DNA of 64,000 nucleotides, from sequence record OK254197.1; one strand, written 5' to 3'. This document shows positions 1-64,000 of the stretch, one piece after another. A program made the position numbers and the translations under genes. How positions within the stretch are numbered: position 1 is the first letter of the stretch; the number at the start of each line of letters is the position of its first letter. The notes beneath the pieces are model-generated. The model worked only from the letters and a program-made list of their open reading frames with translations. It did not search any database and was not told where the DNA came from. This DNA comes from Escherichia phage PNJ1902.

Positions 1-197
1 TTGACCCAACTAATTGAGACAACATTGATATTCTACCTCTAATAGGATAGAGCTTGTATGGTAATTCTTTCCGTTTCTCAAATAGAATAAGTCTACGTTG
101 AGAAAACGTGCCAGGCAACTTCCTGTTATCTAGCACATATTTATTATACCTTGTTGTAATTACGGAATAATCACCTTCTTGCTCAATTGATACAAAC

Positions 198-218
198 GCC
201 CGTAAAGCATATACGGGC
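198..218 (-). terminator. Hairpin downstream of DNA polymerase gene (possible intrinsic terminator)
   Basis: GCCCGTA...TACGGGC 7-bp stem immediately 3' of the minus-strand pol stop; weak T-run. Confidence 0.3.
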
Positions 219-227
219 AATTTGAAA

Positions 228-2795
228 TCAAGCACCGAGAATCCTTCTCACGTTATCCAAATCTTTACATACAGCAATAAACTTATCATCCTTGTATTTG
301 CTATGATCTGGATGCTCTTTATCCATTGCAGCTAGTTTCTTATACTCGAACTCTGCATCAAGTAATACACCCTTGACATAACGAGTATATTCATCATCAT
401 CAATACAAGCGATTGATGGGTGCTGTTTCTTCATCTTACCACAAGAGTAGTCACGAGAACCTCCAGCTTCAGAATCTGAATCAATACCAATCGGACAGCC
501 AGGAATACTGATACCACGGTCTTTCTGAATATTACGAATCAGGATTTCATTGTATTGATCAATCAAGTCTTCACGAACAATAGCAACCACGGAGTCGTGA
601 ACCAGCATAACAATCTTCATCTCTTGTTCTAGGCCAAGAGAAATGATCTCATTATCTGCGTCTACAGCACCTAAAAGGAGACTATCAGAAGAAGCAGACT
701 GAATGATTGCGTTAAATCCAGAACGAATTTCTTCACCCTGAACACCACGGTCTTCGGAATGAATATTATGCAGACGACGCTTACGACCAAAGTGGCTATA
801 GATAAATCCATGATTCTTGATCTGATCGTGGCACTTATCAATCCAACGCTTAAGCTGTGGGAACTGACCGAAGTAAGTTTCAATGTACTCTTTAGCATCT
901 GCAACAGTACACTCTACAAACGGTTCGCCTGTCTTAGCAGCCTGCTCCAGAAGAGCTTCGTTAACAGAATGAGCTACTTTAGCTGGGCCAGAACCATATA
1001 GAATACCAAAGGTGATTGCTTTAGCTGCTTGACGCAGAGCTGGGAATAACTTTTTAACATCACGAGGCTCGCATTGGAGTTTAAATACCATGTGTGCGAT
1101 GTTAGAGTGGAAGTCAGGGTATTTATCAGGTTCATTTCTCATGTTGATAAATACTTGTTGCATATTTCTATCACCAGATAGAACAGCAGCATAATAAACT
1201 TCCGCAGTTGTTAAGTCCCATGCGATTACACGATACCCAGGAGGAGCTACTACACAACCCTTGATAATAGATTCATCACGAGGTAACTGTTGCAGGTTCA
1301 GTTTACCAGAAGAACTCAGACGACCAGAAGTAGTCATATGTTCGTGGAAACCAGTACGAATGCAACCATCAGCATCAATACTCAGAAGAATTTTCTCAAC
1401 GTAAGTAGAGATCAGCTTAGTCAGCTTACGAATCTCTAGTAGAGTCTTAGCAATTGGATGCTGCGTAGACAATTCGTTCAGAGCTTCTGCATCTGTAGAG
1501 TCTGCTCCAGTATCCGTCAATTTACCTGTTGGAGTTAAGCCAACATAGTCAAACAGAAGAACACGGAGTTGTTTAACAGAGTTTGGGTTAAACGCTTCGT
1601 TCTGATCCTTCTCTAGCTGAACGACTTCTGGATAAGTATACAGCTTCTCACGAGCTTTATTCAGATTATGGGTTAACTGGTACTGAGCTTCTTTTAAACG
1701 ATCAATAGAAATAGGTACACCACGATCCTCAACACGCTGGAGAAATACGCAACCAGGCATTAGAACATCATAATACAGACTGCAAAGTTTTTCATTCTTC
1801 TCAATTTTTGGTAAGAAGAAGTTGTGCAAACGTATAGTGGCATCGGTATCTTTTGCAGCGTAAGGCCACATAATATCAAACGGAATTAAATCATAGGTGA
1901 AATCTTCTTTCTTGATTTTATGTGTTTTGCAGTAATCATCCTTGAACTTATCTAGTTCAAAGTCATAGTCACCCATATCGGTATACTTCATTGCTAAAGA
2001 TTTCAAGCCATGAGTACCACGACGCTCATCTAGAACATAATGCTGCAACATGGTATCATGGAGCCTACGTTCTTTATGTGCTTTATCAAAAGTAAGTCCC
2101 AGATGGTACTTATAAAAGTGCATATCAAACTTCAAGTTGTGAAAAACAATAATGTGGTTTTCACTATCCAGAATTTTCTGGAGATAATATACTGCAACCT
2201 CTGTGAGACAATCAGAATCGATATATACACCCTGATACTCTTGGTGAGACATAGAAACACCAAGCAGATAACCATCTCGACAGTATAGTGCTGAGGTTTC
2301 GGAGTCGAATGCGACAGGTCCGATAACCATATTATACACCATCTTGATATATTCTTCCGCCTCATCGGGGTCAGTAATAGGACGGTAATCACCAGCTTTT
2401 GCAATCTTCTCACGACCATTGATAATATCGTGGATACTCTCTACTGTTGCATCAAAAACTGGTTTCATTTCAGGCTTAAAGTGTAACTGGGCTGGGCTGA
2501 TACTCGCAATCCAGTTAGCATATCCATTATACTCTACACGTTTACCAGTATAGTCACCGATACCTTTCTTACCTGCAAAATATAGGAAAGGTTCAGCACC
2601 TACTAGTATAACAAAATCATAATCATTCGGATCAAATGGGTTTTCTGGTGTTCCAATAGTAATATGTTTTTTAAGCAAACGACCAGATAACTTCTCGTTA
2701 CACATATGGAATACATCAACTTCCTCGCCATATAGCTGGAAATGTTTATCGTAACGAGTGTTATTTAGAGCTTTATCAACTACTGCGATTTTCAA
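228..2795 (-). CDS. DNA polymerase, family A (Pol I-like) with 3'-5' exonuclease domain
   Basis: 855 aa; position after primase/helicase as in T5; C-terminal palm region with conserved Pol A-type residues (…RRxAKxxxFGxxYG…, HDS/E motif). Confidence 0.85.
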   Translation of the reverse strand: MKIAVVDKALNNTRYDKHFQLYGEEVDVFHMCNEKLSGRLLKKHITIGTPENPFDPNDYDFVILVGAEPFLYFAGKKGIGDYTGKRVEYNGYANWIASISPAQLHFKPEMKPVFDATVESIHDIINGREKIAKAGDYRPITDPDEAEEYIKMVYNMVIGPVAFDSETSALYCRDGYLLGVSMSHQEYQGVYIDSDCLTEVAVYYLQKILDSENHIIVFHNLKFDMHFYKYHLGLTFDKAHKERRLHDTMLQHYVLDERRGTHGLKSLAMKYTDMGDYDFELDKFKDDYCKTHKIKKEDFTYDLIPFDIMWPYAAKDTDATIRLHNFFLPKIEKNEKLCSLYYDVLMPGCVFLQRVEDRGVPISIDRLKEAQYQLTHNLNKAREKLYTYPEVVQLEKDQNEAFNPNSVKQLRVLLFDYVGLTPTGKLTDTGADSTDAEALNELSTQHPIAKTLLEIRKLTKLISTYVEKILLSIDADGCIRTGFHEHMTTSGRLSSSGKLNLQQLPRDESIIKGCVVAPPGYRVIAWDLTTAEVYYAAVLSGDRNMQQVFINMRNEPDKYPDFHSNIAHMVFKLQCEPRDVKKLFPALRQAAKAITFGILYGSGPAKVAHSVNEALLEQAAKTGEPFVECTVADAKEYIETYFGQFPQLKRWIDKCHDQIKNHGFIYSHFGRKRRLHNIHSEDRGVQGEEIRSGFNAIIQSASSDSLLLGAVDADNEIISLGLEQEMKIVMLVHDSVVAIVREDLIDQYNEILIRNIQKDRGISIPGCPIGIDSDSEAGGSRDYSCGKMKKQHPSIACIDDDEYTRYVKGVLLDAEFEYKKLAAMDKEHPDHSKYKDDKFIAVCKDLDNVRRILGA

Positions 2796-2855
2796 ATTTA
2801 ATCTCCTCTTGGTAAGTAAGTATAACTTCAGTGTTTCTTCTCTAACTTACCAATA

Positions 2856-2886
2856 TATTATACCAAATCTTTAAGCGATTCAGCAA
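2856..2886 (-). promoter_or_regulatory. Putative sigma70 promoter for the polymerase gene
   Basis: RC gives TTGCTG-19 nt-TATAAT; lies in 3' end of primase ORF. Confidence 0.35.
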
Positions 2887-3748
2887 CTAAAATTTCAATA
2901 CGTTTTGCTAACATATCAATTTCATCTTTGTTTAAATCACCTGGATCTTTGCCTTCAGGCAGGAGAAAGTTAGCAACTACAGGTGTTAAACGCGTTTTTG
3001 TACGAATTAGCTTGGCCAACGCTTGTGCAGCTTTATTACCAGAAGCATCATTATCTAGTAAGATAACAACAACTTTTACACCAGCAATAATATAAGGACT
3101 GAACTTATCTGCAATGTTATCTGAAGTGAACTGATGTGTACCAAAGCAGCAAGAAGCATAGTCTATACCATTATCCTCTAGGTTCAGCATATCAAAGATA
3201 CCTTCAACTAGAATAAGAACTGGAGTATTATATCGTACAGGGAAAATCGGTGGTGAAACTTGTTTTGGTTTTACTAAGTATTTAGGAGGGGCAGAACTGT
3301 TTATAGAACGACCCAAAAATAGGATATTGCGTCCAACAGCATCTGTGATTGGGAATACAATTCTGCCTTCCCAGTCTGCTTGGTGTTGGAAAGCAAAATA
3401 TTTCTTCAAGGTCTTAGAACTTATACCTCGGAAATCACCTTCGAAAAGGTAAGCAGATTCAGGAATTGCAAGATTTGTAGATCCATTCCTAATCTCTGAA
3501 ATCTTTTTACGTACCTGCGATAGTCTTGGGGACTGTCGGTACTGAGTCTCATTAAAATAATGGTAAATGCTCGGTATACCTTTACCGAAGCCACAACTCA
3601 AGCAGTGCATAATACCTGTTTCAGGATCAATACGCAAACTTGGGTGTTTATCGTCATGATCTGGATTGAGACAACAGATGAGGATGTCCCCACCTGTGTC
3701 TTTATATTCAATGCCTTTCAGATCAAGTAGTTCTGTTATTCTACTCAT
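2858..3748 (-). CDS. DNA primase (zinc-finger + Toprim)
   Basis: 296 aa; CHC2-type Zn motif (HCLSCGFGKG), Toprim E...DxD (EGIFD ... DNDASG). Confidence 0.7.
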   Translation of the reverse strand: MSRITELLDLKGIEYKDTGGDILICCLNPDHDDKHPSLRIDPETGIMHCLSCGFGKGIPSIYHYFNETQYRQSPRLSQVRKKISEIRNGSTNLAIPESAYLFEGDFRGISSKTLKKYFAFQHQADWEGRIVFPITDAVGRNILFLGRSINSSAPPKYLVKPKQVSPPIFPVRYNTPVLILVEGIFDMLNLEDNGIDYASCCFGTHQFTSDNIADKFSPYIIAGVKVVVILLDNDASGNKAAQALAKLIRTKTRLTPVVANFLLPEGKDPGDLNKDEIDMLAKRIEILVAESLKDLV

Positions 3749-5268
3749 ATATCGCTGGCCTGTTCACCTGTTGAATTTTCAGTTTTGTCTTTCTTAGCAC
3801 GTTTAGGTTGAGCTGGCTTATCCTTCTCAATAGGGATAACGAACTCAGCTTCCATTTGAGATATATCTTCCATTGCTAGGTTGGTAGTGTTATCCATTCG
3901 CAGAGTTTCCCAGTTCATTTTAGGCATAAACTTCACGCTATCAGAAGAACGAGTCTTAACGAAGTCAAACATAATAGCACCTTGACCATTATCAGCTTTT
4001 GCAGCATTAAGATTAGCAGCCATGTCAGCGGAATCAAGAATCCCCTTTGACATACGTGTTCTACCGTCTTGATCGATCTGGTAAGGAGCTACACCAGCCA
4101 CGTTATGTTTCTGGCAGATAGATTTGAAAGACGAGCTAACAACCATCTGTTCTTTCCAGTCATACATATCAATGGTTTTAGAGTCTGGAAGTCGGGTTTG
4201 GTTAATATAGTCCAGTAAAGCTACTGTAACTTTATCTCCATATCTAGCAACTAATTTATTTAGTTCTACGTCAACTGTTGTAATAGACAGCTCAGGGTCA
4301 TAAACAATAATCATAGGAGTATGTAGTTCATATCCCTCTATTAGCTTACTCTCCATATCGTAGAAATCGCTCATCTTAGCCATTGTGTACTGTTTAACGA
4401 AGCTATCGAAAAGCTCTTCACCTCCATTAAACATTCTAGCTCTAGTTCTGGCCAATCTCAACAGAGCTGCACCTTCTAGAGTATTATTACGCATTGCTAA
4501 TGCTGATACACCAGCTAACATGGCTAGATTACGTCTAAATACTTCATGTTCTTTCATCTCAATTGAGAAGTATGGAGCAATATCTCCATTCAAATATTGC
4601 TGAACCTGTATGTTTGAACAGATAATGGATTTACCAGTACCACGCCAACCACCAAGCAGTAACGTTTCTGTGCGAGCTAAACCAATTTGAGCGTCGAACT
4701 CATTACAAATACCAAGAGCGATTAAGTTCAGTTTGGTATCTTCTTCTCTCTGGAAAATACGCATGTTATCTGCGTTGAATACTTTTCCAGTATTCGTTAC
4801 TTTCTCTTCTAATTTTAAGTGAAGGGAGGCAACTCGGTTGAGAATTTCTCCCTGATCCAGCATTGTTAAATCTTGAAGCACGTCTGTTTCTAGAAGCTTC
4901 AGGAATAAATCCTGCGTATATTCGGCTTCTAGGACTTCAAGTGCCTGTTCCATGCTCACTTCTGGAATTTGAGTGTTAGCTAAGACGACTAGAGCTTGAG
5001 AAAGGCGGGCGTTCCTATTAGCTTCAAGCATAAGTGCGTCAATGGACGGCATTGTGTTATATTTTTTATAATAATTCTGGACGGCTTGGTAAATTGAGGA
5101 GAAAGCGTCATTAAAATGATCTTTATGCAGTTTTGAGAATGTTTCCAATGCTATTTGCTTCTGTTCGGAAGCTAGAAGCATCTTCAACACTACAGCTTGC
5201 ACGTTAAACAAGGTCATTCTCCTTTGCACGCTTTCGTGCCTTCTAAATGCAAAAAGGGGAAGGAGCAT
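3745..5268 (-). CDS. DnaB-like replicative helicase
   Basis: 507 aa; Walker A GGWRGTGKS; overlaps primase by 4 nt; RBS GGAGG upstream. Confidence 0.65.
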   Translation of the reverse strand: MLLPLFAFRRHESVQRRMTLFNVQAVVLKMLLASEQKQIALETFSKLHKDHFNDAFSSIYQAVQNYYKKYNTMPSIDALMLEANRNARLSQALVVLANTQIPEVSMEQALEVLEAEYTQDLFLKLLETDVLQDLTMLDQGEILNRVASLHLKLEEKVTNTGKVFNADNMRIFQREEDTKLNLIALGICNEFDAQIGLARTETLLLGGWRGTGKSIICSNIQVQQYLNGDIAPYFSIEMKEHEVFRRNLAMLAGVSALAMRNNTLEGAALLRLARTRARMFNGGEELFDSFVKQYTMAKMSDFYDMESKLIEGYELHTPMIIVYDPELSITTVDVELNKLVARYGDKVTVALLDYINQTRLPDSKTIDMYDWKEQMVVSSSFKSICQKHNVAGVAPYQIDQDGRTRMSKGILDSADMAANLNAAKADNGQGAIMFDFVKTRSSDSVKFMPKMNWETLRMDNTTNLAMEDISQMEAEFVIPIEKDKPAQPKRAKKDKTENSTGEQASDI

Positions 5269-5299
5269 AGCCCCCTCCCCTTAGGTTTAATTTACCAGA

Positions 5300-6067
5300 T
5301 TATTCAGCAGCCGCAGCTTTTGCATCCAGTTTAGCACGCTTAGCGGCACCATCATAGTCCTTAGCAACCAGACCACGACGAGACAGCATAGATTTAACAC
5401 CGCGCTCAGACTTACCAGTTTTCTCAGCGATCTCAGCAACAGTCATGTTAACCAGATCCAGACCTTCTAACAGATCTTCACGAGTTTTAGCACTTGAAGT
5501 TTCCTGTACCGGCATAGCAGCGATACGACCTTCACGAAGCAGGCTCAGAGCTTTACCACGGATCTGCTTGATATTACGACCGAAGTGAGCAGCGATAGCT
5601 TCAATAGTAGCACCAGCAACAACCTGATTAACAAAATCAGTTTCTTCATCCGGAGTAAAGGAACGAACAGCGGCAGCTTTTTCGGTTGGCTTAACAGAAG
5701 CGGTCATTTCCAGACTCAGGATCTTACCCTGTACCTGTTTAGCACCGAACTGACCACCAGCTACAGCAGCAGCGATTTCAGCATAGGTATACTGACCAGC
5801 ATGAGCGTTCAGGAAATCAACCAGTTCAGCTTCCTGCTCAGGAGTCCACGGGGATTTCTGTACTTCGTTAGCTTTTTGTACTTCAAAACCTTCTTTACGC
5901 AGTTTAGAGCCAACAGAGCGAGCAGTAACATCTTTGCCAGTTTCAGCAGCCAGTTCAGCAGCGATAGCAGCTACTTGTTCTTGAGAGATTACAGCAACAC
6001 CCAGAGCAGTGGCTTTTGCTTTCAGAGACTCAGTTACACCTTCTACGTTCCAGTTCAGTTTAGACAT
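5300..6067 (-). CDS. Ala/Lys-rich DNA-binding protein (T5 D5-like)
   Basis: 255 aa, repetitive Ala-rich composition; position between ligase and helicase as in T5. Confidence 0.4.
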   Translation of the reverse strand: MSKLNWNVEGVTESLKAKATALGVAVISQEQVAAIAAELAAETGKDVTARSVGSKLRKEGFEVQKANEVQKSPWTPEQEAELVDFLNAHAGQYTYAEIAAAVAGGQFGAKQVQGKILSLEMTASVKPTEKAAAVRSFTPDEETDFVNQVVAGATIEAIAAHFGRNIKQIRGKALSLLREGRIAAMPVQETSSAKTREDLLEGLDLVNMTVAEIAEKTGKSERGVKSMLSRRGLVAKDYDGAAKRAKLDAKAAAAE

Positions 6068-6842
6068 TATTATTTTTCTCCAATAGTTCTTTAATCGACA
6101 GGATTTCTATCCCATTCGTTTCGGCTTTCTTATAAGATGAGGAAGAACGTTTTGATTCATCCTCACAGATTAGGTATTTGACGTCTTTAGTAACGGATTT
6201 CTTAACCGTATACCCTAGACTTTCTAAATAGTTTGTTGCATCCGTTCTATTTGCAAAATCTTGCAAAGATCCGGTAATACATACCGCGATTCCTTTTGGC
6301 TGGGCAACTAATTCATCTGTAATGATGATATTAGCTTTTGCACCTCTGATACCTGTTGAGAATTTCCACGGTAGTTCGATAACATCCTTGCCTTGTGGGG
6401 AATTTAGCCAGGCTTTATAGTTTTCTCCAGCCTTACCGTCAGCCTTCACATCGTGGAAGCTAGTGCAATTTTGGGATAATTTCTTTGCTGCAACCTCTCC
6501 AATTAGAGGGATTCCTAAAGAACCGAGAACTGAACCAAAGTCAATGTCTCCGCGAACTTTAGTATTTAATTCGCTAATTAACTTAGCGGCAACCTTGCTA
6601 CCCACGGCTCTAACCAAATCTTCTTCGGTTAGGTAAAATAGTTCTGAAATCTTCGTCAGCTCCAGCTTCTCAATAGTTTTTGGGCCAAAGCCCTTTAACT
6701 TCATTTTTGAACAGAAGTTCTCAATTAACTTACTTGATTGCGCTGGACAGTTGGACTTATTCCGACAGAATAATTGTCCGTTGACAAGATCTAGCTTAGA
6801 ACCACAAGAGGGACATTGTGTTGGAATTTCGATTTTCATCAA
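6060..6842 (-). CDS. NAD-dependent DNA ligase, C-terminal part (Zn finger, HhH, BRCT-like)
   Basis: 260 aa; CPSCGSKL...C Zn ribbon, HhH-like GFGPKTIEKL. Confidence 0.8.
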   Translation of the reverse strand: MMKIEIPTQCPSCGSKLDLVNGQLFCRNKSNCPAQSSKLIENFCSKMKLKGFGPKTIEKLELTKISELFYLTEEDLVRAVGSKVAAKLISELNTKVRGDIDFGSVLGSLGIPLIGEVAAKKLSQNCTSFHDVKADGKAGENYKAWLNSPQGKDVIELPWKFSTGIRGAKANIIITDELVAQPKGIAVCITGSLQDFANRTDATNYLESLGYTVKKSVTKDVKYLICEDESKRSSSSYKKAETNGIEILSIKELLEKNNNV

Positions 6843-6869
6843 ATTTCTTCCTTATCAATTTATATAAAT

Positions 6870-6898
6870 ATTATAGCAAGTATTTAAGCATTTAGCAA
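6870..6898 (-). promoter_or_regulatory. sigma70 promoter (T5 early type) for ligase C-part gene
   Basis: RC: TTGCTA-17-TATAAT followed by ATAAATTGA leader. Confidence 0.7.
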
Positions 6899-7041
6899 CT
6901 ACAATTTTAACTAACTTTGCTTACCCTCGCCATAACTTTCTATCCCTCAACTGAATGATAATAGTATATACCTAAGCGGCGAAAATGTCAATAACCACTT
7001 TATAATTCCGATATGGTAGATGGGTAGCAAAGGGTTATGTA

Positions 7042-8013
7042 TTAATCGTATACTCGCTCTACGATGCACGGGATTACACCACCAGCACGAATTACTCGAA
7101 TCTGGCAACCGATCTCTAGATCGAGAGAGTTAATATAATCAACGTTATTAAGAGTCGCTTTAACAATTGTAGCATCATCAATAATTACCGGTTCGAAATA
7201 ACCAACTGGAGTTACTTTACCAGAAGCCCCTACCTGCCATTCAACTTTAGTAAGAGTTGTAATCTCGCCTTCTTCATCCTCTTTAATAGCGAATGCTCCA
7301 CGAGGAAATTTATTAGTCCAGCCTTCACGGAAGAATTTGTTGTTGTCATTAATACGAACAACTTTACCATCCGTCGGAATCCATTTAAAGAAGGAACGCA
7401 CATTAACAACTGTTAAGAAGTCCTCATTCTCTAGCCAGAGCATATCTTTTAAATACGATTCTGTAATACCTACAGATTCAGCAGAACACTGGATACCGTA
7501 TGCAACGAAGATTAGACCACCTTCTCCGATACGTTGTACGAAATCATCACTATCTTTGAGGTTAATAGCACCAGAGGCAAAGTTACGTTTATTTTCTACT
7601 TCTTTTGTAATTAGAACTTCACCAGTGATTTGAGTAGGTACTTTTTGGGAAATCTTTTTAGGGATGTTCAGCAATCTTACGTTGCTTGTGACATCATTCC
7701 CTAGAATGCCATTACCACGAGTTAGTGCTTGAACAAATTCGCCATTAATATATAACAGAGAAATCGCACAACCATCTAACTTATCAGTTTCTACCTGACC
7801 TAATGGATTAAACGGAGGTTTATCTCCACGATTATAATAAACTTTCTGTAAAGAATACATACGATACAGATGTGGAATATCTCCCTTAGGCCCAATCTCT
7901 TCTTCTAACGGAAATCTTTTAATCAGACGATCATATTCTTCGTCAGAGATTAAAGACATGCCTTGATAATATGCTTCTTGACAGCGTTTAATAAATTCTT
8001 TTACATTAGTCAT
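7042..8013 (-). CDS. NAD-dependent DNA ligase, N-terminal part (adenylation + OB fold)
   Basis: 323 aa; adenylation motif KLDG (…TDKLDGCAISLLY…). Confidence 0.8.
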   Translation of the reverse strand: MTNVKEFIKRCQEAYYQGMSLISDEEYDRLIKRFPLEEEIGPKGDIPHLYRMYSLQKVYYNRGDKPPFNPLGQVETDKLDGCAISLLYINGEFVQALTRGNGILGNDVTSNVRLLNIPKKISQKVPTQITGEVLITKEVENKRNFASGAINLKDSDDFVQRIGEGGLIFVAYGIQCSAESVGITESYLKDMLWLENEDFLTVVNVRSFFKWIPTDGKVVRINDNNKFFREGWTNKFPRGAFAIKEDEEGEITTLTKVEWQVGASGKVTPVGYFEPVIIDDATIVKATLNNVDYINSLDLEIGCQIRVIRAGGVIPCIVERVYD

Positions 8014-8044
8014 TTATTTATATCTCTCATCAATTTATATAAAT

Positions 8045-8073
8045 ATTATATAATAAAACTGAGTTGAAAGCAA
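8045..8073 (-). promoter_or_regulatory. sigma70 promoter for ligase N-part gene
   Basis: RC: TTGCTT-17-TATAAT, conserved leader ATAAATTGATGAGAG. Confidence 0.7.
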
Positions 8074-8083
8074 ATACATTTAT

Positions 8084-8116
8084 AAAGAAAAAGCCAAGAA
8101 CTAGGCATTCTTGGCT
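8084..8116 (-). terminator. Intrinsic terminator (minus strand)
   Basis: GCCAAGAA...TTCTTGGC hairpin followed on minus strand by T-run. Confidence 0.55.
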
Positions 8117-8409
8117 TTGAGTTCTTCAGCTCGTTTCTGTACTTCATGTAAAACCTCAGATTCACTAAGAATCTGTGTAAACGCATAGAAAAGCTGTGAT
8201 GTTGTTTCTAGGGTGTAAGGAAAAGAGAAGCCAGATTTCGTTGGAAACCATTCATCATTAATATCAAGAAGCCAGTAACGAATACCCATGTATAGATTCC
8301 CACGAAATTCAGATACTGTTAATCTTACTTGTTCTCCCTCCTTCTCCCAGAGTATGATGGACTGGTCATCAACGTGTCCTTCATAGTTTTGATTTACCTG
8401 TTCGCTCAT
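8101..8409 (-). CDS. Hypothetical protein
   Basis: 102 aa ORF in minus-strand operon. Confidence 0.5.
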   Translation of the reverse strand: MSEQVNQNYEGHVDDQSIILWEKEGEQVRLTVSEFRGNLYMGIRYWLLDINDEWFPTKSGFSFPYTLETTSQLFYAFTQILSESEVLHEVQKRAEELKAKNA

Positions 8410-8459
8410 TTACATATCCCAAATACACAAAAAGCCCCATATAGGGGCTAATTGGTTTC

Positions 8460-8756
8460 TTATCGGCCTACTGGAGAAGCACGATCTAACTCTGATTGGA
8501 GGCTAGTCACACGACGGACTTTCTCGACAGGAATAAAACGGAAGCTATCATTAGTACGAGAGAAGACAAGGATCTCATCATCTTTCGCTTTACGAATACG
8601 TTCACGTTTAATACGCTCAGCCAGATATTTATCTTGGGCTGGATCAAATTCCATCGTACCCTGAAGGTACGTGGTTCCTTTCTGACGAAGTTTCTCGTAA
8701 TGAAGATAAAACTCACCAAATTTTTCACATTGTGCGATAATTTCAGCTTTGGTCAT
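8460..8756 (-). CDS. Hypothetical protein
   Basis: 98 aa ORF. Confidence 0.5.
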   Translation of the reverse strand: MTKAEIIAQCEKFGEFYLHYEKLRQKGTTYLQGTMEFDPAQDKYLAERIKRERIRKAKDDEILVFSRTNDSFRFIPVEKVRRVTSLQSELDRASPVGR

Positions 8757-8792
8757 AACTGTGTTCCTTTTGTTGGTGGATTTATCTAAAAA

Positions 8793-9203
8793 TTACTTAG
8801 TGATAGCTCGGATTGCTTCTGCCAGATGAGCGGCTGCTTTACCGGTCAGTTTGTCGATAATTGCATCATCCAGAAAATCTGGTGCTAGGCCAGCATCAGA
8901 GAATGCTGAACGAAGATCGGCATGAGCTTGGGCTTTGGAAGTACGAGAACCACCAGAAGCTTTTTCTCCAGTAGATGCGCTAGATTTAGAAGCAGAGCCA
9001 GCAGCTTTCTTGATATACAAACCTGCTTTAGTCAGCTTCATACGAAAACCGTTCGGAGTTACACCATTTTCCTGGGCAATTTCGCTAACAATTTCCATGC
9101 TAACACCCGGACGTTCATCCTCTGGGAATTGCTCCATACGAGCAACGTATTCGGAAGACATTTTTTCGAACAGTTCATCAGTCCACTGAGTTGGAGTAGT
9201 CAT
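8793..9203 (-). CDS. Hypothetical protein
   Basis: 136 aa ORF preceded by promoter at 9261-9289. Confidence 0.55.
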   Translation of the reverse strand: MTTPTQWTDELFEKMSSEYVARMEQFPEDERPGVSMEIVSEIAQENGVTPNGFRMKLTKAGLYIKKAAGSASKSSASTGEKASGGSRTSKAQAHADLRSAFSDAGLAPDFLDDAIIDKLTGKAAAHLAEAIRAITK

Positions 9204-9260
9204 ATTTTATATTTCCTTAATTAAGAATTAAACAGAATAGTTCTTTCAAACTATGAGAAT

Positions 9261-9289
9261 ATTATATCAAGAATTATAGGATTAAGCAA
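9261..9289 (-). promoter_or_regulatory. sigma70 promoter
   Basis: RC: TTGCTT-17-TATAAT. Confidence 0.65.
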
Positions 9290-9309
9290 CTGAAATTTTT
9301 CGGTAACTG

Positions 9310-9564
9310 CTACACATCTAGCTCAACAATCTCCCAATCATCCGCTAGAGCTTCTTCTAGAGTAAGGTTTACTTGACGGATAAGTGGGGATTCCATACCG
9401 TTCTCCCACACATGTTCAGTCACTGTACCCTGCTCTACGTTAAATTCTAAAACCACTGTAAAGTGTTTATTATTTTCCCAGCAATCTCGCTGGAGATATT
9501 TTACGTCCCCAGCTTTCAGCAAATCTGTTAGCTTACTCACGGCGTTTTCCTTTTTCTTTATCAA
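9310..9564 (-). CDS. Hypothetical protein
   Basis: 84 aa ORF. Confidence 0.45.
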   Translation of the reverse strand: MIKKKENAVSKLTDLLKAGDVKYLQRDCWENNKHFTVVLEFNVEQGTVTEHVWENGMESPLIRQVNLTLEEALADDWEIVELDV

Positions 9565-10237
9565 ATTTCAAGGCAGCCTTAACAGCTTCATTAATTAATG
9601 AAATTACTTCTTCACGAGTCCACTTGTACCCTAGAGATTTTACGTCAACCCCTAATTTTTCCAGATGTTTAACAGAAGCCAGCTCGTAATTCATATAATG
9701 GACGTTCTGTTGTTTGCCTTCTGATAGAAGCCATACACGATAGCAACCAACAGGATTATCCATTGCTTTTTTGATTTCACCAATACACTGGTATCCAGGA
9801 ACCCAAACAAGCTCACCAACTGCAAATTCTTCTGCTACAGCATCATCAGGAATAATTGGAGGATTCAATGGATCTACAATATCGTTCAAACGAAGTAGAG
9901 CACCATATCGTTCCAGAACAGATTTAACCATTGCTACAGAGCGGTAATTACGATCGGCAATTTCTTCGAAAGAATCACCAGATAAATACTGCTCAATAAC
10001 GTTAGCTAACTCAATGCCTTCAATGAGTGTGCCACGTTTCTTTTTCTTCATTTCGGCAACTTGAATCTGGCGGTCTTGCCATTCTTCAATCATCCTTTCC
10101 ATAGTTGGATTGGATGATACGCCGAGCATTTCACATGCTGCTTTCTTAGTACCACCGTTCTCCAGATGCTCTATAACCTTTTTAAAGACTTCATCCGGGA
10201 TTTCATGGATATGTTTCTTTCTACGAGAACCAGCCAT
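9533..10237 (-). CDS. HTH-containing hypothetical protein
   Basis: 234 aa; N-terminal helix-turn-helix-like segment; first gene after PN25-type promoter. Confidence 0.55.
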   Translation of the reverse strand: MAGSRRKKHIHEIPDEVFKKVIEHLENGGTKKAACEMLGVSSNPTMERMIEEWQDRQIQVAEMKKKKRGTLIEGIELANVIEQYLSGDSFEEIADRNYRSVAMVKSVLERYGALLRLNDIVDPLNPPIIPDDAVAEEFAVGELVWVPGYQCIGEIKKAMDNPVGCYRVWLLSEGKQQNVHYMNYELASVKHLEKLGVDVKSLGYKWTREEVISLINEAVKAALKFDKEKGKRRE

Positions 10238-10268
10238 ATTTAAACTCCTCTCTCAAATTTATGAATCT

Positions 10269-10297
10269 ATTATACAGAAAAATTTTCCTGAAAGCAA
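10269..10297 (-). promoter_or_regulatory. T5 PN25-type early promoter
   Basis: RC of 10243-10305 reads AAAATTTATTTGCTTTCAGGAAAATTTTTCTGTATAATAGATTCATAAATTTGAGAGAGGAG, matching the published T5 PN25 promoter/leader as I recall it. Confidence 0.85.
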
Positions 10298-10305
10298 ATA
10301 AATTT

Positions 10306-10548
10306 TTACGATTCCTTGAGCAAAGAAGCAAGTTCAGCATAGACTTTATCTAACTCAAAGCCGATGCGAAGAGACACGTTTGTTTTCCGTTGTTTAAGTA
10401 ACCACTCGGATATGTTAGGGATGCCAGCTAATCTATGTGGTACCACCCTACATAGCTTCTCCGAAGTGTCGTAAACAGGAACTTTACGCTCTTTTACTGG
10501 GAACTTCCTTGTTTCCCATTTTTTATTCTTCACTGTCATTTCTAGCAC
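10306..10548 (-). CDS. Hypothetical protein
   Basis: 80 aa ORF between PN25 region and helicase gene. Confidence 0.35.
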   Translation of the reverse strand: MLEMTVKNKKWETRKFPVKERKVPVYDTSEKLCRVVPHRLAGIPNISEWLLKQRKTNVSLRIGFELDKVYAELASLLKES

Positions 10549-13312
10549 CTAGCTCTGCCATTGCTTCATCATGCATATGTTTCTCCTCATCAGTCATAAA
10601 CTTATATGGGATTGGCATACACTCGATTTTACAATAGGTTCTGTACCAGTCTACAATATTCTCCGTGTTCATATCCTTACCAATACCCATCATACCAAGA
10701 TACATTCTCGCATATTTTGGGTTAGCACTCTGACCTGTTTTAAGGAAGAAATCTTTCTTCTTACCTTTCAGAGCTTCTATGAATGGTTTGATAGTGACAT
10801 TTGAACACTTCTTAATATCTTCCCAGAACATCTCGTGCATTTTATGGAAGAATGCCGCTCGATCATTCGGTTTATCTTTGATATATTGTTCAACGTGCTC
10901 AACTGTTACATCTTTAATAGACTCAAGATGATAGTAGCGAACAAGAAGTAGTTTAGCCTCATACGCATCTGCATGGCGTGGAGCACAATAATCAGGAGTT
11001 GAATACAAAATGGCTTTGATTCGCTCTTCCGTATACTCTTTTCCTGCACCTTCGATAGTTCCCCAGCTTTCACTGAAAATATCAATAGTTGCACCCTGAT
11101 CAAGCAAGTAATAACGTAAGGTACTAGTATAGTTTCTAGATTCCAGCTCTCTACGACGTGCGTATAATTGCTGTGCTAACTCCAGCCAACCTTCATCAAT
11201 GTTATATTGTTCAGAACCTGCGGAGAATCCACTCGTAGATTTATCAATAAAATAATAAATGTTCTGAGCGCCACGGTCGCGCCTGATTGCTTGGAAACGC
11301 ATGTTTGGCGCTTGGTTACTGGTTCTAGTAATAACGAATACGTTATCAAAGTAGTTGAAGTCAACGCCACTCGTTACGGATGGACTACATAATAAGCAAT
11401 CAATTTGTTGATCAATTAGCTCATTAGTTGTGTAATCCAGAATACGTCGAATATCTACATCAGACGTAGAATTTGAGTGGATTTCCTTAACTAGGGCACC
11501 TGTATTACGACGTAATGCCATACCCTTCTCATTCAGTTCATCCGGCCCACAGTCAGATACTAGGATAGATTTCTCACCCATCTCTAGAGAAGTCTGAAGT
11601 GCAACCCAAATACTGGATTCATCCGGGAACTCATAAGCATGAGCTTTTGACAGCATCTTACGGTGATGGTTGTAAAATGCAACCGGTTTATCAAAATCAA
11701 TTAGAGAACCGTAGGCTTCAATCGTCTCAGCACTAATATCACCATCAGATAAGATTACAGTTTTAGCTGTCATGAGGATGTCACGTAGAACTTGAATACA
11801 TTCGCGACGTTGTTTAACAACGGGGGCGAATAATAGATCATTCATTACAGCGTCACATTCATCAATAAAAATGGTGTCTATTTGACCAATAAAACTCTTG
11901 AACTTATGCAAAGAGTGAATAGTTGTGGACATACGGTCAATAGCGCCACGCTTAAAATTAAGCATATCTACAGACTTATCATATTGTCCTGCACTAAATT
12001 TCTTAGCATTTGAAGATACCAGCGCTCTAGTATTTGTAACTGCTAAAAAGTTGCCAGGAAGAACACCTGCGTCCAGCCATTTAGTTACTGCCGTAGTTTT
12101 ACCAGTACCAAGACTTGCCTTAACAAATGTTATATGGCCTTTTGGGGGCACAATGTTAATCTTCAGGTATGGAACTTCTGGTGGAGAATCCACTTCTAAT
12201 TTCTTGAGTGGAACACCTTTCAGATTTAATGGAATCTCACGTTTAGAATTATTAACAAACGCTTTGAGAGCCTGCTTGCGACCGTTATTAAAGTAATCTT
12301 GAATATTACGACTATTATCTTTAGTTGCAATATATTCAGATAAAGCGGGTTTAATCTCACGTTCTAGCCATGCGAAATCAACACCATCCTCTAATGCTCT
12401 ATGGTATAGTTTGGGGATAATACGCAAGTACACCCCATCCTCAGCTTCTTCCAATTCGCTGATGGTTTCTTCTACTTTATCAGACGCGATCTTTTTGCCT
12501 TTAATTTGGTCAAGTAAGGAATAGAATTCCTCTTTAAACTCTCCTCTAGTTGTTTCATAATCAACCAGATTATTGGGCAAATTTACCTTCGAACCTTTAA
12601 CATACACCAGACGTGGCTTACTCTCCGCTTTAAACGGATCTACAATACCATCGCTAAATAAAGGGTCGGCAAAATAGTGAAGCTGGACAGATGAATAATA
12701 AGCTAAGTCGGCAATGTCAAAACCGAATTTTTGCTTACTACTATCGTTGATGGATGTAAATAAGAACTTTAGCTGACCCTGAGTTACCTTGACGTTAGAT
12801 TCTAGCATTAAGTGCATTCGGATACCTGGTTTTAGGCCAGCCGAAGATGATGCATGAGCAATAAACCCTGCATCAAGAGGAAACATGTCCTCACTAATAC
12901 TATTCAACATCTTAATAATGTGGCGGGCCATGCCTACAAGATTAAACTTGTCGTACCCACCGGTATCTAGGATACCATCCACGTCCATAGCAATAATATT
13001 GCTGGGGTTGGATACATTAAAGTTACCTTTCTTACGCCGCACGTTATTTTTAGGTGCAAGACATCGACCTCGTACCGCAACGATATGAGGATCAGACGTT
13101 AAACGTCTCATAAGTGGTAACATTTCGGCAAGGCTTTGCGGGTCATGCTCTTCTATTACATCAAATTTGAAGGGCATAGAGGCTGGTTTACCTTCTGGAT
13201 GCTCTTTCGAGAATCGCTTGGCAAAGGTATAATCCTCCGCTTTGATTTCTCGCCAAATACCTGTTGCTAAATCACGAGAAAATCCGGCGTGACCTTGAAG
13301 AATAGAAAACAC
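10523..13312 (-). CDS. Large SF2-type helicase / putative replication-origin-binding protein
   Basis: 929 aa; Walker A GTGKTT, Walker B-like IFIDECD. Confidence 0.6.
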   Translation of the reverse strand: MFSILQGHAGFSRDLATGIWREIKAEDYTFAKRFSKEHPEGKPASMPFKFDVIEEHDPQSLAEMLPLMRRLTSDPHIVAVRGRCLAPKNNVRRKKGNFNVSNPSNIIAMDVDGILDTGGYDKFNLVGMARHIIKMLNSISEDMFPLDAGFIAHASSSAGLKPGIRMHLMLESNVKVTQGQLKFLFTSINDSSKQKFGFDIADLAYYSSVQLHYFADPLFSDGIVDPFKAESKPRLVYVKGSKVNLPNNLVDYETTRGEFKEEFYSLLDQIKGKKIASDKVEETISELEEAEDGVYLRIIPKLYHRALEDGVDFAWLEREIKPALSEYIATKDNSRNIQDYFNNGRKQALKAFVNNSKREIPLNLKGVPLKKLEVDSPPEVPYLKINIVPPKGHITFVKASLGTGKTTAVTKWLDAGVLPGNFLAVTNTRALVSSNAKKFSAGQYDKSVDMLNFKRGAIDRMSTTIHSLHKFKSFIGQIDTIFIDECDAVMNDLLFAPVVKQRRECIQVLRDILMTAKTVILSDGDISAETIEAYGSLIDFDKPVAFYNHHRKMLSKAHAYEFPDESSIWVALQTSLEMGEKSILVSDCGPDELNEKGMALRRNTGALVKEIHSNSTSDVDIRRILDYTTNELIDQQIDCLLCSPSVTSGVDFNYFDNVFVITRTSNQAPNMRFQAIRRDRGAQNIYYFIDKSTSGFSAGSEQYNIDEGWLELAQQLYARRRELESRNYTSTLRYYLLDQGATIDIFSESWGTIEGAGKEYTEERIKAILYSTPDYCAPRHADAYEAKLLLVRYYHLESIKDVTVEHVEQYIKDKPNDRAAFFHKMHEMFWEDIKKCSNVTIKPFIEALKGKKKDFFLKTGQSANPKYARMYLGMMGIGKDMNTENIVDWYRTYCKIECMPIPYKFMTDEEKHMHDEAMAELGARNDSEE

Positions 13313-13810
13313 AACAATACTCCTGTGTTGGTTAATCGAAAATCTTTTCTTTAGGACTATTCAGAAAGAATAGAACAACTATTACTACTGTTTACGTAAA
13401 CATCAATTATCATCAAGCAATATGAATAAGTTATCATATCTCAGTGCTGTGCTCTCTTCGCTCATATACAGAATAGAACCTAGGTCATTGGCCGCTAAGC
13501 CGATTCTATTTGTCCTCACTATCCTATTGGTAGGTGACTACTGTACGTGCCGCCATTCGCTGCTCTTTTCGTTCGCACCCCCATATAAAGCTCTGCCTAT
13601 ATAACGAGCTAAATATGCACGGTTTGGATTTACCTTTCCGAATTCAGGGTACACAGATCACTTAATTGAAGATTAACTAATGCAATATAAACACTAGTAA
13701 TAGTTAAAACAACCCTTAATGGGGCAGCCTAACTGTTCCGTATCGCGGATTGTAAACAAGAAAAATTAGCAAAATCAATTTTTACTAATGTCTCTCAATT
13801 CAATATAAAT

Positions 13811-13839
13811 ATTATATCAAGATTTTGGGCATCCGGCAA
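13811..13839 (-). promoter_or_regulatory. sigma70 promoter
   Basis: RC: TTGCCG-17-TATAAT; fires toward helicase gene across ~480 nt ORF-poor leader. Confidence 0.55.
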
Positions 13840-13933
13840 GTAAAATTTTCCGGATGGTGCTATCAGTGTCTTTGAGCATAGAGAAAACCGAGCCAAAATG
13901 ACTCGGTAATCAGAGTTCAGCTAATAAAAATCA

Positions 13934-14323
13934 TTAGTCATTTAATCCCGGAACATAGATCCCAACACGGCTTAACTGTTCTTTAGCTTCTGCGAGAATA
14001 TCTGGAGTGTACTCCCAAATATCATCTTCCACCTGTAAAAGATGGGGCGAACAACCGTCACCAGGCACACGACATATGGCCAAACCACGTGGATGGAATA
14101 TAGAGAAGTTTAGGGCAACAATTAAACCCATAGCGGACAATTCATTCCAGTCCATCTCCCACTCCCTGGCATATCCAGATAGGAAAACGCCAATGCATGG
14201 ATCATCTATTTGCTGCTCAGGAAAAGTGAAGGAGGCTTGTCTTACCCCCAACCAACGTTGTAGCAGCTTCTCCGCACGTTTCACCAAACTAGGGTCAATC
14301 TGACGCCAATATACTTGTTCCAT
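13934..14323 (-). CDS. Hypothetical protein (paralog of 14333-14761)
   Basis: 129 aa; shares PCIG ... MGLxxALN(F/Y) ... (Y/M)(V/I)PGL motifs with neighbour. Confidence 0.55.
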   Translation of the reverse strand: MEQVYWRQIDPSLVKRAEKLLQRWLGVRQASFTFPEQQIDDPCIGVFLSGYAREWEMDWNELSAMGLIVALNFSIFHPRGLAICRVPGDGCSPHLLQVEDDIWEYTPDILAEAKEQLSRVGIYVPGLND

Positions 14324-14332
14324 TCTGCCTCC

Positions 14333-14761
14333 TTAAGCAGTTAAACCTGGGATCATATACCCGAAACGGCGAAGTTTCTGAATCCCCTCATTTACTTCTT
14401 CCGGTGAGTAAGACCAACCATAACGTTCATTAACCTGAAAACCAGGAGATTCACTAGTTTTATAGTTAACAACGAGGCGATGCTTAACAGGCATAAACAG
14501 CTTATAATTTAACGCAAAAACTAAGCCCATTTCGTCTAACTCTTTCCAGCCGACAATCTCTTCAAGACCCTCCTCTACCTGAACAATTAAACCAATACAG
14601 GGAGCCTCATCAATATCATCTTTAAAAGCAAAGGAGATTTCGTTATTCTCACACCATATTTTCAAGGAATTAATAGCCTCATTATACAGGCTAGAGGGGA
14701 GAGTACGCCAAAAGTTAACTAAAATTGGGTTAACTTCTTTAGAGAAGACATTATTGAACAT
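14333..14761 (-). CDS. Hypothetical protein (paralog of 13934-14323)
   Basis: 142 aa; same motif set as neighbour. Confidence 0.55.
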   Translation of the reverse strand: MFNNVFSKEVNPILVNFWRTLPSSLYNEAINSLKIWCENNEISFAFKDDIDEAPCIGLIVQVEEGLEEIVGWKELDEMGLVFALNYKLFMPVKHRLVVNYKTSESPGFQVNERYGWSYSPEEVNEGIQKLRRFGYMIPGLTA

Positions 14762-14763
14762 AT

Positions 14764-15270
14764 TTACACCTTAAATTGTTGTAAGGATTTACACATTTCA
14801 AGATCTGGGCTAAATTCTAGCATATAGCTAACAGCTTTTAAATCTTGAAGATTTATCCCAGTCCTACCGTTGACTATAACCGTTGGATACTGATACATCA
14901 TAGCACCCGCATCATCAAGCACACACCAATGTTTGAGCTTATGATTTTCAACAAAGCGAAGAACAGAATTACCCCTAGATAATCCACCCCCAGTAAAATC
15001 CGTTGTACCAAGAAAACGATCGATAAGACCTAATCTGGTCATAATCTGAACGTTCTCCATTTCATTTCTGACAGAAAACCAAGATGATACTCCAACAATC
15101 ATTATCGGAGAAGGACGAATAAAGTCCTGAAAAGCCTTGAGAAGCGGTTTGAAAACCCAATCACTTCCAAAGAAAATCTTTTCATCATCAGGTGCATGAT
15201 GGTGGGAGATGCTCGAATTGAGCACCCCATCAATATCTAGAAAAATAATTGGAGTATTACTTATTTCCAT
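14764..15270 (-). CDS. HAD-superfamily phosphatase-like protein
   Basis: 168 aa; N-terminal FLDIDGVL (DxDG motif I) and VLDDAG (motif IV-like). Confidence 0.5.
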   Translation of the reverse strand: MEISNTPIIFLDIDGVLNSSISHHHAPDDEKIFFGSDWVFKPLLKAFQDFIRPSPIMIVGVSSWFSVRNEMENVQIMTRLGLIDRFLGTTDFTGGGLSRGNSVLRFVENHKLKHWCVLDDAGAMMYQYPTVIVNGRTGINLQDLKAVSYMLEFSPDLEMCKSLQQFKV

Positions 15271-15466
15271 TTTTGTTCCTTTCTAAGAACGTATCATACT
15301 CAACCGTATCAACATATATAACACCATAGTCATCGGATTTATAGTCCATTTCCCACAGCTCACAGCGATAGCACCAACTACCATCCGCCCACACAAATAT
15401 ATCATCGGGATGTGTATACACAGGTTTAACTATGGACATATCTGTTTCCCTTGCTTCTCGACACAT
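15257..15466 (-). CDS. Hypothetical protein
   Basis: 69 aa ORF. Confidence 0.4.
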   Translation of the reverse strand: MCREARETDMSIVKPVYTHPDDIFVWADGSWCYRCELWEMDYKSDDYGVIYVDTVEYDTFLERNKNGNK

Positions 15467-16262
15467 AAGGTCTACCCTCTAAATGAGCTTCTACACGAGC
15501 AATAAAATTAGGGTCACTAAAAGCATCTACCGCACCTTTACTCCAGTAGGGGATACCACGTTCTTCTAGCTGGTACATCTCACTACGAGTCATACCTTGA
15601 TAGCCCGGTTCCGCCGCTAGGGCACTATCATAGTAGTTAACAACCATAAGTTTCGCAGCAGTCAAATTAAGAACAGGAAATAATTCCCAGTAGAAGTTAA
15701 TTACTTGGTTAGAGCAACCAACCACAATGATCATATCTTGACTGGTAATACCATCAAAAACATTATACATTTCTGCGTATGCAGGAGCATGCTCCCCAAA
15801 GAAGATTACATTAGGTTTAACCCATTTATAATCATCTGGGTCAATAGAATTGTATCCTACATCAATAATCCGTTTATTGCTACTATTGTAGCTATCAGCT
15901 ACAACAACCTCTTTTAAATATCCGTGAATGTGCAGAATGTCACTATGTGGAACGCCAGCACGCTCAATAAGGTCATCAACGTTGGTAGTCAAGTTTACTA
16001 CTTGACCTGGATATTGTTTATACCATTCACCAATACGCAAATGCGCAAGATTGGGTTCAACAGTTTTTAGCTCTTCACGACGCTTGTTGTAAAACATATG
16101 GGTTTTATGGTAAAAATTACCACGAAAGGCATGAATATTACATACTTCTTCTAGGTCATAATCATCCCACAGTGCTTTACCACTAGCAGTATCAGTACGA
16201 AAAGCTCGTACACCACTTTCAACACTCAAACCTGCACCGCTAATAATAATTAATCTACGCAT
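15426..16262 (-). CDS. Sir2 (sirtuin)-family protein, apparently lacking Zn-binding cysteines
   Basis: 278 aa; GAGLSVESGVRAFR (sirtuin GAGISxxSGIPxFR), TNVDDL, catalytic-type HG; no CxxC pairs. Confidence 0.6.
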   Translation of the reverse strand: MRRLIIISGAGLSVESGVRAFRTDTASGKALWDDYDLEEVCNIHAFRGNFYHKTHMFYNKRREELKTVEPNLAHLRIGEWYKQYPGQVVNLTTNVDDLIERAGVPHSDILHIHGYLKEVVVADSYNSSNKRIIDVGYNSIDPDDYKWVKPNVIFFGEHAPAYAEMYNVFDGITSQDMIIVVGCSNQVINFYWELFPVLNLTAAKLMVVNYYDSALAAEPGYQGMTRSEMYQLEERGIPYWSKGAVDAFSDPNFIARVEAHLEGRPYVSRSKGNRYVHS

Positions 16263-16476
16263 TTTTCACCTGTTCTCTGAAGTTTTGCCCAATACTGTCT
16301 AATAGCTCAGCTAATTCTTTATTGCCTTTCTCCATGAAGGTATTGGCAATAACTTCTAGCATAGTAGCGCAGGATTCAACACCATCCTTATAGCCAGTCT
16401 CCCAGTGCTGCATTAATGCGTTTTCCAAAGCGGAGTTTAAACCCTTATCTGGCAGCATCAGCTTCGAGAATGCCAT
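16255..16476 (-). CDS. Hypothetical protein
   Basis: 73 aa ORF. Confidence 0.4.
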   Translation of the reverse strand: MAFSKLMLPDKGLNSALENALMQHWETGYKDGVESCATMLEVIANTFMEKGNKELAELLDSIGQNFREQVKNA

Positions 16477-16648
16477 AAAGTTTCTCCTCTAGTTCCATAA
16501 CACGATTTTCATAAGAGGCACGCAACTTTTCAATTGCCAGCGCACGCACTGTAACCTCATTAGAATTAATAGCTAACTGGGCCAGGTCTTCTGTTTCCAT
16601 ACGTCCGTTGTAAATTAAGCGATATTTAAGATGTTTTACGTTTTTCAT
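16445..16648 (-). CDS. Hypothetical protein
   Basis: 67 aa ORF. Confidence 0.4.
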   Translation of the reverse strand: MKNVKHLKYRLIYNGRMETEDLAQLAINSNEVTVRALAIEKLRASYENRVMELEEKLYGILEADAAR

Positions 16649-16657
16649 TCTTGTTCC

Positions 16658-16939
16658 TTAGTTCTGTACTGTAAACTCATTCTTATCACAGTGAGCATAA
16701 TAATACCCATACATACGATAAATTTTCACAGCCTTAGTAGACCCCTTCGATTCTTCATAATCAATCCAGAGCCACTTGTCTTTACCTACATAATGTACCC
16801 GAAACTTCTTAACTTTCTTATCATTCCATGTTGCAACAACACGACGATAATCAAATCCTCCCAACCAATCTAGAGCCTTACGTTCTTCGCTAGGCTCTCC
16901 AAAATGGGAGACATCTACTTTAGGAAGCAACTCACTCAT
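16658..16939 (-). CDS. Hypothetical protein
   Basis: 93 aa ORF, first gene after promoter 16968-16996. Confidence 0.5.
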   Translation of the reverse strand: MSELLPKVDVSHFGEPSEERKALDWLGGFDYRRVVATWNDKKVKKFRVHYVGKDKWLWIDYEESKGSTKAVKIYRMYGYYYAHCDKNEFTVQN

Positions 16940-16967
16940 AGCTTTCTCCTCTCAAATTTATAAATCT

Positions 16968-16996
16968 ATTATATATAAATTTTTGGCTGAAAGCAA
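16968..16996 (-). promoter_or_regulatory. sigma70 promoter (T5 early type)
   Basis: RC: TTGCTT-17-TATAAT + ATAAATTTGAGAGGAG leader. Confidence 0.7.
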
Positions 16997-17038
16997 ATAA
17001 AATAAAAGCCAGGTCGACTAGCAACCCGGCTGATTAGC

Positions 17039-18913
17039 TTATTTAGCTCGAATATCCTGATGTTTCACCCTGCCCATCACCTCGTGCTGTTTGCCGGGGT
17101 TAAATGGACGAGCACCCGGATTTCCAAGATACCCACAAACTCGACGAGTTACTTCAAGAGTTTCGGGGTCATGATTACCACAGATAGGGCACTTAAATCC
17201 ATCTTCGGATGCTATTGTTTCACCTAAGAATCCACATTTACCACAAGAATCCACTGGGGTATTAATACCGAAATAATGAACCTTACTAGCAGCATAATTA
17301 ATAACCCATTCCAGTGCATCTGGGAATCGTTTCATATCCGGTAGTTCTACATAGGAAATGCACCCACCAGAAGCAATAGGAGTAAAGTTAGATTCATAAT
17401 CAAATTTCACATTGGGAGCAACTTTACGTTCTACATCAAGGTGGTGCGAGTTAGTGTAGTATCCTTTGGACAGAATATCTTCATGCTCTGGGAAATATTC
17501 ACGGTCTAGACGACAAAAACGGTCACATAGGGATTCTGATGGTGTAGCATACAGGCTATAACCTAATTTAGTTTCTTCCTTCTTCTGATCGACTCTATCC
17601 CGCATGTATTGCAATACACGCTGAACAAACTTGATGCAGGTCTCGGACATTGTGTCTACCTCTTTGCCAAACATGAACTGTAGCATTTCATGGCAACCAA
17701 TATACCCTAGAGATACAGAAGCACGGTTATAGAAATGATCGAATACATATTCATCAGGCCCCAAGCGTAACCCAAAGGCTCCTGACATATAGAGGATAGG
17801 TGCAGCTTTAGCTTGAATGTATTTTAAGCGATCAACTCTCCATTCCAACGCTTTTAATGCTGTATCCACACGTAGCTCAAGCAAATCAAAGAATAGATCA
17901 ATATTTCCTTCAGCTTCGATAGCAATTCTAGGCAAGTTTACAGAAACAACACCTAAGTTATTACGACCGGCAGTTTCACCATCTTCTGTAGCAGCTAGGA
18001 ATGAACGGCAGCCCATAGAAACTTTGTAGTCTCCAGTAACCTCTACAACCTTGTCATAGCTGATATAATCTGGATACATACGTTCAGCAGTACATTTCAT
18101 AGCTAACTTCTTGATGTCATAATTAACATCTCCTGGTTTCATATTTACTCCATCACGAAGTACAAATACCAGTTTCGGGAAGATAGCTGTACGTTTATTG
18201 ATACCTAAACCATCCATGCGTACTTTCAGTATTGCTTTCTGTACTAGACGTGCTTCCCAAGAAGTTCCTAGACCAAAACCAAAGGTAATAAATGGACTCT
18301 GACCATTAGAGTTGAACATGGTATTGATTTCATATTCTAAACCCTGACAAGCGTCATAGACTTCTTTTTCAGTCATCTCCGTAGCCATTACGGATGCTTT
18401 GGCTTCATCCTTAGTCCAACGTTTTGCAAACGCATGATTTTTATCATAGGATTTACGTACATAAGGGGCTAATACTTCATCAAGGCGATCTACAGAAGTA
18501 CCACCATACTGATGGGAGCTAACCTGAGTGATAATCTGAGCAGTAATAGCCGCCGCAGTAGTGATAGAGTTTGGAGTGCTAATTTCAGCATTACCAACCT
18601 TCATACCATTCTTCAACATATCTTCCAGAGCTACCAGACAACAGTTAGTCATACCTAATGCAGCATAATCAGCATCATGGAAATGAATATCCCCAATCAT
18701 ATGAGCATTTCGAATCTGAATTGGCATTTCTTCTAGAATCAGATACTTACTCAATTCACCTGCAAGCATATCCCTTTGTGTAGGGAAACGTTCTGAGGGT
18801 TTATTAGCATTATTAAACAGCAGCTCTTCATCTGCTGACCCTTCGATAATCTCTTTGCAGTTTCTAATTAACGCCTGCATTTCTTTATACTTTAATTCTT
18901 CATTGCGATTCAT
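17039..18913 (-). CDS. nrdD: Anaerobic ribonucleoside-triphosphate reductase (class III)
   Basis: 624 aa; C-terminal glycyl-radical motif RVCGYLG and Zn-ribbon CGKCGF...CPICG. Confidence 0.8.
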   Translation of the reverse strand: MNRNEELKYKEMQALIRNCKEIIEGSADEELLFNNANKPSERFPTQRDMLAGELSKYLILEEMPIQIRNAHMIGDIHFHDADYAALGMTNCCLVALEDMLKNGMKVGNAEISTPNSITTAAAITAQIITQVSSHQYGGTSVDRLDEVLAPYVRKSYDKNHAFAKRWTKDEAKASVMATEMTEKEVYDACQGLEYEINTMFNSNGQSPFITFGFGLGTSWEARLVQKAILKVRMDGLGINKRTAIFPKLVFVLRDGVNMKPGDVNYDIKKLAMKCTAERMYPDYISYDKVVEVTGDYKVSMGCRSFLAATEDGETAGRNNLGVVSVNLPRIAIEAEGNIDLFFDLLELRVDTALKALEWRVDRLKYIQAKAAPILYMSGAFGLRLGPDEYVFDHFYNRASVSLGYIGCHEMLQFMFGKEVDTMSETCIKFVQRVLQYMRDRVDQKKEETKLGYSLYATPSESLCDRFCRLDREYFPEHEDILSKGYYTNSHHLDVERKVAPNVKFDYESNFTPIASGGCISYVELPDMKRFPDALEWVINYAASKVHYFGINTPVDSCGKCGFLGETIASEDGFKCPICGNHDPETLEVTRRVCGYLGNPGARPFNPGKQHEVMGRVKHQDIRAK

Positions 18914-18942
18914 TATACTCTCCTTCTCTAACTAAGACTACT

Positions 18943-18971
18943 ATTATAACTCATTCGAGGGCGGATGTCAA
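18943..18971 (-). promoter_or_regulatory. Consensus sigma70 promoter for nrdD
   Basis: RC: TTGACA-17-TATAAT. Confidence 0.7.
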
Positions 18972-19022
18972 CAATATTTTACTATAAAGTTCTGTAACAT
19001 GATCTGAGTCAAAAAATTTTAT

Positions 19023-19051
19023 TTGCCAATCTCTATTAAAAATTGTATAAT
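19023..19051 (+). promoter_or_regulatory. sigma70 promoter
   Basis: TTGCCA-17-TATAAT. Confidence 0.55.
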
Positions 19052-19163
19052 CACGCACTCGTGCACGCGATATAAAATGATTATCTAGTATCACACATCT
19101 CACGTTAAAAGCAAGCAAATTTTTTATTTAAATGCAATATCATAGGCTTATTTAAAATTGTAG

Positions 19164-19192
19164 TTGCTTTTTACTGTATATATTGGTATAAT
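19164..19192 (+). promoter_or_regulatory. sigma70 promoter for phoH operon
   Basis: TTGCTT-17-TATAAT. Confidence 0.65.
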
Positions 19193-19256
19193 ATATTTGT
19201 AAGTTGATAAACAAGATCTTTTTGTTGATCCTCTGTTAGCGAAGTACACTATAGGA

Positions 19257-20018
19257 GTGTTATTTATGGGAAAAGCACGTCAAAAAAGAGAGAACCGCAA
19301 TGGTTCAAGAAAGCGTGGCAACAAATATGAGAACAACGTAATTCAGGCTGATTTTTCTAATGATTACGCTAATCCAGTTGCTAAATCCCTAGTAGGTAAA
19401 AACCGCGAGCAAAAATCATATATCAATATGATCAAGAACAACACAGTGACTGTGGGTATCGGTGAGCCGGGTACTGGTAAAACCTTTATTCCGTCCGTTC
19501 TTGCAGCTCAGGAACTCGTAGACATTCACTCAGATATTGAGCAAGTGATCCTCGTACGTCCTAATGAACCTCTAGGTAAGTCTCTTGGTATGCTTCCTGG
19601 TGATCTAGCGGAAAAGCTAGAGCCTTGGTTGGAACCAATAGCTGATGGTATGAAATGGGCCATCGGCGATCATGCATATAAGGGATATGTCGAACGTCAG
19701 AAAATTAAATTTTTGGCTATCGAACATGCTCGTGGCAGAACTTTCAACAACTCCTATGTAATTGTCGATGAAGCTCAGAATATTTCCGTTGAGGCAATGA
19801 TTTGTCTCCTAACTCGTGTAGGACAAGACTGCCGTTTAATTATCTGCGGAGATATAGCTCAGAAAGACATTAAAGGTGACTCAGGTCTAGCACTCCTTAT
19901 GGAAGTCTATGAAAAATACGAAAATGCCCCATTCTCAATGATCGAATTGATTGATAACGTTCGTTCTGCTGAGTCTAAAGCATTCTATGACATTTTTAAA
20001 GACATGGGGAAGGTGTAA
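19257..20018 (+). CDS. phoH: PhoH-like ATPase
   Basis: 253 aa; Walker A GEPGTGKT; Walker B VIVDEAQN. Confidence 0.8.
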   Translation: MLFMGKARQKRENRNGSRKRGNKYENNVIQADFSNDYANPVAKSLVGKNREQKSYINMIKNNTVTVGIGEPGTGKTFIPSVLAAQELVDIHSDIEQVILVRPNEPLGKSLGMLPGDLAEKLEPWLEPIADGMKWAIGDHAYKGYVERQKIKFLAIEHARGRTFNNSYVIVDEAQNISVEAMICLLTRVGQDCRLIICGDIAQKDIKGDSGLALLMEVYEKYENAPFSMIELIDNVRSAESKAFYDIFKDMGKV

Positions 20019-20019
20019 T

Positions 20020-20262
20020 ATGGGAAACGTCGTTCATCTGAGCCGTAAAACTAAAATACATCGTACTTCACTGAGTGCTGCTAATATGATTACACGTAAG
20101 GAAGGGGAAGAAAGTCCTAAGACAACCCTAGCGTGGAAAATTGTAACCTCAAATCCAAATAAACCATTCAATTATAACGAGCTGAGCACCTCCATAGATA
20201 TTCTATTAAAAGAGGCAGCTAGAGCTAAAGTAATTGAACAAGCTAAAAAGCTAGACTGGTAA
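20020..20262 (+). CDS. Hypothetical protein
   Basis: ~80 aa; ATG overlapping phoH stop; table ORF 19951 has a longer, probably spurious N-terminus. Confidence 0.45.
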   Translation: MGNVVHLSRKTKIHRTSLSAANMITRKEGEESPKTTLAWKIVTSNPNKPFNYNELSTSIDILLKEAARAKVIEQAKKLDW

Positions 20263-20268
20263 TATACA

Positions 20269-20301
20269 GGGCCTGGGTATGAAAATACCCGGGCCTTTTC
20301 T
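20269..20301 (+). terminator. Intrinsic terminator
   Basis: GGGCCTGGGTAT...ATACCCGGGCC hairpin + TTTTCT. Confidence 0.65.
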
Positions 20302-20383
20302 ATCAGAAAATTTTATTTGCCTAATGACCGATAATAAAGTAGAATATTCCTTAAATCCTGATAACTATAAAAAGGAAAGCCAA

Positions 20384-22714
20384 ATGAGCCATCGCATTGA
20401 AAAAGTAATTAAACGTGACGGTACTGTAGAAGACTTTGCTCCCGAAAAAATCAATGGTTGGGCAGAGTATGGTTGCAAAACAGTTGATGTAAGTTGGTCA
20501 GCCATTACTATGGCTGCTCAAAAAACTCTGCCTAAAGGGGTTGTAGATTCCGACACTCTGATGGATGCATTAATTAAAGCTGCTGAAAGTCTTATTAAAG
20601 ATAATCCAGCATATGATGTGCCAGCAAAGGAATTACGTCTTGCGCAAATGCGTAAACGCCTTTATGATTCTTTCGAACCACCTTCTCTACGCTTCTTCCA
20701 TGATCACATGGTTAGCGTAGGTGCATGGGAAGACATGAGTGCATGGATTACCGATGAGCAATTTGAAGCTCTGAATCAAGTTATCGACCATGATCGTGAT
20801 CGTCTTTTTACTAGTGGTGGACTGAAACAGTTCTTTGATAAGTATTCCCGTCGTAACATAGCCACTGGTGAAATTTATGAAACTCCGCAGTTTGCCTACA
20901 TGGGTATGGCAATGGCGATGTTATCTCAACCTAACTGGACAATTCTAGATGCAATCGACCTCTACAACGCAATGTCACTCCACAAAATCAACGTTCCTAC
21001 GCCGCCACTGGTTGGTCTGCGCTCTAGTGACCGTGGATTTGCTAGTTGCTGTCTCGTGGATTCCACTGACACGTTGGATTCAATCGACACCGCCGAGCAC
21101 ATCGTCTTCAAAATGGTCGCAGCCAGAGCGGGAATCGGGTATCATCTTGAAAGCCGATCAATTGCTGATCCGGTGCGAAATGGGGCATTCCCGCATTCCG
21201 GAAAACTGCCATATTATCGACACATTGACCGCTCAGTAAAGGCCAATACTCAGCAAACTCGTGGTGGTTCTGCCACAGTGTCTTATCCGTACTTCGACCC
21301 TGAAATCATTCAATTGATGCAGGTTAAGCAACAACGTGCTACAGATGAGAATAAAATCGATAAGATGGATTATTCTCTGAGCTTTAACAATCTTTTGTTA
21401 AAACGTTATCTTAAAAACGAAGATATTACGCTAATGTCATACTTCTATGCTCCAGAAGTTCATGAAGCGTTTTATAGTGATGACGAGGCTAAATTTGAAG
21501 AAATCTACGTGGCAGCGGAGAAACGTGTGGCATCTCTTACAAAGATCGACCACGAAGGAAAAACAGTTCCTGCAGCTCCTAAAGTCTCTGCAAAAGAAAT
21601 CCTAGATACTTGGCTACGTATCCGAATGGAAACAGGACGTATGTATGCTCACCACATTGGGGAATCTAATCGTCACGGTAACTTCCTTGATCCGATCCGT
21701 ATGACAAACCTTTGTGTTGAAATTACTCAGCCTACACGCCCGTTCCATCACATTACAGAGCTGTACAAGACAAAAGAGCAGCTTGATCAAATGAAGCCGG
21801 AGGATATTGGTGAAGTATCTCTGTGTAACTTAGGTGGTGTTGTACTTGGACGCATGGAATCTCTGGCTGAGTGGGAAAAAACTTGCTACATCCTTCTGAA
21901 ATTCGTTGATACAATTATTGAAATTCAGGATTATCCGTTCCCAACTATGGAATATACGGCTAAGAAACGTCGTAATGTTGGTATTGGCCTGATGAACGCA
22001 GCAGGTGCAATGGCAGCAGAAGGTCTGGCTTACGAAGGTATTGAAGCTCGTAACTGGATTCACCGTGAGGCTGAAAAACTGTCTTACTTCCTGCATAAAG
22101 CCTCTGTACGCCTAGCTAAAGAACAGGGTGCATGTGAGTGGTTTGATCGTACTAAACCATCTAAAGGAATCCTGGTAATCGACACGTACAAGAAAACTGT
22201 TGATGAACTGGTATCCGTAGGTCTAGAAATGGATTGGGAGTCTCTGCGTGCAGATATTCTGAAATATGGTATGCGTAACTCTGTTCTGACTGCTCAGATG
22301 CCAGGAGAAAGTTCTTCTGTTCTGTTAGGTGTTACTAACTCTATCGAACCACCTCGTAAGATTGTATCTATCAAGGGTAGTGCAGTAAATAAAGTAATTG
22401 CAATTGCTCCAGGTGCAACCGATTGGGAAACGTTAATGAGCTATAAACTGGCTTATGATGTAGATCGTATCGAGTGGATCAAGTGGGTAGCAACTATGCA
22501 GAAATTCTTCAGTCAGTCTATCAGTACGAATATGTACTATGACTACACCAAGTTTGAGAATGAAATCATTCCTGGCCCAGTAGTAGTTCGTGATTTCATG
22601 ACTGCTGTTAAGTATGGATGGAAAACTTGGTATTATGCTAACTTCAATACCGCAAATGGTGGAGGTGCTGGAGAAGAAGCAGCCGGTTGTGCATCCGGTG
22701 GTTGTACTATTTAA
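20384..22714 (+). CDS. nrdA: Ribonucleoside-diphosphate reductase large subunit (class Ia)
   Basis: ~776 aa from ATG at 20384 (MSHRIEKVIKRDGT ATP-cone start) with RBS AAAGGAAAG; catalytic-site cysteines present. Confidence 0.85.
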   Translation: MSHRIEKVIKRDGTVEDFAPEKINGWAEYGCKTVDVSWSAITMAAQKTLPKGVVDSDTLMDALIKAAESLIKDNPAYDVPAKELRLAQMRKRLYDSFEPPSLRFFHDHMVSVGAWEDMSAWITDEQFEALNQVIDHDRDRLFTSGGLKQFFDKYSRRNIATGEIYETPQFAYMGMAMAMLSQPNWTILDAIDLYNAMSLHKINVPTPPLVGLRSSDRGFASCCLVDSTDTLDSIDTAEHIVFKMVAARAGIGYHLESRSIADPVRNGAFPHSGKLPYYRHIDRSVKANTQQTRGGSATVSYPYFDPEIIQLMQVKQQRATDENKIDKMDYSLSFNNLLLKRYLKNEDITLMSYFYAPEVHEAFYSDDEAKFEEIYVAAEKRVASLTKIDHEGKTVPAAPKVSAKEILDTWLRIRMETGRMYAHHIGESNRHGNFLDPIRMTNLCVEITQPTRPFHHITELYKTKEQLDQMKPEDIGEVSLCNLGGVVLGRMESLAEWEKTCYILLKFVDTIIEIQDYPFPTMEYTAKKRRNVGIGLMNAAGAMAAEGLAYEGIEARNWIHREAEKLSYFLHKASVRLAKEQGACEWFDRTKPSKGILVIDTYKKTVDELVSVGLEMDWESLRADILKYGMRNSVLTAQMPGESSSVLLGVTNSIEPPRKIVSIKGSAVNKVIAIAPGATDWETLMSYKLAYDVDRIEWIKWVATMQKFFSQSISTNMYYDYTKFENEIIPGPVVVRDFMTAVKYGWKTWYYANFNTANGGGAGEEAAGCASGGCTI

Positions 22715-22723
22715 TAAAAACAA

Positions 22724-22750
22724 GGAGATCTTCGGGTCTCCTTTTTCTTT
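22724..22750 (+). terminator. Intrinsic terminator
   Basis: GGAGATCTTCGGGTCTCC hairpin + TTTTTCTTT. Confidence 0.65.
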
Positions 22751-22820
22751 GAAATTTTACTTGCTAATCGCTACCAGATTTGCTATAATATTCCTGAAAT
22801 AGTGAGAAAGAGGAAAATCA

Positions 22821-23966
22821 ATGACTACTTTACTAAACCTGAATTGGGATCATACTAACGCTGACCTTTTCCTGGGAGATTCTCTCGGTATCGCAGATTA
22901 TGTACGTGTAGCACACCCAGAACTAGAACGTCTAGCACTTTTGCAACGCTCTCAATTTTGGACTGAAACTGAAATCAGTCTAGAAGCAGATAAGAAACAA
23001 TGGCCTAATCTCCCACGTGAAATTCAGGAAATTACACTCCTGAACTTAGCATGGCAGACTCAAACTGATTCCTTTATCAGTCGTGCTCCTGAAGCAGCTA
23101 TTATGCCGCTTGTAAGTCGTCCAGAATTGGAAGGTATGCTCAAACAGTGGAGCTATTTTGAAGACCTGCATAGTCGTGCTTATAGCAATATTATTCGTAA
23201 TGTGCTAACTGATCCAGCAGAATTTATTGATTCTGTAACCAAAAACCAAGAAGCATTCGCACGCATCGCTGATTCTGTTGAACTATTCGATGAACTGTAC
23301 CAGTTAGGTCAGTATTTCATCGCAGTACGCGATCATCGTGGTGACAATACATATCCAGAAACTGAGTTCCCTGAAGTTAAACGTGAAACTCAGGCTAAAC
23401 TATTAGACGCTTACTTTGCGATCTACGGTCTGGAAGCAATGCAGTTTTACGCATCCTTTGCATGTACCTTTGCATTAGCAGAAAACGATATTCTGCAAGG
23501 TATTGCTAAAAATCTGCAATTAATCGCTAAAGATGAAGCTCTGCACACTCAGATGTCCAAAGCAATCATCCAGATTATGTTTCAACAATTTGACAAAGAT
23601 CTGGTAGAGGAAGCAGTGGCTAAAGCACCAGCACAGCTCCTGAAAACTCTGAAAACTGAAATTGAATGGGGTCATTTCATTTTCAAAGGTCGTAGTCTGA
23701 TTGGCTTGAATGCAGAACTTCTAGAAGAATATCTGTACTTTGTGGGGCGTAATGCATTTATGCACATCGGTGTAGAATGGCCAAGTAACCTGCCGGTAAT
23801 CACCAAGAACCCTATTCCATGGATCATGAACTGGTTGGATACCACTTCTTTACAGCCTGCTCCACAAGAAATCCAGATTGGTGCAGCATATCGTGTAGGT
23901 CAGGTAACTGAGACCTCTACTGATACTCTGAAAGATCTGGGCAATGAATTTGGAGATTTCTTATGA
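22821..23966 (+). CDS. nrdB: Ribonucleoside-diphosphate reductase small subunit
   Basis: 381 aa; di-iron ligand pattern and position after nrdA. Confidence 0.8.
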   Translation: MTTLLNLNWDHTNADLFLGDSLGIADYVRVAHPELERLALLQRSQFWTETEISLEADKKQWPNLPREIQEITLLNLAWQTQTDSFISRAPEAAIMPLVSRPELEGMLKQWSYFEDLHSRAYSNIIRNVLTDPAEFIDSVTKNQEAFARIADSVELFDELYQLGQYFIAVRDHRGDNTYPETEFPEVKRETQAKLLDAYFAIYGLEAMQFYASFACTFALAENDILQGIAKNLQLIAKDEALHTQMSKAIIQIMFQQFDKDLVEEAVAKAPAQLLKTLKTEIEWGHFIFKGRSLIGLNAELLEEYLYFVGRNAFMHIGVEWPSNLPVITKNPIPWIMNWLDTTSLQPAPQEIQIGAAYRVGQVTETSTDTLKDLGNEFGDFL

Positions 23967-24496
23967 TAACGGCATTATATGCAGTTGGGCCGAATGGGGA
24001 GTTCGGCCTCCGAGGTAAACTCCCCTGGGGTTCCTTCAAAGAAGAACTAGATGCTTTCTACTCTCAACTGGACGTGTTGAACCCAGATAACATCATCATT
24101 GGTGCGGGCACTTATTTAGCACTTCCAGAAGTTGTTCGGCAACGTATGATTGGAGAATCTGACCTCTTTATTCGTGCGGATCGTCCTCTGCCTGATGATA
24201 TTAAACATGGTATTTACACTCCAATTTCTAAGATTGGGGATACATTACCTACATTCTTAAAAGATCAACAGACAGTGGTTTTAGGTGGCGCAACATTATT
24301 GTACGAAATGTATATTCATGGACATATTGAAAGTGCTTTTGTATCCACAATCTTTAGTAATCAAAAACTAGAGGCAGATGTACATCTGGATAATACGATT
24401 CTAGATTACAACTATGAATCTACTCGTTTAGTTTACGCAACTGGCGCAAACAGTGATAACAGCCTGCGATTTGTACAGGAATTGGTTACTTATTAA
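23963..24496 (+). CDS. Dihydrofolate reductase
   Basis: 177 aa; overlaps nrdB stop; sits between nrdB and thymidylate synthase. Confidence 0.65.
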
Positions 24497-25350
24497 TGGA
24501 TCAGTATATCGAAGTTGGAAAACGTATTCTATCAGAGGGTCAGTGGGTAACGAATCCTAGAACAGGGGTTCGTTGCCTAACTATTATTGACGCAGATTTT
24601 ACTTTTAACGTAGGTGCAGGTGAATTCCCCCTTATTACTACCCGTAAGGCGTTTGCAAAACAAGCAATAATGGAAATGATTGGGTATCTACGTGGATATG
24701 ACTCAGCAGCACAATTCCGCGCTATTGGTGTTAACACATGGAATGCTAATGCAAATGAAAACTTAGCTTGGCTAGACAATCCATACCGTAAAGGTGAGGA
24801 TGATATGGGGCGAGTCTATGGTGTTCAAGGACGTCAGTGGACTAATTCCGATGGTCTTATGTTTGACCAACTAGCCAAGATTTATCATAATCTGAAGAAG
24901 GGCATTGATGATCGTGGGGAAATTCTAACATTCTGGAATCCGGGAGAGTTCTCAAAGGGTTGCTTACGTCCATGTATGCACACTCATCAGTTCTCTATTT
25001 TGGGAGATACATTATACCTGAACTCTTTCCAGAGATCTAATGACTTCCTGTTAGGCCAAGTATTTAACATGGTTCAGTGCTATACGCTTCTAGCATTAAT
25101 GGCACAGATTACAGGCCTTAAACCAGGAATTGCACGCCAGAAGATTATCAATCTTCATATCTATGAGGATCAGTATAATGTTTTGATGGAGCATAAGCAA
25201 TTCGATCGTGAACCTTTTGCACATCCTACTCTAGAAATCAATCCAAATATCCGAACTCTGGAGGATGTATTGACCTGGGTAAGTAAGGATGATTTTACTG
25301 TCCGTGGTTACGAACACCACCCTGCTATTGCATATCCATTCACTGTGTAA
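24496..25350 (+). CDS. Thymidylate synthase
   Basis: 284 aa; active-site region CLRPCMHT... Confidence 0.75.
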
Positions 25351-25356
25351 TTTAAA

Positions 25357-25380
25357 TAGCCCTTCGGGGCTATTATATTT
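25357..25380 (+). terminator. Intrinsic terminator
   Basis: TAGCCCTTCGGGGCTA hairpin + T-rich tail. Confidence 0.55.
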
Positions 25381-25443
25381 AAATTTCATTTGCTTATTTA
25401 GTGAAATTTAAATATAATATATTTTATAAATTGGAGGCATATA

Positions 25444-25725
25444 ATGATCTCAGCCAAAGAAGCTCAAGAACTTGCAGGATTAACAGAAGTACCTGCATTT
25501 CTAAAGTTTATAGAAGAAAAGATCGTAGAAGCTGCTAAGTCTGGAAATACAGAAGTAATTATTCGAGATAATCCTTACGCTAGGTGGCTATATAATCCTA
25601 GAGAAATGCCAGGAGCAGCTAAATCGGTACTAAAAACCTTATCGGATAAGGGGTATCATATCTCTCAATACTACCGAGAAGCTGCCTTTGTAGACATGGG
25701 TCTTAAAATTAGTTGGGAGGTATAA
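25444..25725 (+). CDS. Hypothetical protein
   Basis: 93 aa ORF. Confidence 0.5.
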   Translation: MISAKEAQELAGLTEVPAFLKFIEEKIVEAAKSGNTEVIIRDNPYARWLYNPREMPGAAKSVLKTLSDKGYHISQYYREAAFVDMGLKISWEV

Positions 25726-26201
25726 TGTCGGTTTTCCACATTTACACAGATGGTGCTTGTAAGTCTAACCCAGGTCCAGGTGCTTGGGGTTTTATTGTCT
25801 ATAATGATAACGACGATCGTTTAGGTTCTAAATCTGGTTATAATCCTAAAACTACAAATAATGAGATGGAACTCACAGCTATTGTAGAGGCTTTACGTTG
25901 GTCTGTTAAAAAAGATAATAGACCAATTGCTATCTATACTGACTCTGCTTATTGCAAAAATGGCATGGAAAGTTGGATGTTTTCTTGGCAAAGGAAAGGC
26001 TGGAAGAAAGCAGATGGTGAAGCTCCTCTTAATCTAGAACTTTGGCAGGAAGCATTTAAATTAACACAGCAGTATATCAACTTTCATAATACTAACCCTA
26101 CCTTTATTAAGGTTAAAGGACACTCTGGTATTAGTGGTAATGAAGCTGTAGATGCATTGTGTAATACAGTTATTACTGAAGCTGAAATGGCTGAGATGTA
26201 A
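25725..26201 (+). CDS. Ribonuclease H
   Basis: ~158 aa from ATG 25725 (RBS GGGAGG); MSVFHIYTDGACKSNPGPGAWG... RNase HI N-terminus. Confidence 0.75.
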   Translation: MSVFHIYTDGACKSNPGPGAWGFIVYNDNDDRLGSKSGYNPKTTNNEMELTAIVEALRWSVKKDNRPIAIYTDSAYCKNGMESWMFSWQRKGWKKADGEAPLNLELWQEAFKLTQQYINFHNTNPTFIKVKGHSGISGNEAVDALCNTVITEAEMAEM

Positions 26202-26221
26202 TAAATAAATTAAAAATTCAC

Positions 26222-26250
26222 TTGCTTAAAGCCCTCTAATTTAGTATAAT
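26222..26250 (+). promoter_or_regulatory. sigma70 promoter (T5 early type)
   Basis: TTGCTT-17-TATAAT preceded by AAAAATTCA. Confidence 0.65.
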
Positions 26251-26277
26251 ATTCGTATTGAAAGTGAGGAGGGCTTT

Positions 26278-26562
26278 ATGCGGATTTATAACTCAAATTC
26301 ATTAGGATTTAAGCCATTGAGAAAACGTGCACAATCACCTCGTCAAATAAGAAAGGCTAATATTGGTGAGCCAGAAACACGTCTTCCACCTCCTCCAGAG
26401 CAACGTTTAGTTTATCTGGACGAAGAGTTAGCTGAACGCGAAAGAAAAGCTCAAGAAGAGATTGAGCGTAAGAAAATGTGTACTGCTCCAGCCTACTCCA
26501 AAGGAGCTTATCAGTATATCTATACAGCCGAGGAGGCTAAAGATGCGGGGCGTAAAAAATGA
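26278..26562 (+). CDS. Hypothetical protein
   Basis: 94 aa ORF. Confidence 0.5.
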   Translation: MRIYNSNSLGFKPLRKRAQSPRQIRKANIGEPETRLPPPPEQRLVYLDEELAERERKAQEEIERKKMCTAPAYSKGAYQYIYTAEEAKDAGRKK

Positions 26563-27008
26563 AGATTACCGAATTTAAAGGTACTTATAGTTTCTTATCT
26601 AACTTTTATTTATCACCAATTACTTTCGAATACCTAAACGAGATATGGCATGCTGATACTGTAGAACATGCTTTTCAGGCTATGAAATCCGACCAAAAAG
26701 ATGATGTAGCTCATGTACTGCGCTCCCTAAATGCAGGAGTTGCCAAACGTAGAGGACGTAAATTAACTCTACGCTCTGACTGGGATAAGGTAAAAGATGA
26801 TGTAATGCTAGAGCTTTTACGGTTAAAGTTTGCAATCCCTGATTTGAGAGACAAACTGTTAGCAACAAAAAATGCAACTTTGATCGAAGGAAATACCTGG
26901 GGAGATACATATTGGGGTGTTTGCCGAGGCATCGGGGATAATACTCTAGGTGTTCTTTTGATGCAGGTAAGGTCTGAAATTAAAAGAAGCTTACAGTTAA
27001 TAAATTAA
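26559..27008 (+). CDS. NADAR/YbiA-like domain protein
   Basis: 149 aa; LSNFY...HAFQAMK motifs typical of the YbiA/NADAR family. Confidence 0.5.
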   Translation: MKITEFKGTYSFLSNFYLSPITFEYLNEIWHADTVEHAFQAMKSDQKDDVAHVLRSLNAGVAKRRGRKLTLRSDWDKVKDDVMLELLRLKFAIPDLRDKLLATKNATLIEGNTWGDTYWGVCRGIGDNTLGVLLMQVRSEIKRSLQLIN

Positions 27009-27016
27009 AAATTCAT

Positions 27017-27045
27017 TTGCTAAATGCTTCAAATTCTCGTATAAT
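27017..27045 (+). promoter_or_regulatory. sigma70 promoter (T5 early type)
   Basis: TTGCTA-17-TATAAT. Confidence 0.7.
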
Positions 27046-27083
27046 ATACTTCATAAATTGATAAACAAAAAGGAAAACAAATA

Positions 27084-27599
27084 ATGGCTAAGCAGAAAAA
27101 CGCAAAAACTCAAGCAGCTCCGGCAGTTAAAACTTTCCCGCAGACCGAGGCTAATCGCAAAGCTCGCCTGGAACGTCACCTGCGTAAGCATCCTACCGAT
27201 ACCCAGGCTGCGCAAGCACTGAATAATCCGGCTCCGATTCGTCAGAAGCCTAAAGCTAAAAATGCCACCCGTAAATCCTACAAAATGGTTATGTATGTAG
27301 AAAATTACGGCCACAAATCTGTCCCAGTTTCCCTGAGCTTTAACGCTGGGGCTGAATTGTTCTCTCGTAATGGTATGTCTATGAAAGACTATGAGAAGGC
27401 AGTTAACCAGAAGCGTAAACCAACAGCAGATGTATTGCGCGATACTCGTGGACAGTTTGGTTCTGTTAAGCCAAATATCTTTGGCGTAGAGTATAGTAAA
27501 GATAATGTTCGTGCTCTGTGTTACGGTGTAGGCATTAAGTTCACGGGTGATTCTGCTTGTAAATCTGCTAAACCAGCTCGTAAGCGTAAAGCGAAGTAA
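27084..27599 (+). CDS. Basic hypothetical protein
   Basis: 171 aa, Lys/Arg-rich termini. Confidence 0.55.
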   Translation: MAKQKNAKTQAAPAVKTFPQTEANRKARLERHLRKHPTDTQAAQALNNPAPIRQKPKAKNATRKSYKMVMYVENYGHKSVPVSLSFNAGAELFSRNGMSMKDYEKAVNQKRKPTADVLRDTRGQFGSVKPNIFGVEYSKDNVRALCYGVGIKFTGDSACKSAKPARKRKAK

Positions 27600-27609
27600 T
27601 AGATAAATA

Positions 27610-27623
27610 GGGGCGAAAGCCCC
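27610..27623 (+). terminator. GC hairpin (weak terminator candidate)
   Basis: GGGGCGAAAGCCCC, no clear T-run. Confidence 0.3.
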
Positions 27624-27663
27624 TACAATCGATTAATTCTCTAACTAATCAAGGATATTTTTT

Positions 27664-27879
27664 ATGTTCTCTAAGAAACCACGTTCTGTTACTGAAATTG
27701 TTGCTTCCTTTACCACTATCACTGATGAGCTTCAAGCTCGTATTGAGGCTGATCAAAAAATCGCAGCTGATATTCAGAAACAGCAGGAAGAACTCGCTTT
27801 AAAGTTGGCTGAAACTAACAAGAGTGAAAAATCTGCCCAAACTATTATGGAAAATATCCTTAAACTGCTGGGCAAGTGA
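27664..27879 (+). CDS. Hypothetical protein
   Basis: 71 aa ORF. Confidence 0.45.
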   Translation: MFSKKPRSVTEIVASFTTITDELQARIEADQKIAADIQKQQEELALKLAETNKSEKSAQTIMENILKLLGK

Positions 27880-27887
27880 TTTAAATC

Positions 27888-27908
27888 AGGGGGCAAAAGC
27901 CCCTCTTA
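27888..27908 (+). terminator. Hairpin terminator candidate
   Basis: AGGGGGCAAAAGCCCCT + CTTATTT. Confidence 0.4.
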
Positions 27909-27920
27909 TTTGGAGAAACT

Positions 27921-28142
27921 ATGCGTAATTTTGTAGCAAAGAATGATTTTAACCGTGCTAGCACCCATAAGTCAGCTAGGGATTATACACGACTTTCTAG
28001 TCATGAGGTAATGGATTTAGCAGTGGATGAGTTAGACTTAGATGACCCCTATATGGAAGAGAACTGGGATGTCAGTGAGGATATGCTTCCTGGTTTTAAA
28101 GACCCCAAGAAGTGGGAGTCTATTAAAGAGACAGCTCTTTAA
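27921..28142 (+). CDS. Hypothetical protein
   Basis: 73 aa ORF. Confidence 0.45.
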   Translation: MRNFVAKNDFNRASTHKSARDYTRLSSHEVMDLAVDELDLDDPYMEENWDVSEDMLPGFKDPKKWESIKETAL

Positions 28143-28170
28143 TAGTTTTCTACACAATAAAGGATAAGTT

Positions 28171-28872
28171 ATGAAAGTAAAACCATTTGGTATGCTAGAT
28201 ATTGAATCTCTAGGAACTCCAGGAGATTGTGGTACTACTCATATCGCAATGCCTTCTTTCGCTTTTGTGGCTATGCATGGAATTGATAAAGACCCTGATC
28301 TAGTATTTGTTACTTTGGATGTGCAAGATCAACTTAATTCTGGTGCCAAAGTTACAGCATCTACTCTAGCATTCTGGATGGATCAAGCTAAAAATAGTCC
28401 GTCTGCTATCCACATTATGGAAGCTATGAAGGAACGTAATCCAAAACTGATTGCCTTCCAAAATGGTAAACATCATTGCACTAATAAATTAGGCTCAAAC
28501 TATGCTGCCTTCTCTATGGCTCAAAATATTATGGAGTTGGCTCTAGGCGAAAATGCTTTGTATTATGGCAATGGCCCAGAGTTTGATATGACTATCTACT
28601 CTGCAAATACGTTCCATGCTGGAACCAATGAAGAGGTAGTTCCGTGGAAATTCTGGAATTTGGGCAATGTTCGATCTCTTCGTAATCTCTGGATGCAAGC
28701 TGGATACAGTTATAAAGCTCTAGAGACCGAAGGTATTAGCTGGGCAATAGCTAAAATGGAGAAGATGGACACTATTCGTTATGGGATCTATCCGGTTAAG
28801 CACGACCCAGCATTCGATGCCTTAGTTGAGAGCTATTGTGTTGCAGCTATGATCGAAAAAATGAAAATTTGA
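28171..28872 (+). CDS. Putative DEDDh-type 3'-5' exonuclease
   Basis: 233 aa; Exo I-like LDIES and Exo III-like HDPAFDAL motifs. Confidence 0.45.
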   Translation: MKVKPFGMLDIESLGTPGDCGTTHIAMPSFAFVAMHGIDKDPDLVFVTLDVQDQLNSGAKVTASTLAFWMDQAKNSPSAIHIMEAMKERNPKLIAFQNGKHHCTNKLGSNYAAFSMAQNIMELALGENALYYGNGPEFDMTIYSANTFHAGTNEEVVPWKFWNLGNVRSLRNLWMQAGYSYKALETEGISWAIAKMEKMDTIRYGIYPVKHDPAFDALVESYCVAAMIEKMKI

Positions 28873-28873
28873 T

Positions 28874-28902
28874 TTGCTTCCGGCTCCAAAATTCTGTATA
28901 AT
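28874..28902 (+). promoter_or_regulatory. sigma70 promoter (T5 early type)
   Basis: TTGCTT-17-TATAAT. Confidence 0.65.
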
Positions 28903-28942
28903 ATATTCATAAATTTGAGAAAACAATAAAAGGAAAACAAAT

Positions 28943-29125
28943 ATGCCAGTATCTAAAAATGTTCGTAAAAATGGTAAGAAAGCTACTCGTGATCTGGGTA
29001 TCCGTCGTATGGCTGAACGTCAATCAGGTATCCAGAAAATCTTTAATCTACTAAATCGTGCTAATCCTAAAATTGATAACAGTAACGATACTGTTCTGCG
29101 CACTCTGCTGGCAATTGGTCTGTAA
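28943..29125 (+). CDS. Hypothetical protein
   Basis: 60 aa ORF. Confidence 0.4.
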   Translation: MPVSKNVRKNGKKATRDLGIRRMAERQSGIQKIFNLLNRANPKIDNSNDTVLRTLLAIGL

Positions 29126-29178
29126 TAGACCAAATTTAAACAAATTCAAATCTCAAACTTCATATAAGGAAGCAAATA

Positions 29179-29817
29179 ATGACTACTCGTATTTCTAAAA
29201 CTCGTGCTCTGGCAACTATCAAATCTCTGGAAGCTAAAATCCGTAAAGCTACTGAACAGCAGCTTCTGATCGCTGTTGGTGAAGGTAAGGATAAAAACCA
29301 GGTTGTAGTTGGCGCTGCAATCGAAGTAGCCGATCTGTCTACTCGTATTAAGACTGATTTCCAGTCTCTGCTGGATATGATGTCTAAGCGTGATAGTATC
29401 AAATCTGCTCTGATTAAGAGCAATGCAGAAACAATCGTTGAGATTGGTTCTCGTAAGATGACTGTTGCGGAAGCAATTGAAGCTAAGCGTTCTATGGAGC
29501 TTAAAGCTCAGCTGCTGGCTAACATGCGTAAGCAGTTCCATGCCGCTACGGTTAAGTTTAATACGCAGAAAGCACAGTTTGACGCTAAATATGAGCGTTT
29601 GCAGGATAGCATGGCTACCCGCGATAAGAAAACTTCCGAAGATGAAGTTAAAATGCAGCTCAACCTGCTGGAACTCAAGAATACTCCATTCTTGATTGAT
29701 CCGCTGGAACTGGAGAAGCTGATTAAGCAGCATGACGAGGAATACCAGGACTTTGCAACAAATGTTGACTTTGTTCTGTCCGAGTCTAACGCCTCTACCT
29801 TCATTGAAGTAGAGTAA
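29179..29817 (+). CDS. Coiled-coil hypothetical protein
   Basis: 212 aa; overlapping reverse-strand ORFs judged spurious. Confidence 0.55.
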   Translation: MTTRISKTRALATIKSLEAKIRKATEQQLLIAVGEGKDKNQVVVGAAIEVADLSTRIKTDFQSLLDMMSKRDSIKSALIKSNAETIVEIGSRKMTVAEAIEAKRSMELKAQLLANMRKQFHAATVKFNTQKAQFDAKYERLQDSMATRDKKTSEDEVKMQLNLLELKNTPFLIDPLELEKLIKQHDEEYQDFATNVDFVLSESNASTFIEVE

Positions 29818-30200
29818 TAATTTAAAAGCTAGTAAATCGGTAGACGAAAGCCTAAGCATCTTACCTCGCAGCAGCGGTTGAAATACGAGGTTAAATAAGA
29901 CCGCTGACCATACTATAAAGTATAATCTATTGGAGATTATGTTTATTACACCAGCCTTTTAAGCTGACACGTAAGAACAAAGCGTCGTTGATATTACCGA
30001 CACAACTTCAAAGATCAACATTTAAGTATGAAAGCTGAAAAGTTTAAAGAACTCAAACTTCTAAACTTCTAAAGCTAAAAGATGCAAAGTATTCGTTGAT
30101 GATTCAAACCCTAGATCAAAGGTACATGGCTCATAAGATATGGCCTGTGGCGCCTCTAGGCTGTTTATCGGTTTACTAGTTTCACAATTTAAAAATGTAT

Positions 30201-30229
30201 TTGCTAATCTACTAAATTATATGTATAAT
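30201..30229 (+). promoter_or_regulatory. sigma70 promoter (T5 early type)
   Basis: TTGCTA-17-TATAAT. Confidence 0.65.
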
Positions 30230-30259
30230 ATATTTTTAAATTGATGAAACGAGGCTATT

Positions 30260-30577
30260 ATGACTTTTCATATTTTGATTGATGATGTGCGTAATCTTCA
30301 CGGAATGGACATTATCATTCGAACCCCAGAAGCCGCTGTAGAGTTTCTGAATAAAACTGATACCACAGGCCATTTTGTTTATATGGATAATGACTTGGCT
30401 GTAGATGGTATGGAAGGTTATCAAATTCTTCGTTTACTCTTAGAATTTGGGCAGAGACCAAAGAAAGTGGTACTAGTAACCTCGAACCCAGTAGCTAAGC
30501 AAAATATGCGTAATGATTTGCTTGACTTAGGGTATAAAGAAAATCCCAATCGTGTTGAATATGATTGGCAGGAGTAA
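30260..30577 (+). CDS. Stand-alone receiver (CheY-like) domain protein
   Basis: 105 aa; DD near N-terminus, central Asp, VVLVTS and downstream Lys consistent with receiver fold. Confidence 0.4.
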   Translation: MTFHILIDDVRNLHGMDIIIRTPEAAVEFLNKTDTTGHFVYMDNDLAVDGMEGYQILRLLLEFGQRPKKVVLVTSNPVAKQNMRNDLLDLGYKENPNRVEYDWQE

Positions 30578-30582
30578 AAAGA

Positions 30583-31032
30583 ATGAAGGCAGCTTTGCTT
30601 TTAGTAGCTGCCCTTACCTTCAGCTTTAGTAGTCAGGCATCGCACGATGCAAAAGAAATAGATTGCATTGCTAAAAATATCTATTTCGAGAGTCGTGGTG
30701 AGGGCATAAAGGGAATGACGGCGATTGCACATGTTACTAAAAACCGTGTAAACTCCGGTAAATTCCCAGATTCCTACTGTAAAGTAGTATATCAGTCTAA
30801 CCAGTTCTCTTGGGTATCTAAGAGACCAAAAGTTGATAAAACCGATGAGGCTTGGCAAACAGCCAAGAATTTAGCTAGAGTGATATACTACGTTGATTTA
30901 CCACAAGATCCTACACATGGAGCACTATACTTCCATAGTGGTAAAGATAAACCTTATTGGACAAAGAAGTTTAAGAAAACAACTAAGATTAAGGGACATA
31001 CGTTTTATAAACCTGTTGTCACTAAAACTTAA
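30583..31032 (+). CDS. Secreted SleB-like cell-wall hydrolase
   Basis: ~149 aa from ATG 30583; signal peptide then NIYFESRGEG...AHV..NR motif. Confidence 0.6.
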   Translation: MKAALLLVAALTFSFSSQASHDAKEIDCIAKNIYFESRGEGIKGMTAIAHVTKNRVNSGKFPDSYCKVVYQSNQFSWVSKRPKVDKTDEAWQTAKNLARVIYYVDLPQDPTHGALYFHSGKDKPYWTKKFKKTTKIKGHTFYKPVVTKT

Positions 31033-31040
31033 AAATTTAC

Positions 31041-31069
31041 TTGCTTAAATACTTAAATTTCTGTATAAT
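31041..31069 (+). promoter_or_regulatory. sigma70 promoter (T5 early type)
   Basis: TTGCTT-17-TATAAT. Confidence 0.65.
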
Positions 31070-31100
31070 ACTTCCATAAACTAATGAGAGGAAGCGAAAT

Positions 31101-31271
31101 ATGAAATCAGTTGTAATTATTGGTGTTAACACTCGCGGTATTCGTACTACGAAAACTGTTAAAACATCTAACGTGGCTGAAATTACTACTAACCCTAAAA
31201 AGTTTGATTTCGCCAAAGTCTCGGCAGTTATGACAGAACAATCTTTTAACCAAGCGTTAGGAATGAAATAA
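31101..31271 (+). CDS. Small hypothetical protein
   Basis: 56 aa ORF with RBS GAGGAAG, below 60-aa table cutoff. Confidence 0.4.
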   Translation: MKSVVIIGVNTRGIRTTKTVKTSNVAEITTNPKKFDFAKVSAVMTEQSFNQALGMK

Positions 31272-31714
31272 TGGAAGAGAATATTTTAGATGTTTTGCGT
31301 AGAGCTTTGCAGGATTCTAAGTTTAATGGTTCTGATAAAGAAGTCGCTAAAAGCTACCAGACCATAATCGGGGATCTTCAGCGTATTGATAAAGATTTCA
31401 TCACTTCTGAACAATTTGTGTCTTATCTCAAAGCTCAACTAAAAAGCATTAACCAGATGAAAGCTAAACTTCATGGTCAAGATCTTGATAGTTATAGCTT
31501 GCAGTCTGCTCAGTATGAGTACATTCTAAATAAATGGTTGCAGGAGTATCTGCCTCCTCAGTTATCTGATACTGAGATTCGTAAATACTTTGCAGAATTA
31601 GTTAAGCTAAACCCTGGAATTACAAAGGGTATGCTGATGAAAGCGATTAAGGAAGAATTTCCTGGGCGTTATGATGGCGGTACTGCTGCTCAGATTGCTG
31701 GCGAATTTAATTAA
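31271..31714 (+). CDS. GatB/YqeY-domain protein
   Basis: 147 aa; C-terminal ...MLMKAIKEEFPGRYDGGTAAQIAGEF typical of YqeY family. Confidence 0.5.
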   Translation: MEENILDVLRRALQDSKFNGSDKEVAKSYQTIIGDLQRIDKDFITSEQFVSYLKAQLKSINQMKAKLHGQDLDSYSLQSAQYEYILNKWLQEYLPPQLSDTEIRKYFAELVKLNPGITKGMLMKAIKEEFPGRYDGGTAAQIAGEFN

Positions 31715-31722
31715 AAATTTAT

Positions 31723-31751
31723 TTGCTAAATGCCTTTAAATTCTGTATAAT
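31723..31751 (+). promoter_or_regulatory. sigma70 promoter (T5 early type)
   Basis: TTGCTA-17-TATAAT; fires into ~800-bp ORF-free segment. Confidence 0.7.
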
Positions 31752-31973
31752 ATATTCATAAATTAGGGAACAGCGAGCCGATTACGCTGAGTGCAGAATC
31801 CCAACCGGAGCGCATTGAATAGAGTCGGTGGGTTAGTTGTAAAACTAGTACACAGGGGGCGGCAATCCCGGTTAGTGGCTAGAACGTGTAAAATGAGGCG
31901 TCTGAAACCTCTCCCCTAAACTCTTCTCTAATTTATAAATAGTGGGGTGTGGAAATCACTTATGTAGTAACAC

Positions 31974-32047
31974 TGCCGTCCTAGTATAATTGGTATTATC
32001 AAGCCGTAACTGGTGGAAGATGTAGGTTCGAATCCTACGGTCGGTAA
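31974..32047 (+). ncRNA. tRNA-like element (degenerate)
   Basis: GTAGGTTCGAATCCTAC T-arm and 6/7 bp acceptor pairing, tRNA-sized, but no clean D or anticodon arm. Confidence 0.25.
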
Positions 32048-32548
32048 GAACTGGATAACTGGTGCTTTTAATGTAAAAGCTTCCGAGGTTAGTTGCGCAC
32101 TGCCTAAACCACGCGGTAGTTGGTTCCAGACTAGCCAACCAGTCTGCTGAATAGTTTTATTACGATTTAACTATGTCCAGACTAAAGAAGAACTTTAGAA
32201 GGTATTCTAGGATAGTGAAGTTCTTTCTCCATATCGGAGTAGTTTTTCAAGCTATCCACAAAGTGGGAAATGCTGACATGAGAGATGTCACTAATGGTGC
32301 ACAATAGCACAGGTAATTCGCGATAATTCCTGTTGAGTAGCAGCAAAAGGCGGGAAGTCATGACCCCAAGCCTAACCGAGTCCTCAATATACCGCAGGAC
32401 ATAACCACTAAGTCACCCTGACTTAAACTGGAAAATAATAGACGTTACCGTATTTTGTCTTGAAATACTTAATGAGTGAGACTTATGACTCTCCCGGTAT
32501 CGTCTGTATTTTTAAGAGTTTTTACGAGAGTTCTTAAAAATACTTAAA

Positions 32549-32623
32549 CGGGGTGTAGTCTAAGGGAGAGGCAGGAGTCTTCTAAATTCCTTTATGCAGG
32601 TTCGAATCCTGTCACCTCGGCCA
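32549..32623 (+). tRNA. tRNA-Arg (anticodon UCU), tentative
   Basis: Hand fold: acceptor CGGGGTG/CACCTCG, anticodon stem GGAGT/ATTCC loop CTTCTAA, T-arm GCAGG-TTCGAAT-CCTGT, encoded CCA. Confidence 0.45.
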
Positions 32624-32657
32624 ATTTTATTAACTGTAACTAAAACAAAGGAAATAT

Positions 32658-33605
32658 ATGTTTGCTACTAAAAACACTAAAGAACTGACTTATGAGCAAA
32701 AATTAATGCGTAATATCAAACGTTGGGGTATTGGGGCTGCAGTTGGTTTGGTAGGTTTAGTTCTGGCTCTTAACTCTTACACTGTTGTTCAAGACGGTAC
32801 TGTTAAAACCCAGACTTTCCTGGGTAAAGTTGACCCTAGCCCAGTATTACCCGGCTTTCATATTGTAAATCCTTTTGCTTCTTTCGATACTTTTAGTACT
32901 AAAGATATTGCTCTAAAATTAGATAAACTTCAGGTTCCTAGTCAGGATAAGTTTAAATCCACTGTTGACCTGACTGTTATGTTGCAGTTTGATGGTTCTA
33001 AGGCACCGATTAACCGTATTAATGCAGGTACTCAGGATCAAGCATTAGACAAATATGTAACTGAAAAATTACTGTCTACTATTCGTGAGTTTGGTAAGTC
33101 TGTACCTAAAGCACAAGATTTATTTGATGCTAAAATTCAGGCTCAATTGCAAACCGCAATTCAACAGGAAGTTGAAGAGTATGCACGCCCATATGGTTAC
33201 ACAGTTAAGCAGGTGTTTCTTCAGGATATTACTTTGCCACCGGTAATCATGGAACAGGTACAGAATACCAAAGTTCGTGAAGAGCAAGTTAACGCTGCGA
33301 AAGCTGAACTTGCCCGCGTTGAACAGGAAGCACAGCAAAAAGTTAAACAAGCAGAAGCAGATCGTGAAGCTCGCAACAACCAAGCTATTGCTAATGAACG
33401 TGACGCAGATGCTAAACTGTACGCAGCTAAGAAAGAAGCTGAAGCTAACGCCGCACTGCAACGTACCATTACTCCTGAGATGATTCGTTGGAAACAACTG
33501 GAAGTTGAAATGATTCGTGCTCAGAAGTATCAAGGTGGTGTACCTCAGACTGTAGTTGGCACTGGCTATGATGGTCAAATGATTATGGATATGCGTAACA
33601 AGTAA
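32658..33605 (+). CDS. SPFH/band-7 (prohibitin-like) membrane protein
   Basis: 315 aa; N-terminal TM helix, SPFH-like core, C-terminal Ala/Gln/Glu coiled coil. Confidence 0.55.
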   Translation: MFATKNTKELTYEQKLMRNIKRWGIGAAVGLVGLVLALNSYTVVQDGTVKTQTFLGKVDPSPVLPGFHIVNPFASFDTFSTKDIALKLDKLQVPSQDKFKSTVDLTVMLQFDGSKAPINRINAGTQDQALDKYVTEKLLSTIREFGKSVPKAQDLFDAKIQAQLQTAIQQEVEEYARPYGYTVKQVFLQDITLPPVIMEQVQNTKVREEQVNAAKAELARVEQEAQQKVKQAEADREARNNQAIANERDADAKLYAAKKEAEANAALQRTITPEMIRWKQLEVEMIRAQKYQGGVPQTVVGTGYDGQMIMDMRNK

Positions 33606-33630
33606 TAGTTACACGTAATCTTCGAACTAA

Positions 33631-33662
33631 GCCCGCGTTTTCTCCGAGAGCGCGGGCTTTTC
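33631..33662 (+). terminator. Intrinsic terminator
   Basis: GCCCGCG...CGCGGGC hairpin + TTTT. Confidence 0.7.
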
Positions 33663-33683
33663 TGTATTTAAGGCAAAAGAAAA

Positions 33684-33712
33684 AGCCCCTAAGTCTTTCG
33701 ACTAGGGGCTTT
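33684..33712. terminator. Bidirectional hairpin terminator candidate
   Basis: AGCCCCTAAG...CTAGGGGCT flanked by A-run upstream and T downstream; lies between convergent genes. Confidence 0.5.
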
Positions 33713-33929
33713 ACTGTTTGGTTCTTTAGAACCATATACTCTTGTTACAGCAACCACCCATACGGGAGGCCAATCTTGACTGAAAATCTACTCTAGGGGG
33801 CAGGATAAGAGTAGGCTTAAAGGCAAACGGATTGAACGCCGGTATTTGCGTAAACATTGCTGGAGAGCAACAACGTGCTACAGGCATTGGGCAGCACGAA
33901 ACAGATTTTCTGCAACACATAATTCCTCC

Positions 33930-34346
33930 TTAGGAGTTATTACCACCATTTTGAGCTTTTGCAACTTGGCTTTGGCAGAAGCTATTAAACTTACCCATAA
34001 GTGATACAAGCTGCTTCCCATCCTCTGTCTTTGCGAAGTCTTCGAAAAGGGCTAGTACTGCCTGTCCTTCCGCAGAAACCTGCGGTTGTTGGGTTTGTTG
34101 CTGAACTTGCTGCTGCGGCATCTGTTGCTGCATTTGTTGGGGCATTTGCGACTGCCCGCTCATTTGCTGCATCATTTGCATAGGACTCACACTTCCAGGG
34201 TTTTGCTGGAGTTGTTGCTGCATCTGTTGCGCTTCTGCTAAACGCTGTTGCAATTGTTGTAAGTAGGGGTTATCCAGACCCGGAATGGGCTGCTGGGAGC
34301 CCATACTTTGATTAAGTCCGTTATTTACAAAACCATATTTACTCAT
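33930..34346 (-). CDS. Gln-rich low-complexity protein
   Basis: 138 aa; long Q/M-rich repeats. Confidence 0.45.
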   Translation of the reverse strand: MSKYGFVNNGLNQSMGSQQPIPGLDNPYLQQLQQRLAEAQQMQQQLQQNPGSVSPMQMMQQMSGQSQMPQQMQQQMPQQQVQQQTQQPQVSAEGQAVLALFEDFAKTEDGKQLVSLMGKFNSFCQSQVAKAQNGGNNS

Positions 34347-34367
34347 AATGGGCTCCTCCCCTTAATA

Positions 34368-35354
34368 TTAAGCCGGCAGTTTAGCCTGCAGACCAGCCAG
34401 AGTCTGAGTGATAGCACCAAGACTTAAAGCGATTTGATTAATTACCTGACCGTTAGCACCACTACCCGCAGCGATTGCTTCACGTAGGCGACATGCGTCT
34501 AACTCGTCCTGGATACGTGCAGTAGTTACACCAGCGATCGCAGTCTGAAGTTCACAGCAACATTCAGCGATCTGACGTTCCAGAGAGTTCTGGTTAGCAC
34601 ACATCTGAGCCTGAACAGCGGCAAACTGGTTATTAGTTTGTAAAGTCTGCTGGAAAGCGATCTGTGCAGAATCAAACTTATCTTGTGCACGAGCTATCTG
34701 GTTAGCTGCGAAAGATTGATCAATCTGGCGAGAAAGATCGAACTGACCCTGAATAACGTTGCGAGTTTCCTGGCAGATCTGATTAGACAGATTAGCACCT
34801 GTACCATAGATCGTAGTTAGTACAGACTGAGTATCACGGCTCTGGTTTTGGGATGTCTGGCTAAAACCATTGTTAACTGCGCTTAAAACAGCCCCAGTAC
34901 CCTGGTTAGCTTCTGTACGAGTAGTGTTAATAGCTGCTAGAATACTAGCGGTATCTTGATTCTGAAGTACTGCATCAACTGCGCTACCATCACCAACTAC
35001 ACCACGTCCACCGAATCCACCGAAACCACCGAATCCGCCTGTTAATAGAGCACCGATTAGGATAGCTCCGAATAGTCCCATACCTTCACCACCGAAAGCA
35101 CCTGCGTTTGCTGGGTAACCACCTAGTAGGCCAGGGAAGCCACTAGTGAATACGTTTACTGGTTCTTGCATTTTATGTTTTCCATGTTTATGACAATGTT
35201 CATCATCGTCATCTTCTTCATCATCATGTTCACGATGTTTTTCTTCGTAGGCTCTGACCTTCTCCCACTTTTTCTTATCTGATTCCTCGTGACGGTGCAG
35301 TTCTGCTGCAACGCTAGCGACGGTCTCAGGACTCTTAGCTACTTCTTCTGTCAT
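34368..35354 (-). CDS. Gly-rich membrane-associated hypothetical protein
   Basis: 328 aa; acidic/His-rich N-terminus, GGFGGFGGFGG glycine-zipper segment, Q/A-rich coiled region. Confidence 0.5.
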   Translation of the reverse strand: MTEEVAKSPETVASVAAELHRHEESDKKKWEKVRAYEEKHREHDDEEDDDDEHCHKHGKHKMQEPVNVFTSGFPGLLGGYPANAGAFGGEGMGLFGAILIGALLTGGFGGFGGFGGRGVVGDGSAVDAVLQNQDTASILAAINTTRTEANQGTGAVLSAVNNGFSQTSQNQSRDTQSVLTTIYGTGANLSNQICQETRNVIQGQFDLSRQIDQSFAANQIARAQDKFDSAQIAFQQTLQTNNQFAAVQAQMCANQNSLERQIAECCCELQTAIAGVTTARIQDELDACRLREAIAAGSGANGQVINQIALSLGAITQTLAGLQAKLPA

Positions 35355-35419
35355 TTTTTAACACCTCCTAGTATATAGAAAATGTGTGTCTCTTTGATCA
35401 CTCATCCATAACATATACT

Positions 35420-35447
35420 TTACACTACCCCAACAAAAATGTCAAGG
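35420..35447 (-). promoter_or_regulatory. Putative sigma70 promoter
   Basis: RC: TTGACA-17-TAAAGT. Confidence 0.35.
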
Positions 35448-35561
35448 GGTCTTTAAAAATTGCCCCCGGATTTTTAGTGGGGTCACAAATTTTGGTCCTC
35501 ACCACTTATCTGCTACCCTTAAGTGCCCTATGATTTTCCTCTAAAAAGTTAAAAATTTTGA

Positions 35562-35590
35562 TTGCTTGAATGCTAAATTCTCTGTATAAT
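35562..35590 (+). promoter_or_regulatory. sigma70 promoter (T5 early type)
   Basis: TTGCTT-17-TATAAT + ATAAATTTGAGAGAGG leader. Confidence 0.7.
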
Positions 35591-35620
35591 ATATCTATAA
35601 ATTTGAGAGAGGAATAAGAT

Positions 35621-36139
35621 ATGAATGTTGATGAGCTAACACAGCACCTCTTATCTAGAGGATTTGATACAGATAAATATCATTGCTGGTTAAGCCCGGA
35701 AGGGTGGCTAACAGTCCCATTGTATGACTTCTCTGGGATGTTGCGGGGCTATCAGACGTATAATCCTTCTGCTCCAAAAGGGCATGGTAAGTGCCCCTTT
35801 GAGGCTAAATATTTTACCTACTCCACTACACAGTGTGTATGGGGACTAGAAACTCTCAATGGAGATGAAAAAGTAGTATTGATTGCTGAATCTGTATTTA
35901 AGGCAGTTGCATTACATAATGCTGGTTATCCAGCCCTAGCAATGTTGGGTTCTACCCCAGGAAAAGCGTTATTAAAGCAACTGAAATTACTACCTTTTAA
36001 ATTGGTAGCTGTCGGGGATAATGATCCTGCGGGTGAAAAATTTGCTAGAAAATTGAACGGCTTTGTTTCTCCTGTAGATGTGGATGAGATGTCTACCGAA
36101 AACTTGAAAAATTTTCTTGCTATGAAGCTAAATTTCTAA
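35621..36139 (+). CDS. Toprim-domain protein
   Basis: 172 aa; conserved Glu (LIAES) and DxD (GDNDPAG). Confidence 0.5.
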   Translation: MNVDELTQHLLSRGFDTDKYHCWLSPEGWLTVPLYDFSGMLRGYQTYNPSAPKGHGKCPFEAKYFTYSTTQCVWGLETLNGDEKVVLIAESVFKAVALHNAGYPALAMLGSTPGKALLKQLKLLPFKLVAVGDNDPAGEKFARKLNGFVSPVDVDEMSTENLKNFLAMKLNF

Positions 36140-36160
36140 TATAATATATCTTATAAATTC

Positions 36161-36249
36161 GGAAGAATAGCATAACGGTATTGCAGCAGATTGCTAATCT
36201 GTCGGTTTGAAATATAGCCTTGTGGGTTCGATTCCCACTTCTTCCGCCA
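36161..36249 (+). tRNA. tRNA-Ser (anticodon GCU), class II
   Basis: Hand fold: acceptor GGAAGAA/TTCTTCC, loop TTGCTAA, long variable arm, T-arm GTGGG-TTCGATT-CCCAC, CCA encoded. Confidence 0.55.
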
Positions 36250-36255
36250 GATTTT

Positions 36256-36333
36256 GGTTCTCAAGCTCATATGGTATGAGCACCCGGCTCATAACCGGAA
36301 GGTACGTAGGTTCGAATCCTCGGGGAGCCACCA
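36256..36333 (+). tRNA. tRNA with CAU anticodon (Met/Ile2), tentative
   Basis: Acceptor GGTTCTC/GGGAGCC (2 GU), loop CTCATAA, TTCGAAT T-loop with weak 3-bp T-stem. Confidence 0.45.
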
Positions 36334-36351
36334 ATTAAATAGAGGTCACAA

Positions 36352-36540
36352 ATGGATCTATATATAGTTTATGTTGTGTTTATTCAAGATAGAGAATACC
36401 CGGATGAATATAAAAAAGGATATAGGCTAGCCAGAGCTACCTCTGAAGCCCAAGCTATGGATAAAGTGGCAGATTATATGATTACGGTAGAAAACGTACA
36501 CTATATAGACTACCTCGAAGCCTCAAAAGTAATTGACTAA
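36352..36540 (+). CDS. Hypothetical protein
   Basis: 62 aa ORF. Confidence 0.45.
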   Translation: MDLYIVYVVFIQDREYPDEYKKGYRLARATSEAQAMDKVADYMITVENVHYIDYLEASKVID

Positions 36541-36549
36541 GGAGACTAT

Positions 36550-36735
36550 ATGTCCAAGTTTCAAGAACTCAAGCAAGAGCTAGAAGAATGTGCCTGCCCT
36601 GAGTGTAGGGGAATTGGTGAAAGTTCTGATGCAGAAGCAGGAGATACTTTTTGCAATATCTGGGTTTGCCCAAATTGCAGTGGTACAGGTATTAATCCTA
36701 ACTGTGGTATTTCCCTAGATATTGAACGAGGATAA
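36550..36735 (+). CDS. Cys-rich small protein
   Basis: 61 aa; CxxC...CxxC pattern. Confidence 0.45.
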   Translation: MSKFQELKQELEECACPECRGIGESSDAEAGDTFCNIWVCPNCSGTGINPNCGISLDIERG

Positions 36736-36836
36736 TACCTATGAAACTAAAAGATTATTATATTGGTTGGTTTGTGGGACTAGTAGTAGGATTTTCACTA
36801 GGCTATAATATGTATCAACTAATAAACTGATTACAC

Positions 36837-36913
36837 GGGGGTGTAATCGAATTGGCATAGGTACTGGACTTAAAATTCAGGTTTTGTGGGTTCGAATCCC
36901 ACCACCCCTACCA
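36837..36913 (+). tRNA. tRNA with apparent UAA anticodon but class I (short variable arm) architecture
   Basis: Acceptor GGGGGTG/CACCCCT, anticodon stem CTGGA/TTCAG loop CTTAAAA, 5-nt variable loop, T-arm GTGGG-TTCGAAT-CCCAC, CCA encoded. Confidence 0.45.
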
Positions 36914-37088
36914 AATTAAGGAAATAAGATGTATAGACATCCACCTCCGCCAACACGTCGTTCTAGGGAAGTTATCCTCATGGAATTGACTAAAAACTTC
37001 AAGGCAACTCTTGAAGACAGAGATCTAGGCACGGATGAAGACATTGATTTTATTTGTAGACTATTAAAGATGAAACTGGAGAAAAAAC

Positions 37089-37295
37089 ATGGCTAATCCT
37101 GAAATTACAGCACAACGTTTCATGCTTAAAGGCATGATTGCTGAGGCAGGTATAACTCAAGAGGTTGCAGATTTTCATAAGCAATTTCTTGACATTATAA
37201 CTCTAGCTAAAGAGACTGGAGAAAAAGAGCATGGAGCGGCAATTATGGCTATATCTCTTATTAGTCTAGACTTGGCTGAAGAATCTGGAATTTAG
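37089..37295 (+). CDS. Hypothetical protein
   Basis: 68 aa ORF. Confidence 0.45.
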   Translation: MANPEITAQRFMLKGMIAEAGITQEVADFHKQFLDIITLAKETGEKEHGAAIMAISLISLDLAEESGI

Positions 37296-37325
37296 CTCCT
37301 CCAAACAGAATTTTTAAAAATGTAC

Positions 37326-37355
37326 TTGCCTTTTGCTTTAAATTTCTGATATAAT
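37326..37355 (+). promoter_or_regulatory. sigma70 promoter
   Basis: TTGCCT-18-TATAAT. Confidence 0.6.
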
Positions 37356-37385
37356 AGTTATATAAATTGATGAAGGAGTTAATGA

Positions 37386-37661
37386 ATGCAAAATCGTGTT
37401 ATAGCAGCTGGTATTGAAAGTGCAATCTGTAAATCCTGGGAAGGCTGGGAAGGTGAGATTGAATGGCTTTATTTCTACGATGTAGAACTTCTGCCGGAAA
37501 TTAAAGCTAAATGTATTGAAGCTGGCATGGCTCCAGATGCAAAAGCTGATATTGATATTTCAATGTCTGAACTTAAAGGTCGTGTAATTACTGTTAGTGA
37601 TGAGGGCGAAGAAGTTTTCGAACTTCCGTTCTCCTTAACTGTCGCTCCTAAGTTCGACTAA
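37386..37661 (+). CDS. Hypothetical protein
   Basis: 91 aa ORF with RBS AAGGAG. Confidence 0.5.
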   Translation: MQNRVIAAGIESAICKSWEGWEGEIEWLYFYDVELLPEIKAKCIEAGMAPDAKADIDISMSELKGRVITVSDEGEEVFELPFSLTVAPKFD

Positions 37662-37692
37662 CTAATACAGCACTGAGCAAGTTCTTTAAAAT

Positions 37693-37726
37693 TTGACTTG
37701 CTCAGTGCCTTAAAACTTGGTATAAT
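37693..37726 (+). promoter_or_regulatory. sigma70 promoter driving tRNA cluster
   Basis: TTGACT/TTGCTC-17-TATAAT. Confidence 0.65.
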
Positions 37727-37793
37727 AGTTATCTAATTTGGAAACATATTTAAAAGTGTTTAAATTAGAATTTTTTTGAATACTTCTAAATAT

Positions 37794-37881
37794 GGGGAAA
37801 TATTCTGTAAGTGGTAGCAGAGCTGACTGTAAATCAGTTGTCATTGCGACTCGGGTGGTTCGACTCCATCTTTCCCCACCA
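37794..37881 (+). tRNA. tRNA-Tyr (anticodon GUA), class II
   Basis: Acceptor GGGGAAA/TTTCCCC, loop CTGTAAA, ~15-nt variable arm, T-loop TTCGACT, CCA. Confidence 0.6.
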
Positions 37882-37887
37882 ATTTAA

Positions 37888-37964
37888 GTCCTGTTAGACA
37901 AACTGGTAAAGTCACTACCCTTTCAAGGTAGGATTTGCGGGTTCGATCCCCGCACAGGACGCCA
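37888..37964 (+). tRNA. tRNA-Glu (anticodon UUC)
   Basis: Acceptor GTCCTGT/ACAGGAC, anticodon stem CTACC/GGTAG loop CTTTCAA, T-arm GCGGG-TTCGATC-CCCGC, CCA. Confidence 0.65.
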
Positions 37965-37972
37965 ATTCCTGC

Positions 37973-38049
37973 ATTCCTAGAGTGTTACTGGACAGCATGT
38001 CGGTCTCCAAAACCGTACGGTCTAGGTTCGAGTCCTAGTAGGTTTGCCA
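37973..38049 (+). tRNA. tRNA-Trp (anticodon CCA), acceptor stem with two U-U mismatches
   Basis: Anticodon arm CGGTCTCCAAAACCG as in E. coli tRNA-Trp; T-arm CTAGG-TTCGAGT-CCTAG; acceptor ATTCCTA/TAGGTTT. Confidence 0.5.
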
Positions 38050-38055
38050 AAATTT

Positions 38056-38130
38056 GCACCTTTAGCTGAGATGGATTAGCGCTTGCCTGAAGAGCTTGAG
38101 AGGTTCGTTCGATACGAACAGGGTGCACCA
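38056..38130 (+). tRNA. tRNA-Phe (anticodon GAA), tentative
   Basis: Acceptor GCACCTT/AGGGTGC, loop CTGAAGA at canonical position, anticodon stem with two U-U mismatches, T-arm GTTCG-TTCGATA-CGAAC. Confidence 0.45.
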
Positions 38131-38147
38131 ATTTGAAGGAGCTGCTT

Positions 38148-38420
38148 ATGCATCCTGAAAACTTCTTTATTTACTGCGCGGATAAGTCGCTGAAACGTAG
38201 AATTAACAAAGTCTATCATTATCGTGCTAGTCAACAGCCTTATGTATACGCTTTTGACGGTGATCACATTCCATTAGAACAATTATCTTGTGATTACATG
38301 ATATTGAAGAACTTTGACGAGACAAAGATCTCAAGCGTTCACAATCGACAGAATCCATTAACGTGGAAATATAAGAAGAAAAAGAAAGGCATCAAATTCT
38401 TAAAAAATGTAGTTGCTTAG
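38148..38420 (+). CDS. Hypothetical protein
   Basis: ~90 aa from ATG 38148 with RBS AAGGAG (table start 38133 is TTG). Confidence 0.5.
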   Translation: MHPENFFIYCADKSLKRRINKVYHYRASQQPYVYAFDGDHIPLEQLSCDYMILKNFDETKISSVHNRQNPLTWKYKKKKKGIKFLKNVVA

Positions 38421-38441
38421 TTTCCAAAAGTTCTGTATAAT
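38413..38441 (+). promoter_or_regulatory. sigma70 promoter
   Basis: TTGCTT-17-TATAAT. Confidence 0.65.
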
Positions 38442-38489
38442 AATTACATAAATTGAACTGGAGAAGCAACATGATAGAATAAGATAAAT

Positions 38490-38565
38490 CGACCGTTGGC
38501 TGAATGGCTTAGGCGAAGGATTGCAAATCCTTTTTATGTGAGTTCAAATCTCATGCGGTCGTCCA
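38490..38565 (+). tRNA. tRNA-Cys (anticodon GCA)
   Basis: Acceptor CGACCGT/GCGGTCG, anticodon stem AAGGA/TCCTT loop TTGCAAA, T-loop TTCAAAT, CCA. Confidence 0.6.
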
Positions 38566-38717
38566 ATTTGCTGAAAGAATTGTTTTAACAATTCAGGCAC
38601 GCGTAGGAACACTGTCTCCGTAATTGAAAGATGAGGCACGGTTTGGAGAGGTATGCCGCTACACGCTACGGTGCTAACTCCGTCTAGGTGAAAATCCTAG
38701 TCAGCAATATAAATTTA

Positions 38718-38800
38718 GGGTCGTTAGCCAAGCGGTTTGGCGGTGGACTGTTAATCCATGTCGAAAGACAACGTAGGTTCGAATCCTACACGGCCCGCCA
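38718..38800 (+). tRNA. tRNA with class II architecture (13-nt variable arm, G73) but apparent GUU anticodon
   Basis: Acceptor GGGTCGT/ACGGCCC, 3-bp D stem, anticodon stem GTGGA/TCCAT loop CTGTTAA, variable hairpin GTC-GAAA-GAC, T-arm GTAGG-TTCGAAT-CCTAC. Confidence 0.4.
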
Positions 38801-38902
38801 AATTCTGTGTAGAGTTAAGTAAACCGGTAGCCAACCAGCTATCATTGCTGACATCGAATTCAGCCACAGATACCATTTTCATTAATAACTGAGGAAACAA
38901 GC

Positions 38903-39088
38903 ATGTCCAAGAATGTAATTGCGCAGCTAGAAGTTCATCGTGATAGCACTATCAACAATATTGAAGTTGAGAAGAAATACATCGAAGAACTTAAACATGA
39001 TATACTAGTAAGTCTTAATCGTCTTAATGTACGAAAAGAGTTTCTTAAGGAACTTAATGCAGCTATTGAAAAACTCAAAGCTGAGTAA
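38903..39088 (+). CDS. Hypothetical protein
   Basis: 61 aa ORF with RBS GAGGAAACAAGC. Confidence 0.45.
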   Translation: MSKNVIAQLEVHRDSTINNIEVEKKYIEELKHDILVSLNRLNVRKEFLKELNAAIEKLKAE

Positions 39089-39097
39089 ATGAATTAT

Positions 39098-39174
39098 GCG
39101 ACAGGGGCTGGCTTGGTAATGGTACTCCCCTGTCACGGGAGAGAATGTGGGTTCGAATCCCATCGGTCGCGCCA
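39098..39174 (+). tRNA. tRNA-Asp (anticodon GUC)
   Basis: Anticodon stem CTCCC/GGGAG loop CTGTCAC, T-arm GTGGG-TTCGAAT-CCCAT, CCA. Confidence 0.6.
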
Positions 39175-39200
39175 AATTAAACTAGCACGAGAAATATGCT

Positions 39201-39548
39201 ATGATTAATGCTAAAGAAGAGTTGTTACTTGCCCTAAAGAATACTAATTCTGAAGTTAAGTGTATTAAGATAGAATTCGGTTATTATGGAGACAAAGAAG
39301 TTTGGGTATTGCCCGTAGGTTATACAGAAAAAGATATTGAAGATTTTCTAAATAATCTAGACTTTAAATATGACTCGGGTTTCGGTGGACAATTGCTTTA
39401 TGGTAACGTATGGTTTACTGATGGAACTTGGTTAGAACGTGGTGAATATGATGGTTCTGAATGGTGGGAGTATAAGACTACACCAGCAATCCCTGAGGAA
39501 TGCCGAACAATTAATGGTGAAGTAGATAATACTTTACGGTTAAACTAA
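39201..39548 (+). CDS. Hypothetical protein
   Basis: 115 aa ORF. Confidence 0.55.
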   Translation: MINAKEELLLALKNTNSEVKCIKIEFGYYGDKEVWVLPVGYTEKDIEDFLNNLDFKYDSGFGGQLLYGNVWFTDGTWLERGEYDGSEWWEYKTTPAIPEECRTINGEVDNTLRLN

Positions 39549-39553
39549 TAAAA

Positions 39554-39660
39554 TTTCAGTGCAGAACACGGAGCTAGCAATTCGGAAGTGCTGACTCATG
39601 ATAAGCTGCCTATGTACTTGCGAAGCGGTCGTGTCCAAGACTCGGACTCTTGCACTGAAA
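39554..39660 (+). ncRNA. Hairpin-closed structured element (candidate small RNA)
   Basis: 10-bp terminal inverted repeat TTTCAGTGCA/TGCACTGAAA enclosing ~87 nt, no ORF. Confidence 0.3.
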
Positions 39661-39670
39661 ACAATCAAAC

Positions 39671-39791
39671 ATTCTAGCGTGGTTGATGGGGAAACCAGCT
39701 TGGCTAGGGCAGAAGCTCGTTCGATTCGAGTGAAAGAATGGTTCTCGTAAGTCCGCACAAGTGATAACAGGTTCGAGTCCTGTCTAGAATG
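39671..39791 (+). ncRNA. tRNA-like cloverleaf with ~48-nt insertion in the anticodon loop
   Basis: Perfect 7-bp acceptor ATTCTAG/CTAGAAT, D stem TGGT/ACCA, anticodon stem GCTTG/CAAGT enclosing 55 nt, T-arm ACAGG-TTCGAGT-CCTGT. Confidence 0.4.
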
Positions 39792-39806
39792 ACACTATAA
39801 AGTTTA

Positions 39807-39920
39807 CTTATTATGTAGGTTCCGATAGATCGGCGGGTCTATTCTGGCATTTAAGAGAGGTCTCGCAAACTTCTTTGTCAGCCGTGGGGTTGGTAGCCTC
39901 CAGGTGGCCTACACAATAAG
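39807..39920 (+). ncRNA. Hairpin-closed structured element (candidate small RNA)
   Basis: 13-bp inverted repeat CTTATTATGTAGG/CCTACACAATAAG (12/13 match) enclosing ~88 nt with internal CCGATAGATCGG hairpin. Confidence 0.3.
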
Positions 39921-39940
39921 TAAATTTATTAAAAATTCAT

Positions 39941-39969
39941 TTGCTATTCTGCTTAATTCTCTGTATAAT
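39941..39969 (+). promoter_or_regulatory. sigma70 promoter (T5 early type)
   Basis: TTGCTA-17-TATAAT. Confidence 0.7.
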
Positions 39970-40001
39970 ATATTTTATAAAGTGAAGAGAAGGAAAGCAA
40001 A

Positions 40002-40160
40002 ATGAAACACAAGATAGCTCAAGTTTTTATGGCATTATGGTGTATGCCAGTAGCTATAACAGCATTTAATCTAGATACTTTTACTATAGAAGAAAAATGT
40101 ATCGGGTTAGTTAGCGGCTTTAGTATGCTGGGCTTATCCTTGTTGTGGTTGAAGAAATAA
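40002..40160 (+). CDS. Small hydrophobic protein
   Basis: 52 aa ORF with RBS AGGAAAG, hydrophobic core; below table cutoff. Confidence 0.4.
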   Translation: MKHKIAQVFMALWCMPVAITAFNLDTFTIEEKCIGLVSGFSMLGLSLLWLKK

Positions 40161-40164
40161 TATT

Positions 40165-40242
40165 CTCCGTGTAGCTCAGTTTGGCCAGAGCGTTTCGTTT
40201 GGGGCGATAGGGTCGGGGGTTCAAATCCTCCCACGGAGACCA
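40165..40242 (+). tRNA. tRNA-Pro (anticodon UGG)
   Basis: Acceptor CTCCGTG/CACGGAG, D arm GCTC...GAGC, loop TTTGGGG, T-loop TTCAAAT, CCA. Confidence 0.55.
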
Positions 40243-40248
40243 AACAAT

Positions 40249-40326
40249 TGCGGGTTAGATCTCTGGTAGAGATCGCTAGTCTCATAAGCTAGAAAGAGGT
40301 AGGTTCGATTCCTGCACCCGCTTCCA
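40249..40326 (+). tRNA. tRNA with CAU anticodon and unpaired 1:72 (initiator-like), tentative
   Basis: Acceptor TGCGGGT/ACCCGCT with U1-U72 mismatch, D stem GATC/GATC, anticodon stem CTAGT/GCTAG loop CTCATAA, CCA. Confidence 0.5.
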
Positions 40327-40346
40327 TTTTAATAGAGGATTTCGAA

Positions 40347-40514
40347 ATGAAAGTATTTCGATTAGTAGTAAGTGACAAACGTTTAGGTAAGAATACATCA
40401 AAATCCTTAATCGCTCATTACGGTAAAAATTGGGATGAAGTAATGGCAGAGTTTAATACTAATCACCCTTACTTGAAAGTTCACTCTATTAAAGAAGTAT
40501 ACAATGGTTACTAA
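40347..40514 (+). CDS. Small hypothetical protein
   Basis: 55 aa ORF with RBS GAGGA; below table cutoff. Confidence 0.35.
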   Translation: MKVFRLVVSDKRLGKNTSKSLIAHYGKNWDEVMAEFNTNHPYLKVHSIKEVYNGY

Positions 40515-40515
40515 T

Positions 40516-40594
40516 AGATCGCTAGCTCAATAGGTTTAGTAGCATCCGACTTTTAATCGGAAGGTTCTGGGTTCGAGTCCCAGGCGATCTACCA
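40516..40594 (+). tRNA. tRNA-Lys (anticodon UUU)
   Basis: Acceptor AGATCGC/GCGATCT, anticodon stem TCCGA/TCGGA loop CTTTTAA, T-arm CTGGG-TTCGAGT-CCCAG, CCA. Confidence 0.6.
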
Positions 40595-40612
40595 ATTTCA
40601 AGAAAAACGCAG

Positions 40613-40641
40613 TTGCTTGATGCTTAATTTCTTGTTATAAT
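40613..40641 (+). promoter_or_regulatory. sigma70 promoter
   Basis: TTGCTT-17-TATAAT; followed by ~230 nt ORF-free transcribed spacer. Confidence 0.65.
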
Positions 40642-40879
40642 ATTTATATAAATTGATGAGGAGAGATCCTCATCATAGTTCACTAAGGTATTAGCTCGAC
40701 CTAGGACTGGCTGCCAAAAAGCACGATCCCTTCTACTTGGGAGAAGTTCTAGATTAGTCCACTAGATTCAGCGGCAACTGAATAGTGTATCGGGTTTGCG
40801 AGATGACGCAGTTCCTTCCGCTCGAAGCGAAGGTGCTGTAGTTACGCCGAGCTAATAGCCTTAGTAAACTAAAGATTTT

Positions 40880-40954
40880 GGGCGGTTAGTTTATCTGGGA
40901 AAATACCTGACTTGCACTCAGGAGTGAGGAGTTCGACTCTCCTACTGTCCACCA
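40880..40954 (+). tRNA. tRNA-Ala (anticodon UGC)
   Basis: Anticodon stem CCTGA/TCAGG loop CTTGCAC, T-arm AGGAG-TTCGACT-CTCCT, CCA. Confidence 0.6.
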
Positions 40955-40972
40955 AATTAAAGGGTATGTAGT

Positions 40973-41473
40973 ATGAAGGTAGCTAAAAATGGGAGAAAAG
41001 ATAACTTAAATGAGTTAGAAATATTCCTCCACAATAACAAACTAGACGTAACCGCTAGTAATTACATGCAAATAGCTCTATGGTATAATGGGTATATAGT
41101 TAGGAAGGCCAATCCTAGTAAGGATAAGAAGTCAAATACATACCAAAAGAGACTAGAGCATAGCTATCAAAGATCCCTAAGAGTAGTACAGCTTTATTGT
41201 TATATCAATAATATAAATAATAAGCTGGGATATATTTATATAATATCTAATCCAGCTTTTCCAGGCTGGTTTAAAGTAGGAGCAGCCAAAGATGCTGAGA
41301 CTAGATTAAATACCTATCAAACATACTCCCCTTTTCGGGACTATGTATTAGAGTATTATAAACTAGTAGATAATTATGAACTCAAAGAAAAAGAAATCCT
41401 AAGTTCTTTTTCATCTAGAAATAATGAGTGGGTTCATGCTCCACTTGAAGAAATAATTGCTTGCGTGGCGTAA
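40973..41473 (+). CDS. T5orf172-domain (GIY-YIG-like) protein
   Basis: 166 aa; GYIYIISNP...KVGAA...RLNTYQT motif; 3' end overlaps tRNA-Leu start by ~15 nt. Confidence 0.55.
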   Translation: MKVAKNGRKDNLNELEIFLHNNKLDVTASNYMQIALWYNGYIVRKANPSKDKKSNTYQKRLEHSYQRSLRVVQLYCYINNINNKLGYIYIISNPAFPGWFKVGAAKDAETRLNTYQTYSPFRDYVLEYYKLVDNYELKEKEILSSFSSRNNEWVHAPLEEIIACVA

Positions 41474-41541
41474 TTGGTAGACGCGCGATCCTTAGGAGTT
41501 CGTGTTAATTCGTGTGGGTTCGAGTCCCTCCGCAAGCACCA
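41459..41541 (+). tRNA. tRNA-Leu (anticodon UAG), class II
   Basis: Perfect acceptor GCTTGCG/CGCAAGC, Leu-type D arm, loop CTTAGGA, long variable arm, A73, CCA. Confidence 0.55.
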
Positions 41542-41653
41542 AATTTGATGGTCAGAGTAAATTAAACCTACTATCTCGGTTGAGCTGTTTTAATGGGTTC
41601 GAATCCCAGCGAGGCGTAACTGCCTGGTGTGATAGGGGCATCATCTTATTATT

Positions 41654-41744
41654 GGAAGAGCAAATCGAATTGGCGACGAAAACCGCTTGGAAAGTGGCTG
41701 ACTGGTAAAACGGCTTGAGAGTTCAAATCTCTCCTCTTCCGCCA
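41654..41744 (+). tRNA. tRNA-Ser (anticodon GGA), class II
   Basis: Acceptor GGAAGAG/CTCTTCC, loop TTGGAAA, ~18-nt variable arm, T-arm GAGAG-TTCAAAT-CTCTC, G73, CCA. Confidence 0.5.
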
Positions 41745-41757
41745 AACAATTTATATG

Positions 41758-41851
41758 GTAGGTCAATCCAACGGCTGGCGCTGGACTCCGACTTGAAATC
41801 GGTTGATCGTAGTGATACGGTGTAAGGGTTCGATCCCCTTACCTACCTCCA
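41758..41851 (+). tRNA. tRNA-Ser (anticodon UGA), class II
   Basis: Perfect acceptor GGTAGGT/ACCTACC, loop CTTGAAA, long variable arm, T-loop TTCGATC, CCA. Confidence 0.5.
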
Positions 41852-41856
41852 AATCT

Positions 41857-41988
41857 TGAAGTATGCCGGAATTGGTAGACGGGGCTGCCTAAAAGGTTTA
41901 TAGAGAACATCCACTCTCTACAACATACCTCATAAAGCGGCTGAGATAAATGGTCTATCTCGTGAAGGTTCAAGTCCTTCTGCTTCTT
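41857..41988 (+). ncRNA. Class II tRNA-like cloverleaf with ~41-nt insertion in the anticodon loop
   Basis: Acceptor TGAAGTA/TGCTTCT (6/7, U1-U72), U8-G9, Leu-type D arm, anticodon stem GCTGC/GCGGC enclosing 48 nt, variable hairpin GAGATA...TATCTC, T-arm GAAGG-TTCAAGT-CCTTC; no encoded CCA. Confidence 0.4.
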
Positions 41989-42102
41989 GATACATCTATG
42001 GCTCAAAGTGTAACGGTGCTATTTGATGCTCTTAGTAAGACTTCCCCGACATGCGTTCGGGAGTAAGCTGCTAAGGCTAGGGTAGAAGAGTTTCGGAGAG
42101 CC

Positions 42103-42222
42103 GCCACAATTGAAAATTCGTACTCGTCTTGAGCTGCGTGCAATAGGAGATAACTTGATTAGTATTCTAGAACATGCTAATTGAGGAAGGTTTCGCTAAC
42201 CCTGCGAGTTTTCAATTGTGGC
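42103..42222 (+). ncRNA. Hairpin-closed structured element abutting tRNA-His
   Basis: 14-bp perfect inverted repeat GCCACAATTGAAAA/TTTTCAATTGTGGC enclosing ~92 nt; right arm overlaps tRNA-His 5' end. Confidence 0.3.
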
Positions 42223-42294
42223 TATATCATAATTGGTTAATGATCCTGATTGTGAATCAGGCCTATGTGGATTCGAATTCCACTAGCCACCCCA
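42218..42294 (+). tRNA. tRNA-His (anticodon GUG)
   Basis: Perfect acceptor GTGGCTA/TAGCCAC, anticodon stem CCTGA/TCAGG loop TTGTGAA, T-arm GTGGA-TTCGAAT-TCCAC, C73, CCA. Confidence 0.6.
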
Positions 42295-42319
42295 AATTAA
42301 CTTAAATAGGAAATAAAAT

Positions 42320-42514
42320 ATGGCTGATTTCTGCAAACAATGCTCCATTGATATGTGGGGCAGAGATACTGGTGATCTTTCTGGTTTGATTACAGAAGCT
42401 GAAGTTAAAGAAGGCTACGGTGCTGTTGTGATTTGCGAGGGATGCGGAGTTATTCGAGTAGATCATGAAGGCAAACGTTTGGAAGAATCTGAGCCAACAA
42501 CAATTTTTCCGTAG
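42320..42514 (+). CDS. Cys-rich small protein
   Basis: 64 aa; CxxC...CxxC; RBS GGAAATAAAATATG. Confidence 0.5.
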   Translation: MADFCKQCSIDMWGRDTGDLSGLITEAEVKEGYGAVVICEGCGVIRVDHEGKRLEESEPTTIFP

Positions 42515-42526
42515 AATAAAAATTAT

Positions 42527-42602
42527 TGGGATGTAGATCAATTGGCAGATCGTCGGCCTCTGACTCCGAAGGTTCCACGTTCGATCCGTGGCATCCCAGC
42601 CA
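42527..42602 (+). tRNA. tRNA-Gln (anticodon CUG)
   Basis: Perfect acceptor TGGGATG/CATCCCA, D stem GATC/GATC, loop CTCTGAC, T-arm CCACG-TTCGATC-CGTGG, CCA. Confidence 0.6.
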
Positions 42603-42608
42603 AATAAT

Positions 42609-42684
42609 TGGAGAGTAGTGTAACGGTTAGCACAACGGCCTTTGACTCCGTTAATGGTAGGTTCGATTCCTCCTTCTCCAGCCA
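42609..42684 (+). tRNA. tRNA-Gln (anticodon UUG)
   Basis: Acceptor TGGAGAG/TTCTCCA, anticodon stem ACGGC/TCCGT loop CTTTGAC, T-loop TTCGATT, CCA. Confidence 0.55.
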
Positions 42685-42692
42685 AACAATAA

Positions 42693-42768
42693 GCGGTTAA
42701 GCACACGGGTTGTGCCGCAGGCCTTCCAAGCCTCGCTGAGTAGGGTTCGATTCCCTCTAGCCGCTCCA
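42693..42768 (+). tRNA. tRNA-Gly (anticodon UCC)
   Basis: Anticodon arm GGCCTTCCAAGCC as in E. coli tRNA-Gly(UCC), 3' end GCTCCA. Confidence 0.6.
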
Positions 42769-42784
42769 ACTTTAAGGAAACGTT

Positions 42785-43039
42785 ATGCACGTTTTTGAAT
42801 TTCGTAATAAAAGTACCGATAAACGAGTTATTGTTATTGGGGAAACATACCGAGCATACGAACAAACTGACGGCTCTGTTATCCTGAATGATGAGAAAGG
42901 AGGTTTTAGCTTTTATCCAGAAGAACCTTATGAAGAGTTTCGAAAACAATTTAACCTAGACTGGAGAAAGCATTTAAACACTGTTGCTTCATCTGTAATA
43001 CTGCCAACTACCAGTACTGAGTCCTCTAATGGCCGATAA
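42785..43039 (+). CDS. Hypothetical protein
   Basis: 84 aa ORF with RBS AAGGAAACG. Confidence 0.5.
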   Translation: MHVFEFRNKSTDKRVIVIGETYRAYEQTDGSVILNDEKGGFSFYPEEPYEEFRKQFNLDWRKHLNTVASSVILPTTSTESSNGR

Positions 43040-43193
43040 CCTAAAAGTAAAGATCGATAAACAAAAGAAACGTGTAGAAGTAGAGATTGGTGAAGAACGT
43101 GTAGCCTTCACCTTTGAATTTCTACAACAAATGGCAATGACAGTTATGACTGACAAGTCTCCTATTATTGAAAAAGAAATCCCGTTGGAATAA
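43029..43193 (+). CDS. Small hypothetical protein
   Basis: 54 aa ORF overlapping previous stop; below table cutoff. Confidence 0.35.
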   Translation: MADNLKVKIDKQKKRVEVEIGEERVAFTFEFLQQMAMTVMTDKSPIIEKEIPLE

Positions 43194-43201
43194 CGGGTTC
43201 T

Positions 43202-43288
43202 GCTGGGTTGGCAGAATGGTTGAATGCACCTGATTTGTAATCAGGAGGAGTAATCCCGTTGCAGGTTCGAATCCTGTGCCCAGCACCA
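43202..43288 (+). tRNA. tRNA with class II architecture (15-nt variable arm, A73) but apparent UGU anticodon
   Basis: Acceptor GCTGGGT/GCCCAGC, 3-bp D stem with 11-nt loop, anticodon stem CCTGA/TCAGG loop TTTGTAA, T-arm GCAGG-TTCGAAT-CCTGT, CCA. Confidence 0.4.
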
Positions 43289-43302
43289 ATTTAAGGATTA
43301 GT

Positions 43303-43470
43303 ATGTTTAAACTCCTAGTAGTTATCTGGTATAGCCAATCAAACAGAGCTAATACCTCTCACGTTATAGACTTTAATACTAAAAATGAAGCTGAAGAAGC
43401 ATATGCTAATTTAATACAACGTAATAAAGAATCTCGTAGTATAGTTTATGAAGTGACTAAACTTTATTAA
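43303..43470 (+). CDS. Hypothetical protein
   Basis: 55 aa from ATG 43303 with RBS AAGGA. Confidence 0.4.
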   Translation: MFKLLVVIWYSQSNRANTSHVIDFNTKNEAEEAYANLIQRNKESRSIVYEVTKLY

Positions 43471-43478
43471 AAATTCAT

Positions 43479-43507
43479 TTGCCTTCTCTCTTATTTCTTG
43501 TTATAAT
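43479..43507 (+). promoter_or_regulatory. sigma70 promoter (T5 early type)
   Basis: TTGCCT-17-TATAAT + ATAAATTAATGAGAGG leader. Confidence 0.65.
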
Positions 43508-43537
43508 ATTTATATAAATTAATGAGAGGGAAACCAA

Positions 43538-43831
43538 ATGAAACGTTATCTTTCTGTTATGTTCCAAACTGGTGGTCAACGCTATACTTATGAATTTCCT
43601 AGCTCTTGGAAGATCAAAGAAGGTGATCAAGTAGTAGTGTTAACACCGCGCGAGGGTTTCAAGGTAGTAACGGTTAAGCAAGTATTTCCAAAAGATCGTG
43701 AACCAGCTAAAGGCATTCGCTATAAGATGATTCATGGTGTAGTTCGTCAAGTACCACGAGCGGAAGTCGAAATCAAAGTAGATAAAGATGGTAAACTTAA
43801 ATATACCTCTTGCTTAGACGAGTTGCTATAA
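43538..43831 (+). CDS. Hypothetical protein
   Basis: 97 aa ORF. Confidence 0.55.
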   Translation: MKRYLSVMFQTGGQRYTYEFPSSWKIKEGDQVVVLTPREGFKVVTVKQVFPKDREPAKGIRYKMIHGVVRQVPRAEVEIKVDKDGKLKYTSCLDELL

Positions 43832-44037
43832 TGAGAATTACTTTCACAGAAAAGATTATGGGTAATGGTGTTATGATCATTACCGCATGGGATGGTAATC
43901 AGTGGTGTAGTGTTTCAGGTATTAAGCCTGAAGAACAAACACTAGAAAATATCTCAAAGATTAAGCGAAGAATGGCAGAACGTGCACGACTTCCAGGTGC
44001 GCCTAGAAATGGTAAACGTTCTGCAATTAAATATTAA
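43831..44037 (+). CDS. Hypothetical protein
   Basis: 68 aa from ATG 43831 (TAATG overlap). Confidence 0.45.
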   Translation: MRITFTEKIMGNGVMIITAWDGNQWCSVSGIKPEEQTLENISKIKRRMAERARLPGAPRNGKRSAIKY

Positions 44038-44038
44038 T

Positions 44039-44115
44039 GCTTCGGTAGCTTAGCGATCTAAAGCACTCGGCTGATAACCGAGAGATCGGGGGTTTAAATC
44101 CCTCCCGGAGTACCA
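44039..44115 (+). tRNA. tRNA-Ile (anticodon GAU)
   Basis: Acceptor GCTTCGG/CCGGAGT, anticodon stem CTCGG/CCGAG loop CTGATAA, unusual T-loop TTTAAAT, CCA. Confidence 0.55.
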
Positions 44116-44211
44116 AATTTAGGAATTAAGACTATGCGTCCAGGAAAGTTTAAAAAAGCTAATTGGTCTAAAGAGTATAAAGAATACTTACTTAGTCTAG
44201 TAAAACATAAC

Positions 44212-44287
44212 AGTTAGTTGGCAGAGTGGTTATGCACCTCCTTCATACGGAGCGACTACAGTGGTTCAAATCCACTACTAACTACCA
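44212..44287 (+). tRNA. tRNA with CAU anticodon (Met or Ile2)
   Basis: Perfect acceptor AGTTAGT/ACTAACT, loop TTCATAC, T-arm AGTGG-TTCAAAT-CCACT, CCA. Confidence 0.55.
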
Positions 44288-44324
44288 TTAAAATAGCTAG
44301 AGATAGCTAAATTTAGGAGCAGCT

Positions 44325-44519
44325 ATGTTAACAATTAAAATAATGTCAGCCAAGAATGGTGAACATATCCATACGGGCAAAAGCGTAAGCTTTAATCCTA
44401 GAAATAAGAGATTGGCTATAGTTGGAGTAGATCAAGCCATCTTTTTAAAAGAAGATGAAGTAGCATACGTCATGAACCAAACTGGTAAGACAGTTTCCGT
44501 ATACTATGGAAAAGTATAA
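44325..44519 (+). CDS. Hypothetical protein
   Basis: 64 aa ORF with RBS AGGAGC. Confidence 0.5.
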   Translation: MLTIKIMSAKNGEHIHTGKSVSFNPRNKRLAIVGVDQAIFLKEDEVAYVMNQTGKTVSVYYGKV

Positions 44520-44561
44520 AGAATAAAGAGCTGAGCCAAATTCTAACATCGGGGAGATCTA

Positions 44562-44930
44562 ATGAAAGCATATCAAAATCTTAAATCTGGCGTAATTAAC
44601 CTTGTTCATGAAAATCAGATTATTCAGCTATACTCCGACAATGGTGAACTTAAACAGAAAGTTCTAGTTGAAGATCTAGAAGGTATCACACCACAATTCG
44701 ATCCCGAAGCCTTCCGTGAAGTCAAAGTGGAAGTCGCCCCTCAAATCGAAGGTGGTCAGCACCTAAATGTCAATGTGTTAAGCCGTGATCAGCTTTTGGA
44801 TGCGCAGAAACATCCTGAAAAATATCCTCAGTTGACCATCCGTGTTTCCGGGTACGCTGTACGTTTTAATGCACTGACTCGTGAACAGCAGAACGACGTT
44901 ATTAGTCGTACATTTACTCAGGCGATGTAA
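44562..44930 (+). CDS. Hypothetical protein
   Basis: 122 aa ORF with RBS GGGGAG. Confidence 0.55.
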
Positions 44931-45011
44931 TGGGGTTTGGATACGATTTCTACCAGCTACGCAAGGTAGTCGAGCAAACTCCATTTATCTCCCAAGTTTT
45001 AGGAGAAATGT

Positions 45012-45317
45012 GTGGATCGAGCATTAAGACGCCATCACCGGCAACGTGTGAAGAACAACCGCAAGAAGTATTGGACAGTCTTTCCACATGAAGAAAGCCC
45101 TAAGCGGTTAGGTATTGTCACTACTACTCCTTGCATCTGTTCTTGTTGGATGTGTGGGAACCCTCGCAAATACTATAAGAATAGTAAAGCAGGCATGAAA
45201 ACCTCGGAGATCCGGAAAATGGAAGCGATGATTGCTGACATCACCTATACTGGTGGTATTTCAAATGATGAATTTGATGGCTTCGTGGCGTTCGAAGATG
45301 AACGCCCCGATCTGTAA
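45012..45317 (+). CDS. Cys-containing hypothetical protein
   Basis: 101 aa; probable GTG start 6 nt after AGGAG. Confidence 0.5.
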   Translation: MDRALRRHHRQRVKNNRKKYWTVFPHEESPKRLGIVTTTPCICSCWMCGNPRKYYKNSKAGMKTSEIRKMEAMIADITYTGGISNDEFDGFVAFEDERPDL

Positions 45318-45326
45318 TTAATAACA

Positions 45327-45362
45327 AACCCCAGCTATTGAATAAGTAGTCTGGGGTTTTTC
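45327..45362 (+). terminator. Intrinsic terminator
   Basis: AACCCCAG...CTGGGGTT hairpin + TTTTCT. Confidence 0.65.
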
Positions 45363-45438
45363 TGTATAAAGGTACATAATATATGTATAATAAAATTCAT
45401 CCACATTAGGTTAATTTAAAAGACTTAATGGAGGTAAT

Positions 45439-45786
45439 ATGAGCCGTACTTACCGTAAACAATCTGGTGATCAGTGGTGGAAGTCTAAAGAACAATTCTC
45501 TCAAGAATATTCTTTCCTCAAAGAAAATGGCTACTGGATTCGTGTTATTTATGCCAAATCTTGGGATGACATCAAGAAAGAAATGAAGGAAGCAACCATT
45601 CGTAATGAGAAAAAGGATGGTTATAACTGGAATTCTATTAGTAAGAATGTTAAGTGGCATTCTAATAAAATGGTTCGTCAAGGGAATCGTCAAGAACTCC
45701 ACCGCGTGATGAAAGATCCAGAAAATTATGACTATAATCGCGATCATGACATGCGTAAGCGTGGATTATGGTGGTGCTATGACTAA
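45439..45786 (+). CDS. Hypothetical protein
   Basis: 115 aa ORF with RBS GGAGGT. Confidence 0.55.
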   Translation: MSRTYRKQSGDQWWKSKEQFSQEYSFLKENGYWIRVIYAKSWDDIKKEMKEATIRNEKKDGYNWNSISKNVKWHSNKMVRQGNRQELHRVMKDPENYDYNRDHDMRKRGLWWCYD

Positions 45787-45803
45787 ATTCTGAAATAATT
45801 CAT

Positions 45804-45832
45804 TTGCTAAACCTCTCTTTTCTTGCTATAAT
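45804..45832 (+). promoter_or_regulatory. sigma70 promoter (T5 early type)
   Basis: TTGCTA-17-TATAAT. Confidence 0.7.
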
Positions 45833-45862
45833 ATGTTTATAAATTGATGAGAGAGGTTTGAA

Positions 45863-46144
45863 ATGAAAACTCGTCTAGACTGTGCTGTTCATGTTCTTGA
45901 ACATGATGTTGCAGGAACCTGTATGTCTTACCACGAAGCAGGTCGTTTAATTAAAGAACGTGTGGCAGATGTGTGCGGATTGAAGATTACTGCTGAGGAA
46001 GCTGATGATCTTTTAGGCCAAGCACTGGAGAAAACCGAAATGTTTCTCTGCGATTCTTGTTCTTGGTGGTGTGAAGCTCACGAACGTTCTTTCAACGATT
46101 ATGATGTATGTCGTGACTGTAGTGGGGAGGATGAAGATGAATAA
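45863..46144 (+). CDS. Cys-rich (Zn-binding-like) small protein
   Basis: 93 aa; CDSCSWWC ... CRDC. Confidence 0.5.
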   Translation: MKTRLDCAVHVLEHDVAGTCMSYHEAGRLIKERVADVCGLKITAEEADDLLGQALEKTEMFLCDSCSWWCEAHERSFNDYDVCRDCSGEDEDE

Positions 46145-46436
46145 GTTTATTATTGCACTGGTGATCTCCGCAGTTAGTTTAGGTTCTCTAGCGTCTACCA
46201 AAGTTTCTATGAAAAATGGCAGTGTTAAAGTCCAACAGAACGGCATTATTACCGAGTATGGTAAAGTTCGTGATGTTAAGGAACGTAATGGTAAAGTAGA
46301 AATCTATACTAATAAAAACTTCTCTACTCCAGCCGTTACTATTAGCAAACGCGGTGAAATAACCACTCAACGTACTAATAGCTCCAGTTCTTTTACTTGT
46401 CGTTATGATTGCGACTTTGAAGGTGAAGATGAATAA
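46137..46436 (+). CDS. Secreted/lipoprotein-like small protein
   Basis: ~99 aa from ATG 46137; N-terminal signal peptide. Confidence 0.5.
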   Translation: MNKFIIALVISAVSLGSLASTKVSMKNGSVKVQQNGIITEYGKVRDVKERNGKVEIYTNKNFSTPAVTISKRGEITTQRTNSSSSFTCRYDCDFEGEDE

Positions 46437-46824
46437 TTTAGACCCTAGAATTAAATTTGCAATTACAGAAATCCAAGATCAAATTGATGAGGATTTCACT
46501 GTTTGGTCAAGGTCTGGTAATGGAGAATATTGCCAGCTTTATAGTATGAAAATGGGTATCTCAATTGAGCTTAATATCAACTCTGAAGGTAGAGTAGAAG
46601 CCCGACCCATGTTCAGTGTTCCAGGCTTCTCTGGATTTGTTGCAGGTATAAAATTGTGTCTACCAAATAACCATCTTCATCGAGTTATTTGTCAGCTAGA
46701 GACTATTAAGCATTTCTTACCAGAAGGTAACATTAATGACTACTACCATGAAGTTGTAGCAGCTCATATGATGAAAGAAACTAAACGTAGGAGAGAAGAA
46801 CGTGAAAAGACTAAACATCAATAG
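46429..46824 (+). CDS. Hypothetical protein
   Basis: 131 aa from ATG 46429 overlapping previous stop. Confidence 0.5.
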   Translation: MNNLDPRIKFAITEIQDQIDEDFTVWSRSGNGEYCQLYSMKMGISIELNINSEGRVEARPMFSVPGFSGFVAGIKLCLPNNHLHRVICQLETIKHFLPEGNINDYYHEVVAAHMMKETKRRREEREKTKHQ

Positions 46825-47098
46825 CACGGTGCAGATTCCAGCAACTAAGGATGTTTTAACATTCCTACGTAGTGAGAATACCCAGTTTTGGCATGACTAT
46901 ATTCAGGAAAATAAAAATAATCCAGATGTAGTTGCCTTTGCCAAAAAACGTATCGAAGAATATAAAGATCCAGAGATTAAAGATGGGATGATTACTATGC
47001 AATTGTGGGTAGCCATGAATACGTTTGGACCCACTATGAGTCTAGGAGTTACTCCACTGTTTACTAATATTCTAATTAATGAAAAGGATCTGAAATGA
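46802..47098 (+). CDS. Hypothetical protein
   Basis: 98 aa ORF (possible GTG start). Confidence 0.45.
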   Translation: MKRLNINSTVQIPATKDVLTFLRSENTQFWHDYIQENKNNPDVVAFAKKRIEEYKDPEIKDGMITMQLWVAMNTFGPTMSLGVTPLFTNILINEKDLK

Positions 47099-47379
47099 TT
47101 ATCTCTCCATTTGCTCTTTGGTTCGTCATTGGATCTATAGTAGCTATTTACAGCTTGGTTGATGATCTGTATATTTCTAAGAATAAAGATGTAATATTAT
47201 ACGTTATACATAAAACTCGACCGTTAGATCTGTCTCCTCTTGATGATAAAACATTACTCAGATGTGCTAGATCTATGATATTTATTGTGGATATTCTTCT
47301 AGGCCCAACATCTGTGTTTTTCTTTTATAGAAAAACTCGTAATATGAAAAAATTTAAAGCTGAAATGCAGAATACCTAA
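47095..47379 (+). CDS. Small membrane protein
   Basis: 94 aa with two hydrophobic segments. Confidence 0.5.
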   Translation: MIISPFALWFVIGSIVAIYSLVDDLYISKNKDVILYVIHKTRPLDLSPLDDKTLLRCARSMIFIVDILLGPTSVFFFYRKTRNMKKFKAEMQNT

Positions 47380-47489
47380 AGAACTCGCGTAGGACCGAGT
47401 TGCGTCACCTGCAACTGTTACGGATAAGGGAGTCGTGCCCCTTAGTGCGGTAAGTGGTGAGGTGGCTGCTAGCCCTAACTGGAGATAAT

Positions 47490-47834
47490 ATGACTATATT
47501 ACTAATTCTTGTTACAACCTGGTTTTTAATCAGTGCTGGATATGCGATAGCTATTATTAGACATTTGGATGAATATTCTGCTGAATGGTTTGTTAAGTAT
47601 CTACGTATTGATGATCAAGAACAGAAGTTTAAAGATGAAAAGCAGAAAAAAGCAGTAAATAATATGACAGCCAAAGAATACTTGTTCTACATGCGTATTG
47701 TAGGGTTCTTTGGACTATTAGTTGCTGGCCCAATTGGTTCCACCATTGCTCCATATAAGGAAACAGTTGCTGACATCAAATTGTGGAGAAATGCAGGGGT
47801 ACTGCACAAAGCTAGAAAAACTAATATTACATAA
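47490..47834 (+). CDS. Membrane protein
   Basis: ~114 aa from ATG 47490 (RBS GGAGATAAT); hydrophobic helices. Confidence 0.5.
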   Translation: MTILLILVTTWFLISAGYAIAIIRHLDEYSAEWFVKYLRIDDQEQKFKDEKQKKAVNNMTAKEYLFYMRIVGFFGLLVAGPIGSTIAPYKETVADIKLWRNAGVLHKARKTNIT

Positions 47835-47877
47835 GATTGACACTAAGTCAACTTACTAGCAAAAGCAAATAATGACA

Positions 47878-47915
47878 AAGCCCAGCCTGCACTTTTGCGA
47901 CTGGGCTATTTTTAT
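47878..47915 (+). terminator. Intrinsic terminator
   Basis: AGCCCAGC...GACTGGGCT hairpin + ATTTTTAT. Confidence 0.65.
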
Positions 47916-47928
47916 AATAAAATTTTAG

Positions 47929-47957
47929 TTGCTTAGATGCCCAAACTTTTGTATAAT
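47929..47957 (+). promoter_or_regulatory. sigma70 promoter (T5 early type)
   Basis: TTGCTT-17-TATAAT. Confidence 0.7.
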
Positions 47958-47988
47958 ATGTTTATAGATTGAGGCAAGAGGATTAAAT

Positions 47989-48687
47989 ATGAGGATTATT
48001 TCTAAGTTCGCCGATGTGTATGATTTGCAGAACAGTTTGTTCGACCCAGATCGTGTGTGGGAACGTAAAACTGAGGAGTTACTGGTTAAAGTAACTGATG
48101 ATGCAGAAAAGAACATTGTGCATACTCGCCAGGTATTTCGTGATGGTTCGCTATCTTTCCATGGTGATTTCGAATATTTTGTAAACCCACTATTTGTTGC
48201 AGGTGAAGTTTACTGGTTACACGAGCTGTACTGCTGGCATCCAGCATTTAGCTTCAAAACGTTTAATCTCGACACTATGTTCGATAAAATGGAAGAGATG
48301 GGATTGCATGCTCGCTCTTACTTAATGGATAAGAGTCGTGGAGATGTTCGTGAAACAATGCGTGATTTGCTCGCTGAAGCAAAACCTAAAGCAGAACGTA
48401 TCTTATCCGAACTGCGTGTACCGATTGCATATGTGAAAGGTATTAAAAAGAACGATAACGATGATGTTCGTAACTTCGTGATTCAGACTAACATTCGTTT
48501 CCATCAGTCAGGTATTCCGTGGCAGGAAATTGAAAGTAACTTATACCGTTTACACCAAGTTCTCGAACAGTATATCTTCGGTGTACTAGGAACTGGTGAG
48601 CCTGATATGATTAAAGTATCAGATAAAGACAGGTTAGCAGCGCATGGATTTGATACAAAAACTTCTTTCAGGAATATGGCACGGTAA
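47989..48687 (+). CDS. Hypothetical protein
   Basis: 232 aa ORF with RBS AAGAGGA. Confidence 0.6.
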   Translation: MRIISKFADVYDLQNSLFDPDRVWERKTEELLVKVTDDAEKNIVHTRQVFRDGSLSFHGDFEYFVNPLFVAGEVYWLHELYCWHPAFSFKTFNLDTMFDKMEEMGLHARSYLMDKSRGDVRETMRDLLAEAKPKAERILSELRVPIAYVKGIKKNDNDDVRNFVIQTNIRFHQSGIPWQEIESNLYRLHQVLEQYIFGVLGTGEPDMIKVSDKDRLAAHGFDTKTSFRNMAR

Positions 48688-49093
48688 GTGGTATATCCTG
48701 GGAGCAGGTCTAGCGATAGGCATCGGGTTCGGTGCTTATCACTTAGTAGATAGAGTGGAGACTTTAGCGGGAGATCTTGCAGTAGCTACTAAAAAGATCT
48801 CTTCTCTAGAGACTTCCCTTAATAAGGTGAAAGCTGAAAGCGAACTTCGTGAGACTAGAATGAATCAGTATTTCACAATGAATAATATTTCGCAAGCAGA
48901 TCTAGACAAAAAGATTAAGCAGCTAGATAAAGCTCTTAGTCGTCAAGATGTTATCGCTGCAAAGCCTGGATTGGTAACATTAATTGCTAAAAAGCAGAAT
49001 AAAGAGTTCGAGGAAAGATTAGCATGTTTAACTGGAAACTTGGAGTACTGCTCGCAGCCACAATCACAATCACAGGCTGTGCAGAAGAAATAA
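48644..49093 (+). CDS. Membrane-anchored coiled-coil protein
   Basis: 149 aa; N-terminal TM helix. Confidence 0.45.
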   Translation: MDLIQKLLSGIWHGKWYILGAGLAIGIGFGAYHLVDRVETLAGDLAVATKKISSLETSLNKVKAESELRETRMNQYFTMNNISQADLDKKIKQLDKALSRQDVIAAKPGLVTLIAKKQNKEFEERLACLTGNLEYCSQPQSQSQAVQKK

Positions 49094-49377
49094 AACCAGA
49101 GCCATCTCATGAGTTAAAGCAAGCTCATGTAGACTGGCCTAAAGGACTTCAACCTTGTAGCTTTGACTTTAAGTTTGAAAAGAAATTAGCTACAAATGGA
49201 GAAGATGGCGTAGTAGTTGTTATACCATACAAAGATTGGAATGCAAAAGCAAAATGTGAGGAAGCAGTTTACTCTTACATTTCACGACTGACTGGTATGG
49301 TCTGCTTCTATCGTCAAGATTTACAAGAAAAACGTTGCTTAGTTTACTATCCACCCATTACAAATAGGAAAGATTAA
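49024..49377 (+). CDS. Putative lipoprotein
   Basis: 117 aa; signal peptide with lipobox ITGC. Confidence 0.5.
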   Translation: MFNWKLGVLLAATITITGCAEEIKPEPSHELKQAHVDWPKGLQPCSFDFKFEKKLATNGEDGVVVVIPYKDWNAKAKCEEAVYSYISRLTGMVCFYRQDLQEKRCLVYYPPITNRKD

Positions 49378-50129
49378 TGTCAGTATTAGTCGGTTTACAT
49401 GGTGAAGCTGGTTCGGGAAAAGATACCGTTGCAAAATTAATTATCGATTGGTGTAATGACACATATCCAACGTGTTTATCACGTCGTTACAGTTTTGCTA
49501 AGCCCGTTTATGAACTTGCATCTGTAATCCTCGGTGTAACTCCAGAGTTTCTAGGAGAGCGCAAGGGAAAAGAGATTGACCAATGGTTTACGGTCACACA
49601 ATCTCAATTGGAGCGAGCCAGAGATGTGTGGTTTAAGTACGGTATCGATAAGTTTGAAGATTTCTCGTACGTTTGGCCTATTTTTGAGGAAAAATATCTT
49701 AATCCTCAACAACTTATCTCAGAGAGTAAAGAAGACGGACTTTATAGTTTATTTATTTCTCCGAGAAAAATGTTACAGCTCGTAGGGACAGAGCTAGGAA
49801 GGCAGCTGGTGCATGAACGCATTTGGCTCATAATTCTGGAGCAATCCATCGCTAAAGACGACCCAGATGTCGCCGTAATAACAGATGTTAGATTCCCCAA
49901 TGAAGGAGAGTTACTCAGAGAAACAAACCATTTAGATATGGATTCTTTGATAGTAAATGTAGTGCCCGCTGAGCAGAAGTTCACTATTAAATCAGATCAT
50001 CCATCTGAAAGTGGTATTCCTGCAAAATATATTACTCACGAATTAGTTAATAAATTCGATGGTATCAATAACCTTAAACTAGAAGTTTATAACTTCTGTG
50101 ACTTAGAGCTAGAACCACTAGTTGGATAA
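49377..50129 (+). CDS. Deoxynucleoside monophosphate kinase-like P-loop protein
   Basis: 250 aa; Walker A GEAGSGKDT at N-terminus. Confidence 0.55.
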   Translation: MSVLVGLHGEAGSGKDTVAKLIIDWCNDTYPTCLSRRYSFAKPVYELASVILGVTPEFLGERKGKEIDQWFTVTQSQLERARDVWFKYGIDKFEDFSYVWPIFEEKYLNPQQLISESKEDGLYSLFISPRKMLQLVGTELGRQLVHERIWLIILEQSIAKDDPDVAVITDVRFPNEGELLRETNHLDMDSLIVNVVPAEQKFTIKSDHPSESGIPAKYITHELVNKFDGINNLKLEVYNFCDLELEPLVG

Positions 50130-50141
50130 TCAAGGATCGCT

Positions 50142-50741
50142 ATGACTAATAAAAAAGAAGAAAAGACTAACCTGTTTCACTCCATTCGCCAATCTAATGA
50201 GTATACCTTTTTCTTTGATGAAGAATTAGGCCCGCCGGATGAATACCGTGATTTATCAATGGTACTTATGCAGGCACATGAGGACGACGAAATTAATCTG
50301 ATGATTAATGGCCCGGGTGGTTATGTTGATACTGCTGCACAGTTATCTAACTTAATTGCTAATTGCCGTGGAACAGTTATAGGACATCTGGTTGGTCCTA
50401 GTGCTTCTGCTTACTGCACAATTTTCCTATCCTGTCATGGATGGGTAGTACATCCACATGCTACGCTAATGGGACACACGTTCTCTGGCGGATTCTGTGA
50501 GAAGGGTCAAGAAATCAAGAAAGCCTATGAATCTTACAACAAGTTCGTAGAAGATATGATGTTAGATGTCTACTATCCGTTCTTCTCAATAGACGAAATC
50601 GACGAGATGGTAAAAGACAACAAAAATATCTATCTAGATAGCAAAGAAATCCATAAGCGTATTGAAATCTTGGCAAAATATCGATCTGAGCAATATAATA
50701 AAGCCCAGTTACCTCAACCAGAAGAGCATAACGAAGGGTAA
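50142..50741 (+). CDS. ClpP-like serine protease
   Basis: 199 aa; INGPGGYV (ClpP INSPGG-like), downstream Ser and His. Confidence 0.55.
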   Translation: MTNKKEEKTNLFHSIRQSNEYTFFFDEELGPPDEYRDLSMVLMQAHEDDEINLMINGPGGYVDTAAQLSNLIANCRGTVIGHLVGPSASAYCTIFLSCHGWVVHPHATLMGHTFSGGFCEKGQEIKKAYESYNKFVEDMMLDVYYPFFSIDEIDEMVKDNKNIYLDSKEIHKRIEILAKYRSEQYNKAQLPQPEEHNEG

Positions 50742-50750
50742 GTAATTTTA

Positions 50751-50784
50751 AGCCAGGGTTTAACGACCCTGGCTTTTCTTTTAT
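50751..50784 (+). terminator. Intrinsic terminator
   Basis: AGCCAGGG...CCCTGGCT hairpin + TTTTCTTTT. Confidence 0.7.
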
Positions 50785-50897
50785 CTAAAATTCTTCTTGA
50801 CAACGACAAAATTTTATGCTCCAGAAGTGATCTTTAAAAACACATTGTAATTTTCCTCCAAAATTAGTATAATGGTACTGGTTAGAGGAGGTTACAA

Positions 50898-51554
50898 TTG
50901 GAAAAGTTCTTACAATTATTAACGGTACTGCTCCAAGAAGCGAAAGATCCAGCATCGCTTCTTAAACGTCTGCTAACTATCTTAGTTGCTGTCATTATTT
51001 TCTTATTTGTTAGTAATACTAGTGAGGTGATGTCATTCTTAAAGACTTTCTCCACGTCTGCGGTTCTACAGGATGTTCAAACTCAAAGGATAGATAACTT
51101 TCCTAATGTAGCTAGAGAAAAGAGCATGGTACTCTTTTCTCAAACGGGTGCGGATGCTGTTTTTGTCGTCAAGTATAAACCCGATGCCATTAATGATTAT
51201 TCTAACATTATTGCATGGGAAAGCAATGCGCAATTAGATAGGGCTGACTTGGCCGATAAAGCGGTAAATAAAACGTCTGAGCTATATAGACGTCACTTGG
51301 AAGGCTTTAACTACGCATCGGATTTAAGTGTAAAAGTAAATAAATACATGGGGTTAAATATACCTGCGTTTAAGAACGTTACTTTTAATTACATATACAC
51401 TTGTCCGTATTTCAATCTAAACAATATCTATGCTGGATATATTGGTATTGCTTGGAAAGATAATCCTGTAGATGCAGCCGATTCTGAGAAATTTAACGAG
51501 TATTTAACAAAGCTCTGTTCCCCACAACAGAGATCTTTAGGTAGATCAATATGA
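50898..51554 (+). CDS. Putative holin
   Basis: 218 aa; N-terminal TM segment; immediately upstream of and overlapping endolysin gene. Confidence 0.55.
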   Translation: MEKFLQLLTVLLQEAKDPASLLKRLLTILVAVIIFLFVSNTSEVMSFLKTFSTSAVLQDVQTQRIDNFPNVAREKSMVLFSQTGADAVFVVKYKPDAINDYSNIIAWESNAQLDRADLADKAVNKTSELYRRHLEGFNYASDLSVKVNKYMGLNIPAFKNVTFNYIYTCPYFNLNNIYAGYIGIAWKDNPVDAADSEKFNEYLTKLCSPQQRSLGRSI

Positions 51555-51964
51555 GTTTTAAATTTGGTAAAAATAGCGAAAAACAATTAGCTACCGTTAA
51601 GCCAGAGCTACAAAAAGTAGCTCGTAGAGCTTTAGAATTATCTCCGTATGATTTCACGATCGTACAGGGTATTCGTACAGTAGCACAAAGTGCCCAGAAT
51701 ATCGCTAATGGTACTTCATTTTTAAAAGATCCTAGTAAAAGCAAGCATATTACTGGGGATGCACTTGATTTTGCTCCATACATTAATGGCAAAATTGATT
51801 GGAATGATTTAGAAGCATTTTGGGCAGTTAAAAAGGCTTTTGAACAAGCTGGTAAAGAACTAGGCATTAAACTTCGCTTTGGTGCTGATTGGAATGCTTC
51901 GGGAGATTATCATGATGAAATAAAACGTGGTACCTATGATGGCGGTCATGTCGAACTAGTTTAA
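51551..51964 (+). CDS. Endolysin, L-alanyl-D-glutamate peptidase (M15 family)
   Basis: 137 aa; Zn-ligand pattern H-x6-D (HITGDALD) and C-terminal GGH. Confidence 0.75.
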   Translation: MSFKFGKNSEKQLATVKPELQKVARRALELSPYDFTIVQGIRTVAQSAQNIANGTSFLKDPSKSKHITGDALDFAPYINGKIDWNDLEAFWAVKKAFEQAGKELGIKLRFGADWNASGDYHDEIKRGTYDGGHVELV

Positions 51965-51975
51965 TTAATAACTTA

Positions 51976-51998
51976 GGCGGGAATATTCCCGCCTTTTT
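51976..51998 (+). terminator. Intrinsic terminator
   Basis: GGCGGGAATATTCCCGCC + TTTTT. Confidence 0.75.
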
Positions 51999-52041
51999 AG
52001 GCAAAGGGGGCTTTAATAATTTTTGAAGATAGGAGAAAGCC

Positions 52042-52458
52042 ATGTTTGCAGAACTATTCACTATGATGCTGCTAGGTATCTGGAAAATAAGTCTAGTAGT
52101 ATTCGTTTTAATGATAGTCTTTACTATCCTTGCATTAACTACCCGAAATAGCTTATTAATAAAGGTTATTCACGGACTAGAGTATATAATTATGGGTTCA
52201 TTCGGCGTTTGTAAATGCAATTGCCATAGAGATACGAAATATTGTTGGTTATGGATGGAACTAGAGAATCCTATATCCATAGCTTTGGCTGTTTCATTCG
52301 GCATGATTCTTATGGCCCTTACTCTAGCATTAATACCTTTGATGTTAGCTGGGGGAGTTACAGCGTATTTCACCCTTTTCTCCCCGATACTTATGTACTC
52401 AATTTACCCAATAACTATGTATCTAGTTAGGAAAAGATTTATACATACAGTAGATTAA
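52042..52458 (+). CDS. Multi-pass membrane protein
   Basis: 138 aa; several hydrophobic helices. Confidence 0.5.
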   Translation: MFAELFTMMLLGIWKISLVVFVLMIVFTILALTTRNSLLIKVIHGLEYIIMGSFGVCKCNCHRDTKYCWLWMELENPISIALAVSFGMILMALTLALIPLMLAGGVTAYFTLFSPILMYSIYPITMYLVRKRFIHTVD

Positions 52459-52471
52459 GATAAAAAAGTAG

Positions 52472-52500
52472 TTGACTTTTAGCCCTAGTTATTATATAAT
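52472..52500 (+). promoter_or_regulatory. sigma70 promoter
   Basis: TTGACT-17-TATAAT. Confidence 0.7.
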
Positions 52501-52533
52501 ATATACATAAATTAGTTAAGAGAGGTATATATT

Positions 52534-52965
52534 ATGTCTGATCGTTTCTATACTCAAATGGCGGAACATTTTCGTATACCACATTACGAGCTAAACATTG
52601 CACTCCGTGATCATGACTCTCCTGAGTACAAAAAGCTCGAAAAGAAAGCGGAAAAATCTATTGATACAAAGGTAGGTGCATCTATGTCTAAGGGCAAAAA
52701 GTTAACTCGTCTTGATCTTAATAAAATTTTAACTGAACTTTTGGGTACTGATATTGAAGGTGCTAAATTACCGCTTCTTGTACTAGAGACTATGATTAAA
52801 AAGGTCAAAAATAAAGAGTATAAAAAGGTAGAAGTCCCAGAAGGCAGATTGAAGGCTCCTTATCAGGAAGCATTAACCGAGTGTTTGGGTGTAAATCTTG
52901 ATCTAAGCACCGCAACCGTAAAAACTATGAAAAACTTCTTAGAGGCCATTAATAACTATGAGTAA
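52534..52965 (+). CDS. Hypothetical protein
   Basis: 143 aa ORF with RBS AGAGAGG. Confidence 0.55.
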   Translation: MSDRFYTQMAEHFRIPHYELNIALRDHDSPEYKKLEKKAEKSIDTKVGASMSKGKKLTRLDLNKILTELLGTDIEGAKLPLLVLETMIKKVKNKEYKKVEVPEGRLKAPYQEALTECLGVNLDLSTATVKTMKNFLEAINNYE

Positions 52966-53248
52966 ATTAGTATATCTATTGAAAGGTTCCACTTGCAATC
53001 CTTGCAAAATGTTTGAGCCAGTATTTGATAAAGTAGTCAATGACTATAATTTGGAAATCCATAAAGAGACTGATAATACAGAATTAATGCAGAAATTTGG
53101 TGTGCGCCAAGTTCCTGTAGTAGTTCTGGCAGATCGCTTACCTAATGGTCGAGTAGAAGCTAATCATATTCTGATTGGACGTCAGCTTCGTAAAGAAACT
53201 ATGCACGAAGCTATTAAAAATTTCCTGGATGATAATCCAGAGGACTAA
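52958..53248 (+). CDS. Thioredoxin/glutaredoxin-like protein
   Basis: 96 aa; CNPC redox motif near N-terminus. Confidence 0.5.
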   Translation: MSKLVYLLKGSTCNPCKMFEPVFDKVVNDYNLEIHKETDNTELMQKFGVRQVPVVVLADRLPNGRVEANHILIGRQLRKETMHEAIKNFLDDNPED

Positions 53249-53255
53249 TAAACAA

Positions 53256-53286
53256 AGCCTGATCTTAGCTGATCAGGCTTTTATTT
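53256..53286 (+). terminator. Intrinsic terminator
   Basis: AGCCTGATC...GATCAGGCT hairpin + TTTATTTT. Confidence 0.65.
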
Positions 53287-53289
53287 TAC

Positions 53290-53318
53290 TTGCTTTTTGC
53301 TAAAAATTTTGGTATAAT
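53290..53318 (+). promoter_or_regulatory. sigma70 promoter
   Basis: TTGCTT-17-TATAAT. Confidence 0.6.
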
Positions 53319-53345
53319 AATTATATAAATTGATTGGAGGATTAA

Positions 53346-53591
53346 ATGTTAGCGGAACAAGCAAAACGTTTAGCCAGGATAAATAGAGCTACACTCCTTA
53401 AGAGCAGAAAGAAACCATATAAATACGTTAAAAAGAGAATAGTTTCTTCTGTGGAGATTGGGGGTTCTTTTGTACAGTTTAATCGTGATGAAATTAGTTA
53501 TGAAGCTATAAAAGCCCTATATAAAGAGGGTTATAATCTCCAACTATCTAATGATTATGGCACAACTATTTTAACTGTTATTTGGGAATAA
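53346..53591 (+). CDS. Hypothetical protein
   Basis: 81 aa ORF with RBS GGAGGA. Confidence 0.5.
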   Translation: MLAEQAKRLARINRATLLKSRKKPYKYVKKRIVSSVEIGGSFVQFNRDEISYEAIKALYKEGYNLQLSNDYGTTILTVIWE

Positions 53592-54457
53592 TTATGAAAA
53601 AAGAATTTAATGTACATAAAACTCTAGTAGTGCCGGATGACGCCAACTTGTTTTTCGTTGGTGATATTCATGGATGCAACGATTTACTAGAAGATGCGTT
53701 GAAATTAGCTGGGTATAATAGCAAAAAAGATTATGTAGTATGTGTTGGTGACTTAATTGACCGAGGCACACAAAACTTACAAGTTTTAGCCAAATTCCTG
53801 TATAATCCACGTTTTATTAGTGTCCGTGGTAATCATGACCAATTTATGATTGTAGGAGATTGGGCTAATTGGATGTATAATGGTGGTATGTGGGCCATGA
53901 ATGAACTAGATGCAGACACCATTAAAAATATTGCCGAAGATATGGCTGAAAAAATGCCAGTATTCCTAACTGTTAGACATCGTGGTAAGAAATTTGGTGT
54001 TGTTCACGGTGGTGTACCTTTTACATACAAAGAATGTGGTAATGAAGTAGAAACCCCAGTATGGGATAATCTTATTGCACAAGTAGAAGCAGCTAAGGAA
54101 GACCCACATGACCATCCTGGATACCATATTGAACCATATTTATGGGATCGAGATGTAATCCAAGAAATAGGCTTCTACTTGTCCAAAAATAGTGAGGAAC
54201 ACCCGTATTTCCAGCGTTATGCAGGATTTAAAGAAAAATACATGGTAGAAGTGCCAGAAGTTAAAGGTGTAGATTTCGTGTTTCACGGACATACTGGAGT
54301 TCCTTACCCACTTCTTTATAAGAACCGTGTTTATCTTGATACTGGCGGTGTTTTCAACGGGCAGTTGACGGTTGCGCAAGTTAACGATGAAACTGGCAAA
54401 ATCACCACATTTACCACACTCCGGGAAGATAGCTGTGGTGTACAGAGGGTTCTTTAA
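53582..54457 (+). CDS. Ser/Thr protein phosphatase (calcineurin-like metallophosphoesterase)
   Basis: 291 aa; GDIHG, GDLIDRG, GNHD motifs. Confidence 0.75.
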   Translation: MGIIMKKEFNVHKTLVVPDDANLFFVGDIHGCNDLLEDALKLAGYNSKKDYVVCVGDLIDRGTQNLQVLAKFLYNPRFISVRGNHDQFMIVGDWANWMYNGGMWAMNELDADTIKNIAEDMAEKMPVFLTVRHRGKKFGVVHGGVPFTYKECGNEVETPVWDNLIAQVEAAKEDPHDHPGYHIEPYLWDRDVIQEIGFYLSKNSEEHPYFQRYAGFKEKYMVEVPEVKGVDFVFHGHTGVPYPLLYKNRVYLDTGGVFNGQLTVAQVNDETGKITTFTTLREDSCGVQRVL

Positions 54458-54978
54458 TGAAAGTTTGTTTTTGGAGTGATCTCCACTTGGGGCATGCAAA
54501 TATTACTAAATTCAGACCAATCTTCTCTACTATGGAAGAGCATGACGAATTTATTATGGATACTATTACATCCGTGAAAGATAAGCGTACAGTATTCTAT
54601 ATTTTAGGAGACGCATTTGTATCTAGAAATGGTTTGGAAAAGTTCGAAAAACTCTTTGGCAATGTTAGAACTACGTTAGTTTTGGGAAACCACGACTTAG
54701 AACGAGAAGGATTATCTTTCAAAGACTTAATAGGGGTTGTAGATAACGTACAATCACTAGTTAAGTATAAAAACTTCTGGCTTTCCCATGCTCCAATACA
54801 CCATGGGGAGCTGAGGGGTAAGAAGAACTTACATGGGCATACTCACTTTGAGCTAATGGGGGATCCTCGTTATATTAACGTTTGTGTCGAGTATGCAAAA
54901 TCACCAGTACGTCTGGAAGACATCATGAGTGGTAAGTATACCTCACATGATAAAACTAGCTGGATGTTAAATGTCTAA
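54457..54978 (+). CDS. Calcineurin-like metallophosphoesterase
   Basis: 173 aa; GDAFVSRNG, GNHD, HGHTH motifs. Confidence 0.6.
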   Translation: MKVCFWSDLHLGHANITKFRPIFSTMEEHDEFIMDTITSVKDKRTVFYILGDAFVSRNGLEKFEKLFGNVRTTLVLGNHDLEREGLSFKDLIGVVDNVQSLVKYKNFWLSHAPIHHGELRGKKNLHGHTHFELMGDPRYINVCVEYAKSPVRLEDIMSGKYTSHDKTSWMLNV

Positions 54979-55086
54979 GTATATAGCTGAGGCTATTATT
55001 AAACGAATCATACAAGCGATAGCAATACTTATAATCATTTGTATTGCTATTGGTACAGGATTAGGCATTTTAATTAAAAGTTTTAT

Positions 55087-55115
55087 TTGCTAAAATGCTT
55101 AAGTTTCTGTATAAT
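55087..55115 (+). promoter_or_regulatory. sigma70 promoter (T5 early type)
   Basis: TTGCTA-17-TATAAT. Confidence 0.7.
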
Positions 55116-55145
55116 TACTTTATAAATTGATGAGAAGGAATCAAA

Positions 55146-55577
55146 ATGAACAAAGTTGATAAAGCTCTAGTTTTCGCAGCAGCAGATAAGTTTGAACAAG
55201 TTAAGGCAACTTTCCGAACCTTGTTCCAGTCTTACGTTCAGGATAAGTCTAATCCTATCTCTGAACGTTTGATGGTCTGGGAATGTCATGCTTGCAATGC
55301 CCTATTAATTGCGGATTATCGTAGCGATATAGATAAAGATCTGTGCGAAATTCTTATCGCTGAGGAGGCAGAACGTTATCAGTTAATCTCTTTCCAAGAT
55401 TTGGCGGAGCATATCATTCCTGATGATCTTTGGGATAAATACTATGGGGATCCTGAAGATGAAGGAATGACTCCAGAAGCCTGTATTGAGCTAATCTGCA
55501 AAAATCATCCTGAAATTGCAGAGAAATTTGAAAAAGTTTTTGCTTCTGAGTTCTCCGGCGTTGTTAACGATTGGTAA
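55146..55577 (+). CDS. Hypothetical protein
   Basis: 143 aa ORF with RBS GAAGGAA. Confidence 0.55.
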   Translation: MNKVDKALVFAAADKFEQVKATFRTLFQSYVQDKSNPISERLMVWECHACNALLIADYRSDIDKDLCEILIAEEAERYQLISFQDLAEHIIPDDLWDKYYGDPEDEGMTPEACIELICKNHPEIAEKFEKVFASEFSGVVNDW

Positions 55578-55594
55578 GTAATTAAAAAATTCAG

Positions 55595-55623
55595 TTGCTT
55601 TAAGCCTTAAAATTCTGTATAAT
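55595..55623 (+). promoter_or_regulatory. sigma70 promoter (T5 early type)
   Basis: TTGCTT-17-TATAAT. Confidence 0.7.
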
Positions 55624-55655
55624 AAGTTCATAAATTAATGAGAGAGGAAATTCTA

Positions 55656-55907
55656 ATGGAAAACATGACTAAAAACGAAATGGCTAACGTTCTGGCAATT
55701 CTCCTCGACATGCAGGGTTTTGAGGGTCAGCTCATGAAGATGTCTATTCCGGCAATGAAAAAGATGTATGATTCTCTAAATAAGAATGCTATGGCATTCA
55801 ACCTCGCAAAACAGGAAGCACGTTTTGCGAAAGAACATCAGGCTACTGCTGAACGCCGTGCAGCATCTTTTGAGCGTGAAGTTAAGCAACTGAAAGGTAA
55901 GAAATAA
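55656..55907 (+). CDS. Hypothetical protein
   Basis: 83 aa from ATG 55656. Confidence 0.5.
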   Translation: MENMTKNEMANVLAILLDMQGFEGQLMKMSIPAMKKMYDSLNKNAMAFNLAKQEARFAKEHQATAERRAASFEREVKQLKGKK

Positions 55908-56070
55908 TGGAAAGAGTATCAATCTCAATACTGTCATTCCTTATAGGAATACTAATATATAATATAGTTGCTCTTAATGTACACTTAACTGAGGTAGACA
56001 AATCTCTCCATGAGTTAAATGTAGAAATGTGTAAATTAGTCCCGGATAACGAAAAATGTAGGGGTACTTA

Positions 56071-56352
56071 ATGTTAATTGAAATTCTTATTGGATTGCTA
56101 GTGCTTATGACACTAGTAGCTATAGGTGGGATTATTGGTATTGTAAGCATACGAAAAAATATGGAGAGTATGCTTATTACTAATAGTGGACTTCATTGCC
56201 GCTTAATAGAACAAGAACAAGATATTGAACTAGCGCAAAGACGCTCAGATATTCTAAAAGAAAAACTAAACAATATTGAAGCAATAGCTGGGAATACAAA
56301 ATTACCTAATAAAGTAATGCGTGCACAGATAATTACGGAGATTAAAAAATGA
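56071..56352 (+). CDS. Small membrane protein
   Basis: 93 aa; N-terminal TM helix. Confidence 0.45.
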   Translation: MLIEILIGLLVLMTLVAIGGIIGIVSIRKNMESMLITNSGLHCRLIEQEQDIELAQRRSDILKEKLNNIEAIAGNTKLPNKVMRAQIITEIKK

Positions 56353-56594
56353 TGATGTTTATTCTAGCGTTTTATCTAATTGTGGTTGGTGTACTGGTTA
56401 CTAAGTATCACACATGGGCACCAAAGAATGTTGTTAAGGTAGCTTTATTTGTTATTCCAGTTCCACTTATTATCTTTTCTATGCTACTGGTAATGTTAGT
56501 TGGTAAAGTAACAAAAACCGATATTAAACGAATTGCGGATGAATTGCAACAGTCTTGTGATATGGTAGAGGACATTCTTAAAGATGAAGCTTAA
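56349..56594 (+). CDS. Small membrane protein
   Basis: 81 aa; two hydrophobic segments. Confidence 0.45.
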   Translation: MMMFILAFYLIVVGVLVTKYHTWAPKNVVKVALFVIPVPLIIFSMLLVMLVGKVTKTDIKRIADELQQSCDMVEDILKDEA

Positions 56595-56910
56595 TTTTAA
56601 TGAATTAAATACCTTACATGAGATATTACAGTTTGTGAATAATAATATTAGTATTCCAGATAATACATTAGAAGTTCTCATGTTAATCGAGAAAAAGGTA
56701 GGGATTGAAATTGAGGACTCTTGGAAACCACTTTCTGTATTAACACCTCTTAATATGAAAGTGATAGTTAAAAATATCGATACTGGTGAAGAATGTAAGA
56801 TGATTCGTAAAGAGCTAGCTGATAGTTATTCACCAAAGTCTGTAGTAATGTATCATGATGACACACCTAAGGTTCTACAGACAGCTAATTACGTATGGCG
56901 TCTCCCATGA
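56584..56910 (+). CDS. Hypothetical protein
   Basis: 108 aa ORF. Confidence 0.5.
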   Translation: MKLNFNELNTLHEILQFVNNNISIPDNTLEVLMLIEKKVGIEIEDSWKPLSVLTPLNMKVIVKNIDTGEECKMIRKELADSYSPKSVVMYHDDTPKVLQTANYVWRLP

Positions 56911-57009
56911 TTGATTTAGTACCAATTACTGCGGGGCTATTAGCACTATTAGTGCTTGCAGTTTTTATTATAGTGGAGCAGGCCAAAGTAATAAGGAGAC
57001 TTAAAAACA

Positions 57010-57210
57010 ATGATAAAACGTCTTGTTTATCAGGCACCAAAGATTGTAACTGAGTATTTTGTATTACTGCCTCAGATTGTATTTCTAACAGCATTATTTA
57101 ATATACTTTTTCGACATCTAGGAATAACAGAAAATATCTTCTACACTTCTGGACTACTTCCTTTTATGTACGAAGGCATCATCGTGGCAATTAACGGAGT
57201 TCGTAAATGA
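57010..57210 (+). CDS. Small membrane protein
   Basis: 66 aa ORF. Confidence 0.4.
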   Translation: MIKRLVYQAPKIVTEYFVLLPQIVFLTALFNILFRHLGITENIFYTSGLLPFMYEGIIVAINGVRK

Positions 57211-57668
57211 CAGCACTACAACAACTACAGAATTACTGGTTTGATAACCAATTTAACGATCTCTTCATCCAGTTGTTTGTCGAAACGAACGGACGCTTCA
57301 ACTACCGATTCTTTAATAAGTTTCACGAAACAAAATTCTCGCATACAGAAATTAATACAGCGATCCAAGACCTAACTGGTTCTAAAGTAGTTCAATATCG
57401 TGAAGTAGACTTTACACCAGATTGTTTTGGGTTTGAATTGTTTAAGAAAGCATATAAATTTGGTAAGTTTGAGGATGCTCGTCAATGGGTTCATGATTTC
57501 TGGTACAACACTGATATTGTTCCTAGTCGTGTACTGATTCTTAACTGGATTGCTAAACAACATCCGCCTAAAGCTCAATCGTCCTTCTTACCAACTGACA
57601 CAGGAAACCTCTACCATGACAGAAAAGAAAAATCCATTGCTGGAGCAGATGAAGGAATGGGAGAGTAA
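57207..57668 (+). CDS. Hypothetical protein
   Basis: 153 aa ORF. Confidence 0.55.
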   Translation: MTALQQLQNYWFDNQFNDLFIQLFVETNGRFNYRFFNKFHETKFSHTEINTAIQDLTGSKVVQYREVDFTPDCFGFELFKKAYKFGKFEDARQWVHDFWYNTDIVPSRVLILNWIAKQHPPKAQSSFLPTDTGNLYHDRKEKSIAGADEGMGE

Positions 57669-57987
57669 TATTGAATCTGGTCTAGTAGACGGAGAAGATA
57701 TTGTTAACTCCATGTTAGAAGTAACAATAGATAATATTGATCCTATTTTGGCCAGTGAAACTTCAGATCTTATAGGACTTTCTATTGCATTTGATTCTTT
57801 GGGTCGGTTAGCCTTAGATGACGAAGAGATAACTAAAGAAGATCTTGCGAAGGCCATGGATATGGCTATTGTAGCTTACATTAGTAAACGCACTGATGAA
57901 CTCGGCAAACAGATCAAAAAGCGTGATACAACATTAAATCTTATGGAAACGGCCACTATTTTAAGAAGTGGTAAACAACTTCATTAA
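57616..57987 (+). CDS. Hypothetical protein
   Basis: ~123 aa from ATG 57616. Confidence 0.45.
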   Translation: MTEKKNPLLEQMKEWESNIESGLVDGEDIVNSMLEVTIDNIDPILASETSDLIGLSIAFDSLGRLALDDEEITKEDLAKAMDMAIVAYISKRTDELGKQIKKRDTTLNLMETATILRSGKQLH

Positions 57988-57994
57988 TTCTAGA

Positions 57995-58026
57995 GGCCAG
58001 GACTTAATTGTTCTGGCCTTTTGTGT
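57995..58026 (+). terminator. Intrinsic terminator
   Basis: GGCCAG...CTGGCC hairpin + TTTTGTGTTT. Confidence 0.6.
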
Positions 58027-58041
58027 TTCAAGGAACTTCAG

Positions 58042-58245
58042 ATGCAAGTATATGTACTTACTAGAGATATAAATGAGTATAATCAGGATGGTGAATATTT
58101 TGTAAAGGTATTCGCTGAAAAGCCAAGTAAACAACAATTATTAGATGCTGGAGTACCAGAAGACCAGGCTAAGTGTATACTACAAGATAAAGAATTTACT
58201 GGTGATGCTTACGAATGTTTCTACCTTAGCTGTGAGAATATCTAA
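58042..58245 (+). CDS. Hypothetical protein
   Basis: 67 aa from ATG 58042. Confidence 0.45.
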   Translation: MQVYVLTRDINEYNQDGEYFVKVFAEKPSKQQLLDAGVPEDQAKCILQDKEFTGDAYECFYLSCENI

Positions 58246-58246
58246 T

Positions 58247-58693
58247 ATGAGAGAAAAAGTAAATGAATTACTAATCGAGGAAGCTAACAACTTTCCAATA
58301 AACAGGTTTATCAAATCGGATGGATCTATTAATAGAACTAAGATTAAGCAGCTACATCCTGACTTTCAACAAGAAGCACTAAACCTTATATTTATCAAGA
58401 AAGCTATTGCAGTTCATGGAGCTTTCTTTGGATATGAGCGTGTAAATTACAAAACAATGCAACAGCAAGTCGAGATCTATTGTCCAGATCATGATGGTTA
58501 TTACTGGCAAACTGCTAGATCTCATTTAGAAGGGCATGGTTGTCGACTGTGTGCACACAAGGTTGTGCAGCGTGTCACAGATTATGGAACCTATACCGTA
58601 CCAGCATGTTATCATAAATTTGTAGTTGACGATAATCATATAGTTTGGTATAATAAGTTTTCAAAGTTAAGAATGGAGATAAATAGTGAGTAG
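58247..58693 (+). CDS. Hypothetical protein, paralog of N-terminal half of 60714-61442
   Basis: ~148 aa; shared stretch KQLHPDFQQEALNLIFI...GYERVNYKT...QTARSHLEGHGC. Confidence 0.55.
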   Translation: MREKVNELLIEEANNFPINRFIKSDGSINRTKIKQLHPDFQQEALNLIFIKKAIAVHGAFFGYERVNYKTMQQQVEIYCPDHDGYYWQTARSHLEGHGCRLCAHKVVQRVTDYGTYTVPACYHKFVVDDNHIVWYNKFSKLRMEINSE

Positions 58694-58976
58694 CTATATT
58701 ATATGGTCAAATCCATTAGCAGCACTTAGTAACAAACTATTTAAAACAACATGGGGCTATAATGAAATAGACTTAAGCAGTCGCCCCATACCAAATACAT
58801 GCTCTCTAGTCCCAGATCTGTATAAAGTAGTAATAAATAACGTAGAATATTTGGTTGACGAATTTGACAGAAGGTATATACTAGAGTGCATTTATGATAA
58901 CAATACATCAATGAATGAACTAATAGATCATGCCCAAATGTGTGATAAAAGCTGGATGTTAATATGGAAATCATAG
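58686..58976 (+). CDS. Hypothetical protein
   Basis: 96 aa ORF. Confidence 0.45.
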   Translation: MSSYIIWSNPLAALSNKLFKTTWGYNEIDLSSRPIPNTCSLVPDLYKVVINNVEYLVDEFDRRYILECIYDNNTSMNELIDHAQMCDKSWMLIWKS

Positions 58977-59197
58977 CAATTATTTTAGTAGTTATGTTAT
59001 TCATCGTAGTACTTGTATCTTTTGCTATTATGCGTAGAGCTAGAGAACTAGCAGAAGATCTAATAAAATTACGTGGTGAGGTAGCGGGTCTAAAACTACA
59101 ACGTGAAGCTCTCAAGCTATTCGTAGCTCAAGGTAGTGTAGAGCATACAGCAGAAGACTTCATCATATATCTCAAACGTTACATGGGAGTTAAATAA
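58964..59197 (+). CDS. Small membrane protein
   Basis: 77 aa; N-terminal TM helix. Confidence 0.45.
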   Translation: MEIIAIILVVMLFIVVLVSFAIMRRARELAEDLIKLRGEVAGLKLQREALKLFVAQGSVEHTAEDFIIYLKRYMGVK

Positions 59198-59382
59198 TGG
59201 AAACTCTTTTTCTTTTAATGCTCGTAGGTTCTCTGTTACTAATACTAGCACTTCTACTAATCTGCAACATTCTTAACAACAAGAATCTAGAATTAAAGTG
59301 TGAGAACCAAATCCTTAATCGTGAACTTAAACAATATAACATCGCAGCCCATAAACTATTAGACAAACTGGAGAATAAATAA
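59197..59382 (+). CDS. Small membrane protein
   Basis: 61 aa; hydrophobic N-terminus. Confidence 0.4.
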   Translation: METLFLLMLVGSLLLILALLLICNILNNKNLELKCENQILNRELKQYNIAAHKLLDKLENK

Positions 59383-59996
59383 TGTTTACACAACAACCTA
59401 TTCAAGTAGTACCAGACCATGAACTGAACACATGGGATTATAGCTTTAAAGATTTAATTGCTACTGTACAATTCAAATCTATGAAGCTAACATTTGCACA
59501 CAATGACCTTAGAGCCTGTAAAGATCTTGAAAGTAAGCTCGAAGATGCTCGTAAGATTTTTGGCAAGGCTCGCATCCCAGCTGATAATCTAATTAACGCA
59601 TTAATCGATGCAGGGTACAAACTTGTGAAGACTGAGGTGAACCGCCCTAGTACTCCAGTGACTATTAGAGATCCGTGGCAGTCAGGGACAATCTCAATGC
59701 TGAATAACTCCGATAAAAGATTAATGTCGGATTTGCACAATGTTCCTTGTGGGGGTGTGGTAAGTAGTACGCAGTCATATAAGTTTGCGGAAGATTACGG
59801 CCCTTCTGTACAGTTGAAACATACTCAAGAAGCTTTTGAATCTGATATGCAAAGCGTAGCACCTGCGGATGCTGGAGTTTCTAGGAGTTCTGTTTGTACT
59901 ATTCATTTTAATAATCCTAGTAAACATGGAAGTTTAGAGGATGCTATTATGGAGGCGTTGGGAGCTGCTCTTAATGAAGATAAGAGAGGTAATTAA
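59382..59996 (+). CDS. Hypothetical protein
   Basis: 204 aa ORF. Confidence 0.55.
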   Translation: MFTQQPIQVVPDHELNTWDYSFKDLIATVQFKSMKLTFAHNDLRACKDLESKLEDARKIFGKARIPADNLINALIDAGYKLVKTEVNRPSTPVTIRDPWQSGTISMLNNSDKRLMSDLHNVPCGGVVSSTQSYKFAEDYGPSVQLKHTQEAFESDMQSVAPADAGVSRSSVCTIHFNNPSKHGSLEDAIMEALGAALNEDKRGN

Positions 59997-60721
59997 TGAG
60001 TATAAAAAAGAATTTAGCAGAGATTATTAAGTTAGCTAGAGCTTGTAATGGGAAATATGTTTCTCAGCTTAATGAACTAGAGGCACATGCAGTAGCATTT
60101 TGTGCAGAGTTTTATCCTGCATACCTTAATGCTAGTGGACAGCCCAAATATAATAAAGATGCAGGAGAAGTTACGTTAGCTCCTTCATATATTAGCTTGC
60201 GTCGTCTAATCCAAACTGTTGATCCTACTATTAAAGGATTCTCAGCAGATTCATTCCACGTCTTTGCAGATAAAGAACTCCCGTATTTTAAAGAAGGAAA
60301 TGCAAAGTCATGTTTAGAATGTTATCCAAATATTCTGATGATTCCTCAAAAGCAATGTAAATACGATCATCTTCCTAGACTTACAAAGAAAGTAGAACCA
60401 CCTTATTCTTCTCTATCTGAATTAAAGCTAGGAATTGTATCTACACTTGCGCAGGTTCATCTAAGTATAGTTGACGACTCAACAACATCTAATCCTATTC
60501 TAGATGCTGCACACTTTGAAATTTTACGTGATCCTGAACAAGCTAGAAAAGTTGCAAAGTCTGTTAAGTTTGATATATCAACAATTCTTGACACTAAACA
60601 AGAAACTAGACCTAGAGGAAGTGTAGATTATTCTGCACTAAATTCCGAGTCATCTTATTTAGCAACATTCCTTTTCATGGCGTCAAAAGGGGTTATTCTA
60701 AAGGTTAATAAAGATGGATGA
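59996..60721 (+). CDS. Hypothetical protein
   Basis: 241 aa ORF. Confidence 0.55.
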   Translation: MSIKKNLAEIIKLARACNGKYVSQLNELEAHAVAFCAEFYPAYLNASGQPKYNKDAGEVTLAPSYISLRRLIQTVDPTIKGFSADSFHVFADKELPYFKEGNAKSCLECYPNILMIPQKQCKYDHLPRLTKKVEPPYSSLSELKLGIVSTLAQVHLSIVDDSTTSNPILDAAHFEILRDPEQARKVAKSVKFDISTILDTKQETRPRGSVDYSALNSESSYLATFLFMASKGVILKVNKDG

Positions 60722-61442
60722 TTTACGTGCTGAAATTAATAAAAAGCTACGCGAGGAAGCCAGGAGGTTTCCTCTTAAAAACTTTTTGAAGTCAAATGGC
60801 TCTACTAATATAACGAAGATTAGGCAACTTCACCCTGACTTCCAACAAGAGGCCTTAAACCTTATCTTTATTAGGAAAGCTTTAAAAGTCCAGAAAGAAG
60901 AGTATGGGTATGAAAGAGTTAATTATAAGACAGCCAATCAGTTAGTAGAGATATGGTGCTATAAACACAAAGGATACTTTATGCAAACTGCTAGATCTCA
61001 CCTAGATGGGCACGGTTGTTTACAATGTGCTAGAGAAAGCAACCTCAATACACCTATCGAGAAACCGGAAGTAGAAGAAGATGTTCAGTTCCCCACATAT
61101 CTCTATATCTTCTCTAATAAAGATCAGTCTAGGAAGAAATTAAAGACAAAGATTGGGGTTTCTAGAGAGCCACATCAAAGGTTTAAGAATCTAGAGTATG
61201 ATAAATTACGTGTGCCGGGTTTTGAAGATATGGAAGTATTTGGTATCTACCAATATAAGAAAGGATCGAAAGAACTCGCTTACAAAATAGAACACCAAGC
61301 ACATAAATTTTTCGAGAATAAATTTGCTAATCATTATAAATTCGATGGAGCAAAAGAGATATTCAACATTAAAGCTGTAGAGGCAGAAGAATATCTATTA
61401 AGTCAAGGTTGCATAAAAATTTACCCAACTCCAAACTCATGA
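60714..61442 (+). CDS. Two-domain protein: N-terminal domain paralogous to 58247-58693 plus C-terminal T5orf172 (GIY-YIG-like) domain
   Basis: 242 aa; C-terminal YLYIFSN...KIGVSREP...RFKNL motif. Confidence 0.55.
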   Translation: MDDLRAEINKKLREEARRFPLKNFLKSNGSTNITKIRQLHPDFQQEALNLIFIRKALKVQKEEYGYERVNYKTANQLVEIWCYKHKGYFMQTARSHLDGHGCLQCARESNLNTPIEKPEVEEDVQFPTYLYIFSNKDQSRKKLKTKIGVSREPHQRFKNLEYDKLRVPGFEDMEVFGIYQYKKGSKELAYKIEHQAHKFFENKFANHYKFDGAKEIFNIKAVEAEEYLLSQGCIKIYPTPNS

Positions 61443-61469
61443 CAAAAATTTAAAAGTAACGAAATTTGC

Positions 61470-61499
61470 TTGACATTCGTGAGAATAATGTGTTATAAT
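61470..61499 (+). promoter_or_regulatory. Consensus sigma70 promoter firing into the repeat locus
   Basis: TTGACA-18-TATAAT, no ORF downstream. Confidence 0.55.
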
Positions 61500-61851
61500 A
61501 ATCTCATAGATTAAAAACATCAACTTGTTTTTACCTCTAGGCCGTAGATTTACATCATTCCTCGTAGGAAAACACTTGATGACGGTTCTGCTCGCAGGTT
61601 CTCGTCAATTGTTCTTCCACACCGAGACTTAGGAGGATGTATCAAATCGCACGCGCCTAGAGGGGCTAACTCTCATGAAATGGGGGTATATTTACTTTTA
61701 AATAACTAAAAATATTTAAAGGCAATATCTGTGTTCAAGATGATACACCGGTTGCCTCTCATCTGCTAGGATGGCACAACACTTTCTCCTAGACTCCTAA
61801 GTTTCTAGGAATAGTTGAACACTACCTCTAGCGTTTACACTAAACTTTAAA

Positions 61852-62587
61852 TCGGATTTGCACATGTTCTAGGGCAGTTTTTCACCTACTATAAATATCC
61901 TAGGCCGGTTTTCCTATACAGGGCGGTTATGGGGAGGGCGGTTATTTCTAGACAACATTTTTTGAAAACACATTTCTGGATTTTACTGTCGGATTTGCAC
62001 ATTGTGTTTCTAGAAATTTATGGTCGGATTTGCACAATTGCCTAAGTTTTTAGGAACATATAATCTCCTGAAAATGGCAGCATTATTTCGGGCCGAAGGC
62101 CCATGTTTGCCTGAGTTTTTGGAGCCACAGAAATTTTCACTTGTCAAACTATTTTGCCCCATTTTGCTAATAAAATTTTACTTTATCTCCTCTAATCTCA
62201 AATTAACCTAAATCTTCTCAACTCTTCCCCAAAATCCCCGCAAATCGGGTGCCCCGCACCAAACATGCGCCCCTCCAGTTTCTCCTCTTATTTTCTCTCG
62301 CTCTCTCATCTTCTCCCCAAACCCACACAATCACACACCCTCCAATCGAAGTCACAAAAATCTTGTCGGATTCGCACATCTTAATCCTAGAAAAACCATG
62401 TCGGATTTGCACATACCCCACAGGATTCGAACGCAGTTCGTGATTGCTGGAGTTTTTGGGAAAATTCATTGTCGGATTTGCACACTATAAAAATTTTTCG
62501 GGTCGGATTTGCACACTACCAAAAATTGTCGGATTCGCACATACACGCCCGCACGTAACACCCGTGGAGCAATGTCGGATTTGCACA
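61852..62587 (+). repeat. Array of 9 direct repeats GTCGGATT(T/C)GCACA
   Basis: Copies at 61852, 61988, 62023, 62365, 62400, 62471, 62502, 62528, 62574, all same orientation. Confidence 0.8.
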
Positions 62588-62616
62588 AAAGCGCAGGGCA
62601 ATTGCCCTGCGCTAAA

Positions 62617-62830
62617 ATACGAATGATAATAAGAATCATTCTCATTTAAAAAGCGGAATGAGAATGATAATAATTCGCATTTAGAAAGTGAAATGATAAT
62701 CATTATCATTTAAAAAGCGGAATGATTCTCATTTAAGAAGTGAAACGATTCTCATTTAAGAAGTGAAACGATTCTCATTTAGAAAGTGAAATGCAAATGA
62801 TAATGATTCTCATTTAAGAATGGAAGTGAG
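62617..62830 (+). repeat. Tandem ~22-bp repeats (GATTCTCATTTAAGAAGTGAAAC-like)
   Basis: At least 8 imperfect copies; two identical adjacent units around 62727-62772. Confidence 0.7.
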
Positions 62831-62847
62831 AAACACTATTATTTAAG

Positions 62848-62929
62848 TTATCCACAGACTTATCAACAGCACGATTTGACTTGACAAAATTCTAGCCGTT
62901 TTGAAGCGTTATCAACAGACTTATCCACA
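62848..62929 (+). promoter_or_regulatory. Cluster of four DnaA-box-like 9-mers
   Basis: TTATCCACA at 62848 and 62921; TTATCAACA at 62860 and 62909; same orientation. Confidence 0.55.
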
Positions 62930-63150
62930 GCTTATCCTACTGTATAAATATACAGTATTCCTACGCAGCGAATAATTCTAATATACCGCTAAAACGCTCT
63001 CAAACGCATTCTAACGCGTTTAATTTTGTTGGGGATACTAAAACAAGGGCAAAATTGGAGGAGGCTTGAAAATTAGTTAGCCCGCTAACGATCACACAAG
63101 GCGACACGTAACACCCTAACCATTAGCAGGCTAACCATCGCGGGCGCGGT

Positions 63151-63173
63151 CAAATGAGAATGATTCTCATTTG
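63151..63173. repeat. Perfect 23-bp palindrome
   Basis: CAAATGAGAAT-G-ATTCTCATTTG. Confidence 0.7.
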
Positions 63174-63213
63174 AGAATTGGGGGCACTTCCAGATAGTTG
63201 CGCCCCGTGATTA

Positions 63214-63408
63214 TTAGTCGGGTAGTCGATGCGTGATTTTTTCCTCCTCCCCATAGGAATCTACCAAATACTGATAATAACCATCGTGATCATAAATCAC
63301 TTTATCATAATCGCCACGCTCGACCGCTTGTCGGTTTTCCGGCGTATCGGGCACGTAAAAAATATCAACCATTGTACTAGTTTTGGTTACAACAATTTTA
63401 TTGCTCAT
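63214..63408 (-). CDS. Hypothetical protein
   Basis: 64 aa ORF beyond the repeat locus. Confidence 0.4.
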   Translation of the reverse strand: MSNKIVVTKTSTMVDIFYVPDTPENRQAVERGDYDKVIYDHDGYYQYLVDSYGEEEKITHRLPD

Positions 63409-63681
63409 AATAACGCCCTAGTAAATATATTTTTGCCAATAGTGGCGAACGTTATCGCCACCAGCGGAATCATTAGCGGCCTTACTATTACCAACGAAAG
63501 TATATAATCTCATTAGTATTATTTTCCTTGCATTAATTTATATATAACGAACATCCCGCAAAACTGCCCTAATATAGTGCAGACAACAAGGGATAACACA
63601 ATATTGCCGATCATGTTATAAGTAACCATACCAGTAATAAGGGATAGCGCATACCCTAGCAAAGCAATATAAACAGCCATA

Positions 63682-63978
63682 TTATTTACCTATTTTTCGA
63701 AACGCTGTTTCAATACTATCAGCCGTGGATTGAATATATGCGCCTTTCATTATCAGGCGCTCAGTGCATACTTTACGGAAAATATTAATAAAATCATCTT
63801 CATTTTCTGCGATTAATGCCTCACCCATAACCTGAACGTCGCAAGATGCAAAGGTCAAAAATTGAAACGCTAGTTCACGGGCAACGACCGCATTGATTTT
63901 ATAATGCGCCTTTCCCTCGTAAATATTAATAACGCCCTTATATGCTGGCGAAAGCTGGTTTAAATAGTTTGCTAACAA
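63682..63978 (-). CDS. Hypothetical protein
   Basis: 98 aa ORF. Confidence 0.45.
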   Translation of the reverse strand: MLANYLNQLSPAYKGVINIYEGKAHYKINAVVARELAFQFLTFASCDVQVMGEALIAENEDDFINIFRKVCTERLIMKGAYIQSTADSIETAFRKIGK

Positions 63979-64000
63979 TGCCGGGCGGCAGTTAGCAACA

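What the first reader, a model, noticed from the sequence alone, without database searches (positions are those of the whole stretch)
39554..42222. Three ORF-free ~100-nt elements each closed by a 10-14-bp inverted repeat within the tRNA cluster
Segments 39554-39660, 39807-39920 and 42103-42222 lack ORFs and tRNA T-loops but are each bracketed by long perfect or near-perfect inverted repeats. They are transcribed from strong promoters together with the tRNAs. The right arm of the third overlaps the 5' end of tRNA-His, suggesting a role in processing or an alternative structure. They are candidates for structured small RNAs.
Basis: seen in the sequence. Interest (0 to 1): 0.6.

Follow-up and report, generated by a model that had tools for sequence, protein, structure and literature searches.

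The report
Known T5 small stable RNAs, plus one
Two of the three hairpin-closed segments are the long-catalogued but functionally unexplained small stable RNAs III and IV of phage T5, and the third is a similarly conserved, unannotated neighbour that has not been shown to be an RNA.

Summary
The window is a T5-like phage (Tequintavirus) tRNA region.

- **Element 2** (39800-39927) is T5 rnaIV. The annotated mature RNA maps to 39813-39915.
- **Element 3** (42103-42222) is T5 rnaIII, 42111-42216, abutting tRNA-His.
- GenBank labels both "stable RNA with unknown functions".
- **Element 1** (39554-39660) is annotated in no T5 record examined.

RNA IV is a four-way junction with strong covariation. 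It has a homologue in Pectobacterium phage My1 that keeps the loop CUCGCAA.

The long helix closing RNA III pairs the CCA end of RNA I with the first bases of tRNA-His. This helix covaries across three genera. The interior is not detectably related between T5 RNA III and the cassettes of other lineages.

The annotated RNA III ends lie across that helix with a 2-nt 3' overhang. This suggests RNase III excision, which is inferred, not shown.

Element 1 is as conserved as a tRNA. However, its 10-bp repeat is within chance, it shows no covariation, and it folds equally well on both strands.

Neither RNA family is in Rfam. Function remains unknown. Verdict: largely already known, with a modest new family-level description.

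The parts
39554..39660 (+). Element 1 (E1): an unannotated, ORF-free 107-nt segment closed by a perfect 10-bp inverted repeat (39554-63 / 39651-60). It lies between the stop codon of the T5.067 homologue and the tRNA-like rna2.
   Evidence: Repeat. Absent from the annotation of AY543070, AY587007 and AY692264. Diversity pi 0.011 against 0.078 for the adjoining CDS. Found in 219 phage records, 217 of them >=95% identical. z -1.67. No covariation. No strand asymmetry.
39670..39794 (+). Context: homologue of T5 rna2 ('tRNA-like stable RNA with unknown functions'), lying between E1 and RNA IV.
   Evidence: Coordinates mapped from AY543070.
39800..39812 (+). 5' arm of the outer, A/U-rich 13-bp helix flanking RNA IV. 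It lies outside the annotated mature RNA.
   Evidence: The arm is nearly invariant: one column varies in 2 of 26 variants.
39813..39915 (+). RNA IV, the homologue of T5 rnaIV (103 nt). It is a four-way junction: a 9-bp closing helix, a hairpin with tetraloop GGCG (39832-35), a long middle arm with the invariant 7-nt loop CUCGCAA (39862-68), and a short third hairpin.
   Evidence: Mapping. Of 26 variants, 99.3% of cells are paired. Nine pairs carry double changes against 1.5 in shuffles (0 of 500). MFE is -48.0 on the + strand against -35.9 on the - strand. Homologue in phage My1 at 44 bits.
39916..39927 (+). 3' arm of the outer helix of RNA IV. It lies 14 nt upstream of the -35 hexamer of the P13a-like promoter.
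39941..39969 (+). P13a-like promoter (TTGCTA-17-TATAAT), downstream of RNA IV. E1, rna2 and RNA IV must therefore be transcribed from a promoter further upstream.
   Evidence: T5 annotation. T5-type promoter consensus TTGCTw/TATAATA in PMC3326045.
42000..42106 (+). Context: RNA I, the homologue of T5 rnaI (107 nt). It has an acceptor-like stem GGCUC/GAGCC and ends in GCCA. The last four bases, GCCA (42103-42106), form the base of the long helix.
42103..42122 (+). 5' strand of the 20-bp helix enclosing RNA III. It covers the RNA I GCCA end, the 4-nt spacer CAAU and the first 12 nt of RNA III.
   Evidence: The equivalent helix covaries in other genera.
42111..42216 (+). RNA III, the homologue of T5 rnaIII (106 nt). 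It has a 12-bp terminal helix, a weak first arm, a 12-bp middle hairpin and a short hairpin with loop UUCGCUA.
   Evidence: Mapping. Found in 282 phage records, all >=90% identical. pi 0.007. MFE is -45.6 on the + strand against -33.2 on the - strand.
42203..42222 (+). 3' strand of the 20-bp helix. It covers the last 14 nt of RNA III, U-1 and bases 1-5 of tRNA-His.
42217..42294 (+). tRNA-His(GUG): 78 nt including U-1 as annotated in T5, or 42218-42294 by ARAGORN.
40613..40641 (+). P13b-like promoter (TTGCTT-17-TATAAT) read from the sequence. It is the nearest annotated-type promoter upstream of the RNA2H ... RNA I - RNA III - tRNA-His block.
   Evidence: Sequence. T5 promoter P13b at the same position.

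Best explanation
The three segments are modules of the T5-type tRNA transcription units. They encode, or in the case of E1 probably encode, small highly folded non-coding RNAs of about 105 nt.

**Identity.** Element 2 is RNA IV and element 3 is RNA III, two stable RNAs already catalogued for T5. Element 1 (E1) is an unannotated candidate of the same size and layout: a closing helix plus three arms.

**How they are made (inferred).** They are transcribed together with the neighbouring tRNAs and tRNA-like RNAs. They are then released from the precursor by cuts inside their long closing helices.
- For RNA III, a 20-bp helix pairs the CCA end of RNA I and a 4-nt spacer with U-1 and bases 1-5 of tRNA-His.
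- The annotated ends (5' at 42111, 3' at 42216) lie opposite each other with a 2-nt 3' overhang. This is the geometry left by host RNase III.
- One double cut would release RNA III and define the tRNA-His 5' end at U-1. It would leave four bases on RNA I to be trimmed back to CCA. RNase P could make the same 3' cut.
- RNA IV lies inside a helix of about 22 bp. Its annotated ends sit at an internal loop, with a 1-nt overhang.

**What is shown.**
- Homology to the T5 genes.
- The folds and their covariation.
- tRNA-like sequence conservation.
- Conservation of the tRNA-His-proximal helix across genera.

**What is inferred.**
- Co-transcription.
- RNase III as the enzyme.
- That E1 is an RNA at all.

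**Function of the released RNAs.** Not established. The invariant loops of RNA IV argue that it binds a specific partner.
For: **Homology and position**
- T5 AY543070 and AY692264 and phage DT571/2 annotate rnaIII, rnaI, rnaIV and rna2 in the same order.

**Conservation**
- Window against T5: RNA IV 98.4% and E1 99.2% identical, against 88.2% and 66.7% for the flanking CDSs.
- Diversity among about 20 Tequintavirus loci: RNA III 0.007, E1 0.011, RNA IV 0.035, tRNA-Asp 0.015, CDSs 0.072-0.078.

**RNA IV fold**
- 49 pairs, 99.3% of cells paired.
- 9 pairs with double changes, 0 of 500 shuffles reaching that number. Slid controls give at most 3.
- The My1 homologue keeps the GGCG and CUCGCAA loops while its stems change.

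**RNA III slot**
- Four cassette types lie between the RNA I CCA end and tRNA-His, all closed by a helix of 18 bp or more.
- The type B/C family is found in Salmonella, Klebsiella and Pectobacterium phages at the same position.
- In that family, 7 of the 18 closing-helix pairs change on both sides and 98.4% of cells are paired.

**Strand**
- The + strand folds about 12 kcal/mol better for RNA III, RNA IV and RNA I.

**End geometry**
- Taken from the annotated coordinates and the helix register.

**Precedent**
- E. coli RNase III cuts double-stranded stems in rRNA precursors and takes part in T4 tRNA maturation (PMC4810235).
Against: - No transcript data were available. The stability of RNA III and RNA IV rests on GenBank notes for T5, not on this phage.
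- The RNase III assignment rests only on helix length and annotated end positions. The RNA IV overhang is 1 nt, not 2.
- RNase P plus RNase E and exonucleases could give the same ends.
- E1's closing helix (10-12 bp) is too short for a typical RNase III site and is not beyond chance.
- E1 has no compensatory changes and no diverged homologue. It folds equally well on both strands.
- The T5 tRNA region tolerates large deletions in the laboratory (PMC12483538), so none of these RNAs is essential there.
Confidence: 0.7

Rival explanations
1. These are cis-acting processing spacers only. The long helices exist to fold the precursor into independent domains and to guide nucleases between neighbouring tRNAs. 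The ~105-nt RNAs are stable by-products with no role of their own.
For: In the slot before tRNA-His the outer helix is conserved and covaries. The interior is not detectably related between cassette types A, B/C and D. The region is dispensable in the laboratory.
Against: Within each lineage the interiors are as conserved as tRNAs (pi 0.007-0.035). The interior hairpins of RNA IV and of the type B/C family show compensatory changes. The loops GGCG and CUCGCAA are invariant from T5 to My1. A mere spacer would not need any of this.
Confidence: 0.25
2. They are tRNA-derived mimics that act in trans, for example as decoys or sponges for host enzymes or defence nucleases that recognise tRNA-shaped RNA.
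For: All have a cloverleaf-like topology of a closing helix plus three arms. The middle arm of RNA IV ends in a 7-nt loop, C-U-CGC-A-A, which fits the anticodon-loop pattern Y-U-NNN-R-N. They sit among tRNAs and tRNA-like RNAs. T5 tRNAs are known to counter tRNA-targeting defences (cited in PMC10644984).
Against: No match to the tRNA model at E<=10, and ARAGORN finds nothing. RNA III, RNA IV and E1 have no T-loop and no 3' CCA. No experimental link to any defence system was found in the literature searched.
Confidence: 0.12
3. Element 1 is not an RNA gene. It is a conserved DNA-level or 3'-untranslated segment whose 10-bp inverted repeat arose by chance.
For: Ten-nt perfect repeats at this spacing are expected about 7 times per window. 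z is only -1.67. MFE is equal on both strands. There are no pairs with double changes. No homologue is below 90% identity. No record annotates it.
Against: pi is 0.011 over the whole 120 nt, against 0.078 for the CDS that ends 5 nt upstream. In phage PRF-SP13 the element follows a tRNA-like RNA instead of that CDS, so it is not tied to the gene. Eight of the 10 variable columns fall in predicted loops, and the other two are wobble-compatible.
Confidence: 0.35
4. They are miniature inverted-repeat mobile elements, or footprints of homing-endonuclease traffic.
For: Terminal inverted repeats are present. Distribution among T5-like phages is patchy, and homing-endonuclease genes occur in the same region.
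Against: Each element is single-copy in the window. The three repeats are unrelated to each other, and there are no flanking target duplications. Position relative to the neighbouring tRNAs is fixed across genera.
Confidence: 0.03
5. They are transcription terminators or attenuators.
For: The terminator-like scan gives one hit, at 42192-42208, followed by TTTTCAATTG.
Against: That hit is part of the RNA III closing helix and lies directly upstream of tRNA-His, which must be transcribed. No U-tract follows E1 or RNA IV. The scan finds no more sites than in shuffles (5 against 3.6).
Confidence: 0.03

Closest known systems
Phage T5 rnaIII and rnaIV (misc_RNA features of GenBank AY543070 and AY692264; also in phage DT571/2, KM979355)
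   Same: The sequence is 98-99% identical to T5. The neighbours, order and lengths are the same: 106 nt abutting tRNA-His, and 103 nt after rna2 and before promoter P13a.
   Different: Nothing substantive differs for elements 2 and 3. Element 1 has no counterpart in those annotations, although the sequence is present in T5.
Phage T4 species 1 and species 2 RNAs (rnaC, rnaD), stable RNAs of unknown function encoded with the T4 tRNA cluster (from my own knowledge)
   Same: They are small stable RNAs co-transcribed with phage tRNAs and cut from a common precursor by host enzymes. RNase III takes part in T4 tRNA maturation (PMC4810235). Their function is unknown after decades.
   Different: No sequence comparison was run, so homology is untested. 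The phage families differ.
RNase III processing stalks of bacterial rRNA precursors
   Same: A helix of about 20 bp, formed by the sequences flanking a structured RNA, is cut on both strands to release the enclosed RNA (PMC4810235). The annotated RNA III ends give a 2-nt 3' overhang.
   Different: The enclosed RNA is about 100 nt rather than an rRNA. One strand of the helix is the 5' acceptor strand of a tRNA. RNase III dependence is untested.
tRNA and tRNA-like RNAs (Rfam RF00005; T5 rna1, rna2, rna3)
   Same: Cloverleaf-like four-way junction. An anticodon-loop-like 7-nt loop in RNA IV. Location in the tRNA cluster.
   Different: No T-loop, D-loop or CCA end. They are about 30 nt longer than a tRNA. 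They are not detected by the tRNA model or by ARAGORN.

Membership tests
T5 stable RNA III (rnaIII) | Sequence homology to the annotated T5 or DT571/2 rnaIII gene. | tested here: met
   99% identity over 120 nt to L003 (T5) and L001 (DT571/2). Coordinates transfer to window 42111-42216.
T5 stable RNA III (rnaIII) | Position between rnaI and tRNA-His, abutting the tRNA. | tested here: met
   RNA I at 42000-42106, RNA III at 42111-42216, tRNA-His at 42217/8-42294.
T5 stable RNA III (rnaIII) | A discrete stable transcript in infected cells. | not testable with these tools
   Rests only on the GenBank note 'stable RNA with unknown functions' for T5.
T5 stable RNA IV (rnaIV) | Sequence homology to the annotated T5 rnaIV gene, and position after rna2 and before promoter P13a. 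| tested here: met
   98.4% identity. T5 rnaIV maps to window 39813-39915, rna2 to 39670-39794, and the promoter to 39941-39969.
T5 stable RNA IV (rnaIV) | A discrete stable transcript in infected cells. | not testable with these tools
   GenBank note only.
T5-type stable RNA (for element 1) | Annotated or published as a T5 RNA. | tested here: not met
   The gap between rna2 and T5.067 is unannotated in AY543070, AY587007 and AY692264. None of the 40 sampled records out of 219 annotates an RNA there.
T5-type stable RNA (for element 1) | A conserved secondary structure supported by covariation. | tested here: inconclusive
   35 predicted pairs, none broken. There are no double changes, and every control is equal to the observed value. 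No diverged homologue was found with model R2.
tRNA (Rfam RF00005) | A cloverleaf with D and T loops, detectable by the covariance model or ARAGORN. | tested here: not met
   No hit in any of the three segments at E<=10. ARAGORN finds none.
RNase III substrate | A double helix of about two turns (about 20 bp). | tested here: met
   Met for RNA III (20 bp) and RNA IV (13 + 9 bp around a 2x2 internal loop). Not met for E1 (10-12 bp).
RNase III substrate | Staggered cuts that leave 2-nt 3' overhangs. | tested here: inconclusive
   The annotated ends give a 2-nt overhang for RNA III (42111 pairs with 42214, 3' end at 42216). They give 1 nt for RNA IV (39813 lies opposite 39914, 3' end at 39915). 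How those ends were determined is unknown to me.
RNase III substrate | Cleavage that depends on the host rnc gene. | not testable with these tools
   No experimental data available.
Miniature inverted-repeat transposable element | Terminal inverted repeats plus target-site duplication plus several copies. | tested here: not met
   Repeats are present, but each element is single-copy and has no flanking direct repeats.
Intrinsic terminator | A G+C-rich hairpin followed by a U tract at the end of a transcription unit. | tested here: not met
   The only hit, 42192-42208, is inside the RNA III helix upstream of tRNA-His. Counts do not exceed shuffles.
Any described Rfam family (including Y RNA/YrlA, tmRNA and phage RNAs) | A score above the gathering threshold, or at least E<=10. 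| tested here: not met
   for the window. for loci holding the type B/C cassettes and the My1 homologue: only tRNAs.
T4 species 1/2 RNAs (rnaC, rnaD) | Sequence or structure homology. | not tested
   The T4 sequences were not retrieved. The resemblance is functional and comes from memory.

The most novel reading that the evidence does not exclude
The ~105-nt four-way-junction RNAs (RNA III, RNA IV and the unannotated E1) are trans-acting tRNA-shaped decoys. Their loops, held invariant across phage subfamilies (for example CUCGCAA in RNA IV), would bind or divert a host factor such as a tRNA-targeting defence nuclease or a tRNA-processing enzyme. Separately, the conserved helix in front of tRNA-His would be an RNase III 'ruler' that sets the unusual U-1 5' end of the phage tRNA-His.
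Probability: 0.1. Interest if true: 0.7.

Novelty: already known. Interest (0 to 1): 0.33.

Why it matters
T5 RNA III and RNA IV have carried the label "stable RNA with unknown functions" for decades. Almost all of the several hundred T5-like genome records sampled here leave them unannotated, or call spurious ORFs over them.

This analysis adds four points:
- Both belong to structured RNA families that are absent from Rfam.
- These families have real covariation and reach across Demerecviridae genera.
- The helix joining the RNA I CCA end to the tRNA-His 5' end is a conserved feature of the precursor.
- A third, equally conserved segment (E1) has been overlooked.

The tRNA region of T5 has recently been tied to escape from bacterial defence systems. 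A defined set of conserved non-tRNA RNAs there gives concrete deletion and pull-down targets. The practical gain is better annotation and a testable processing model. It is not a new kind of system.

Tried and rejected
1. **Paralogy among the elements.** The RNA IV covariance model R1 hits nothing else in the window at E<=10. The E1 model R2 finds only E1 copies.
2. **Homology of T5 RNA III to the cassettes of other lineages.** The interior alignment z is 1.3-1.9, against 4.3 for type B against type C. Homology is not supported. The interior is either replaced or diverged beyond recognition.
3. **Antisense pairing.** RNA IV 39866-39879 is perfectly complementary to 39291-39304 in the upstream CDS (14 nt, E 0.025). 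The CDS site varies among phages with no matching change in RNA IV. This is chance.
4. **Host similarity.** No match to 5,426 E. coli genomes.
5. **E1 linked to the T5.067 gene.** Distant homologues of that protein in 13 viral contigs have no comparable element downstream. In PRF-SP13, E1 occurs without the gene.
6. **Mobile element.** Single-copy, with no target duplication.
7. **Literature.** Eight full-text searches found no paper in the held library that describes these RNAs. The original descriptions are presumably in journals that are not held.
8. **Pfam on neighbouring small ORFs.** Only the T5orf172/MUG113 domain in ORF 40973-41473.

Full report
**What the window is.**
- The region 39500-42300 matches 472 phage records, nearly all of them T5-like phages of Salmonella and Escherichia. 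The best match is 98% identical over the full length.
- ARAGORN finds 21 tRNA genes on the + strand. Rfam finds only tRNAs.
- The window + strand corresponds to the T5 minus strand.

**Observation.**
- The three inverted repeats are real:
  - 39554-63 / 39651-60: 10 nt, perfect.
  - 39800-19 / 39908-27: 20 nt, 90% complementary.
  - 42103-20 / 42205-22: 18 nt, 94% complementary. Folding extends this to 20 bp.
- None of the segments holds a tRNA. None holds an ORF longer than 72 aa.
- The third repeat's right arm covers bases 1-5 of tRNA-His.
- Against dinucleotide shuffles, the second and third repeats are beyond chance. The first is not: 10-nt perfect repeats at this spacing number 14 observed against 7.4 expected, while repeats of 13 nt or more number 2 against 0.2.

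**Identity.**
- The T5 record AY543070 annotates a series of misc_RNA genes among the tRNAs: rna3, rna2, rnaIV, rna2H, rna1, rnaI and rnaIII. All are noted as stable or tRNA-like RNAs 'with unknown functions'.
- AY692264 and phage DT571/2 carry the same features.
- Alignment transfers these to the window:
  - rnaIV = 39813-39915.
  - rna2 = 39670-39794.
  - rnaI = 42000-42106.
  - rnaIII = 42111-42216, followed directly by tRNA-His.
- So element 2 is RNA IV plus a 13-bp outer helix extension. Element 3 is RNA III plus an 8-bp extension.
- Element 1 (E1) falls in the 121-nt gap between the T5.067 gene and rna2. That gap is unannotated in all three T5 records and in every sampled record that holds it.

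**Conservation.**
- RNA III occurs in 282 phage records, all at least 90% identical. E1 occurs in 219 records, 217 of them at least 95% identical.
- Nucleotide diversity among about 20 Tequintavirus loci:

| Feature | pi |
|---|---|
| tRNA-His | 0.001 |
| RNA III | 0.007 |
| E1 | 0.011 |
| tRNA-Asp | 0.015 |
| RNA IV | 0.035 |
| Two flanking CDSs | 0.072-0.078 |
| P13a promoter region | 0.087 |

- These segments are therefore under tRNA-like purifying selection.

**RNA IV structure.**
- Twenty-six distinct variants were collected from viral and metagenome contigs and annotated phages.
- RNAalifold gives a four-way junction:
  - an outer 13-bp helix;
  - a 2x2 internal loop, where the annotated mature ends lie;
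  - a 9-bp helix;
  - an 8-bp hairpin with tetraloop GGCG;
  - a 5+8-bp middle arm with the invariant loop CUCGCAA;
  - a short third hairpin.
- Pair counting gives 99.3% of cells paired. Nine pairs have changes on both sides, against 1.5±1.1 in shuffles (0 of 500) and at most 3 in slid controls.
- A covariance model of this alignment finds a homologue in Pectobacterium phage My1, which belongs to a different subfamily, at 44 bits.
  - It keeps both loops and changes most stem sequences.
  - Its outer 3' arm overlaps the 5' end of the next tRNA, tRNA-Lys.
- The + strand folds 12 kcal/mol better than the - strand.

**The RNA III slot.**
- Between the CCA end of RNA I and tRNA-His, different lineages carry different interiors:
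  - type A, 111 nt (T5 RNA III);
  - type B, 138 nt;
  - type C, 148 nt;
  - type D, 68 nt.
- All are closed by a helix of at least 18 bp. Its base pairs the RNA I CCA with the first bases of tRNA-His.
- Types B and C are homologous to each other. The type A interior is not detectably related to them.
- Type C has 72-82% identical relatives in about 77 Klebsiella Sugarlandvirus genomes, at the same position. It also has a relative in My1 with a 20-bp helix of different sequence.
- On seven sequences the consensus is again a long closing helix plus three arms. Twenty-four of 56 pairs carry double changes.
- In the closing helix, 7 of 18 pairs change on both sides and 98.4% of cells are paired. 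No shuffle reaches the observed covariation.
- The helix joining RNA I, the enclosed RNA and tRNA-His is thus a selected feature of the precursor in at least four genera.
- Within Tequintavirus the few RNA III substitutions lie mostly in the weak first arm and in linkers.

**Processing model (inference).**
- In the 20-bp helix, position i pairs with position 84325 minus i.
- The annotated RNA III 5' end, 42111, pairs with 42214. The 3' end is 42216. This gives a 2-nt 3' overhang, as RNase III leaves.
- One staggered double cut would produce four things:
  - RNA I plus CAAU, to be trimmed back to CCA;
  - RNA III;
  - a 78-nt tRNA-His beginning with U-1, as T5 annotates it;
  - the observed 4-nt gap between RNA I and RNA III.
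- The helix length is 20 bp, and the cut falls 12 bp from the junction.
- RNase III involvement in T4 tRNA maturation and in rRNA stalk cleavage is documented (PMC4810235).
- RNA IV ends give a 1-nt overhang at an internal loop, which is compatible but less clean.
- RNase P at tRNA-His, together with RNase E and exonucleases, is an equally possible route.
- I could not find how the GenBank ends were determined.

**Transcription (inference).**
- T5-type promoters (consensus TTGCTw ... TATAATA, PMC3326045) lie at two places:
  - 39941-39969, downstream of RNA IV;
  - 40613-40641, upstream of the RNA2H ... tRNA-His block.
- No terminator-like site separates the elements from the neighbouring tRNAs.
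- E1, rna2 and RNA IV must be read from a promoter upstream of tRNA-Asp.

**E1.**
- *For an RNA gene:*
  - conservation at tRNA level;
  - non-coding;
  - the same size (107 nt) and predicted layout as the others;
  - independence from the upstream CDS: in PRF-SP13 it follows a tRNA-like RNA two bases after its CCA;
  - eight of 10 variable columns fall in predicted loops, and the other two are wobble-compatible.
- *Against:*
  - the repeat is within chance;
  - z is -1.67;
  - there is no strand asymmetry;
  - there are no compensatory changes;
  - there is no diverged homologue.
- I put the chance that E1 is a stable RNA at about 0.5-0.6.

**Function.**
- Function is unknown.
- The T5 tRNA region tolerates deletions of up to 15 kb in the laboratory (PMC12483538). 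Any role is therefore conditional.
- Interior covariation and invariant loops argue against pure spacers. The interchangeable interiors before tRNA-His argue that the helix has a role of its own.
- The two are compatible: a conserved processing scaffold that carries lineage-specific RNA cargo.
- No Rfam family matches any of these RNAs.
- No E. coli sequence resembles them.
- They are single-copy, without target duplications.

**Verdict.**
It is open for the third.
- New here:
  - the family-level structures;
  - their spread across Demerecviridae;
  - the conserved RNA I / tRNA-His helix with an RNase III-like end geometry;
  - the overlooked E1.

Noticed in passing
window 41654-41745 and 41757-41851: ARAGORN misses two tRNA-Ser genes, which T5 and DT571/2 annotate as tRNA-Ser(GGA) and tRNA-Ser(UGA). 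They appear in Rfam only as sub-threshold hits to the tRNA-Sec model (19.7 and 38.3 bits).
   Followed up: partly
window 40676-40870: A ~195-nt segment closed by a helix of about 23 bp (MFE -71 kcal/mol) lies just after the P13b-like promoter. It is the homologue of T5 rna2H (172 nt, 'stable RNA with unknown functions').
   Followed up: partly
window 42000-42106; L040 9493-9592; L086 about 1393-1490: RNA I has a tRNA-like acceptor stem and an encoded CCA end. Its two ends are conserved from T5 to Klebsiella phages, with GGCUC/GAGCC becoming GGCCC/GGGCC. Its interior in Tequintavirus differs entirely from the interior shared by Epseptimavirus and Sugarlandvirus.
   Followed up: partly
window 39684-39781 (rna2): The tRNA-like rna2 is the most widely conserved piece of this block. 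It gives blastn hits at 76-91% in Pantoea and Klebsiella phages, and a 63-nt match at 86% in the T4-like Acinetobacter phage 133.
   Followed up: no
window 41542-41640: An ORF-free ~100-nt segment between tRNA-Leu and tRNA-Ser(GGA) is 97-99% identical in 20 related loci. It contains a T-loop-like GGGTTCGAATCCC. It is unannotated in DT571/2 and may be a tRNA remnant or another small RNA.
   Followed up: no
window 40973-41473: A 166-aa ORF with a T5orf172/MUG113 domain (GIY-YIG-like, typical of homing-endonuclease-type genes) is inserted between tRNA-Ala and tRNA-Leu. Its 3' end overlaps the first 15 nt of tRNA-Leu (41459). T5 has an HNH endonuclease gene a little further downstream instead.
   Followed up: partly
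L043 (Pectobacterium phage My1) about 8300-8425 and 7940-8000: My1 carries further hairpin-closed, ORF-free elements of unrelated sequence in the slots between tRNA-like genes. One is about 110 nt, closed by TTAGTGTTAATAT / ATATTAACACTAA. Another, about 57 nt, precedes rna2. This suggests that helix-closed modules are a general feature of Demerecviridae tRNA clusters.
   Followed up: no
window 42217; L086 1643; L043 15887: The phage tRNA-His genes have U, not G, at position -1. Their discriminators are C73 in T5-like phages and My1, and U73 in Sugarland. So the G-1:C73 pair that directs RNase P in E. coli cannot form. In the precursor, U-1 is paired inside the long helix instead.
   Followed up: partly
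window 39866-39879 against 39291-39304: There is 14-nt perfect complementarity between the RNA IV middle arm and the upstream T5.067-like CDS. It is not conserved among related phages, so it is judged to be chance.
   Followed up: yes

What the first reader, a model, noticed from the sequence alone, without database searches (positions are those of the whole stretch)
39671..39791. Complete tRNA cloverleaf with a ~48-nt insertion in the anticodon loop
All four arms of a class I tRNA are present: a perfect 7-bp acceptor (ATTCTAG/CTAGAAT), a D stem, a 5-bp anticodon stem (GCTTG/CAAGT) and a canonical T-arm (TTCGAGT). The anticodon stem, however, encloses 55 nt instead of 7. The insert has its own hairpin with a T-loop-like GCTCG-TTCGATT-CGAGT. 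It is far too short for a group I or II intron, so this is either a novel mini-intron, a tRNA-derived small RNA scaffold, or an inactivated tRNA gene. A second, independent example lies at 41857-41988.
Basis: seen in the sequence. Interest (0 to 1): 0.8.

Follow-up and report, generated by a model that had tools for sequence, protein, structure and literature searches.

The report
Known T5 tRNA-like stable RNA2
This is the gene for "RNA2", a tRNA-shaped stable RNA already annotated in phages T5 and BF23 with unknown function; its anticodon loop is replaced by a ~48-nt folded module that is the best-conserved part of the molecule across many distant phages.

Summary
Window 39671-39791 (+) folds as a full tRNA cloverleaf whose anticodon stem encloses 55 nt instead of 7. 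It is not new. It is 118/121 identical to BF23 rna2 and 116/121 to T5 rna2, both annotated "tRNA-like (stable) RNA with unknown functions". The second example (41855-41999) is their RNA1, which has an unrelated insert.

What I add: RNA2 belongs to a family found only in phages in these searches. It occurs in T5-like, Klebsiella, Pantoea and Yersinia phages, in a T4-like Acinetobacter phage, and in uncultivated contigs up to 364 kb, always inside tRNA gene arrays.

The frame helices change sequence completely but stay paired: 95% of cells pair, and 26 of 31 pairs carry double changes. The insert is nearly invariant: GGGY, a hairpin with loop UUCGAUU, YGG, and CGUAA-N-UCCGCA. That pattern argues against a pseudogene and against a known intron type. 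Deleting the insert does not leave a canonical anticodon loop.

My best reading is a non-decoding RNA that uses a tRNA frame as scaffold and for maturation, and presents a conserved three-way-junction module as the working part. Its partner is unknown. A mini-intron in an Arg(CCG)-like tRNA is not excluded (about 8%).

The parts
39671..39791 (+). RNA2 gene: a 121-nt tRNA-like RNA running from the first acceptor base to the discriminator G. The BF23 and T5 records annotate 125 nt, which maps to window 39670-39794.
   Evidence: 118/121 identical to BF23 rna2 and 116/121 to T5 rna2. The covariance model R1 scores it at 151 bits.
39671..39677 (+). Acceptor stem, 5' strand (ATTCTAG). It pairs with 39784-39790 (CTAGAAT).
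   Evidence: All 7 pairs show changes on both sides across the family.
39680..39697 (+). D arm: stem TGGTT/AACCA with loop GATGGGGA, which contains a GG.
   Evidence: All 5 pairs show changes on both sides. The arm is missing in Acinetobacter phage 133.
39698..39702 (+). 'Anticodon' stem, 5' strand (GCTTG). It pairs with 39758-39762 (CAAGT).
   Evidence: All 5 pairs covary and 98% of cells are paired.
39707..39754 (+). Conserved 48-nt module that replaces the anticodon loop. It contains:
- closing helix GGGC (39707-39710) / GUCC (39751-39754);
- hairpin GCUCG-UUCGAUU-CGAGU (39715-39731);
- short hairpin GAA-UGG-UUC (39736-39744);
- single-stranded CGUAA (39746-39750).
   Evidence: Invariant GGG, UUCGAUU, GG, CGUAA and UCCGCA across 36 distinct family sequences.
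- Inner hairpin: 4 of 5 pairs covary.
- Closing helix: 3 invariant pairs plus one covarying pair (UA 12, CG 4, other 6).
- GG hairpin: 72.6% paired against 58.7% in shuffles, 0/500.
- The alternative AGAA/UUCU helix has no support.
39755..39757 (+). Invariant GCA linking the module to the 3' strand of the anticodon stem. With the preceding N-U-C-C it forms the 7-mer NUCCGCA.
   Evidence: Invariant in every member. ARAGORN with intron search reads NUCCGCA as an Arg(CCG) anticodon loop in 4 of 24 members.
39767..39783 (+). T arm: ACAGG-TTCGAGT-CCTGT.
   Evidence: 100% of cells are paired and 4 of 5 pairs covary. The A-T closing pair in the window is G-C in BF23.
41855..41999 (+). It has a class II (Leu-like) tRNA frame with a long variable arm. 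Its anticodon loop is replaced by a different ~48-nt rod-like extension ending in a hairpin with loop ACAUCCAC.
   Evidence: Annotated as rna1 in BF23 and T5 and mapped to the window. Compensatory changes occur in the acceptor stem and insert hairpin. Fold. Not matched by model R1.

Best explanation
This is the gene for RNA2 of T5-like phages, a tRNA-shaped stable RNA that does not decode.

Shown here:
- It has a complete cloverleaf frame, kept by compensatory substitutions.
- It sits on the same strand inside tRNA gene arrays, separated from neighbouring tRNAs by spacers of a few nucleotides.
- Its anticodon loop is replaced by a ~48-nt module that is the most conserved part of the molecule in distant phages.

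Inferred:
- RNA2 is transcribed with the neighbouring tRNAs.
- Its 5' end is cut by RNase P and its 3' end is trimmed because it looks like a tRNA. The frame therefore acts as a natural 'tRNA scaffold' that gives correct ends, stability and an L-shape.
- It is not charged with an amino acid and does not read codons.
- The module is the working part. It folds as a small three-way junction: a 4-bp closing helix, a hairpin with a T-loop (UUCGAUU), and a short hairpin with a GG loop. The T-loop and GG loop probably dock on each other the way the T and D loops do at a tRNA elbow.

Most likely role (speculative): a tRNA mimic that occupies or titrates a factor that binds tRNAs. The module is almost invariant in phages of very different hosts. 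For that reason I favour a broadly conserved partner (tRNA-processing, tRNA-modifying or translation machinery, or a co-travelling phage protein) over one particular, patchily distributed defence nuclease.
For: Identity:
- The BF23 and T5 records annotate this gene as rna2, 'tRNA-like (stable) RNA with unknown functions'.
- It is 118/121 and 116/121 identical to them.

Frame under selection:
- 95.2% of cells are paired and 26 of 31 pairs show double changes; both controls are far lower.
- RNAalifold predicts the same helices.
- The Rfam tRNA model accepts the frames of relatives L052 and L049, with a 53-55-nt replacement of the loop.

Module conserved:
- GGG, UUCGAUU, GG, CGUAA and UCCGCA are invariant in 36 distinct sequences.
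- These come from Demerecviridae, the T4-like Acinetobacter phage 133, and uncultivated contigs of 60-364 kb.

Context:
- In most loci checked the RNA lies in an array of tRNA genes on the same strand, and where a tRNA is adjacent the spacer is 3-10 nt.

Not a decoder:
- The discriminator base varies (G, A, U, C), acceptor sequences are not conserved, and position 20 varies.
- The window copy lacks the encoded CCA that all 21 neighbouring tRNAs have.
- Removing the module in silico gives no consistent anticodon loop.

Phage-restricted as far as tested:
- 26 core-pattern hits in 100,044 species genomes are all chance matches, and the model finds none of them.
Against: - I examined no expression or end-mapping data.
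- Folding energy of the window copy is no better than shuffles (z = -0.18).
- The partner and role are unknown; no protein or RNA target was identified.
- The fine structure of the module is only partly settled. The GG hairpin has modest support, and it fails in the Klebsiella and Yersinia copies.
- The invariant NUCCGCA just before the 3' stem strand resembles the anticodon loop of a tRNA-Arg(CCG) as I recall it from E. coli. ARAGORN with intron search calls Arg(CCG) with a 45-48-nt intron in 4 of 24 members.
- Pantoea and Klebsiella copies do encode CCA, so charging is not ruled out everywhere.
Confidence: 0.6

Rival explanations
1. It is an intron-containing tRNA. The invariant N-U-C-C-G-C-A just before the 3' strand of the anticodon stem would be the true anticodon loop (U33, anticodon CCG for Arg). 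The 45-48 nt upstream would be a new kind of mini-intron lying between positions 31 and 32. That intron pairs with the anticodon region (GGGY with RUCC), as intron-anticodon helices do in eukaryotic pre-tRNAs. It would be removed by an unknown ribozyme or enzyme activity and the halves ligated.
For: - ARAGORN with intron search calls tRNA-Arg(ccg) with an intron of 45-48 nt in L052, L049, L026 and L053.
- UCCGCA is invariant across the family.
- The Rfam tRNA model accepts two frames with the loop replaced.
- The closing helix is exactly 4 bp and is followed by a 3-nt GCA.
Against: - Position 32 would be A or G in 16 of 22 sequences, and it covaries with the Y of GGGY.
- Position 37 would be C. 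Established knowledge of tRNAs says this position is almost always a purine.
- A20, the main ArgRS identity element, is not conserved, and the discriminator varies.
- The window, T5 and BF23 copies lack the encoded CCA that all their tRNAs have.
- The 'intron' interior is more conserved than the 'exons'.
- The layout is not a bulge-helix-bulge, and the insert is far too short for group I or II introns.
- From general knowledge, no splicing endonuclease is known in these hosts or phages.
Confidence: 0.08
2. It is specifically an anti-defence decoy. The tRNA body attracts a host anticodon nuclease or another tRNA-targeting immune effector of the kind T5 tRNAs are known to counter, such as PARIS or retron Ec78 PtuAB. 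The uncleavable, folded 'anticodon' module would then trap or block that effector.
For: - RNA2 lies in the T5 tRNA region. Single tRNAs from that region neutralise PARIS (PMC11464382) and retron Ec78 (bioRxiv 10.1101/2023.03.15.532788).
- The region appears dispensable: a paper on T5 mutants with deletions in the tRNA gene region (Glukhov et al. 2018) is cited in PMC11464382 (I saw only its title). That fits an accessory, conflict-related role.
- The frame is conserved but there are no aminoacylation identity signals.
Against: - The module is nearly invariant across phages of enterobacteria, Acinetobacter and unknown environmental hosts. Defence nucleases are patchy and diverse, so a single conserved decoy shape is unexpected.
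- No paper found in the library links RNA2 to a defence system.
Confidence: 0.2
3. It is only a processing signal. The tRNA-like fold would serve as an RNase P 'punctuation mark' that cuts the long transcript and releases the downstream RNAIV or neighbouring tRNAs. The RNA itself would have no further role.
For: - No promoter-like site lies directly upstream, and the nearest good match is downstream at 39941-39969. RNA2 must therefore be cut out of a longer transcript.
- RNAIV follows 21 nt downstream.
- Spacers to neighbouring tRNAs in relatives are tight.
Against: - A punctuation mark needs only the acceptor and T-arm half. Here the D arm, the anticodon stem and above all a 48-nt module are conserved or covary across distant phages with different neighbours.
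- The T5 record describes it as a stable RNA.
Confidence: 0.06
4. It is a decayed tRNA pseudogene, or a degenerate mini-tmRNA.
For: - tRNA detectors do not call the window copy.
- Position 8 is C rather than U, and CCA is not encoded.
- tmRNA also replaces the anticodon arm with a large insert. Relative L028 gives a very weak tmRNA hit (12.5 bits, E = 0.16).
Against: - Compensatory changes occur in every helix and the module is invariant, which rules out neutral decay.
- There is no tag reading frame and no G3:U70 pair.
- ARAGORN finds no tmRNA in the window and Rfam gives no tmRNA match at E<=10.
Confidence: 0.03

Closest known systems
RNA2 (rna2) of phages T5 (AY543070, 32959-33083) and BF23 (NC_042564 / AJ604530)
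   Same: It is the same gene. It is 116-118/121 identical. It has the same neighbours: the ORF trn 2.10 homologue upstream and rnaIV downstream, as in T5.
   Different: BF23 has an extra tRNA-Gly2 plus about 150 nt between rna2 and rnaIV; the window and T5 lack it. The records give no function.
RNA1 (rna1) of T5 and BF23, window 41855-41999
   Same: Same design: a tRNA frame with the anticodon loop replaced by about 48 nt, no encoded CCA, and the same tRNA region. It is conserved in Demerecviridae, including Klebsiella Sugarlandvirus.
   Different: The frame is class II, with a long and invariant variable arm. The insert is a rod ending in a hairpin with loop ACAUCCAC, not the three-way junction. 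The RNA2 model does not match it. I did not see it outside Demerecviridae.
T4 species 1 and species 2 RNAs (rnaC, rnaD)
   Same: They are small stable RNAs of unknown function encoded at the end of a phage tRNA cluster. rnaC has a tRNA-like T arm.
   Different: There is no detectable homology. Model R1 gives only 10 bits over the T-arm part of rnaC and nothing over rnaD. They have no full cloverleaf and no RNA2 module.
tmRNA (RF00023)
   Same: It is a tRNA-like molecule whose anticodon arm is replaced by a large structured insert. It is processed like a tRNA.
   Different: RNA2 has a D stem, no G3:U70 pair, no tag reading frame and no series of pseudoknots. It is about 120 nt, against about 360 nt. 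ARAGORN and Rfam do not match it.
Bacterial Y-RNA-like YrlA and other tRNA mimics
   Same: These are non-decoding RNAs that copy the tRNA T-arm/D-arm elbow and are handled by tRNA enzymes (from my own knowledge of Chen et al. 2014).
   Different: In YrlA the RNA ends lie in the Ro-binding stem, not in the acceptor stem. I saw no Rfam match. I did not look for a Ro/Rsr gene.
Engineered 'tRNA scaffold' for expressing RNAs in E. coli (Ponchon and Dardel; from my own knowledge)
   Same: The same architectural principle: a foreign structured RNA is grafted onto the anticodon stem of a tRNA, so the cell processes and stabilises it.
   Different: That scaffold is man-made. RNA2 would be a natural, evolutionarily conserved case.
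Intron-containing tRNA genes (bacterial group I; archaeal/eukaryal bulge-helix-bulge)
   Same: Extra sequence sits inside the anticodon arm, and a helix forms between the insert and the anticodon-side nucleotides.
   Different: At 48 nt the insert is far below group I or II size. It is not at position 37/38 and has no bulge-helix-bulge geometry. The insert is more conserved than the flanks, and the residual loop is non-canonical.

Membership tests
T5/BF23 RNA2 (annotated misc_RNA rna2) | Sequence identity to the annotated rna2 genes | tested here: met
   118/121 identical to BF23 and 116/121 to T5. The 401-nt query is 100% identical to Salmonella phage PH204 and matches 481 phage records.
T5/BF23 RNA2 (annotated misc_RNA rna2) | Position in the tRNA region, between the ORF trn 2.10 homologue and rnaIV | tested here: met
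   The ORF at 39201-39548 is upstream, rnaIV maps to 39813-39915, and the layout is the same as in T5.
T5/BF23 RNA2 (annotated misc_RNA rna2) | Accumulates as a stable RNA of about 125 nt in infected cells | not testable with these tools
No RNA data are available here.
Canonical tRNA (Rfam RF00005) | Four-arm cloverleaf with acceptor, D, anticodon and T stems | tested here: met
   Read from the sequence, supported by covariation and by RNAalifold.
Canonical tRNA (Rfam RF00005) | 7-nt anticodon loop with U33 and a purine at position 37 | tested here: not met
   55 nt lie between the stem strands. No placement gives U33 together with a purine at 37.
Canonical tRNA (Rfam RF00005) | Reaches the Rfam gathering score (29 bits) or is called by ARAGORN | tested here: not met
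   The window copy gives no hit even at E<=10. Relatives L052 and L049 do reach 44.8 and 40.9 bits, but only with the loop skipped as a 53-55-nt insertion.
Canonical tRNA (Rfam RF00005) | Encoded 3' CCA, as in every tRNA gene of this phage | tested here: not met
   21 of 21 tRNAs have N-CCA; RNA2 has G-ACA.
Intron-containing tRNA | Removing the insert restores a canonical anticodon loop with one consistent anticodon | tested here: not met
   After in-silico deletion, ARAGORN calls only 8 of 24 sequences, as Leu, Gln, Ala or undetermined. With intron search it of 24, four of them as Arg(ccg) with C at position 37.
Intron-containing tRNA | A known intron type: group I/II core, or bulge-helix-bulge at 37/38 | tested here: not met
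   The insert is 48 nt and gives no Rfam intron match. The 3-nt GCA and the 3-5-nt 5' linker lie at the same end of the 4-bp helix, not at opposite ends (read from the sequence).
Intron-containing tRNA | A spliced, ligated product exists | not testable with these tools
   This needs RNA-seq or a Northern blot.
tmRNA | tRNA-Ala-like domain with G3:U70, a tag reading frame and pseudoknots | tested here: not met
   Pair 3:70 is T-A. ARAGORN finds no tmRNA and Rfam gives no tmRNA match at E<=10.
T4 rnaC / rnaD | Homology of sequence and structure | tested here: not met
   Model R1, run with filters off on the T4 tRNA region, gives 10.3 bits over the 3' part of rnaC only and nothing over rnaD.

The most novel reading that the evidence does not exclude
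RNA2 would be the founding member of a widespread, phage-specific and so far uncurated class of non-coding RNA. In this class a natural tRNA scaffold carries a conserved three-way-junction module, in effect a second tRNA-elbow-like knob at the anticodon end. The module would act on conserved tRNA or translation machinery, or on a tRNA-targeting immune effector. An even more novel alternative is that the module is a new kind of ~48-nt tRNA intron placed 5' of the anticodon loop.
Probability: 0.4. Interest if true: 0.75.

Novelty: already known. Interest (0 to 1): 0.45.

Why it matters
The gene itself has long been annotated as rna2 in the T5 and BF23 records, so the finding as written is not a discovery.

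What may be useful is the comparative result. The 'insert' is the constrained part, not the tRNA frame. The same module turns up in T4-like and jumbo-size phage genomes, always within tRNA arrays. It matches no Rfam 15 family.

That turns an unexplained curiosity in T5 into a defined RNA family, with a structure model and invariant nucleotides to mutate. It arrives when phage tRNA clusters are being reinterpreted as weapons against tRNA-targeting immunity (PMC11464382).

It also shows that many phage genome records place a 'hypothetical protein' CDS over this RNA.

Tried and rejected
1. Thermodynamic significance of the window copy: not significant (z = -0.18).
2. MAFFT alignments of divergent members misaligned the 5' half and the inner hairpin. 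I replaced them with a covariance-model alignment.
3. Homology to T4 species 1 and 2 RNAs: none.
4. Presence in bacteria: the core pattern gave 26 hits in 100,044 species genomes. All lie in coding-looking sequence without the hairpin, and the model matches none. Two viral-contig hits (L021, L027) and L046 are also chance matches.
5. Resemblance to pseudoknot PK1 of tmRNA (CCGAGGG ... CUCGUAA ... CCGCA, recalled from memory): the extra pairing is not kept across the family (read), and Rfam and ARAGORN give no tmRNA match.
6. Resemblance to the 23S rRNA L1 stalk (GUAGGAUA, UUGAAAUA): equally good matches occur all over the E. coli rrn operon, so it is not distinctive. Only the order of elements (closing helix, then T-loop hairpin, then GG hairpin) is similar, and that is from memory.
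7. An alternative helix AGAA/UUCU inside the module: no better than shuffles.
8. Bulge-helix-bulge reading of the 4-bp helix plus GCA: the geometry does not fit.
9. Literature searches for RNA2, for tRNA-like RNAs of T5 or BF23, and for phage tRNA-mimic decoys found no paper on its function.
10. Whole-genome co-occurrence with particular proteins could not be done. Only up to about 14 kb is held around each hit.

Full report
**Setting.** The window is the tRNA region of a T5-like phage (Tequintavirus). ARAGORN finds 21 tRNA genes on the + strand between 32.5 and 44.3 kb, and Rfam finds 23. A 401-nt query around the finding is 100% identical to Salmonella phage PH204 and matches 481 phage records.

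**The observation.**
- Acceptor stem ATTCTAG/CTAGAAT (39671-39677 / 39784-39790), with discriminator G at 39791.
- D arm TGGTT-GATGGGGA-AACCA.
- A 5-bp stem GCTTG/CAAGT (39698-39702 / 39758-39762) that encloses 55 nt.
- T arm ACAGG-TTCGAGT-CCTGT.
- Inside the 55 nt, the hairpin GCTCG-TTCGATT-CGAGT.

Neither ARAGORN (also run locally with intron search) nor Rfam (gathering threshold; E<=10) reports anything here. The minimum-free-energy fold draws the cloverleaf, but it is no more stable than shuffled sequence (z = -0.18). Stability alone therefore proves nothing.

**It is already annotated.** The BF23 tRNA-region record NC_042564 labels the homologous 125 nt as misc_RNA rna2, 'RNA2, tRNA-like RNA with unknown functions'. 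The T5 genome AY543070 labels it 'tRNA-like stable RNA with unknown functions' at 32959-33083, followed by rnaIV as in the window.
- The window copy is 118/121 identical to BF23 and 116/121 to T5.
- The differences are informative. The closing T-stem pair is A-T in the window and G-C in BF23. The first anticodon-stem pair is G-U in the window and A-U in T5.

**A family, and which part is conserved.** BLAST already showed that distant phages match only the interior of the RNA. These were Yersinia phiR2-01, Pantoea AAS21, Klebsiella Sugarlandvirus and the T4-like Acinetobacter phage 133.

Reading those sequences shows completely different acceptor stems, each self-complementary: AGACAAT/ATTGTCT, TACGGGG/TCCCGTA and ATACTGT/ACAGTAT. 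The D, anticodon and T stems differ in the same way. The insert is almost the same in all of them.

Two pattern scans of IMG/VR brought in uncultivated contigs of 60-364 kb. I built a covariance model (R1, 31 pairs) from five well-aligned members.
- It finds 24 full-length members at 30-152 bits in the phage and viral-contig loci. Most ordinary tRNAs score 13-29 bits and the best 36 bits, overlapping the two weakest members.
- It finds 24 more matches among the first 80 metagenome loci. Together these give 36 distinct sequences.
- None of the 26 pattern hits in 100,044 bacterial and archaeal species genomes is a member.
- In most loci checked the RNA lies in a tRNA array on the same strand; where a tRNA is adjacent the spacer is 3-10 nt.

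**Structure.** On 22 members, 95.2% of pair cells are standard pairs. Shuffles give 62.4% (0/500) and slid partners give 35-48%. In all, 26 of 31 pairs keep pairing through changes on both sides. This alignment was fitted to the model, which favours it, but three things argue the result is real: the raw sequences show the same thing, RNAalifold recovers the same six helices, and the Rfam tRNA model scores two divergent members above its threshold while skipping a 53-55-nt insertion in place of the 7-nt loop.

Inside the insert:
- A 4-bp closing helix GGGY/RUCC, with three invariant pairs and one covarying pair (U-A 12, C-G 4, U-U 6).
- A 4-5-bp hairpin with the invariant loop UUCGAUU; 4 of its 5 pairs covary.
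- A short hairpin closing a Y-G-G loop, seen as GAA/UUC, GUA/UAC, UUA/UAA, AGA/UCU, AGU/ACU and CUA/UAG. It is 72.6% paired against 58.7% in shuffles (0/500). It fails in the Klebsiella and Yersinia copies.
- A competing helix AGAA/UUCU has no support.
- The junction strands carry the invariant or near-invariant AG, CGUAA and GCA.

The module therefore looks like a small three-way junction bearing a T-loop hairpin and a GG-loop hairpin. I infer, but cannot show, that these two loops dock as the T and D loops do at a tRNA elbow.

**What it is not.**
- *Not a pseudogene.* Every helix is maintained by compensation.
- *Not a known intron.* The insert is 48 nt with no Rfam match, it is not at position 37/38, and it lacks bulge-helix-bulge geometry. 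The insert is more conserved than the flanks.
  - Deleting it in silico leaves 6-8-nt loops, usually with C at positions 33 and 37. ARAGORN calls only 8 of 24 of these, with inconsistent anticodons.
  - One point in favour of an intron remains. The invariant NUCCGCA just before the 3' stem strand resembles a tRNA-Arg(CCG) loop, and ARAGORN with intron search calls Arg(ccg) with a 45-48-nt intron in 4 of 24 members.
  - Against that reading, position 32 would be a purine that covaries with the insert, position 37 would be C, A20 and the discriminator are not conserved, and the window copy lacks the CCA that all 21 neighbouring tRNAs encode. I keep this rival at about 8%.
- *Not tmRNA*.
- *Not homologous to T4 species 1 or 2 RNAs*.
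- *Sequence echoes are not meaningful.* Resemblances to tmRNA PK1 and to the 23S L1 stalk did not survive testing.

**Most likely mechanism.**
- *Shown:* a conserved tRNA frame, a conserved module, residence in tRNA arrays, absence of conserved aminoacylation signals, and restriction to phages in the searches made.
- *Inferred:* co-transcription with the neighbouring tRNAs. There is no promoter-like site just upstream, and the nearest good one is downstream at 39941-39969. Also inferred are RNase P cleavage at the 5' end and trimming at the 3' end because of the frame. The frame would then act as a natural tRNA scaffold that presents the module.
- *Speculative:* the RNA acts as a tRNA mimic that occupies a tRNA-binding partner. 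The module is almost invariant in phages of very different hosts, so I favour a broadly conserved partner over one patchily distributed defence nuclease. An anti-defence decoy remains a serious alternative (about 20%), given that T5 tRNAs neutralise PARIS (PMC11464382) and retron Ec78 (bioRxiv 10.1101/2023.03.15.532788) and that T5 mutants with deletions in the tRNA gene region have been described (title cited in PMC11464382).

**The second example.** RNA1 has a class II, Leu-like frame with an invariant long variable arm. Its anticodon stem continues as a rod: a 4-bp helix, then a 6-bp hairpin with loop ACAUCCAC. Compensatory changes relative to BF23, Yersinia and Klebsiella phages show it is also under selection. 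It matches 492 phage records. It shares the design principle with RNA2 but not the insert.

**Verdict.** The family-level picture and the structure model are, as far as the tools show, not in Rfam 15 or in the searchable literature, and they make an unexplained T5 RNA testable.

Noticed in passing
window 41654-41744 and 41757-41851: Two class II tRNA-Ser genes annotated in BF23 (tRNA-Ser2 is identical; tRNA-Ser1 is divergent) are missed by ARAGORN. In Rfam they reach only sub-threshold tRNA-Sec scores of 19.7 and 38.3 bits.
   Followed up: partly
window 42693-42768: The homologue of BF23 tRNA-Gly1 (anticodon loop CUUCCAA, unusual D arm CACA-CGGGT-TGTG) is called neither by ARAGORN nor by Rfam at the gathering threshold. 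Separately, tRNA-Ile2 at 36256-36333 is found by Rfam but not by ARAGORN.
   Followed up: partly
window 39554-39660: An unannotated structured element lies just upstream of RNA2, closed by a ~12-bp stem (UUUCAGUGCAGA ... UCUUGCACUGAAA). Its fold has z = -1.83. It is conserved only in the closest T5-like phages and could be a processing site or another small RNA.
   Followed up: partly
window 38803-38875, 39813-39915, 40689-40860, 42000-42106, 42111-42216: These are homologues of the other BF23/T5 RNAs of unknown function: rna3 (tRNA-like, 74 nt), rnaIV, RNA 2H, rnaI and rnaIII. None matches an Rfam family at its gathering score.
   Followed up: partly
window 40973-41473: A 166-aa ORF with a T5orf172/MUG113 domain (Pfam E = 1.5e-10) sits between tRNA-Ala and tRNA-Leu. 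Its 3' end overlaps the start of tRNA-Leu at 41459. In BF23 these two tRNAs are adjacent, so this is an insertion, plausibly of a mobile nuclease-like gene.
   Followed up: partly
window ~39795-39812 compared with L001 5256-5482: BF23 carries tRNA-Gly2 plus about 150 nt between rna2 and rnaIV. The window and T5 lack this stretch. BF23 tRNA-Val is also absent from the window.
   Followed up: yes
many phage records matching window 39540-39940: Most deposited T5-like genomes annotate a 'hypothetical protein' CDS across the RNA2 gene (candidate ORFs 39598-39750 on + and 39540-39758 on -). A few call the RNA1 locus 'tRNA-Ser'. These are likely annotation errors.
   Followed up: partly
window 41542-41653: The spacer between tRNA-Leu and tRNA-Ser2 contains an isolated T-arm-like hairpin (TGGG-TTCGAAT-CCCA) with no recognisable rest of a tRNA. 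It may be a tRNA remnant.
   Followed up: no
L006 367-472 (Acinetobacter phage 133): The RNA2-family member in this T4-like phage lacks the D arm (106 nt) and abuts tRNA-Cys by a few bases. The frame can therefore be reduced while the module is kept.
   Followed up: partly

Follow-up and report, generated by a model that had tools for sequence, protein, structure and literature searches.

The open reading frame (ORF) at 40973..41473 of the window, which is the whole 64,000-nt stretch of Escherichia phage PNJ1902 (OK254197.1, a T5-like Tequintavirus) analysed here, probably encodes an active T5orf172-type nuclease of the GIY-YIG superfamily and behaves as a free-standing homing-endonuclease gene in a T5-like tRNA cluster. 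By analogy with T4 SegB, it is best read as a T5orf172 homing-endonuclease gene that would be inherited together with a private tRNA allele. The ORF belongs to a known class, the T5orf172 homing-endonuclease genes of T5-like phages, is itself uncharacterised and is often left unannotated; both the class and its domain shuffling have already been described. Two features stand out, and we found neither discussed in the searchable literature: such genes have a conserved end within the tRNA that follows them, and each is tightly paired with a tRNA allele of its own. No paper on endonuclease/tRNA overlap in T5-like phages was found in a search that covered few of the subscription journals.

Organization of the locus

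The ORF begins with ATG, 8 nt downstream of a Shine-Dalgarno-like AAGGG motif, and its start is separated by 18 nt from the CCA end of tRNA-Ala (Table 1). As had been stated in the preliminary description, the 3' end of this T5orf172 gene overlaps a tRNA-Leu gene, which is borne out by the Pfam match, by the ARAGORN and Rfam tRNA calls and by an overlap of 15 nt. The first base of codon 163 is nucleotide 1 of the tRNA, and the reading GCT TGC GTG GCG TAA gives A-C-V-A-stop, so that the entire 5' acceptor strand (nt 1-7) is coding (residues 163-165). The stop codon was wrongly placed in the acceptor stem by the same description; it occupies nt 13-15, at the D-stem/D-loop junction, and thus lies in the D-arm.

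Table 1. Positions of the features discussed in the text
Feature	Position	Strand	Evidence
tRNA-Ala(UGC), upstream neighbour of ORF 40973	40880..40954	+	ARAGORN; Rfam 54.8 bits
18-nt leader with AAGGG motif, left end of inserted cassette	40955..40972	+	sequence; empty sites have a 5-nt spacer only
T5orf172 (GIY-YIG superfamily) gene, 166 aa, putative free-standing homing endonuclease	40973..41473	+	Pfam, PHROGs, dN/dS
N-terminal three-helix domain, residues 1-78	40973..41206	+	
Nuclease domain, residues 85-166; invariant Y89 (41237-41239), R111 (41303-41305), E152 (41426-41428)	41225..41470	+	
15-nt dual-coding segment, codons 163-166 (ACVA) and TAA = tRNA-Leu nt 1-15	41459..41473	+	
tRNA-Leu(UAG) allele C, acceptor stem GCTTGCG, right end of cassette	41459..41541	+	ARAGORN; Rfam 51.1 bits
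Free-standing paralog of N-domain (phage T5 ORF022 family), without nuclease domain	58247..58693	+	
Second T5orf172 gene, 242 aa	60714..61442	+	Pfam, PHROGs
ORF022-like N-domain of second gene, residues 1-106	60714-61031	+	
T5orf172 domain of second gene, residues 129-226	61098-61391	+	

A sigma-70-like site is located within the ORF at 41061-41089 (+), with ATTACA and TATAAT 17 nt apart, an upstream TG and 10 of 12 matches. Transcription of tRNA-Leu apart from the ORF is conceivable from it, but the case is weak, as shuffled sequence is richer in such sites than this region. The scan for promoters and terminators around the ORF, which returned fewer promoter-like sites than in shuffled sequence, was uninformative. 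Between tRNA-Leu and tRNA-His, two class-II tRNA-like elements (41654-41740 and 41757-41847, +) were not called by ARAGORN. The latter scored 38.3 bits (E 5e-6, below gathering) with the Rfam tRNA-Sec model and has a Ser-like UGA in its anticodon loop, while the former scored 19.7 bits only, carries a Ser-like GGA and appears degenerate. A tRNA-Ser is listed among the features under the match of phage ABTNLsp9 to the window locus.

Features of the 166-aa protein

The 166-aa protein was matched by Pfam T5orf172 (PF10544, GIY-YIG clan) with an E value of 1.5e-10 and 41.9 bits against a gathering cut-off of 20, and by the related Pfam family MUG113 with an E value of 7e-8. These were its only Pfam matches at E <= 1, and the canonical GIY-YIG model of the T4 Seg family (PF01541) was not among them. 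In PHROGs, the protein falls in phrog_5032 (E 6.6e-33), a family annotated as of unknown function. A search for GIY-YIG catalytic residues had been suggested in the preliminary description, and conserved residues of this type, namely a Tyr, an Arg and a Glu, are indeed invariant: the alignment of 12 sequences leaves Y89, N93, K101, G103, R111, D123 and E152 unchanged. They fall in the pattern G-Y-I-Y ... K-V-G ... R ... E-W given for the T5orf172 subfamily of GIY-YIG proteins (PMC10448857). By homology, Y89, K101, G103, R111 and E152 may be equivalent to catalytic residues of I-TevI or Odn (PMC10448857).

An AlphaFold2 model built from seven sequences was confident, with a pLDDT of 88.9 and a pTM of 0.76. 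Three N-terminal helices (residues 7-78) are followed in it by a beta-beta-alpha-beta-alpha-beta-alpha domain (85-165), which contains the GIY-YIG alpha/beta core fold (beta-beta-alpha-beta-alpha), and the closest likeness of the predicted structure is to GIY-YIG nucleases (SLX1). The N-domain, helical and free of cysteine, is presumed to be a DNA-binding module; Pfam and NCBIfam scans of it gave nothing usable. Compared with a metagenomic homologue of 87% identity, the ORF showed a dS of 1.06 and a dN of 0.068, hence a dN/dS of 0.06. The gene is under strong purifying selection, and the possibility that 40973..41473 is a spurious ORF was ruled out by this value.

Distribution of the ORF and tRNA-Leu alleles

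The locus was matched in 459 phage records, best in those of Salmonella phages ABTNLsp9, STP-SP2 and SE11 (97-98.6% identity). Only 13 of them carry ORF 40973 (95.9-99.6% nucleotide identity), which correspond to 10 distinct phages after removal of RefSeq/GenBank duplicates. Over the ORF match, 8 of the 13 GenBank entries have no annotated feature at all, and the extension of the ORF into a tRNA is the probable cause; annotation pipelines therefore undercount such genes.

At the empty sites, tRNA-Ala is followed after 5 nt by a tRNA-Leu(UAG) of a very different allele: allele A (77 nt, acceptor GCGTGAT), allele B (85 nt, acceptor GGGGCTA) or, in Epseptimaviruses, allele D (87 nt, acceptor GGGGATG). 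Allele C of the window differs from all three throughout the acceptor and anticodon stems. It was found 100% identical in precisely the 13 ORF records, the next best match among 50,697 records being 82%, and none of these records was an ORF-less genome with allele C. A decayed copy of the ORF was likewise sought in the phage records, and none was found. A tRNA-Leu of the allele C type is also paired with the ORF in metagenomic homologues at 87% and 57% identity.

As a side observation, a single slot is occupied by at least four very different tRNA-Leu(UAG) alleles among phages that are otherwise 95-99% identical. In allele A, the commonest at this slot, the variable loop is unusually short for a tRNA-Leu. 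The alleles compared with window 41459-41541 were taken from L001 (961-1037), L003 (938-1022) and L004 (1284-1370).

Directly 3' of tRNA-Leu, the sequence common to all genomes resumes (CACCAAATTTGATGG...), and the variable unit therefore consists of the leader, the ORF and tRNA-Leu. The upstream tRNA-Ala allele is unlinked to the ORF, as all four combinations of Ala allele and ORF exist: the allele of the window occurs without the ORF in smaug and Kenya-K16, and the other allele occurs with it in K18 and L026. Four ORF-bearing loci with enough flank represent at least three downstream haplotypes, which are 77-83% identical to one another, and each of them is 98-99% identical to some ORF-less genome. 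Identity breaks sharply at the borders of the cassette. A comparison of presence and absence among T5-like phages, proposed in the preliminary description as a check for mobility, thus gave a positive answer: the ORF occurs in a small minority of the locus-bearing records, and the cassette, which varies little between dissimilar flanks and is bounded by breaks in identity, has a mobility signature.

tRNA overlap in related genes

Homologues and relatives of the 166-aa protein in tRNA clusters end in or close to a tRNA as well (Table 2). In five distinct T5orf172 lineages, the overlaps are 15, 15, 22, 24 and 10 nt. As the 15-nt overlap is found at 87%, 57% and 46% protein identity, it is no chance one-off. 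The dual-coding segment itself is conserved in L026 and L028. In the latter, a change of acceptor G7 to A7 makes V165M and is compensated on the 3' strand, and a second compensatory pair is present in the anticodon stem; both products, the protein and the tRNA, are therefore under selection. The protein tails that the tRNAs encode show no conservation from one lineage to another (ACVA, SWGLV, GSTIG and KLDC).

Table 2. Ends of T5orf172 genes relative to the downstream tRNA
Gene or source	Identity to window protein	Downstream tRNA	Relation of gene end to tRNA
L026, Epseptimavirus-like contig	87%	tRNA-Leu, allele C type	15 nt overlap
L028	57%	tRNA-Leu, allele C type	15 nt overlap
L029 / L030	46%	tRNA-Gln(UUG)	15 nt overlap, TAA at nt 13-15
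Vibrio phages PG07 and Pylo	42-44%	tRNA-Glu	22 nt overlap
Klebsiella phage homologue		tRNA-Pro	abuts (0 nt)
Vibrio phage phi 3 homologue		tRNA-Arg	stop 16 nt short of tRNA
T5p067, phage T5		tRNA-Asn	24 nt overlap
157-aa T5orf172 lineage		tRNA-Lys	10 nt overlap

Curated annotations gave a similar picture. The tRNA clusters of the BASEL phages TrudiRoth, GreteKellenberger and IrmaTschudi contain six CDSs annotated as putative homing endonuclease, each of which runs 5-10 nt into the next tRNA. Of the 24 other CDSs there, 1 overlaps the next tRNA and the rest stop 1-388 nt before one; the three phages have orthologues in common, and the counts therefore serve for description only. On the upstream side, the distance from the preceding tRNA to the start of a T5orf172 gene in tRNA clusters is usually 15-21 nt, and in the homologues of ORF 40973 it is 15-18 nt.

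The idea that close T5orf172 relatives are generally adjacent to tRNAs was also considered and ruled out by 80 IMG/VR loci, where 73 of 81 related T5orf172 ORFs have no tRNA within ~1.5 kb. In this control, all 8 ORFs in tRNA-bearing loci end between -20 and +22 of the tRNA start. Association with tRNAs is therefore a trait of the tRNA-cluster lineages and not of the domain family.

The recurrence of the overlap values 10 and 15 is accounted for by conserved tRNA positions that spell stops, namely U8-A9-G10 and a stop ending at nt 15. Of the 21 tRNAs of the window, 12 read TAG at nt 8-10, and 6 have a stop codon at nt 13-15. That any frame entering a tRNA stops at once is only partly true, as 56% of the tRNA-by-frame combinations stop within 25 nt, compared with 38% at random positions; the excess is concentrated at nt 8-10 and nt 13-15.

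Several neighbouring arrangements were seen in passing. Ordinary small ORFs at 40002-40160, 40347-40514, 42320-42514 and 43810-44037 (+) end 5, 2, 13 and 2 nt before tRNA-Pro, tRNA-Lys, tRNA-Gln and tRNA-Ile, respectively, as though tRNA 5' processing also set the mRNA 3' ends. A 152-nt empty site (38566-38717) lies between tRNA-Cys (38490-38565) and tRNA-Asn (38718-38800), where phage T5 has T5p067. A second empty site lies between the 55-aa ORF at 40347-40514 and tRNA-Lys (40516-40594). In L026, TrudiRoth, IrmaTschudi and several IMG/VR loci, the 157-aa T5orf172 gene is found between a homologue of this 55-aa ORF and tRNA-Lys, with a 10-nt overlap and a tRNA-Lys allele different from that of the window. 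In HMD-P4, a CDS annotated as homing endonuclease likewise has a 10-nt overlap with a tRNA-Lys allele that differs from the one in the window. The environmental viral contig IMGVR_UViG_3300033121_000398 (L112, 65 kb), which is unrelated, has nine tRNAs in 3.2 kb and two T5orf172 ORFs (1222-1761 and 2090-2701), which end 20 or 10 nt before a tRNA (Tyr, Met).

A second T5orf172 gene and its paralog

The 242-aa protein encoded at 60714..61442 was matched by Pfam T5orf172 over residues 129-226 (E 4.4e-6, 27.6 bits against a cut-off of 20). PHROGs placed its N-domain in phrog_4605 (E 3.5e-60) and gave further matches to phrog_681 and phrog_18411, annotated as endonuclease and homing endonuclease. 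The recurrence of the C-terminal domain of ORF 40973 in this gene, as asserted in the preliminary description, holds at the level of the Pfam family. The two domains are not copies of each other, with a BLASTP E value of 1.4 and 18% identity in the alignment; judged by their sequences, the nuclease domains of the 166-aa and 242-aa proteins are distantly related family members and not recent copies.

The same description had the N-domain of this gene also existing as a free-standing paralog at 58247-58693 and took the arrangement as domain shuffling, and on both points we agree. Residues 4-106 of the 242-aa protein are 64% identical to the product of ORF 58247..58693 over 103 aa (E 8e-48), which itself belongs to phrog_4605 (E 2.2e-86) and has T5 ORF022 (AAX11959.1) as its counterpart. 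The full-length fusion occurs in 34 of 407 records, while the N-domain part alone has matches of ~70% identity in 373 records, corresponding to the widespread free-standing paralog. The gene at 60714 is hence a sporadic fusion of an ORF022-like N-domain to a distant T5orf172 domain. Domain shuffling in T5orf172 homing endonucleases has been described before (PMC10448857). The fusion is annotated as endonuclease in S124, and the features under its HMD-P4 match include a homing endonuclease.

The proteins from 60714 and 58247 share a Cys/His motif, C-x2-H ... H-x3-H-G-C-x2-C. It resembles the zinc-finger modules reported for this gene class. For the motif region of either protein, Pfam gave no match at all at E <= 10, including to DUF723 or DUF4397 (CapR-type), an NCBIfam scan was likewise without a usable match, and the PHROG cross-matches of the N-domain were to endonuclease families only (phrog_681 and phrog_559). 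The start of the ORF022-like gene is ambiguous among 58145 (longest ORF), 58205 and 58247. The S124 CDS maps by offset to a start at 58205, giving 162 aa, the length of T5 ORF022. The part that resembles the fused paralog starts at 58247, and the preceding ORF has its stop 2 nt upstream of this point.

Proposed mechanism and alternatives

In the mechanism that we propose, the mobile unit would be made of the 18-nt leader, 486 nt of coding sequence and the private tRNA-Leu(UAG) allele, which supplies the last four codons and the stop. This cassette would take the place of the 5-nt spacer between tRNA-Ala and tRNA-Leu together with the resident tRNA-Leu. During mixed infection, the nuclease would cut an ORF-less locus in or near tRNA-Leu or at the Ala-Leu junction, and repair off the ORF-carrying genome would copy the gene and, unavoidably, the overlapping tRNA allele. 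Allele C is presumably uncleavable; as both its acceptor stem and its anticodon stem diverge from those of alleles A, B and D, it is a plausible determinant of immunity. The overlap therefore means absolute linkage of the gene to its tRNA allele. Most likely, it would have arisen because a gene that fills a spacer and has no sequence to spare borrows its stop from conserved tRNA positions, N13-A14-R15 here and U8-A9-G10 in relatives.

Translation and tRNA processing might also interfere with each other. RNase P cleavage at tRNA nt 1 (41459) would strip the last four codons and the stop from the mRNA, leaving only unprocessed transcripts as a source of normally terminated protein. In a rather unlikely extension, the overlap would be a device of linkage and control common to a class of "tRNA-hitched" homing endonucleases. 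Such a gene would never be recombined away from its private, cleavage-immune tRNA allele and would drive whole tRNA alleles through T5-like populations, while stripping of the stop by RNase P would leave processed transcripts that yield only tmRNA-tagged, degraded protein and so throttle a potentially toxic nuclease.

The overlap may instead be only the extreme end of a general compaction, as non-endonuclease ORFs in the cluster also end within 2-13 nt of tRNAs. That it is functionless, a side effect of fitting a gene between two tRNAs, with the frame ending at the first stop in the tRNA, has in our judgement somewhat less than an even chance. The stops at conserved tRNA positions, the tails that differ between lineages and the close packing of ordinary ORFs against tRNAs agree with such a by-product. 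It fits less well with an overlap far commoner in endonuclease genes than in other CDSs of the same clusters (6/6 against 1/24 in the curated annotations), or with the maintenance of exactly 15 nt down to 46-57% protein identity.

Two other explanations concern the gene itself. The protein might be a domesticated or accessory T5orf172 protein that has lost homing, is kept for its benefit to the phage and spreads by ordinary recombination; as a nuclease or a DNA-binding regulator, it could then be directed at competing phages or satellites or serve to control phage genes, like ICP1 Odn or PLE CapR. We regard this as improbable. Non-homing T5orf172 proteins are documented (PMC10448857, PMC8263062), and a dN/dS of 0.06 and the lack of decayed copies fit a useful gene, although a homing gene in the course of spreading should be under purifying selection as well. 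Yet the gene is missing from ~97% of otherwise near-identical genomes, it sits precisely in a 5-nt spacer with the neighbouring tRNA replaced, and the flank haplotypes switch exactly at its borders; patchiness, precise insertion and border switches are the classic marks of a homing element. It is more improbable still that the gene is ancestral to Markadamsvirinae at this site and was lost many times, its patchiness reflecting deletion instead of gain by homing. The Ala-ORF-Leu site is filled both in a Tequintavirus and in the Epseptimavirus-like contig, and a dS of ~1 between these copies is compatible with divergence at the genus level, so that old vertical descent with many losses could fit. 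Simple loss would, however, leave allele C behind, which was never met without the ORF in the 50,697 records; the empty sites hold three unrelated tRNA-Leu alleles, and near-identical cassettes (98-99.6%) stand on flanks that differ by ~20%. The reading as a homing-endonuclease gene with its own tRNA allele has an adverse point as well: the classical cycle of gain, fixation, decay and loss predicts both ORF-less allele C and decayed ORFs, and as neither was found, this counts against homing.

Significance

Alleles of tRNA genes in T5-like phages can decide the escape from tRNA-cleaving host defences; the tRNA-Lys of T5, for example, neutralises PARIS (PMC11464382). If endonuclease genes are indeed fused to tRNA alleles and drive them, they would shape the rate at which counter-defence alleles spread, and the extreme allelic diversity at single tRNA slots would be explained. 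Drive of tRNA alleles could then affect the contest between phages and host defences that cleave tRNAs, such as PARIS.

Comparison with known systems

The closest functional parallel is T4 SegB, a GIY-YIG homing endonuclease encoded among the T4 tRNA genes. SegB recognises a site that takes in the T-loop motif, and it drives the inheritance of the T4 tRNA region (PMC2330249). Like segB, ORF 40973 is a free-standing gene of the GIY-YIG superfamily that lies between tRNA genes and is missing from close relatives. Preferential inheritance of the linked tRNA region and a target inside tRNA genes are features of SegB that we extend to this locus by analogy. Unlike SegB, which belongs to the canonical GIY-YIG/Seg family, the 166-aa protein matches T5orf172 and MUG113, and it would be SegB-like in function only. 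A stop codon common to segB and a tRNA is not known to have been reported.

The T5orf172 genes of ICP1, T5-like and other phages were surveyed by Barth, Dunham & Seed (2023, PMC10448857), who found T5-like phages enriched in them, the genes located at boundaries of genetic exchange, and DNA-binding and nuclease modules swapped. The Pfam domain is the same here, and such module swapping matches the fusion at 60714. In that survey, the genes were linked to essential genes, namely those for terminase, ribonucleotide reductase and capsid, and to zinc fingers of the CapR, DUF723 or DUF4397 kinds, whereas the N-domain of the 166-aa protein is helical and lacks cysteine, and its gene is part of a tRNA cluster. 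Overlap with tRNAs is not discussed in PMC10448857.

More similar in architecture are T5p067 of phage T5 and the putative homing endonucleases of the BASEL Epseptimavirus phages. These are T5orf172 paralogues that, as ORF 40973 does, fill a tRNA-tRNA spacer and end inside the next tRNA, which for the BASEL genes is tRNA-Asp, tRNA-Lys, tRNA-Glu or tRNA-Ser (5-10 nt). They differ in belonging to other lineages (~28-41% identity in the nuclease domain) and in using other tRNAs, and the Cys-Asn and Lys sites occupied in these relatives are empty in the window. Finally, F-TflI, F-TflII and F-TflIV are site-specific endonuclease genes of the T5 tRNA region, reportedly described by Akulenko et al. 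in 2004, and an "H-N-H endonuclease F-TflII" is annotated in a relative. They are of the HNH family, unlike the T5orf172/GIY-YIG type of ORF 40973, and have in common with it their residence in the tRNA region of T5-like phages.
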